Source: Candidatus Aenigmatarchaeota archaeon (GTDB lineage Archaea > Aenigmatarchaeota > Aenigmatarchaeia > CG10238-14 > WAMV01). Taken from it: 20,211 bases of DNA. The stretch covers positions 1 to 20,211 of the forward strand of contig WAMV01000011.1 in the NCBI GenBank assembly GCA_015522145.1, written 5' to 3'. This document shows, piece by piece, positions 1-20,211 of this stretch; the stretch's first letter is position 1; each line of letters opens with the position of its first letter. The notes under the pieces were generated by a model. It was not told the DNA's origin, searched no databases, and worked only from the letters and a program-made list of their open reading frames with translations. The translations under genes were made by a program, and so were the position numbers.

Positions 1-10
1 TATTGGAAAT

Positions 11-514
11 ATGATATACACACTAAAAATAACAGAAGAGAAACTAAAAATTCTAAGGAAAAATCCTGAGTTGATAAAAAGGGTTGAAGATGCTTTAAAC
101 GTTAAAATAGAAATTGAAGATGGTGTAAAAATAATTGGCCGGGGTTTAGAAGCTTATAAAGCAAGAATGATTATGAAAGCCTTTGGTAGATGCTTTAGTA
201 TGGATGATGCCTTGCTTTTATTAGATGACGAATATGGTTTTGTTATTATTGATGTTAGGGATTATGCTAAAAGTAGAAACAGGCAGATAGTGCTTAAAGG
301 AAGAGTTATAGGAGAGAAAGGAAAGACTAAAAGGTATATAGAAGGTATATGCAACGTAAAAATTTCTGTTTACGGAAAAACAATAAGCATAATAGGCAAA
401 TGGGAAGATTTGGAAATTGCTAAAAGGGCTATAGAAATGTTGCTGGAAGGTAGGATGCACTCAACAGTTTATAGATTCTTGGAAACTCAAAAAAGTATGC
501 AAAAATTGAAATAG
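11..514 (+). CDS. pno1: KH-domain pre-rRNA processing protein (archaeal Dim2/Pno1-like)
   Basis: KGRVIGEKGKTKRYIE GxxG KH motif, ISVYGKTISIIG and C-terminal IEMLLEGRMHSTVYRFL; lies directly upstream of top6B as in the common archaeal arrangement. Confidence 0.88.
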   Translation: MIYTLKITEEKLKILRKNPELIKRVEDALNVKIEIEDGVKIIGRGLEAYKARMIMKAFGRCFSMDDALLLLDDEYGFVIIDVRDYAKSRNRQIVLKGRVIGEKGKTKRYIEGICNVKISVYGKTISIIGKWEDLEIAKRAIEMLLEGRMHSTVYRFLETQKSMQKLK

Positions 515-537
515 AAAAACGTGCATTTTATTTTTAC

Positions 538-2121
538 ATGGATCATGCAATAACTGCTGAAGAACTTGCTGAAAAAATAAAAGAAATTAGTATAGCTGAG
601 TTTTTCGAAAAAAACAGACATTTGCTTGGCTATGAAAACCCAACAAAAAGTTTGCTTACAGTTGTTAAAGAAGCTGTAGACAACAGCTTAGATGCTGCAT
701 TAGAAGCAAGAATATTACCAACAGTAAAAGTCTGGGTAAAAGAAGCTGGTCAAAACAGGTATAAAGTTAAAGTTGAAGATAATGGTCCTGGTTTAAAGCC
801 TAGCAAAGTGCCTGTAGCGTTTGGTAAATTTTTAGTTGGTAGTAAGTTTGCTTATCTTAAGCAACTTATAGGTACGCAGGGAATAGGAATAAAGGGTGTT
901 GTTCTTTATGCACAATTAACAACAGGAAAACCAACAAAAATAATAACAAAAACCAAAAAGGAAGTTCATGAGTTTGAACTTATGATAGATGTAATTAAAA
1001 ACGAGCCAATAATTGTTTCTCATAAAAAAGAAAAAAATGAAAGTGGAAAAACAGGCTTAACGATAGAGACAGAAGTTGAGGGAAGATATGTTGAAGGTCA
1101 GCAATCAATCTTAAATTACCTTAAGCTCATTTCTATAGCTAATCCTTATGCAGAAATAATTTTTAATTCGCCCAGAGGCAAACATGTTTTCAAAAGAGCA
1201 ACAAAAAAGCTTCCTCCTTTGCCAAGGGAAATAAAACCACATCCATATGGCGTGGAAATTGGAAAATTGAAAAGAATGATTATGCTGACTAAGCATAAAG
1301 ACATGGTAAGCTTCCTAACAAAAGAATTCTCAAGCGTTGGTAAAGGAAGTGCAATAAAAATTTGTAAGCTGGCAAGAATAGATCCAAAAACAAACCCAAA
1401 AAATTTAACACACAAAGAAATAGAGAAATTGCATCAAGCAATGAATAAAGTAAAGCTAAAGGCACCACCAACAAATTGTTTGTCGCCAATAGATGAAGAA
1501 TCTTTGCTTAATGGAATTAAGAAAGAATTTCCTGCGCAGTTTTATTCTGTTGCTGTAAGAAAACCAACTGTTTACAGAGGTTATCCTTTCCAAGTAGAGG
1601 TTGCTTTAGCTTATGGAGAACCTTTAAAGAATGAGCAAGCTATGCTATTAAGGTTTGCGAATCATACACCTTTGCTTTATAATGCTGGTGAGTGCGCAAT
1701 AACAAAAGCAGCAACAAAAATAAACTGGCGCAATTATGGACTGTCTCAAAGCTCAAACTCTTTGCCTAACGCACCATTAGTAATTTTAGTTGATGTTATC
1801 TCAGTTTGGATACCATATACTAGCGAGGGTAAGCAAGCAATAGCAAGCTATCCAGAAATTGAAAAAGAAATAACTCTAGCTTTACAAGAAGCTGGAAGAA
1901 AGCTTGGTAGATTTGTAAGCAAAATGAAAAGATTACACCAGCTGAAAGTTAGGAAAAATATATTTCAAGCTTATTCCACTGTTTTTGCAGAATATTTGGC
2001 TAAGATAACAAAGAAAAGTGAAGATTACATTAAGAAGAAAGTTGAAGAAATTTTAAATAAGGGAGAAGTAGAAGAAAGTAAAGAAGTTAAAAAGGAAAAG
2101 CAAGAAGTTGTAGAGGTGTAA
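538..2121 (+). CDS. top6B: DNA topoisomerase VI subunit B
   Basis: ISIAEFFEKNRHLLGY N-terminus, GHKL motifs VKEAVDNSLDA, VEDNGPG and GxQGIG, H2TH region, WRNYG motif, switch lysine in YTSEGKQAIA. Confidence 0.97.
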   Translation: MDHAITAEELAEKIKEISIAEFFEKNRHLLGYENPTKSLLTVVKEAVDNSLDAALEARILPTVKVWVKEAGQNRYKVKVEDNGPGLKPSKVPVAFGKFLVGSKFAYLKQLIGTQGIGIKGVVLYAQLTTGKPTKIITKTKKEVHEFELMIDVIKNEPIIVSHKKEKNESGKTGLTIETEVEGRYVEGQQSILNYLKLISIANPYAEIIFNSPRGKHVFKRATKKLPPLPREIKPHPYGVEIGKLKRMIMLTKHKDMVSFLTKEFSSVGKGSAIKICKLARIDPKTNPKNLTHKEIEKLHQAMNKVKLKAPPTNCLSPIDEESLLNGIKKEFPAQFYSVAVRKPTVYRGYPFQVEVALAYGEPLKNEQAMLLRFANHTPLLYNAGECAITKAATKINWRNYGLSQSSNSLPNAPLVILVDVISVWIPYTSEGKQAIASYPEIEKEITLALQEAGRKLGRFVSKMKRLHQLKVRKNIFQAYSTVFAEYLAKITKKSEDYIKKKVEEILNKGEVEESKEVKKEKQEVVEV

Positions 2122-2123
2122 AC

Positions 2124-3221
2124 GTGTACATCAAACCAAAAAGCAAAAAAGATGTTTTGAAAAACATAGAGCAATTAGGTACTCAAATTTTGCAAGAATT
2201 AGAAAAGGGTAAGAATCCTTACATAGAAGTTCCTGTAAGAACTCTTAAGAACATAAAATTTGACCCCAAGACAAGAAAACTTTATCTTGGTGAAATAATT
2301 TCCAGACGTTACTTTTTCCATTTAGCTCAAACAAGGAAATTTACGCAAACTCTTGGTGTGGCAGCTCTAGCTAAAGAACTTATAGAAATAAACAAACACT
2401 TGAGCTTGAGGGAAGTTTACTATACGTTAAAGAAAACCATACCTGGCACTCGCATAAACGTCGTTGATGAACAAACAGAATCTAACAAGGCTGTTGAAGA
2501 TTTGGAACTTATAATAAACGCTTTAAGAGAACAGTTGCACATAAACGCTAATAAGCTTGGTGCAGTTGCTGGAAATGTTGTTATTAGGGATAGAGGTGAT
2601 TTAATTGATTGGTCAAAGCTTGGCTCTGGTGGTTGGTCTGTTCCAAGTAATGTTGAAGACATAGAGTTTGTTAAAGTTAATGCTGAATTCGTAATATACG
2701 TGGAGAAAGCGGCTGTCTGGGAAAGGTTGCATGAAGATAAAATTTGGAAAAAGCTTAATTGCGTAATTGTTGCAAGCCAAGGCCAAGCTACAAGAGGAAT
2801 AAGAAGGTTGTTGCAAAGATTGCATTACGAGCATGGTTTGCCAATTTATGTTTTGACTGATGCAGATCCATGGGGATTCTATATTTATTCAGTAATCAAA
2901 TTTGGTTCCATAGCTTTAGCTCATATTAGCGACAGACTTGCTATACCAAAAGCAAAGTTCCTTGGCTTAACTGTTGATGACATAGAAAAATATGGACTAA
3001 AGAAGCATTTGATTAAGTTTAAAGATGTGGACTTCAGAAGACTTGAGCAAATAAAGAATTACGAATGGTTTAAGAACAATAAGAAATGGCAAGAACAATT
3101 TAAAAAGATGAAGAAGCTTGGGGCTAAAGCTGAGCTTGAGGCTTTAGCATCAAGAGGAATTACTTTCATAAGCGATGTTTACATACCGGAAAAGATTAAG
3201 AATGAGGACTTTTTGGATTAA
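2124..3221 (+). CDS. top6A: DNA topoisomerase VI subunit A
   Basis: GTG start 2 nt after top6B stop; LREVYY catalytic Tyr motif, TOPRIM VEK and DADPWG (DxD), KAELEAL. Confidence 0.97.
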   Translation: MYIKPKSKKDVLKNIEQLGTQILQELEKGKNPYIEVPVRTLKNIKFDPKTRKLYLGEIISRRYFFHLAQTRKFTQTLGVAALAKELIEINKHLSLREVYYTLKKTIPGTRINVVDEQTESNKAVEDLELIINALREQLHINANKLGAVAGNVVIRDRGDLIDWSKLGSGGWSVPSNVEDIEFVKVNAEFVIYVEKAAVWERLHEDKIWKKLNCVIVASQGQATRGIRRLLQRLHYEHGLPIYVLTDADPWGFYIYSVIKFGSIALAHISDRLAIPKAKFLGLTVDDIEKYGLKKHLIKFKDVDFRRLEQIKNYEWFKNNKKWQEQFKKMKKLGAKAELEALASRGITFISDVYIPEKIKNEDFLD

Positions 3222-3257
3222 TTTTTTTATTTTATGTGTTATTGAATTTTATATTAA

Positions 3258-3384
3258 GCCCCGGTAGCTCAACGGGTAGAGCGCCCGGCTTGTAATCTGT
3301 GATTTATGAAAGCACGACGGTCACCTGAAGTTAAGATGAAGACAAGTGACCGGGAGGTTGTGGGTTCAAATCCCACCCGGGGCT
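3258..3384 (+). tRNA. tRNA-Thr(UGU) with a 54-nt intron (3295-3348) at canonical position 37/38
   Basis: Acceptor GCCCCGG/CCGGGGC, D stem GCTC/GAGC, anticodon stem CCCGG(3284-3288)/CCGGG(3350-3354), anticodon TGT 3291-3293, T arm GTGGG-TTCAAAT-CCCAC, U73. Strict BHB: CTTG(3289-3292)/CAAG(3343-3346), bulges TAA and TGA, outer helix TCT/AGA. CCA not encoded. Confidence 0.95.
3295..3348 (+). ncRNA. Putative intron-encoded box C/D guide sRNA
   Basis: C-like ATGAAAG 3306-3312, 12-nt spacer CACGACGGTCAC, perfect D box CTGA 3325-3328, C-like ATGAAGA 3336-3342, D-like GTGA 3299-3302. The spacer is complementary to the conserved LSU rRNA sequence GACCGUCGUG. Confidence 0.7.
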
Positions 3385-3447
3385 TAAAATTTCTTTTTTA
3401 AACACATTAACCTCTATTTAAATTTTACGACGGTTGTTCAAGCTTAG

Positions 3448-3462
3448 GGAAAAGTTAATAAA
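3448..3462 (+). promoter_or_regulatory. BRE/TATA-like promoter of the 34-aa peptide gene
   Basis: GGAAAAG followed by TTAATAAA (3455-3462), ending 24 nt upstream of ATG 3486, consistent with a leaderless transcript. Confidence 0.5.
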
Positions 3463-3485
3463 CTAACAAAAATGAGTTTTTGAGT

Positions 3486-3590
3486 ATGATAGACAAAATA
3501 ACAAAAGACAAAAAAATGTTGGCAGCTGTTGCAGCAGTAGTAATTGTTGCTGTAGCAGCTGCATACTTCTTGGGCTACTTGCCTTTCTAG
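3486..3590 (+). CDS. Small single-TM membrane peptide, 34 aa (not in ORF track)
   Basis: Hand translation MIDKITKDKKMLAAVAAVVIVAVAAAYFLGYLPF*: basic N-terminus plus one hydrophobic helix, flanked by a TATA-like element and a downstream T-rich tract. Confidence 0.7.
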   Translation: MIDKITKDKKMLAAVAAVVIVAVAAAYFLGYLPF

Positions 3591-3611
3591 CCCCCTCTTT
3601 TTTAATTTTTT
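3591..3611 (+). terminator. T-rich terminator-like tract
   Basis: CCCCCTCTTTTTTAATTTTTT immediately after stop 3590; archaeal terminators are typically oligo-U. Confidence 0.4.
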
Positions 3612-3630
3612 AACAAGTAAAAATTAGTTA

Positions 3631-4821
3631 ATGGTATTTGTTGAATTTTTAGCCATAGCTTTAGTGATAATTTTGGGAGTTGTTGGAGATTATATTTTCA
3701 AAATTACAAATATTCCAGACATTATTTGGCTTTTACTTTTGGGTTTACTAATAGGGCCTGTATTCAAATTCATAGACGTTAGTTTGTTTGAAGCAGCTTT
3801 GCCTTATTTTACGGCTATAGCGATAATGATAATTCTGTTTCAAGGTGGTTTAGTAACTAATATTTACGTTTTGATAAAAGAATCTCCAAGATCTATGACT
3901 TTAGCTATTGTGAATCTTTTGCTATGCATGTTATTAGTTGCTGTAGTCATGAGTTTTTTTGGTTGGAATTTAATGGAAGGTTTATTGCTAGGGGCAATAC
4001 TCGGTGGTACTAGCTCGCCAATAGTAGTTGCCTTAACCTCAAGATACAAATTAAGCAAGAAACTAAAAACTCTTTTGAATTTGGAATCTACGCTTACTGA
4101 TGCTTTAACAATAATAGTTGCATTAACCATAGTGCAAATAATAGCTTTTGGCTCTTATTCTATAAGACAAATAAGCAATAGCTTGCTTGGTGGTTTTTCT
4201 ATAGGAGCAGTACTCGGTTTTGTTTTTGGAATTGCTTGGCTTGCTTTTCTCGAAAGAGAAAAAAAGCTAGAGTTTTCTTACATGCTTACCCTAGCGATGC
4301 TTTTAATTTTATACTCCGTTGTTGAAATGGCCGGTGGGAGTGGTGCAATGGCTGCTTTAATCTTTGGTGTTGTTTTGGCAAACGGGAAAGATATTGCAAG
4401 TATGCTAAAACTAAAAAGACATTTTAAAATTAGTAAAAACATAGAAAAGTTTCATCAAGAAATTTATTTCCTTGTAAAAACGTTCTTCTTCGTTTATTTA
4501 GGCATGCTAATAAGTTTGGAAAATTATTTCGCTGTAGCTATAGGCTTTTTGATTGCATTTGTAATTTGGTTAAGCAGGTTCATTAGCATAAAGCTATCTT
4601 TATACAAAGCTGGTTATAGCAAGAGGGAAATGATGTTTGCATCAACAGTTATTCCTAGGGGCTTGGCAGCAGCTGTTCTATCGCAAATACCTTTGCAGTA
4701 CAATTTAGCTAACGCTTCAACTTTTGTTAACGTAATAGTTTCTTCTATATTTTTCACCATTGTTTTTACAACTATTGCATCTTCCTATGCTTACAAGAAA
4801 TTTAATATAAACAACAAGTAA
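3631..4821 (+). CDS. Cation:proton antiporter, CPA1/NhaP-like
   Basis: About 12-13 hydrophobic segments, IILFQGGL, LESTLTD (ESxxND-like) and PRGLAAAVL motifs. Confidence 0.88.
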   Translation: MVFVEFLAIALVIILGVVGDYIFKITNIPDIIWLLLLGLLIGPVFKFIDVSLFEAALPYFTAIAIMIILFQGGLVTNIYVLIKESPRSMTLAIVNLLLCMLLVAVVMSFFGWNLMEGLLLGAILGGTSSPIVVALTSRYKLSKKLKTLLNLESTLTDALTIIVALTIVQIIAFGSYSIRQISNSLLGGFSIGAVLGFVFGIAWLAFLEREKKLEFSYMLTLAMLLILYSVVEMAGGSGAMAALIFGVVLANGKDIASMLKLKRHFKISKNIEKFHQEIYFLVKTFFFVYLGMLISLENYFAVAIGFLIAFVIWLSRFISIKLSLYKAGYSKREMMFASTVIPRGLAAAVLSQIPLQYNLANASTFVNVIVSSIFFTIVFTTIASSYAYKKFNINNK

Positions 4822-4831
4822 GTTTTAAATT

Positions 4832-5467
4832 ATGCTAGAGATAAATGGGATTAAAATTCACTGGCTAGGACATGCAAGCTTTTACTTAGAGAATGATTTG
4901 AAAATTTACATAGACCCATATCAAATTTCTCCTAAGGAAAAAGCTGATTTGATTTTCATAACGCATGAACATTACGATCACTTAAGCCCAGAGGATTTGG
5001 AAAAAATTGTTAAAAAAGAAACCACAATAGTTGCAGCTAAAGAATGTGAAAGCAAGCTAGCAAGTTTTAATTGCGAAAAGATTTTTGTTGAGCCTTTTGA
5101 GGAAATTGAAGTTAAGGGTGTGAAAGTTAAAGCTGTGCCTGCTTACAACACAAACAAACCTTTCCATAAAAAAGAAGATGGAAAAGTCGGTTACGTAATA
5201 ACGGTAAAAGATGTTAGCATCTATCATGCTGGCGACACTGATTTTATAGAGGAAATGAATGATTTAAAGCCAAAGGTTGCTTTGCTTCCTGTTAGTGGAA
5301 CTTACGTTATGACTGCTGAAGAGGCAGCAGAAGCTGTAAAAGCAATAAAGCCTGGAATCGCTGTGCCCATGCATTATGGAACTATAGTTGGTAGTTTGGA
5401 AGATGCCAAAAGGTTTGAGGAATTAGCAAGCAAGTATTGTAAAGTTGTAATATTGGATAAAGAATAA
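4832..5467 (+). CDS. Metallo-beta-lactamase-fold metal-dependent hydrolase (UPF0173-like)
   Basis: WLGHASF, IDPY, THEHYDHL (HxHxDH), YHAGDT, PMHYG. Confidence 0.92.
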   Translation: MLEINGIKIHWLGHASFYLENDLKIYIDPYQISPKEKADLIFITHEHYDHLSPEDLEKIVKKETTIVAAKECESKLASFNCEKIFVEPFEEIEVKGVKVKAVPAYNTNKPFHKKEDGKVGYVITVKDVSIYHAGDTDFIEEMNDLKPKVALLPVSGTYVMTAEEAAEAVKAIKPGIAVPMHYGTIVGSLEDAKRFEELASKYCKVVILDKE

Positions 5468-5499
5468 TTACTTTACAATAACAACGCTTAAATATTGGG

Positions 5500-5518
5500 T
5501 TAAGGTTTTAAACCTTAA
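5500..5518. promoter_or_regulatory. Perfect 9-bp inverted repeat overlapping a TATA-like box (candidate operator)
   Basis: TTAAGGTTT-T-AAACCTTAA; the internal TTTTAAA (5506-5512) ends 27 nt upstream of ATG 5539. Confidence 0.5.
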
Positions 5519-5538
5519 TTTTCAAAATAATTTTTAGA

Positions 5539-5650
5539 ATGGTCCCCTATGCCAGAACAGCAAAGTCTTTGAAGATTAATTTTGTTTATTTGGGGCAATA
5601 GGGGATGATCCTTCTGGCCCAGAAGGGGACCATGCAACGTGGGCCGAAGT
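5539..5650 (+). ncRNA. Structured GC-rich leader with mutually exclusive helices; includes a 20-codon uORF (5539-5601)
   Basis: 5539-5548 pairs with 5624-5633 (10 bp). Alternatively 5543-5553 pairs with 5594-5605. Hairpin 5610-5626. 5611-5621 can pair with 5640-5649. Confidence 0.5.
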
Positions 5651-6050
5651 TTGTGATGTATGTGGTAAAGAAGCTAGCTTCTTCGAAATAATAAATAATG
5701 AGGTTGTTTGTGAAAGTTGTAAAGATTATTTTGATTTGAAAAATGAAGAGTATGATGATTCTATACATTGCTTAATATGCGATTGGCCGATAAACAGAGT
5801 TATTAAGAAAGATAAGGTTAATGAGTTTTGCTCAGGAATAATAAAATGGCTAGAAGCCAAGAAGATAAAGAATAGGGAAAAAATAATTGAAAAAATAAGA
5901 GCATTAATGAACAAAGATGCTTATCTTTGCAGGTATGATTTCTTTTACTTAATAAGAGATTTCATAAAAGAATACAACCCTAAAGCTGCTAAGGTTTTTG
6001 AGGAAAAAATTGCTAAGCAGTTTGACTTTAACGGTGCTATGGTTAGCTAA
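5580..6050 (+). CDS. Hypothetical Cys-rich Zn-finger protein; true start uncertain (ORF track starts at TTG 5736)
   Basis: Frame is open from 5580 and encodes CDVC-x15-CESC upstream of the called TTG, then CLIC and LCRYD motifs; no in-frame ATG/GTG/TTG before 5736. Confidence 0.6.
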   Translation, partial: FCLFGAIGDDPSGPEGDHATWAEVCDVCGKEASFFEIINNEVVCESCKDYFDLKNEEYDDSIHCLICDWPINRVIKKDKVNEFCSGIIKWLEAKKIKNREKIIEKIRALMNKDAYLCRYDFFYLIRDFIKEYNPKAAKVFEEKIAKQFDFNGAMVS

Positions 6051-6084
6051 AAATTAAAAACCCAAACTTTATTTTTTATACTGA

Positions 6085-6196
6085 GGGGCCGTAGTCTAAC
6101 CAGGTAGGACATTCCGATGAGAACCTAAAGCCTGGCTCCAGCAAGCTGGAGCTTTGAGGAAACCAGGTGGTCGGGGTTCAAATCCCCGCGGCCCCA
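6085..6196 (+). tRNA. tRNA-Trp(CCA) with two introns: 6111-6129 (position 25/26) and 6142-6161 (position 37/38)
   Basis: Acceptor GGGGCCG/CGGCCCC, D stem GTCT/GGAC, anticodon stem CCTGG/CCAGG with spliced loop CTCCAGA, T arm CGGGG-TTCAAAT-CCCCG, A73. Intron 1 has a strict BHB (TAGG/CCTA, bulges ACA and AAG, flanking TTC/GAA and CCAGG/CCTGG). Intron 2 has a relaxed BHB. Confidence 0.92.
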
Positions 6197-6212
6197 CTAA
6201 CAATTTAAACTT

Positions 6213-6728
6213 TTGGTAAAAAAATTTTGTATTGTGCTAAGCTTGTTAAAAAGTTTGTACAATCATAAAAGACTTGTTGACGCTGTCAAAGAAGAAGTTG
6301 CTAAAGAGTATAAGATTCCTAAGAAAGCTTTAAACATTCCTGTAAGATATGCTTTGCTTCCTTGGTTGATAATTAAGAAGGGGTTTAGCTATTTGGTTGG
6401 TAAAATATTGGGAGCGTATGCGAGAGAAAAGAAAGAAATTTTAATAGATTATTCTCTTTGGTTCAAAAGTCTTTTTAGCTACAATGCTCTGAAAACATAC
6501 ATTAAAACTCTTGCAGAAGAATTTGCACATGCTGCCCAAGATTATCTTGGAAAGCTTAAAGCGAAAAGATTTGATGAATACATAAAAAATTACGAAAATG
6601 ATGAGAATGAAATAGAAGCTAAAAGAGTTGCAAACAAAGTTGCTGATAGGGTTTTGAACTTATTCCAAAGGAACAAAAGCTACTTCGGTTATAAACTTCC
6701 TTTCTATTCCCTTCTTAGCCTTTTTTAA
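6213..6728 (+). CDS. Hypothetical protein with zincin-like EExxH motif
   Basis: GAY...ILID strand, LAEEFAHAAQ helix and downstream ENEIEA, resembling HExxH...E metallopeptidases; start codon uncertain. Confidence 0.6.
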   Translation: MVKKFCIVLSLLKSLYNHKRLVDAVKEEVAKEYKIPKKALNIPVRYALLPWLIIKKGFSYLVGKILGAYAREKKEILIDYSLWFKSLFSYNALKTYIKTLAEEFAHAAQDYLGKLKAKRFDEYIKNYENDENEIEAKRVANKVADRVLNLFQRNKSYFGYKLPFYSLLSLF

Positions 6729-7274
6729 TTTTACCAATGTTTGATAATGTGTGCCTAATGGGGTAATTAATATTCCATTTGTTTTTAATTGTTGAATCCA
6801 TTCATCATAAATTCTTTTTGCAGCTGCACTACAAACTATTCTATCATAAGGAGCAAACTCAGGCAATCCTTTTTTACCATCCTTTAGAAAAATTTTTACA
6901 TTCTCATAACCATATTTTTCCAAGTTTTTCTTACCAAATTCAAAAGCTTGCTTATTTATTTCAACACCAAAAACCATGCCTTTCTTACCAACTATTTCCG
7001 CAATATAAGCTAGCAATATACCTGAACCAAATCCTATTTCTAAAACTTTCATTCCTTTCTTTAGCTCTAACTCTTCAAGCAATATTGCATGCATGTGAGG
7101 TGCTGAAATAGTAACATTGCCAGGTATAGGCAAAGGCTGATCAGCATAAGCTAAATCTTTATACTCCTCTGGTACAAAATCCTTCCTATCAACTTTTAGC
7201 ATTGCTTTCTTAACTTGCCTAGATTTTATGTATCCAAAATTTTCCAAACGCCTAACCATTTCCTCTAGCTTCAT
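6660..7274 (-). CDS. pcm: Protein-L-isoaspartate O-methyltransferase
   Basis: VDRKDFVP, AYADQPLPI, TISAPHM, SAM motif VLEIGFGSG, APYDRI, C-terminal FVPL. Confidence 0.95.
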   Translation of the reverse strand: MKLEEMVRRLENFGYIKSRQVKKAMLKVDRKDFVPEEYKDLAYADQPLPIPGNVTISAPHMHAILLEELELKKGMKVLEIGFGSGILLAYIAEIVGKKGMVFGVEINKQAFEFGKKNLEKYGYENVKIFLKDGKKGLPEFAPYDRIVCSAAAKRIYDEWIQQLKTNGILITPLGTHYQTLVKLKKAKKGIERKFITEVAFVPLE

Positions 7275-7314
7275 GATTTAAAGATTTATTCTTAAGAAAT
7301 GAAAAAATAGAATA

Positions 7315-8154
7315 ATGCAAATTCATAAAGATAAAGAGCTTGAGAAAGCTGTAGAAAAGATAAAAAGCGTTAAGGTACAGGGAGCTAAAGAAATTGCAAT
7401 CTTTGCTCTGAAATTTTTGAAGAAGTACGCTATGAAGCATGGGTTTGGCTTAAGGTTTGAAGTTGCTAGTTATGTGCTTGAACAAACAAGACCAACAGCT
7501 GTAGTTTTGCATAACTGTTTGGAAATAGTGAAAAGAGAGCAAAAAATGAGTACTTTTGATAAGTTGATTAAGCAACTTGAAACTGCAACTAAAAGACTTG
7601 CTAAAAAGGGTGCTAAGCTAATACCTGATGGCGCGACAATAATGACCCATTGTCATAGTGGAGAAGCAGTAGCAACTATTAAAGAGGCTACAAAGAAAAA
7701 AGATGTTAAAGTTATTGCCACACTAACAGAGCCATTAATGCAAGGTGTGAAAACAGCAAGAGAGTTAAAAAGAGCTGGTATAGATGTTCATTTGATTGCA
7801 GATTCTGCAACTGGATTTTTTATGAGACATGTTGATTTGGTTATGGTTGGGGCTGACGCTTTAAGAGTTAGAGAGCCAAAAGGTTTGGTGAATAAAATAG
7901 GTACTTTTAACATTGCACTAGCTGCAAATTACTACAAAAAACCTTTTTACGTTACTGCAAACAGCTTTAAAATTGATAAAAGAAAAAAAATAATTATCGA
8001 AGAAAGACCAAAGGAGGGTTTGATAAACATTAAAGGAATAAAAGCATACAATCCAGCATTCGACATAACGCCCTGGAAATTCGTAACAAAAATAATTAAT
8101 GAAAAAGAAATAATTAATCCTGAAGAATTGGTGAAAAAATATGGCAAAGATTGA
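7315..8154 (+). CDS. e2b2: Ribose-1,5-bisphosphate isomerase (eIF-2B alpha/beta/delta family)
   Basis: VQGA, TRPTAV, THCHS (catalytic Cys), VGADA (catalytic Asp), NKIGT, NPAFDITP; operonic with RuBisCO and AMP phosphorylase. Confidence 0.9.
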   Translation: MQIHKDKELEKAVEKIKSVKVQGAKEIAIFALKFLKKYAMKHGFGLRFEVASYVLEQTRPTAVVLHNCLEIVKREQKMSTFDKLIKQLETATKRLAKKGAKLIPDGATIMTHCHSGEAVATIKEATKKKDVKVIATLTEPLMQGVKTARELKRAGIDVHLIADSATGFFMRHVDLVMVGADALRVREPKGLVNKIGTFNIALAANYYKKPFYVTANSFKIDKRKKIIIEERPKEGLINIKGIKAYNPAFDITPWKFVTKIINEKEIINPEELVKKYGKD

Positions 8155-9439
8155 TTGGTATCTTGACTTTGTAGACCTTAGCTATAAGCCAAGAAAAGAT
8201 GATTTACTTGCCTTGTTCTATTTTGAGCCAGCAAAAGGAATTAGCATAAAAGAAGCTGCTGGTAGAATAGCTAGTGAGAGTTCTGTAGGTACTTGGACGA
8301 CTTTAACAACTATACCAAAAGGGTTGAAAAGGCTTATGGCTAGGGCTTATGAAATTAAAGGAAATTACTGTAAAATTGCTTATCCTTATGATCTGTGGGA
8401 AGAAGGAAGCGTGCCACAATTACTTTCTGGCATAGCAGGCAATATATTTGGTATGAAGGCTTTGAGAAACATTAGGCTTGTTGACGTTAGATTCCCAAAA
8501 AGGTATTTGCGTAGCTTTAAGGGCCCTGAGTTTAGCATAAGAGGTGTTAGGAAATTTATGAAAGTAAAGAAAAGGCCTTTAGTTGCCTGCGTACCTAAAC
8601 CAAAGCTAGGCATACCAACTAATCAATTCATAAAAATTGCTAGAGATTTCTGGCTTGGTGGGGGCGATTTGCTTAAAGATGATGAAAACCTAACTAATCA
8701 AGTTTTCAACAGATTCAAAAACAGATTTGTTAAAGCTATGAAAACAAGGGATAAAATAGAGAAAGAAACTGGAGAAAAGAAAAGTTATTTAGTTAACATA
8801 ACAGCACCAGTTAAAGAAATGGAAAAAAGATTGAAGTTAGTAGCTGATTATGGTAATGAATACGTAATGGTAGATTTTTTAACCATTGGGTTTTCAGCAT
8901 TCCAGTACGTAAGGGAACTTGCTCATGATTATAAGCTTGCTATACATGTACATAGAGCAATGCATGCAGCCATGGACAGAAATCCTAAACATGGTATGAC
9001 AATGCTATTTTTAGCTAAACTGGTCAGGCTTATCGGTGGCGACCAATTGCATATAGGTACTGTTGGGTTAGGAAAGCTCGAAGGAAAGAAGCAAGATGTT
9101 TTACTTTATCAAAAAACAATAACTAAGAAGTTTATTAGGGAAGAGTTTCCACGAACTTTGGGTCAAGATTGGGATAAAATCAAGCCTGTGTTTCCTGTGG
9201 CTAGTGGTGGTTTACATCCTGGCTTGCTCCCAAGACTTTTCTCAATAATGGGAACAGATATTGTTATTCAGGTTGGTGGCGGCATACATGGTCATCCAAA
9301 AGGAACTTATGCTGGAACAAAGGCTGTAAGGCAGGCTATAGATGCTTACTTGCAGGGAATTGACATCAGAGAATATGCCAAAAAACACAAAGAGCTAAAG
9401 CAAGCCTTAGATAAGTTCGGATTTATTAGGCCAAAATGA
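8141..9439 (+). CDS. rbcL: Form III ribulose-1,5-bisphosphate carboxylase
   Basis: ASESSVGTWT, GNIFGMK, KPKLG, KDDE carbamylation motif, HRAMHAA, HIGT-GKLEG loop 6, ASGG, GGGIHGHP. Confidence 0.97.
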   Translation: MAKIDWYLDFVDLSYKPRKDDLLALFYFEPAKGISIKEAAGRIASESSVGTWTTLTTIPKGLKRLMARAYEIKGNYCKIAYPYDLWEEGSVPQLLSGIAGNIFGMKALRNIRLVDVRFPKRYLRSFKGPEFSIRGVRKFMKVKKRPLVACVPKPKLGIPTNQFIKIARDFWLGGGDLLKDDENLTNQVFNRFKNRFVKAMKTRDKIEKETGEKKSYLVNITAPVKEMEKRLKLVADYGNEYVMVDFLTIGFSAFQYVRELAHDYKLAIHVHRAMHAAMDRNPKHGMTMLFLAKLVRLIGGDQLHIGTVGLGKLEGKKQDVLLYQKTITKKFIREEFPRTLGQDWDKIKPVFPVASGGLHPGLLPRLFSIMGTDIVIQVGGGIHGHPKGTYAGTKAVRQAIDAYLQGIDIREYAKKHKELKQALDKFGFIRPK

Positions 9440-9453
9440 TAAAATAAATTTTT

Positions 9454-9708
9454 ATGATAAGACTTGTGCTGACTTTACTAATTTTTACGTTGCTATATGT
9501 TTTTCTTTACTATTCTATGCCTCAATGCTCCTGGGTAATAACAAATTGTTGCCCAGAGCGTGCTGGAGCTAACTGGGAGTGTGTGGATTTAAGATATTAC
9601 AAGGCTCCAGATTGCCAAGAAAATCTAATACTATGTCCACAAGTATTATCACCAAAACCAGAGCAAGAATGCAAAGCTGTACCGTTTAATGGGTGTGTGG
9701 TAAGATGA
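9454..9708 (+). CDS. Small membrane-anchored or secreted eight-cysteine protein
   Basis: N-terminal hydrophobic helix then 8 Cys (including a CC pair) in about 60 aa; its TGA overlaps the next ATG. Confidence 0.75.
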   Translation: MIRLVLTLLIFTLLYVFLYYSMPQCSWVITNCCPERAGANWECVDLRYYKAPDCQENLILCPQVLSPKPEQECKAVPFNGCVVR

Positions 9709-11249
9709 AGCTAAAGGCCAGATTTTTAGATTTTGAAGCAGGTGGTAAAAAGATTATTGTATTAAATAAAGATGATGCTGAAATTTTAGGTGTGAAAAGT
9801 TTGGACAGAGTTATCATAAAAAAAGGAAACAAAAAATTAACAGCTTTAGTTGATGTATCTAAAAAGACAGTGAAGCAAGGTGAGATTTTTGTTTTTGAGG
9901 AGGTAAAGCTTGCTCTGGATTTAAAAGAAGATGATTTGGTTGAAGTTGAACCGGCAAAAATACCAAACTCTTTGGAATATATAAAACAAAGAATTAGAGG
10001 AAAAATTTTGTCGCAAAAAGAAGTTGAAGAAATTGTAAAGGATGTTGTTGAAGGAAACTTGAGTGATGTGGAGATTGCTGCTTTCATAGTTGCTTTGGAA
10101 TACATGCCTCTAAGCTTGGAAGAAGCAAAATACATGACTCTTGCAATGGTAAAAACCGGGAAAACTTTGGAGCTTAACAAAAAGCCTATACTGGATAAGC
10201 ATAGCATAGGTGGTGTGGCTGGAGACAAAACCTCTTTGCTAGTAGTACCAATAATCGCAAGCCTGGGCTACACAATCCCAAAAACAAGCTCAAGAGCAAT
10301 AACTAGTGCTAGTGGTAGCGCTGACAGAGCTGAGGCTTTAATGCCTGTCAACTTAAGTCTGGAAGAAATGAAAAGAGTTGTTGAAAAAACCAATGGTTGC
10401 ATAGTTTGGGGTGGTGCTTTAGATCTAGCTCCAGCTGATGACATCTTCATACGAATAGAAAGACCTCTTTCTATAGATCCTTTTTTGTTGCCATCTATAA
10501 TGGCTAAAAAGAAGGCTGTAAATGCAAGTCATATGGTTTTAGATATACCTACAGGCAGAGGAGCTAAGATAAAAACCATAGGCGAAGCTAAAGTATTGGG
10601 TAAAAAGTTTATTGAGTTAGCAAATATGCTTAACATAAAGCTTAAAGCTGTGATAACTCGTGGGGAAGAGCCAATAGGTCATACCATAGGACCAAATCTT
10701 GAAGCTAGAGAAGTTTTGGAAGTTTTGATGAACAGAAAGTATGTGCCTGACATGGTGGAAAAAGCATGCACCATAGCTGGAACTTTGTTAGAGTTAGTAA
10801 ACCCAAAGCTGGATGGCTATAAGGTTGCGATGCATGCAATAAAATCTGGTAAAGCAGAAGCTAAGCTAAGGCAAATAATAGCTGAGCAGGGAGGAAATGA
10901 AAAGATAAAGCCAGAAGATCTAACAACTTCAGAAATTTATGCTGATATAATTTCTAAGCAGGAAGGGCAGGTACTTTGGCTAAACAACGCTGCACTCATC
11001 CAAGCAGCTAGATATGCTGGTTCGCCTAAGTTTAAGGACTGTGGAATTTACATTTACAAAAAAGTTGGTGAGCCTGTAAAAGCTGGAGAAAAGCTTGTAA
11101 GGATTTATGCTAAGAGTGAAGCAAGGTTAGAAAAGGCTATAAGCATTATAGAGAATGAAAAAGCTATAGGCGTGGGTAAAAGATATAAAATGCTTCTTGA
11201 CAAAGTAAATGGAGATGTTATCAGAAGAACTTTTCATTTAGAGCGTTAA
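9705..11249 (+). CDS. deoA: AMP phosphorylase (thymidine/AMP phosphorylase family)
   Basis: N-terminal barrel extension typical of AMPpase, DKHSIGGVAGDK, PKTSSRAITS, LAPADD, SIMAKK; likely start ATG 9705 (ATGA overlap) rather than 9693. Confidence 0.93.
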   Translation: MKLKARFLDFEAGGKKIIVLNKDDAEILGVKSLDRVIIKKGNKKLTALVDVSKKTVKQGEIFVFEEVKLALDLKEDDLVEVEPAKIPNSLEYIKQRIRGKILSQKEVEEIVKDVVEGNLSDVEIAAFIVALEYMPLSLEEAKYMTLAMVKTGKTLELNKKPILDKHSIGGVAGDKTSLLVVPIIASLGYTIPKTSSRAITSASGSADRAEALMPVNLSLEEMKRVVEKTNGCIVWGGALDLAPADDIFIRIERPLSIDPFLLPSIMAKKKAVNASHMVLDIPTGRGAKIKTIGEAKVLGKKFIELANMLNIKLKAVITRGEEPIGHTIGPNLEAREVLEVLMNRKYVPDMVEKACTIAGTLLELVNPKLDGYKVAMHAIKSGKAEAKLRQIIAEQGGNEKIKPEDLTTSEIYADIISKQEGQVLWLNNAALIQAARYAGSPKFKDCGIYIYKKVGEPVKAGEKLVRIYAKSEARLEKAISIIENEKAIGVGKRYKMLLDKVNGDVIRRTFHLER

Positions 11250-11279
11250 AGAAAAAACAAAAGAAGAGGAAGGGCTAGC

Positions 11280-11555
11280 TTATTTTGCTAGCACTATGTG
11301 AATTGTTGAAACGTTGACTTTTCTGCCGTCCTGCAATTCTCTTTCTTCTGTACCGATTTCAACGTTCTTTAGCTTGATGTCTTGCATGAATCTCCTGCGG
11401 ACAACTTCTGCAACGTCTACTGCTCTTGAAATTGCCCTTCCTCTTGCTCTCAAGTGAACTTCTTTTTTACCATCTGTAAATTGAGCAATTACAGCTAGTA
11501 CGTAATTCATTGTTGGTTTTCTACCAACGTAAATTACATTGTCTTGCTCTGCCAT
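11280..11555 (-). CDS. albA: DNA/RNA-binding protein Alba
   Basis: [37 protein letters not shown]. Confidence 0.97.
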
Positions 11556-11561
11556 TCATTT

Positions 11562-11569
11562 TCACCTCC
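11562..11569 (-). promoter_or_regulatory. Shine-Dalgarno site of alba
   Basis: GGAGGTGA on the minus strand 6 nt upstream of the ATG. Confidence 0.8.
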
Positions 11570-11628
11570 GTTTTTGCTAGATTTATTGGGGGGTTTAAAC
11601 TGTATAGAATATTAAGAAGGATTAAGAA

Positions 11629-11643
11629 TATAAAAGCTTTTGT
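11629..11643 (-). promoter_or_regulatory. BRE-TATA promoter of alba
   Basis: Minus strand ACAAAAGC-TTTTATA, matching the archaeal BRE/TATA pattern, about 75 nt upstream of the start. Confidence 0.55.
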
Positions 11644-11647
11644 ACTT

Positions 11648-12730
11648 TTAGCTGTAGTTGTACACTCTTATTTTGGTAGAAGCTGAAAACTTGTAGGTAA
11701 AAGGTAAGTAAATCTCTATGCTAGGATGCACTTCTGGCAAGCTTGGTGTGTTAAAGTTTATTGTACATTTAACAGACTCTACTTTTTCTTTAGTGACAGA
11801 TATATCTCCCATAATAATGTACTTTTCTAGCTCAATGTCAAAATCCCTTCCATCATCAATCAGATTAAGGTTTTCCTGGGAGAAATCAAATTCAAAGCTA
11901 TTATCTTTAATTTGTATGTTGGCTTGAATATCGCCTATACTGCAAGAACTTCCTTCCTTAACTAAATCTGCTGGAGATATTTTAATGTAGAAATAATTAT
12001 TATCGTTGTTTATTATTTTGACTTTTTCCGCTTTTATTTTGCCTTTTTGGGCAAAATCTATGTTGAATATAAAAGGTTGACTAGCATATAACCATTCTCC
12101 TCTAATAATTTGAGTTGGTGTCTGGTATTCATTAGTTAAATCAAATTCAGGCACTATTTTAATAGGGGCTATTTCATCCCTGCTAAAACTTGGTTTCGTT
12201 GTTGTATATTTAGAAAGTTCTTCATTCAGCAACGGTATTGTAAAGGATTTTGTAATAGAATAATCATAACCAACAGTTAATATGACATCATAGGTTTTAT
12301 ATGTTGTTTGCTCTTCAATCTCTGGTGTAGAAATTAGTAAAATTATATCAGCTAAATCTTTGCTATCCAAATAATCTATAGTACATGAGAATTTCCAAGG
12401 GCTTTGGGTGTTTTCACTTCCTTCTGTATTACATACACCATTTATAACGGTTGCTTTGCTTATAGAAAAAGGAAAGTAGTTTGAATAGATGCGTATATTT
12501 TTAATTGGTTTTGGACCTTCGTTTTTAACAATTATTTGAAGAGGTATATTGCTTGTACTTTCAAATATTTTTGATGGATATTTAAACTCTACTTGCAAAA
12601 CATCATCATAATACTTTATTGTTGGAATTGTTGGTTTGGAAGGAAGTGTTGGTTTATAAATAAAAAAATAGTAAAAAAGGCCTGCTATAAATATAATAAC
12701 TGCAATAGTTCCAAAAGCCAAAGATTTCAT
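11648..12730 (-). CDS. Surface protein with class III-like leader (MKS|LAF) and beta-rich, probably Ig-like ectodomain
   Basis: Single N-terminal hydrophobic helix, Pro/Thr linker, IIVKNEGPKPIKNI CARDB-like strand, VGYDY motif. Confidence 0.7.
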   Translation of the reverse strand: MKSLAFGTIAVIIFIAGLFYYFFIYKPTLPSKPTIPTIKYYDDVLQVEFKYPSKIFESTSNIPLQIIVKNEGPKPIKNIRIYSNYFPFSISKATVINGVCNTEGSENTQSPWKFSCTIDYLDSKDLADIILLISTPEIEEQTTYKTYDVILTVGYDYSITKSFTIPLLNEELSKYTTTKPSFSRDEIAPIKIVPEFDLTNEYQTPTQIIRGEWLYASQPFIFNIDFAQKGKIKAEKVKIINNDNNYFYIKISPADLVKEGSSCSIGDIQANIQIKDNSFEFDFSQENLNLIDDGRDFDIELEKYIIMGDISVTKEKVESVKCTINFNTPSLPEVHPSIEIYLPFTYKFSASTKIRVYNYS

Positions 12731-12777
12731 AAAATTAATTTCTGTTTTTAATTTCTAAAAAGCATAATTTTTATCAT

Positions 12778-14151
12778 ATGGCTTCTGATGAAGATAAAAA
12801 GAAAGAAAAACCTGATAAAGAGGAATTAGAAAGAAAAAAGTTAGAGTACGAAATTGAAGAAAAGAAAAGAAAATTAACTTTTTATGGAAAGCTTAAGGAA
12901 GCAATTTTGTCTGTTGGGTTCATGGCTTTTTTGCTAAACTTAAGCGCTATAATAGCACTATCTTTTTTAGCTTACCTAATATTTACACAAACTTTGGTGT
13001 TGTTTTTGGGTGAAATTGGTGTTTCTTTAGCCTTTTTCATAGCTCTTACGTTATTCGCATACCTTATCTACAAATTTGCATCAAGCAAAAACACTGTACA
13101 ATTAATAGTAATAACTGTGTTTGTATTTCTTTTGCAAAATTACGTAATACCACCAGTAATTGGTTATGTTCAAGCTAGTGTTGTTCCAGAACCTTTAAGA
13201 AATGCTTTTTTTGCTTGCTTAGCATCTAACTACTACAACTTGTTAGATCCAAATTCCATAATAGAATGCTCGAAATTGCTAACACAGTCTGGAAGCGTTG
13301 AACTAAAGGAAGAAAAAGTAGAAAAGTATTATCCATTAAAGCTTAGTGTAGACGGTGCTTTGCTTGCTAACTCTAATAGTGTATTTACTCTAACTTTCAA
13401 GAATTCAAACAAAGACGTTGAAATAAAGAACTTAATGGTCGATTTAAGAGAATTTGTTGCTTTAGCACAGCCGAGAAAGTATTTTAAGTATGATATCAGT
13501 TATTCTTTCTCTGCATGTGAGAACATTGGCTGTAACATTCCTCCTCTTTCTGAAAAAGTTGTTGTTTTCACTGTAGAAAAAAATGAGCAATTTTGTAATT
13601 ATAGCGGTAATGTTTTCTTAATAGGTTTTGATTACAGCTATGAGAATAGCTTAAAGAGTTCTATAAGCTTGGGTGTAGCAAGAAATGCTTATGTTGATGC
13701 TCCAGAATTTAGAAATAATGTGGAAAGGGTTGAGATTGCTCCGAGAGATTTGGAAATGAGTATTAAGATGTTTCCAGGCTACATGAATGTTGACAAAAAG
13801 AATTATAATGTAGAAAACGGCTATCCAGAATTTTACTTAGTAATTACGCTAAAGAATTCAGGATTCAAAATGGCGACAGTATACTTGGGTGAGATGAGTA
13901 TAAGCGAAATTGTTAATGACATTATTGATGAGCAAACATGCTTAGAGGAGTTAAAAAATACTTTTGGTCAACAAATTAGTTTTAGAGATGAGTTGGCTTT
14001 GGCATGCAGGATACCATTAAAGCTTACTGATTCTGAACTAAGTAATTTAGATAGCTTTTTGATAACAGAACTTAACATAGAAATTCCTTACAAAGTGGAA
14101 AAAACATATTCTATGAGAACAACTATTCAGGACATTTGTCAGGAAGCATAG
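12778..14151 (+). CDS. Membrane protein with charged N-terminal coil, 3-4 TM helices and a Cys-containing beta-rich ectodomain
   Basis: Lys/Glu-rich N-terminus, hydrophobic segments at about aa 43-130, LTFKN / FDYSY / ITLKNSG Ig-like strands. Confidence 0.75.
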   Translation: MASDEDKKKEKPDKEELERKKLEYEIEEKKRKLTFYGKLKEAILSVGFMAFLLNLSAIIALSFLAYLIFTQTLVLFLGEIGVSLAFFIALTLFAYLIYKFASSKNTVQLIVITVFVFLLQNYVIPPVIGYVQASVVPEPLRNAFFACLASNYYNLLDPNSIIECSKLLTQSGSVELKEEKVEKYYPLKLSVDGALLANSNSVFTLTFKNSNKDVEIKNLMVDLREFVALAQPRKYFKYDISYSFSACENIGCNIPPLSEKVVVFTVEKNEQFCNYSGNVFLIGFDYSYENSLKSSISLGVARNAYVDAPEFRNNVERVEIAPRDLEMSIKMFPGYMNVDKKNYNVENGYPEFYLVITLKNSGFKMATVYLGEMSISEIVNDIIDEQTCLEELKNTFGQQISFRDELALACRIPLKLTDSELSNLDSFLITELNIEIPYKVEKTYSMRTTIQDICQEA

Positions 14152-15236
14152 CTATTTCTTACTCTAAATTGAACACCTGGCTTGTAGTTCACAAAGCTTA
14201 ATTTGTTTTCGTCATAAACAAAAAGCTTAAAGTCTTTAACGCTTAAATTATACAAAATATCTGCATTGGCTTTGTATTTGAAATCACAACTTACTACACA
14301 ACTCTGGTTTATGTCTGTCCAGTCATCAACAATATAACAAGAACTAGAGGAAGATAACTCAACATTAATTTTTCTATCAAGTATGCTTGCTTCCAATTCG
14401 TAAGAATTTTCTGGAAAAACAAAGTAATTTAGTTTATCAATTTTGTTTTTTATTTTGTTCTTTAGCGTTACTAAGCATCCTGAAGAAGTGGCTTCAAAAA
14501 TTTCTTGAGTGTTTATGTTGCAAGAATCAACATTTTCTTCTTCATAAACTATGGATTTGCAGGAATCTGGTAGCTCTTGGATTGATTTTTGGATTATTTG
14601 TTTTATTGGAGAGCTTGCCACAAAGGTTTGGTGTATTGTGTATATGAAAGAAGATAGTGGAGATGGAAATCTAACCTTATGCTCCTCATTAACTTCTGAA
14701 GTTATATAATCGTTTTCTATTTTCATTTGTATTGTCTGTAAAAAAGGTATTGTTCTTATTGTTTGCCTGTAAAGACTTCTACCTCCTTCAAAATTTGTTC
14801 TCACCTCGTTAAAGATTAAGCTTATTCCATAATTGCTGAAAGGTATTTGGTTTGCATATTCATTATATTTCTCTACTGTAGCATTTTTCAAAACATTTAT
14901 CATTCTTGCTATAGCTACTTCTAGAGAGTTGGGCAAATAAATTTCATTATCATACCTTACGTAAGGGATGTTGTTAGAGTCTACTCTATGATTTTCGTCT
15001 AAAATTGGTTTAAGATTTTCTTTAAACAATTCATGTTGTGTATGAACAAAAGAATAATTTAAGGCTTTGAACAAACTATGATTACTCCATTCCAACAAAA
15101 GCAAAGAATTGTCTATGTTTGCTAACATTTCAATTCTTTTTTGAAAACTTAAACTGGATAAGTAATCAAAATAAATAAGTCCTGCAAAAGCTAATACGCC
15201 TATTAACAGCACTGATACAATGGCAAAACCTTTCAC
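14139..15236 (-). CDS. Large pilin-like or adhesin protein with class III signal (MKG|FA)
   Basis: Likely GTG start 15236 overlapping the upstream TGA, SD GGAGGTG at 15242-15248; KG followed by a hydrophobic helix; Cys-containing C-terminal half. Confidence 0.72.
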   Translation of the reverse strand: MKGFAIVSVLLIGVLAFAGLIYFDYLSSLSFQKRIEMLANIDNSLLLLEWSNHSLFKALNYSFVHTQHELFKENLKPILDENHRVDSNNIPYVRYDNEIYLPNSLEVAIARMINVLKNATVEKYNEYANQIPFSNYGISLIFNEVRTNFEGGRSLYRQTIRTIPFLQTIQMKIENDYITSEVNEEHKVRFPSPLSSFIYTIHQTFVASSPIKQIIQKSIQELPDSCKSIVYEEENVDSCNINTQEIFEATSSGCLVTLKNKIKNKIDKLNYFVFPENSYELEASILDRKINVELSSSSSCYIVDDWTDINQSCVVSCDFKYKANADILYNLSVKDFKLFVYDENKLSFVNYKPGVQFRVRNSYAS

Positions 15237-15649
15237 CAACCCACCTCCATAAGCGTACTTGCTACCAATTTCTTAGAGTTATAAGGCAAAACCACAAAGC
15301 CCGGAATATAATATTTTGGTGAGCATTCTGTTTTGTAAACTTCTTGCCCATCTATCAAGAAGTTTAAGCAAGATTCATATACGAAACTTCTGTAATATGC
15401 TGAATCAATTGATTTGTTAATAGTTTGTCTATATTCAATATCATTTAGCAAAGTATAGTTGATTATTCCATCTTCTAATCCGTAAAGCAAAGCGTAGTTG
15501 AATTGATTGAAGTATAAAACAGTAAGTTGGTCTTGATAATTTAGCATAACCTTCATGATTATTTGATTAAATGAAAAGAAAATGATCACTATGATAATCA
15601 AGATAGCTGCCAAAGTTATTACATCCTCTATACCAATCAAAGACTTCAT
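15233..15649 (-). CDS. Pilin-like protein (MKS|LIGIE, Glu at +5)
   Basis: Likely ATG 15649 in an ATGA overlap; hydrophobic N-terminal helix with E5. Confidence 0.72.
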   Translation of the reverse strand: MKSLIGIEDVITLAAILIIIVIIFFSFNQIIMKVMLNYQDQLTVLYFNQFNYALLYGLEDGIINYTLLNDIEYRQTINKSIDSAYYRSFVYESCLNFLIDGQEVYKTECSPKYYIPGFVVLPYNSKKLVASTLMEVGW

Positions 15650-16086
15650 GATCTCCATAATATCACCTTTAAATACCCCATATCATTTTCAATGAATGTT
15701 GGTGCTTTAACTACAATTATTTTGGGCCAGCCTTTATTGCCTCCTTCACAAACAACATCTCTTTCTGGAAGAGTTTTTTGAATTTCTTTAGCCACGATAA
15801 AGTATACCCTCAAATTTGAACCTGAAAACATATTATTAATTTCTTGACCTATTTGAGAAGAGAGTTCTTTACATTTAGTTGAGTTTATGACAAAGGGCTC
15901 GTTGGTTATTCTTGGGTCTTTTGAAATCATTCTAGCTATTGCTAAAGCTGTTTGTTGATATTTTAATGCATCTAGGTTTGCTAAAAGTTCTAAGCCTTTT
16001 ATCATGAACAAAAATGCTCCTACTATAATTAACCCTAGAACTATTAAGCTCATCAGCATTTTGGGTATGGCAGCTAAGCTTTTCAT
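15646..16086 (-). CDS. Pilin-like protein (MKS|LAAIP)
   Basis: Short basic leader, hydrophobic helix, small Cys-pair globular domain; ATGA-coupled. Confidence 0.7.
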   Translation of the reverse strand: MKSLAAIPKMLMSLIVLGLIIVGAFLFMIKGLELLANLDALKYQQTALAIARMISKDPRITNEPFVINSTKCKELSSQIGQEINNMFSGSNLRVYFIVAKEIQKTLPERDVVCEGGNKGWPKIIVVKAPTFIENDMGYLKVILWRS

Positions 16087-16490
16087 GAAAGCACCACTAT
16101 GGAAATCTTATCCCCTTGCTTCTTTATCACAAATTCTTTTCCTTGCAAATTAAAATTCGTGCCTGATAAGTATGGAAAAACAACTTTGCAAATATTCTCT
16201 TTATCAGCGAAATTTCCTGGGCATTCGCTTCTTATTACCTCTAGTTGTGAGTTAGAGGCTTTAAGCCTGTATGTTGCTTTATAGCTAATAGTTGTTTGAA
16301 CATCTTGCAAGTTAGAGGATTTTAAAAGAAAAGTTGCTAGAGAAATGTCACTTGCCACATCCCAAGCTGTCTGGGAAAAAATGTGGAATATGACATACTG
16401 CAATTGCTCTCCAAAAACATAAAACGCAAAAAGAATAATTGCTATGATTGAAACGATTATAATGATAACATCTGGCACGACGCTTGCCAT
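16083..16490 (-). CDS. Pilin-like protein lacking a basic leader (MASVVPD...)
   Basis: N-terminal hydrophobic helix then amphipathic helix and beta strands with a Cys pair; inside the operon. Confidence 0.65.
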   Translation of the reverse strand: MASVVPDVIIIIVSIIAIILFAFYVFGEQLQYVIFHIFSQTAWDVASDISLATFLLKSSNLQDVQTTISYKATYRLKASNSQLEVIRSECPGNFADKENICKVVFPYLSGTNFNLQGKEFVIKKQGDKISIVVLS

Positions 16491-16498
16491 AATTTAAT

Positions 16499-16786
16499 TT
16501 AAGATTGAACATTTATTTTGCAATCATCTGGGCTTGGTTCTGTTATGCCGAATTGCTCGCAGCCTTTAGGTTCTCTTTCATTCCAAGAAGGGGTTGGAGG
16601 ATTGCTAGGGTCTAAGCCCTTTAATCGCCACTCAAAGCAATATTTGATTAATTTGGATTGACATGCTTGCTCATTGGCTTCCTGCGAAAAAATTGTGGAA
16701 AAATCAAAAAAGATAAAAACAATTATGAGTAGTGAAATTAATACTACGCCTATTATGAACAATGTATGCGCTGTTACTGCTTTCAT
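16499..16786 (-). CDS. Small pilin-like protein (MKA|VT) with Cx7C motif
   Basis: Likely ATG 16786; class III-like signal, 4 Cys. Confidence 0.7.
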   Translation of the reverse strand: MKAVTAHTLFIIGVVLISLLIIVFIFFDFSTIFSQEANEQACQSKLIKYCFEWRLKGLDPSNPPTPSWNEREPKGCEQFGITEPSPDDCKINVQS

Positions 16787-16788
16787 GT

Positions 16789-17031
16789 TCAGCACTTAGA
16801 TGGTAATTTATCAGCATAAGATGCACATTCTGGGACATAGTTACTAATCTCGCTTGGAGAATTTATTGCTCCTATAGCACAAAGTCTTTGGAACTCTGCT
16901 AAGCAGTAAGCTTCATCTATACTACTTGTTCCTTTTTGAAAATTGGTAACATACCAATAAGCTACGGTTGCTATTATTATTACTGCGAAAACTACAGCAA
17001 TTATGTAAGGTACTGGTACGGCGGCTTTCAT
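16789..17031 (-). CDS. Small pilin-like protein (MKA|AV) with Cx7C motif
   Basis: Class III-like signal, hydrophobic helix, 4 Cys, SNYVPEC. Confidence 0.72.
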   Translation of the reverse strand: MKAAVPVPYIIAVVFAVIIIATVAYWYVTNFQKGTSSIDEAYCLAEFQRLCAIGAINSPSEISNYVPECASYADKLPSKC

Positions 17032-17041
17032 AAATAAAAAT

Positions 17042-17803
17042 TTATGCTGGTTGTATATTAATGACTCTTATATATTCTATAAAATTAAAACCAGAAGCCT
17101 CATCTAGATCGAACCACACTTTAACTCTTTGTGGTTTAATAATTGCTTTGTTATAGGATGGTAGTTTGTTATCTAGTAATCCCCCCAGATCACAATCTTC
17201 TCTATCTTTTTCACTTACAGAGCTTATTTGAGTGGATGGTTTTATAAAATTATAATCTACATAAGTAGATGCTTTAAGTTGGCCCTCTTGGTTCATACAC
17301 CAAATTTCTCTTGTAAACTGTTCAATGAATTTTTTATCTATTTGTCTTTCTTTTTGAGTTAAACCACTTAAGTCGATTATTATTGGTCTATTAGAAAATT
17401 TACCTTGTGTAAAAGGGTCTCCACACAACTCCTCTTTTGTCTTTCCATTCTCTCGATACAAAGTTATAGCTTGGCCACACGTTTTAAAATCTTTGTAATA
17501 TGTCCTTCCTCCTCTCCCACTAAATGGTATAGATCCCTCGAACTGTAAATCTTGATATTTCACAGGTATATTATCCCAATCATAATTACAAATTGCGTAA
17601 GCACAAAGCACAGCTTTTTCAACAGTTGTTGGTTCTGCCGGCTCAAAAATTCCTAAATTTGAAGCAATGTTAGCTATGGCATCTAAAATGTTGCCTCCAG
17701 CTTCTTTTCCTTTAGATATTAAAAAGCTTCCCGTGCCTATTAACAACAACAAAAGTATAATTCCTCCTATAATAACAAAAGTTTGTGTAGCAATTGTCTT
17801 CAT
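17042..17803 (-). CDS. Pilin-like protein (MKT|IA) with Cys-containing ectodomain
   Basis: Short leader, Leu-rich helix, 6 Cys. Confidence 0.68.
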   Translation of the reverse strand: MKTIATQTFVIIGGIILLLLLIGTGSFLISKGKEAGGNILDAIANIASNLGIFEPAEPTTVEKAVLCAYAICNYDWDNIPVKYQDLQFEGSIPFSGRGGRTYYKDFKTCGQAITLYRENGKTKEELCGDPFTQGKFSNRPIIIDLSGLTQKERQIDKKFIEQFTREIWCMNQEGQLKASTYVDYNFIKPSTQISSVSEKDREDCDLGGLLDNKLPSYNKAIIKPQRVKVWFDLDEASGFNFIEYIRVINIQPA

Positions 17804-17836
17804 TAAATTAAATTTTGTTGGTAATGATAATTAAAT

Positions 17837-18034
17837 CTAACAAGGTCTCCAAGGACAAAGACTTATAACACCCCACACTTGTTTTTCTATCCAAGCTTTA
17901 AACTTCTCAAAGAAATCTTTTATTAAATTGGAAGAAAATTCCAAAATCTTGCCTCCAAAAAAGTAGAGTATGGCTAAAGCTATTAAAGCTAGTATAAGCG
18001 TAGCTATTAAAGCCAGTATTGCTCCGCTAACCAC
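17837..18034 (-). CDS. Small hydrophobic pilin-like peptide, 65 aa
   Basis: GTG start; one TM helix, amphipathic helix, C-terminal CPWRPC. Confidence 0.6.
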   Translation of the reverse strand: MVSGAILALIATLILALIALAILYFFGGKILEFSSNLIKDFFEKFKAWIEKQVWGVISLCPWRPC

Positions 18035-18052
18035 AATAAATTATTGTAGAAA

Positions 18053-18184
18053 TTACGATAATAGTTTTTCCCATGCTAACTGAGCTATTAATTGCTTGCC
18101 AAAATTAAAATACAAAGCTAATAGCAAAATTACAACTATCAAAGCTATTAACAGCCAAAATATTGCTTTAGTTATTCCTTTCAT
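18053..18184 (-). CDS. Minimal 43-aa pilin-like peptide (MKG|IT), not in ORF track
   Basis: Hand translation MKGITKAIFWLLIALIVVILLLALYFNFGKQLIAQLAWEKLLS*; ATG overlaps the platform gene TGA. Confidence 0.78.
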   Translation of the reverse strand: MKGITKAIFWLLIALIVVILLLALYFNFGKQLIAQLAWEKLLS

Positions 18185-20040
18185 ACTACCACTGCCTGTA
18201 CGATTGATGAAAACATCAAATAAACTAATATCGTAACGACAAAATAAATCAAAGATGCCACTATAAGATTTTTAGCAATCTCTATCTTTTTCTCAACAAC
18301 GTCATCACCTTTGCTTATACTTGCCAGGAAATTTGAAATCATGATTACAATCTCTATCAAATAAATCCCAATTACTGTTTGGAAGAGGTAGAAAGGCATT
18401 ATCTGGCTTATGTTAACAAAGCTTGTTACGAATGTTTGAGAGCTTAAGCCAGCTACACCTGAAGTATCTTGGAATAAGGATTGGGCAACATTACCAAACT
18501 GCAATATTAGCACTATCATCAAAGCTGTTAAAGAGCTCACAACACCTGCAGACAATGGAGCAAGCAGCAAAGCCTGTATTTTCATTGATGAAGTAGTTTC
18601 TTCAAGCAACTCTTTAAGCAACGCATCAACTTCCTTTATGTTTTTAAGATAAGTGCTTATGTCTTTCAATGTTTTGGAAAGGATTGTGAAGCTTTTCTTG
18701 CTTATCTCAGCTATAGCCTTAAGTATAGCGTTTATCAGACTTGAGTTATAATGTTTTATTGCTCCTATTTTTGGATCAAAAACAGCTTTCTCAAAACTTA
18801 CGCCAAAGGTTTTAATGTTATGAACTATGCTGTTAAAAAGTTTGGAAATTTCCAGAGTTTTAATTTTGGCTGTTAAGCTCTCTAGAGATTTTTCTAAAGG
18901 CATCCCCCTACCTACTATATTGCTTAGCTGATAAACCGCTTCTACAAACTCATCTTCTATTTTCTCTATTTTTCTTTTTTGGGCTGAAGCTTTTCTGCTA
19001 GAAAAATAAAAATACAGAGCTATTCCCATGCCTAAAGCAACTATGGAAGAGACGGAATAGAAAAGCTGAGCTTCGCTAAAAACTCCTCCTTGCAAGCTTG
19101 CCTGCCAGAAAAGGTAAGAGAATAGCAAAGCAAAAATCATAAACAAGATCAAAGAAAAATAGTCAAATTTCTCTTTAATCTTTACTGAGTGAAAGCTGTA
19201 TGGTCTCTTCCTTAGATAATAGATTGCTAAATAATAGACGCTTAATGGCAATAAAACGTTATAGCCTATAACCAGAAATACTGGCTGAAAAGTTTCTGGC
19301 ATAAATATTGCAACAAAAGGCAAGAACACTAAGCCTACTATAGGCAACAATATACCTAAAGCGTTTATAACAGTTATAGGAACTTTCAGCTGAGCAGCAA
19401 ACTCTTTCATTCTTTGTTTTGTTCCGTTTAGAATGAAATCAACTGCTTCCCTAATAGTTTTTTCCCTCTGCTCGCCATACTGGCTTATAGAGTTTTTAAG
19501 TAAGTAGAGTGCTTCAGCAAACTCTTCATAATCGCTTCTCCACTTCTCTATAAAGCTATCAAAAGCTTCCTCAAAGCTAGAGTATTTGCGCGTATAGGTT
19601 TTCCATAAAATTTCTTTTAAATCTTGAGCTAGTGCACCGCTTAAGTTTTGCTGAGCATACTTTATTGCTCTTTCTAAATTTGGGCTTATACGCAATGCTG
19701 TGGCCATGTAAAGTATGCAGAAAACCATTTCTTCGCTAGCTTTAATCCTAAAAACATCCCTAGCATAAAAGGGATAGGTATAAAGAAAGTAAAAAACAAC
19801 TAAACCCAAAATTAAAGTCACTACGAATGTTGCTAAATTTAACCAATTGAAAATAGTCAAAACGAACAATCCTAAAATTGTTAAAATTGATGGCAAAATT
19901 ATAGCTAAAGTAAAAGCCCTTTCAGCCTTAGTTTTTATATGAGCAAATTCTAAAGCGTCTTCGTAGCTTCTTTTCAGCTTTGCAGGAATTGGTAAATTAA
20001 AGAAAAAAGAATTGCAAAGCTTCTCGTAAATTTCAAACAT
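18181..20040 (-). CDS. Type IV pilus/T2SS membrane platform protein (TadB/TadC/FlaJ-like, two T2SSF-like domains)
   Basis: Two cytoplasmic helical repeats (YMATALRISPNLERAI; QLSNIVGRGMPLEKSL), each followed by TM bundles; heads an operon of pilin-like genes. Confidence 0.82.
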   Translation of the reverse strand: MFEIYEKLCNSFFFNLPIPAKLKRSYEDALEFAHIKTKAERAFTLAIILPSILTILGLFVLTIFNWLNLATFVVTLILGLVVFYFLYTYPFYARDVFRIKASEEMVFCILYMATALRISPNLERAIKYAQQNLSGALAQDLKEILWKTYTRKYSSFEEAFDSFIEKWRSDYEEFAEALYLLKNSISQYGEQREKTIREAVDFILNGTKQRMKEFAAQLKVPITVINALGILLPIVGLVFLPFVAIFMPETFQPVFLVIGYNVLLPLSVYYLAIYYLRKRPYSFHSVKIKEKFDYFSLILFMIFALLFSYLFWQASLQGGVFSEAQLFYSVSSIVALGMGIALYFYFSSRKASAQKRKIEKIEDEFVEAVYQLSNIVGRGMPLEKSLESLTAKIKTLEISKLFNSIVHNIKTFGVSFEKAVFDPKIGAIKHYNSSLINAILKAIAEISKKSFTILSKTLKDISTYLKNIKEVDALLKELLEETTSSMKIQALLLAPLSAGVVSSLTALMIVLILQFGNVAQSLFQDTSGVAGLSSQTFVTSFVNISQIMPFYLFQTVIGIYLIEIVIMISNFLASISKGDDVVEKKIEIAKNLIVASLIYFVVTILVYLMFSSIVQAVVV

Positions 20041-20079
20041 AATTTAATTTTGTCGTTTTTTGTTGATATAGAAAACCGC

Positions 20080-20211
20080 TTATACTGGAAACACATCTGG
20101 AGGTAATGGTGGTAATCCAGGATTTTGTTCTTCTTGAGTTTGGGTCTCTATACAGGAAGGGACGTAATTAGAGCATGACTCAACGCCTTTTTGAGCTAAA
20201 AAGTCCTGCCA
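20080..20211 (-). CDS. Partial CDS (3' end), probably another pilin-like protein with a Pro-rich tail
   Basis: Open frame from the window edge: WQDFLAQKGVESCSNYVPSCIETQTQEEQNPGLPPLPPDVFPV*; SNYVPSC resembles SNYVPEC in 16789-17031. Confidence 0.6.
   Translation of the reverse strand, partial: WQDFLAQKGVESCSNYVPSCIETQTQEEQNPGLPPLPPDVFPV

Follow-up and report, generated by a model that had tools for sequence, protein, structure and literature searches.

The 54-nt intron of a tRNA-Thr(UGU) gene from a hydrothermal vent archaeon is, very probably and as read from its sequence, a box C/D guide RNA that would direct 2'-O-methylation of C1920 in helix 69 of 23S rRNA. Helix 69 is the meeting place of the ribosomal subunits, not the catalytic centre that was first proposed as the site of action. 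The window, i.e. the whole analysed stretch of 20,211 nt, is contig C11 of genome G000 (323 kb in 19 contigs), and none of the other genomes in the order, which numbers 118, belongs to its family. The public runs holding most of the window are hydrothermal vent metagenomes from one study, one of which may be its source, and no RNA run was listed among them. The closest relatives of the top6A protein encoded in the window (72-81% identity) are mostly labelled Aenigmatarchaeota.

The tRNA gene and its intron

The tRNA-Thr(UGU) gene is flanked by top6A and a Na+/H+ exchanger gene. It was recognised by the Rfam tRNA model over 3258-3384 (61.7 bits), and ARAGORN, with introns allowed, placed the intron at 37/38. 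The features of the gene are as follows:

3258..3294, plus strand: 5' exon of tRNA-Thr(UGU), anticodon at 3291-3293
3295..3348, plus strand: 54-nt intron of the bulge-helix-bulge (BHB) type at 37/38 and predicted guide RNA of the box C/D class
3349..3384, plus strand: 3' exon of tRNA-Thr(UGU), in which C3350, at position 39 of the tRNA, is the predicted self target
3289..3349, plus strand: BHB motif with a central helix 3289-3292:3343-3346 (4 bp)
3293-3295 and 3347-3349, plus strand: bulges of the BHB (3 nt each), with the intron helix 3296-3298:3340-3342
3299..3302, plus strand: D-like GTGA of putative function, absent from the preliminary description
3306..3312, plus strand: box C, at the same offset from the guide as in free-standing homologues
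3313..3324, plus strand: 12-nt guide, whose D+5 base G3320 faces C1920 or C39
3325..3328, plus strand: box D' (CTGA)
3329..3335, plus strand: kink-loop linker of 7 nt, which lacks one base in contigs from three public DNA runs
3336..3342, plus strand: box C', its last three bases also lying in the BHB intron helix

Every pair of the BHB is Watson-Crick, and the splicing endonuclease EndA and the ligase RtcB are encoded in the assembly; the helix, the bulges, the position at 37/38 and the two enzymes that characterise a BHB tRNA intron were thus all found for 3295-3348. Elsewhere in the window (7315-11249, plus strand), adjoining genes encode an IF-2B-family isomerase-like protein, a RuBisCO large chain and a nucleoside-phosphorylase-family protein, presumably the usual gene layout of the archaeal AMP pathway.

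The boxes given in the preliminary description, C-like 3306-3312, a 12-nt spacer, CTGA, a 7-nt loop and C-like 3336-3342, are all present, so the intron has the composition of an archaeal box C/D sRNA: boxes C and D' around a guide of about 12 nt, and a D'/C' kink-loop. When the intron was shuffled 20,000 times with dinucleotides preserved, this C-spacer-D-loop-C pattern appeared 9 times, a figure that flatters the match since the pattern was composed after the intron had been viewed; in the 323-kb assembly it occurs at six places (two tRNA introns, one place directly 3' of a tRNA gene and three others). No C/D family of Rfam matched over 3295-3348. In the linear intron no D box stands at guide length past C'. 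Were the intron circular, the D-like box at 3299 would lie 10 nt past C', and an RNA with two kink-loops would exist only in that form. The intron is probably circular after splicing, by analogy with other archaeal tRNA introns, for which circularisation is described (PMC12558985). For the 10-nt stretch that would form a second spacer over the circle junction, no conserved match to rRNA was found. Minimum-energy folding, a model that does not include kink-loops, gave no stable structure for the intron alone (z +1.76).

Diverged contigs spanning the intron were found in the public runs (X4, 38 differences in 785 nt; X5, 16 in 407 nt), and the one-base loop deletion is the only intron change among the changes listed, 104 substitutions standing outside that list. 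Just past the tRNA gene, at 3385-3490 of the window, one contig of the X4 run has 1212 different letters instead, a possible insertion site.

Pairing with helix 69 and homologous guides

The G000 assembly contains neither a 23S nor a 16S gene, and the target sequence was read from relatives in other families: 61 genomes were searched for 23S, 39 had matches and 30 loci were fetched. Positions 3314-3323 of the intron pair 10/10 with helix 69 (1917-1926) in 28 of these 30 same-order 23S genes, the remaining two giving ten pairs with one G-U and eight pairs, respectively. The D+5 base, G3320, stands opposite C1920 in E. coli numbering, which was set by eye from the 1911-1921 fragment shown in PMC5778110. 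The computed duplex energy is -18.0 kcal/mol for helix 69, compared with -13.4 for the peptidyl-transferase site (mismatched at D+5), -12.3 for the intron's own splice junction and -5.7 for the spliced tRNA. As worded in the relevant part of Lui et al. (PMC6009581), a target prediction calls for at least nine contiguous Watson-Crick pairs with the N+5 base paired; the helix-69 match, in the 23S of relatives, has this length and register, whereas the self target, with seven pairs, falls short of it. A random 10-mer would match rRNA with a chance of 0.2-0.4%. The tRNA-Thr splice junction and helix 69 have the same six bases, so six of the ten pairs could stem from self-pairing of the intron; given these six, the chance of four further pairs is 0.4-0.8%, and the four extra pairs alone are suggestive only.

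The site itself has precedent. In the section of PMC5389701 dealing with Nanoarchaeum equitans, mass spectrometry and RiboMeth-seq are reported to have confirmed 23S Cm1920, as data not shown, and sR20 is given as its guide, and helix 69 appears as a cluster of predicted archaeal 2'-O-methylations in the parts of PMC4644070 and PMC6009581 that treat it.

Two pattern searches of 371 genomes of the class gave 26 and 32 matches, G000 included, and their backwards-read controls gave 14 and 13, a considerable background, for which reason the matches were classified by visual inspection. Outside G000 they represent 36 distinct places, which, read in context, fall into the following groups:

Free-standing C/D sRNAs, nine: G004, G006, G008, G010, G012, G014, G038, G047, G056
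Guide inside a 23S intron, five: G003, G009, G025, G031, G064
Introns of tRNA-Thr(UGU) in family f38 of another order, ten: G290, G293, G295, G296, G299, G300, G301, G324, G329, G330
Other places, five: G119, G150, G151, G335, G341 (G119 and G151 a few kb upstream of helix 69)
Chance-like places, seven

The guide core of the intron is identical at 10/10 positions to that of the free-standing sRNAs. In f38 the helix-69 guide was found in 9 of 23 parsed Thr(UGU) introns, G293 being the tenth case, and it is preceded there by a distinct guide for position 39 that has a D box to itself; self-pairing therefore cannot explain the helix-69 guide in that family. The intron of G324 is collinear with that of the window, box for box. 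Within the order of G000, none of 23 Thr(UGU) introns of at least 25 nt carries the guide, which leaves G000 alone. No tRNA called Thr(UGU) lies within 1.5 kb of the best 80 top6A loci, and these thus provided no close syntenic orthologue; a scan of metagenomes for the anticodon loop, guide and D box returned 41 stretches, none in a tRNA.

Guide and target also vary together. At guide position -10, opposite 23S 1925, the pair is C:G in seven genomes, A:U in four, G-U in one and mismatched in one (G064). The sample comprised 15 genomes with a pattern hit and helix 69, of which 13 were informative, G296 (helix interrupted) and G238 (chance-like) being set aside. Since the genomes are kin, the change from C:G to A:U may represent one or two compensatory events. 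Among the 30 relatives' 23S genes, six (L058, L059, L064, L067, L075 and L086) have short introns just past helix 69 that contain a C1920-type guide and a D-like box, followed in most by a C-like box. As far as sequence comparison goes, the homologues settle the reading of the intron as a predicted guide for helix 69.

Another C/D-like RNA adjoins the 5' end of 23S in eleven loci (L065, L066, L068, L069, L070, L071, L076, L079, L082, L084 and L085), and its guide is complementary to a segment just past the peptidyl-transferase loop.

Self-pairing, methylation proteins and alternative readings

The seven 3' bases of the 12-nt guide, 3318-3324, form 7/7 pairs with the intron's own precursor at the unspliced 3' junction (3346-3352), with D+5 on C39, a self-pairing that the preliminary description missed. 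Of 31 distinct Thr(UGU) genes sampled in the order, 25 have introns, 23 of them at least 25 nt long, and 21 of these 23 can pair over at least 6 bp with the junction of their own gene and contain an NNGA box that puts D+5 on position 39. The register on position 39 was fixed by the analyst, the NNGA box serving as an independent test. The D+5 base tracks position 39 across the order (U39:A in nine, C39:G in six, G39:C in six), and in f38 the same holds for 21 of 23 introns, as to both the junction pairing of at least 6 bp and the NNGA box for position 39. Comparison with Thr(UGU) introns of relatives, where boxes and guide had been expected to be conserved, thus bore out the position-39 pairing and its box; the helix-69 guide, absent from the same-order introns, was matched by the ten in f38. 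Position-39 self-guiding is, from these pairings, the predicted ancestral job of Thr(UGU) introns.

Self-guiding appears to extend to other tRNAs of G000. Six of the 11 intron-bearing tRNA genes tested look like position-34 self guides, five of them combining a short guide with D and C boxes and having D+5 on position 34:

C3:2984-3098: tRNA-Leu(CAA)
C5:22084-22221: tRNA-Lys(UUU)
C8:5621-5737: tRNA-Arg(UCU)
C10:17769-17885: tRNA-Glu(UUC)
C19:4778-4890: tRNA-Met(CAU)
Window 6085-6197, plus strand: sixth host, called Ser by ARAGORN

The introns of the first five form 8-12 pairs with their hosts, D+5 falling on the wobble position. The sixth gene is probably a tRNA-Trp(CCA) with two introns, wrongly called Ser; in its anticodon intron there is a guide for position 34 together with a D box but no C box, its upstream intron has a C-like box, and the two might jointly supply one kink-turn. 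The tRNA-Ser(UGA) intron (C7:45452-45599, plus strand) is a full C/D sRNA with two guides matching 16S rRNA. In 19 of 27 genes one of them forms 9-11 pairs with the decoding site (A1408 region); the other forms 10-11 pairs with the anti-Shine-Dalgarno tail, in 7 of the 27. These are the regions given for N. equitans sR13 in the corresponding entry of PMC5389701. Its first guide occurs in 60 of the 118 genomes of the order (control 1); among 30 fetched loci, 21 lie in a tRNA gene, six seem to be insertions close to the 3' end of 16S and three are chance-like. The introns of tRNA-Ser(GGA) (C7:1764-1907, minus strand) and tRNA-Gly(UCC) (C10:15514-15639, plus strand) have C/D-like boxes and guide-length spacers, for which no conserved rRNA target of at least nine pairs was found in most relatives. 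That of tRNA-Ile(UAU) has no C/D boxes; this gene is present in two near-identical copies at contig ends (C7:79568-79670 and C13:77-179), probably an assembly overlap or strain variants. Directly 3' of tRNA-Lys(UUU) stands a complete, dicistronic C-D'-C'-D sRNA (C5, about 22020-22076, minus strand) with no clear conserved target. A tRNA with Arg-like exons (C12:22454-23157, minus strand) has a 629-nt intron with an open frame of about 210 codons, whose product looks, by eye, like a LAGLIDADG-type endonuclease.

As the junction and helix 69 have six bases in common, it is slightly favoured that the guide of the Thr intron would first pair with the 3' junction of unspliced pre-tRNA-Thr and methylate C39. 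The chances are about even that one 12-base guide would methylate two RNAs in turn, C39 in the unspliced precursor and then C1920 as a circle. In such a scheme, L7Ae would bind the D'/C' kink-loop on the precursor and Nop5-fibrillarin would assemble there, after which the 3' end of the guide would pair with the unspliced junction and C39 would be methylated. Methylation and splicing would alternate, because computation puts the self-paired fold (-38.0 kcal/mol) level with the BHB fold (-37.9 kcal/mol) and box C' contributes its three final bases to the kink-loop as well as to the BHB intron helix. The endonuclease would then cut the BHB, RtcB would join the exons and close the intron into a circle, and the released RNP would pair in trans with helix 69 of pre-23S rRNA, yielding Cm1920. 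With respect to origin, the intron might derive either from an f38-like two-guide intron whose first guide has shrunk, or from the capture of a free-standing sRNA via the common core and boxes. Taken together with the double use, it is an evenly balanced possibility that the six common bases let a two-guide intron like those of f38 collapse, or let a helix-69 sRNA take over a self-guide.

It is improbable that the intron is a self-guide only, producing Cm39 of its own precursor, and that the helix-69 match is a chance event or what survives, without function, of a captured sRNA. Such a limited role would agree with the junction pairing and in-register NNGA boxes of the order's and the f38 introns, the D+5 base that tracks position 39, the equal energies of the two folds and the six position-34 self guides of the same genome, but it leaves unexplained the added box C at 12 nt, the four extra pairs with their low chance expectation, the core shared in full with free-standing sRNAs and the f38 introns in which both guides stand apart.

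The proteins of the predicted helix-69 guide are partly represented in G000: L7Ae is encoded in the assembly, and no gene for fibrillarin or Nop5 was found in its partial 323 kb. A weak fibrillarin match proved to be PCMT. Among relatives, fibrillarin was found in 59 of 60 genomes and Nop5 in five of five, adjacent to fibrillarin in those five, so that one missing contig would explain both absences. The unlikely reading that the intron acts without methylation, as a folding chaperone on helix 69 or a stable L7Ae-bound RNA with no methyl transfer, or that the methylation proteins have been lost, draws on these two absences and on the single good guide that a circle would have; against it, both large rRNAs are missing as well, the assembly, at 0.32 Mb, falls short of almost every relative (about 0.4-1.7 Mb), and the D+5 register falls on a site reported as methylated in another DPANN archaeon.

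For the 23S target, the preliminary description finds support as to the molecule but not as to the site. Positions 3313-3322 are indeed the reverse complement of the 10-mer that it placed in the peptidyl-transferase centre, and D+5 is G3320, which was to pair with the C equivalent to E. coli 2590, presumably yeast Cm2959, the target of snR73. This 10-mer is absent from all 30 same-order 23S loci on either strand and from the 27 16S genes of relatives, and in all 28 of the 30 fetched loci in which the segment was readable G3320 faces an A, so that the nucleotide due for methylation would itself be unpaired; this target is therefore rejected. A guide for 2590 is thus very unlikely, even if G000's own 23S is outside the assembly and a duplex would still form with the order's sequence, and homologous guides vary at -12, which that target needs, while following helix 69 at -10.

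Relation to known guides

The best described intron guide, the box C/D sRNA of the pre-tRNA-Trp intron in Euryarchaeota (Haloferax volcanii; sR50 of Pyrococcus), directs Cm34 and Um39 of its own tRNA and is the only intron guide given in the cited portions of PMC7994747, PMC4090602, PMC11408192 and PMC7714728. The Thr intron resembles it, as portrayed there, in having C/D boxes in a 37/38 BHB intron and a guide for host position 39, and in its proposed action in trans, of which the excised Trp intron is capable. It differs in its host, tRNA-Thr(UGU), in matching 23S rRNA over a greater length than tRNA, in seemingly using one guide for two RNAs and in its permuted box order. A position-34 guide was sought in the Thr intron, and only the 7-bp pairing with position 39 was found. 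The Thr intron would thus work like the sR50 type for position 39 but is not a member of it.

The tRNA-Met intron of N. equitans, another C/D-like RNA in a non-Trp tRNA intron of a DPANN host, is stable and is listed with 'no prediction' for its target in the relevant table entry of PMC3491384, whereas the Thr intron has a specific predicted rRNA target backed by homologues and covariation. In N. equitans the same nucleotide, C1920, is the predicted target of sR20, a dual guide for 16S Gm1530 and 23S Cm1920 according to its description in PMC5389701, which names no host intron for it; the likeness to the Thr intron is one of predicted target. Bacterial TlyA, a protein-only enzyme, methylates the same base, as the part of PMC5778110 on this enzyme states. 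As with the eukaryotic intronic box C/D snoRNAs outlined in PMC7994747, an rRNA guide would be released from the intron of an unrelated host gene, but the host is a tRNA and release would be by the BHB endonuclease and ligase rather than by the spliceosome and exonucleases; the parallel is an analogy and not a homology of arrangement. Titles and abstract openings, from a source that covers subscription papers poorly, yielded no tRNA intron described as a guide for methylation of rRNA.

A tRNA intron that guides an rRNA site would mean a further cellular role for tRNA introns and a reason for their retention. Within one class, a single guide is seen to shift between free-standing genes and the introns of 23S and tRNA genes, and, jointly with the double use, the odds are level that the tRNA and rRNA introns of Aenigmatarchaeota may be interchangeable hosts for rRNA guides. 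The predicted double use bears on the origin of new guides and on the activity of one-guide circular sRNAs. If true, this use of introns would be an archaeal counterpart of intronic snoRNAs, tying tRNA splicing to ribosome maturation.

What the first reader, a model, noticed from the sequence alone, without database searches (positions are those of the whole stretch)
3318..3352. The same guide could also methylate C39 of its own pre-tRNA (dual target)
Seen: CGGTCAC (3318-3324, directly before the CTGA box) pairs perfectly over 7 bp with GTGACCG (3346-3352) spanning the intron/3'-exon junction, and D+5 G3320 lands on C3350, tRNA position 39. The two guide bases that mismatch the rRNA (A3323, C3324) are the ones that extend this self-duplex. 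Established: euryarchaeal tRNA-Trp introns guide 2'-O-methylation at positions 34 and 39 of the precursor. Inference: one guide, two substrates; the duplex competes with the BHB, so it could also gate splicing. A 7-bp duplex is short.
Basis: partly seen in the sequence, partly recalled or inferred. Interest (0 to 1): 0.7.

Follow-up and report, generated by a model that had tools for sequence, protein, structure and literature searches.

The report
One intron guide, two methylation targets
The intron of this archaeal threonine tRNA gene carries a short guide that most likely marks one base of its own tRNA for methylation and, once cut out, a conserved base of the ribosome's large RNA, two jobs that related archaea encode at two separate places.

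Summary
Of 35 distinct tRNA-Thr(UGU) introns from this Aenigmatarchaeota order, 29 carry a guide, D box, loop and C box. The guide pairs with the intron/exon-2 junction in the register that puts D+5 on nucleotide 39 (171 of 174 Watson-Crick pairs, with compensatory changes, also at the free intron-end bases).

The rRNA target is 23S helix 69, C1920 (10 of 10 pairs). A3323 pairs there, and only C3324 mismatches. Fifteen relatives carry that rRNA guide outside tRNA genes, and 10 of them also carry the separate tRNA mini-guide. Here the two are merged, because both targets read UGACCG.

Likely order: methylate C39 before splicing, then the freed intron guides Cm1920. No methylation is shown, and gating of splicing is unproven. 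Fibrillarin, Nop5 and rRNA are missing from this partial assembly.

The parts
3258..3294 (+). tRNA-Thr(UGU) exon 1 (nucleotides 1-37; anticodon UGU at 3291-3293)
3295..3348 (+). 54-nt intron at canonical position 37/38, carrying the box C/D guide
   Evidence: kept in a strain about 4% diverged with changes only at 3331-3332
3349..3384 (+). tRNA-Thr exon 2 (A38 = 3349, C39 = 3350; CCA not encoded)
3289..3298 (+). 5' strand of the bulge-helix-bulge: 3289-3292 pair with 3343-3346 (central helix), 3296-3298 pair with 3340-3342 (outer helix, which uses the C' box)
   Evidence: sequence; all pairs checked as standard
3299..3302 (+). D-like box GTGA, upstream of the C box with a 3-nt loop (permuted second K-loop; inferred)
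   Evidence: sequence; no counterpart in the relatives' mini-introns; unchanged in the diverged strain
3306..3312 (+). Box C (ATGAAAG), at the same 12-nt spacing to the D' box as in the relatives' C1920 sRNAs
3313..3324 (+). 12-nt guide. 3314-3323 pairs 10 of 10 with 23S helix 69 (D+5 on C1920, E. coli numbering recalled); 3318-3324 pairs 7 of 7 with the own intron/exon-2 junction (D+5 on C39)
3325..3328 (+). Box D' (CTGA)
   Evidence: GA invariant in 29 of 29 aligned introns
3329..3335 (+). K-loop loop, 7 nt (3-7 nt in relatives); the only part of the intron that varies among strains
3336..3342 (+). Box C' (ATGAAGA), ending 6 nt before exon 2
   Evidence: same distance in 28 of 29, 7 nt in one
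3346..3352 (+). Self-target: last three intron bases plus nucleotides 38-41; predicted methylated base C39 = 3350

Best explanation
The intron is a box C/D methylation guide RNA formed by merging two RNAs that relatives keep apart: a mini-guide in the tRNA-Thr(UGU) intron aimed at tRNA nucleotide 39, and an sRNA aimed at 23S C1920. One guide can serve both because the splice junction (intron UG + A38 C39 C40 G41) and the 3' side of helix 69 both read UGACCG with the target C in the same register. Inferred steps: (1) L7Ae, Nop5 and fibrillarin bind the D'/C' K-loop of the precursor; the guide takes the junction strand out of the anticodon stem, probably within the same molecule, and C39 is 2'-O-methylated. 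This must precede splicing, since 3 of the 7 pairs are intronic. (2) The precursor refolds into anticodon stem plus bulge-helix-bulge and is spliced. (3) The excised intron has lost the exonic half of its self-target, so the full guide is free to pair 10 bp with helix 69 and direct Cm1920. Shown: sequence anatomy, covariation, and separate conservation of each function. Inferred: protein binding, both methylations, action in cis, order of events, and origin by recombination.
For: Self-target: 29 of 35 distinct order introns have the module; pairs D+2 to D+7 are Watson-Crick in 171 of 174 cells; D+5:39 is G-C 7, C-G 12, A-U 9, G·U 1; the two last intron bases pair in 57 of 58 cells with three and two pair types; 0 of 10,000 permutations reach this; slid registers give 12-55 of 174; one sequence per genus gives 93 of 96 against a mean of 64. 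Independent count: 99.4% paired, 51 double-sided changes, 0 of 500 shuffles; unconstrained consensus folding finds the same helix. Switches occur within genera g8 and g13 (with the genus labels). Other orders of the class: 21 of 27 introns at 6 of 6. 0 of 68 box-less introns from other archaea end in TG. In this genome five other intron modules put D+5 on nucleotide 34; 34 and 39 are the two sites guided by the tRNA-Trp intron (PMC7994747). rRNA target: 34 of 39 helix-69 matches in the order read TGACCGTCGT; it is the best site, 10 of 10, in 6 of 6 23S regions scanned, next best at most 7. The same C box-guide-D box occurs in 15 relatives outside tRNA genes. Cm1920 guided by sRNA Neq sR20 is reported as confirmed in Nanoarchaeum equitans (PMC5389701, 'data not shown'). 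Machinery: fibrillarin in 111 of 118 order genomes, 34 of 34 high-quality ones; L7Ae and splicing endonuclease in G000. One guide flanked by two C/D motifs gives wild-type specificity in vitro (PMC1635284).
Against: No methylation, expression or splicing data. The fused form is known only from this lineage: 1 of 371 class genomes, and the metagenome scan gave one hit that is not a tRNA, so no covariation tests the dual role itself. In this lineage the guide is fixed by the rRNA and 38-41 by the tRNA, so only two intron bases (3347-3348) testify to selection on the self-duplex, and they equal the state in G008 and G005. Seven pairs is below the nine used as the usual credibility cut-off (PMC4644070, PMC6009581). 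A single-motif half complex methylates non-specifically in vitro, which is a problem for the one-motif mini-guides of relatives. For tRNA-Trp, in vitro work favours action in trans (PMC2584109). G000 lacks fibrillarin and Nop5 in its 323-kb assembly (the two genes are adjacent in G008, G025 and G006), and none of three rRNA patterns matched it, so its own helix 69 was not seen. Kin are not independent, so the permutation figures overstate.
Confidence: 0.68

Rival explanations
1. The intron now works only as the C1920 rRNA guide. The self-duplex is a relic of the ancestral mini-guide, kept passively because the guide is held by the rRNA and 38-41 by the tRNA.
For: All self-pairing guide bases except D+1 are required for helix 69 anyway. 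The free C1920 sRNAs of G006 and G025 end in the same AC. Six order introns have lost the boxes, so the function is dispensable. The tRNA-Trp intron is dispensable in Haloferax (PMC4090602).
Against: The intron still ends in TG, an ending seen in 0 of 68 box-less introns of other archaea and 1 of 6 in the order. The C' box keeps its conserved 6-nt distance. A hairpin that out-competes the anticodon stem would be a cost if it were useless.
Confidence: 0.14
2. The guide:junction helix is a structural, L7Ae-bound K-loop hairpin that delays or times splicing; nucleotide 39 is not methylated.
For: Duplex and bulge-helix-bulge exclude each other and are nearly equal in energy (-38.0 against -37.9 kcal/mol for the bare helices). 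Intronic K-loop RNAs that suppress excision of their own intron are reported in mammals (bioRxiv 10.64898/2026.08.03.742641). Covariation proves a helix, not a methylation.
Against: A purely structural hairpin need not hold nucleotide 39 at D+5 in 29 of 29 introns. Sister modules with the opposite topology put D+5 on nucleotide 34, a known guided site in Leu(CAA), Met and Trp tRNAs. The duplex wins over the anticodon stem in only 12 of 29 arms.
Confidence: 0.1
3. Only the self-target is used; the 10-bp match to helix 69 is a captured piece that no longer guides rRNA.
For: The excised intron has no ordinary 3' D box; its second motif is permuted and degenerate. The organism's own rRNA was not seen, and another C1920 guide could lie in the unassembled part.
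Against: C box, 12-nt spacing and all ten rRNA-pairing bases are intact, as in 15 free copies, and unchanged in a strain about 4% diverged. No other copy is present in the assembled genome. Permuted sRNAs occur in N. equitans (PMC3491384).
Confidence: 0.06
4. Chance match.
For: Seven base pairs is short; 188 of 5000 shuffles give some box-registered 6-bp match to an exon nucleotide.
Against: 3 of 5000 shuffles land on 39, and covariation spans 16 genera.
Confidence: 0.02

Closest known systems
Box C/D guide in the pre-tRNA-Trp intron of Haloferax volcanii and Pyrococcus (sR50), guiding Cm34 and Um39/Cm39 (seen in PMC7994747, PMC2584109, PMC4090602, PMC11408192, PMC6313347; the primary papers were seen only as citations)
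   Same: Guide in a 37/38 tRNA intron; target is nucleotide 39 of the own precursor; pairing includes intron bases, so it must act before splicing; D+5 rule.
   Different: tRNA-Thr, not Trp. One guide instead of two. Self-duplex of 6-8 bp closed by the K-loop as a hairpin. Relatives use a 28-42-nt one-motif module. The same guide also fits an rRNA site.
Nanoarchaeum equitans sRNA Neq sR20, guide for 23S Cm1920 in helix 69 (PMC5389701)
   Same: Same predicted rRNA nucleotide, in a related DPANN lineage; box C/D architecture.
   Different: sR20's second guide serves 16S G1530; here the guide sits in a tRNA intron and its second substrate is the host pre-tRNA. Sequence homology with sR20 was not tested.
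N. equitans tRNA-Met intron sRNA and permuted sRNAs 24 and 26 (PMC3491384)
   Same: C/D-like RNA inside a DPANN tRNA intron; D box upstream of C box, with the normal order restored by circularisation.
   Different: The passages read give no self-target at 39 and no shared rRNA/pre-tRNA guide for that intron.
Composite and transposed sRNAs, and multi-tRNA guides, of Pyrobaculum (PMC6009581)
   Same: New sRNAs made by recombining guides of different families; one guide can have several tRNA targets.
   Different: There two guides are joined side by side; here two guides are superimposed on the same bases, one target being the host precursor and one an rRNA.
Mammalian intronic K-loop RNAs (bioRxiv 10.64898/2026.08.03.742641)
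   Same: Compact intronic K-loop RNAs proposed to act in cis on their own intron's removal.
   Different: Spliceosomal introns, mostly without antisense targets; here a covarying guide in D+5 register and endonuclease splicing.

Membership tests
Archaeal box C/D methylation guide sRNA | Box C (RUGAUGA) and box D/D' (CUGA) flanking a 10-12-nt guide | tested here: met
   ATGAAAG 3306-3312, 12-nt guide, CTGA 3325-3328; same layout in 15 relatives. The C box departs from consensus at two positions.
Archaeal box C/D methylation guide sRNA | Internal D'/C' K-loop | tested here: met
   CTGA, 7-nt loop, ATGAAGA; GA and ATGA invariant in 29 of 29. Sequence level only.
Archaeal box C/D methylation guide sRNA | Linear order C-D'-C'-D with a 3' terminal D box | tested here: not met
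   No D box follows C' inside the intron; the only candidate (GTGA 3299-3302) lies upstream of box C, a permuted order.
Archaeal box C/D methylation guide sRNA | At least 9 contiguous Watson-Crick pairs to the target, including D+5 (rRNA target) | tested here: met
   10 of 10 to helix 69 of relatives; the organism's own 23S was not found.
Archaeal box C/D methylation guide sRNA | At least 9 contiguous Watson-Crick pairs including D+5 (self-target) | tested here: not met
   7 pairs. D+5 itself is Watson-Crick, and the helix covaries.
Archaeal box C/D methylation guide sRNA | L7Ae, Nop5 and fibrillarin encoded | tested here: inconclusive
   L7Ae found; fibrillarin and Nop5 not in the partial assembly; fibrillarin in 111 of 118 order genomes, Nop5 in 4 of 4 relatives asked.
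Archaeal box C/D methylation guide sRNA | RNP assembly and 2'-O-methylation at the predicted base | not testable with these tools
   Needs biochemistry or RiboMeth-seq.
Archaeal box C/D methylation guide sRNA | Match to a curated Rfam sRNA family | tested here: not met
   Nothing near a gathering score; best snoRNA hit E = 4.2.
tRNA-Trp-type self-guiding intron | Guide inside a 37/38 intron with D+5 on nucleotide 39, pairing across the splice junction | tested here: met
tRNA-Trp-type self-guiding intron | Second guide aimed at nucleotide 34 | tested here: not met
   No box-registered pairing to 34 in this intron.
tRNA-Trp-type self-guiding intron | Host is tRNA-Trp(CCA) | tested here: not met
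   Host is tRNA-Thr(UGU).
Archaeal bulge-helix-bulge tRNA intron | 4-bp helix between two 3-nt bulges at the exon-intron borders; endonuclease encoded | tested here: met
   Pairs checked; endonuclease domain in G000.

The most novel reading that the evidence does not exclude
Splicing acts as a target switch for a single guide sequence. In the precursor the guide is locked onto its own junction by a K-loop-capped hairpin that both methylates C39 in cis and holds splicing back until that is done; excision destroys the self-target and releases the same guide, in a circular permuted intron, to methylate 23S C1920. The underlying class-wide mini-guides would be natural single-motif box C/D enzymes made site-specific by tethering the substrate, which in vitro work says should be non-specific.
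Probability: 0.35. Interest if true: 0.8.

Novelty: new variant of a known kind. Interest (0 to 1): 0.62.

Why it matters
Reviews from 2014 and 2024 present tRNA-Trp as the case of a tRNA intron that guides modification of its own tRNA, and what most archaeal tRNA introns are for is open. A covarying 28-42-nt module gives a concrete job to many introns in a DPANN class and offers the smallest natural box C/D substrates for settling two old questions: cis or trans action on pre-tRNA, and whether a single C/D motif can be site-specific. The window's intron adds a case of two guides superimposed on one sequence, coupling tRNA splicing to rRNA modification and showing one way a small genome can merge RNA genes.

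Tried and rejected
23S site near E. coli 2590 as target: rejected, 54 of 56 matches in the order have A opposite D+5. 16S helix 34 as target: rejected, 2 of 48 matches have the fitting sequence. Covariation of 3324 with 3346: absent. A second guide across the circular-intron junction: no convincing target in 10 rRNA regions; a site at the 16S 3' end gives 8-9 pairs with G·U in two of them, others are scattered, which is about chance level. Upstream GTGA box with exon 1 as guide: a 12-bp, G·U-rich pairing to the variable loop and T stem appeared; not followed up and probably compositional. Mature tRNA as target: weak (-5.7 kcal/mol against -12.3 for the junction and -18.0 for helix 69). Other fused introns: none among the class matches; the single metagenome hit is not a tRNA. 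ARAGORN without intron option finds nothing. The fibrillarin hit in G000 is the window's protein-L-isoaspartate methyltransferase. A TlyA-type stand-alone enzyme for C1920: only weak FtsJ-domain hits (best E 2e-9 in G000), not resolved. Expression: no RNA holder listed. The sigma-70 promoter scan does not apply to archaea. One primary paper on the tRNA-Trp guide was not held. No supplementary files were read.

Full report
OBSERVATION. The window is contig C11 of a 323-kb, 19-contig archaeal assembly. Positions 3258-3384 are a tRNA-Thr(UGU) gene with a 54-nt intron at 37/38, just downstream of top6A. The 7-bp pairing, the CTGA box and the D+5:C39 register are exactly as described. Shuffling the intron gives such a register on nucleotide 39 in 3 of 5000 trials. 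Records titled Aenigmatarchaeota carry the same tRNA-Thr introns as members of the window's order, which places the order in that DPANN phylum. Near-identical DNA is in hydrothermal-vent metagenome runs of the study that may be the source.

SELF-TARGET IN RELATIVES. I took 13 loci and hand-picked 27 tRNA-like rows from a 118-genome pattern search that did not specify any box or guide. Of these 40 loci, 39 parsed, giving 35 distinct introns. Six are short (18-25 nt) and lack boxes; one of them (L243) may not be a tRNA. The other 29 share one plan: guide, NNGA, loop of 3-7 nt, ATGA box, then 6 nt (28) or 7 nt (1) to exon 2. Pairs D+2 to D+7 are Watson-Crick in 171 of 174 cells. This uses the best NNGA candidate; taking the nearest instead changes two introns, leaving 25 at 6 of 6. 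D+5 faces nucleotide 39 as G-C 7, C-G 12, A-U 9, G·U 1, so the predicted product is Cm39, Gm39 or Um39 by lineage. The last two intron bases lie in the splice-site bulge and are otherwise free; they pair in 57 of 58 cells. Permutations (0 of 10,000), slid registers (12-55 of 174) and a one-per-genus subset (93 of 96, mean 64) agree, as do the pair-count tool (99.4%, 51 double-sided changes, 0 of 500 shuffles) and unconstrained consensus folding. Kin are not independent, but switches occur inside genera g8 and g13. D+1 is not informative: it faces an invariant G (21 U·G, 4 C-G, 4 mismatches).

WIDER RANGE AND CONTROLS. A class-wide pattern, which fixed the C-box distance, matched 63 of 371 genomes. 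All 31 matches outside the order were fetched. Four failed my anticodon-stem filter, two of which look like true modules by eye. Of 27 analysed, 21 pair 6 of 6, one 5, two 4, one 2, one 0, and one has no NNGA (141 of 156, permutation maximum 124; D box chosen by best pairing). There the D-C spacer often looks like a hairpin. In a named-genome scan that stopped at 120 rows, 79 distinct sequences parsed and 10 passed; none of the 10 is titled Desulfurococcales, Sulfolobales, Thermoprotei, Micrarchaeota, Nitrososphaeria or Asgard; one is titled Woesearchaeota, one Nanoarchaeota, and one lacks a C box. In G000, of 12 intron-bearing tRNA genes examined, five more have the module with D+5 on nucleotide 34: Leu(CAA), Lys(UUU), Arg(UCU), Glu(UUC), Met(CAU).

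THE rRNA TARGET. Two candidate sites failed. Searching genomes that hold the guide found an exact complement in the 23S gene of three of five: the 3' side of helix 69. In the order, 34 of 39 helix-69 matches read TGACCGTCGT, 2 differ at one base and 3 are of other types. Guide bases 3314-3323 pair 10 of 10, and D+5 falls on the base equivalent to E. coli C1920 (numbering recalled, indexed on the bacterial-type match). It is the best site in 6 of 6 23S regions; four 16S regions give at most 6 Watson-Crick pairs. PMC5389701 reports sRNA-guided Cm1920 in N. equitans. A C box-guide-D box pattern matched 17 of 118 genomes against 5 control hits: G000, one probable chance hit, and 15 relatives, 5 inside a 23S rRNA intron and 10 elsewhere, none inside a tRNA gene.

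THE MERGER. Ten relatives (G003, G006, G008, G009, G010, G014, G025, G031, G047, G108) have both RNAs at separate loci. In the window the 3' half of the intron matches the G008 tRNA-Thr intron and the part from box C through the D' box matches the G008 and G006 sRNAs; both share CGGTCA, a D box, a loop and a C' box. Recombination across that shared stretch is the simplest origin (inference). A strain from a second study, with 21 substitutions over 485 bases, keeps the whole intron and differs only in the K-loop loop. No other fused intron was found.

MECHANISM. Guide duplex and splice-ready fold exclude each other: G3346 belongs to the central helix, 3350-3352 to the anticodon stem, and the C' box to the outer helix. 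The bare helices are equal in energy, and the protein-free ensemble favours the duplex at 37-70 C, though only 12 of 29 relatives' arms do; these models ignore tertiary structure, modifications and proteins. Methylation must precede splicing. After excision only three self-pairs remain and the 10-bp rRNA duplex (-18.0 kcal/mol) is open. The short duplex and fixed linker suggest action in cis; for tRNA-Trp the in vitro data favour trans. PMC1635284 found single-motif complexes active but non-specific and one-guide, two-motif RNAs specific; the window's intron may have a second, permuted K-loop at 3299-3312, whereas the relatives' modules have one.

GAPS. No experiment or RNA data. Fibrillarin, Nop5 and the rRNA genes are not in this assembly; fibrillarin is in 34 of 34 high-quality order genomes. 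Selection on the self-duplex in this lineage rests on two intron bases.

LITERATURE. Ten searches listed no paper on self-guiding tRNA-Thr introns, on such modules in Aenigmatarchaeota, or on one guide shared by a host pre-tRNA and an rRNA; the library lacks most subscription papers. Seen as passages: PMC3491384, PMC7994747 (with section 6), PMC5389701, PMC7668247 (no Cm39, Um39 or Gm39 in the text), PMC11408192, PMC2584109, bioRxiv 10.64898/2026.08.03.742641 (69), PMC4090602, PMC4644070, PMC6313347, PMC6009581. Seen as abstract and Discussion: PMC1635284. The primary tRNA-Trp papers were seen only as citations. Supplements were not read; the sRNA tables of PMC4644070 could bear on how common C1920 guides are. 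Earlier notes of this scan describe the mini-guide module on other DNA (seen after my own counts) and a leader guide in this genome; none shown to me mentions the rRNA fusion.

VERDICT. Real feature; new variant of a known kind. Self-target very likely functional in the family, dual role about 0.68 here, gating unproven.

Noticed in passing
window 6085-6197: tRNA-Trp(CCA), missed or misnamed by ARAGORN, with an extra intron on the D-arm side and a short anticodon intron whose guide plus TTGA puts D+5 on C34 (read by eye). No C box follows in that intron; an ATGA box lies in the other intron.
   Followed up: partly
G000 C3:2983-3099, C5:22084-22221, C8:5621-5737, C10:17769-17885, C19:4778-4890: Intron mini-guides with D+5 on nucleotide 34 in tRNA-Leu(CAA), Lys(UUU), Arg(UCU), Glu(UUC) and Met(CAU).
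   Followed up: yes
G000 C7:45400-45600: tRNA-Ser(UGA): a leader guide pairs 12 bp with its own anticodon loop (D+5 on U34), and its intron is a two-guide sRNA matching 16S helix 44 (11 of 11 in one relative) and the anti-Shine-Dalgarno end (10 of 10 in another), like Neq sR13.
   Followed up: partly
G000 C7:1764-1907; L035, L319, L321: tRNA-Ser(GGA) introns of 53-58 nt with a full C-D'-C'-D layout; one guide matches a 16S site 9 of 9 in one relative. In G008, G002 and G012 this tRNA lies within about 1.3 kb of the C1920 sRNA.
   Followed up: partly
G000 C10:15513-15640: tRNA-Gly(UCC) intron has CTGA-loop-ATGA but no self-target and no clear rRNA target (best 7 Watson-Crick pairs).
   Followed up: partly
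G000 C7:79567-79671 and C13:77-180: Two nearly identical intron-containing tRNA-Ile(UAU) genes, a rare anticodon in archaea (rarity recalled).
   Followed up: no
L313, L315, L316, L317, L318: A 23S rRNA intron in family f4 holds a two-guide box C/D sRNA, one guide aimed at C1920 of the same rRNA.
   Followed up: partly
L287, L288 (G006); L013, L014, L021, L025: Position-39 mini-guides also in tRNA-Lys(CUU) and tRNA-Cys(GCA) of G006, and apparently in tRNA-Tyr(GUA) introns of family f5 (read by eye).
   Followed up: partly
L289 (G128): tRNA-Lys(UUU) module with two extra bases before the D box, which would move D+5 from U34 to C32 (read by eye; G018 looks the same).
   Followed up: no
window 3385-3490, run X4: A diverged strain has 1212 other bases in place of the 104 after the tRNA's 3' end, as expected of an element inserted at the tRNA.
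   Followed up: no
23S rRNA of the order: The peptidyl-transferase-region motif is of one type in 54 of 56 matches; G149, G161 and G023 hold rRNA pieces of other types, probably contaminants.
   Followed up: no
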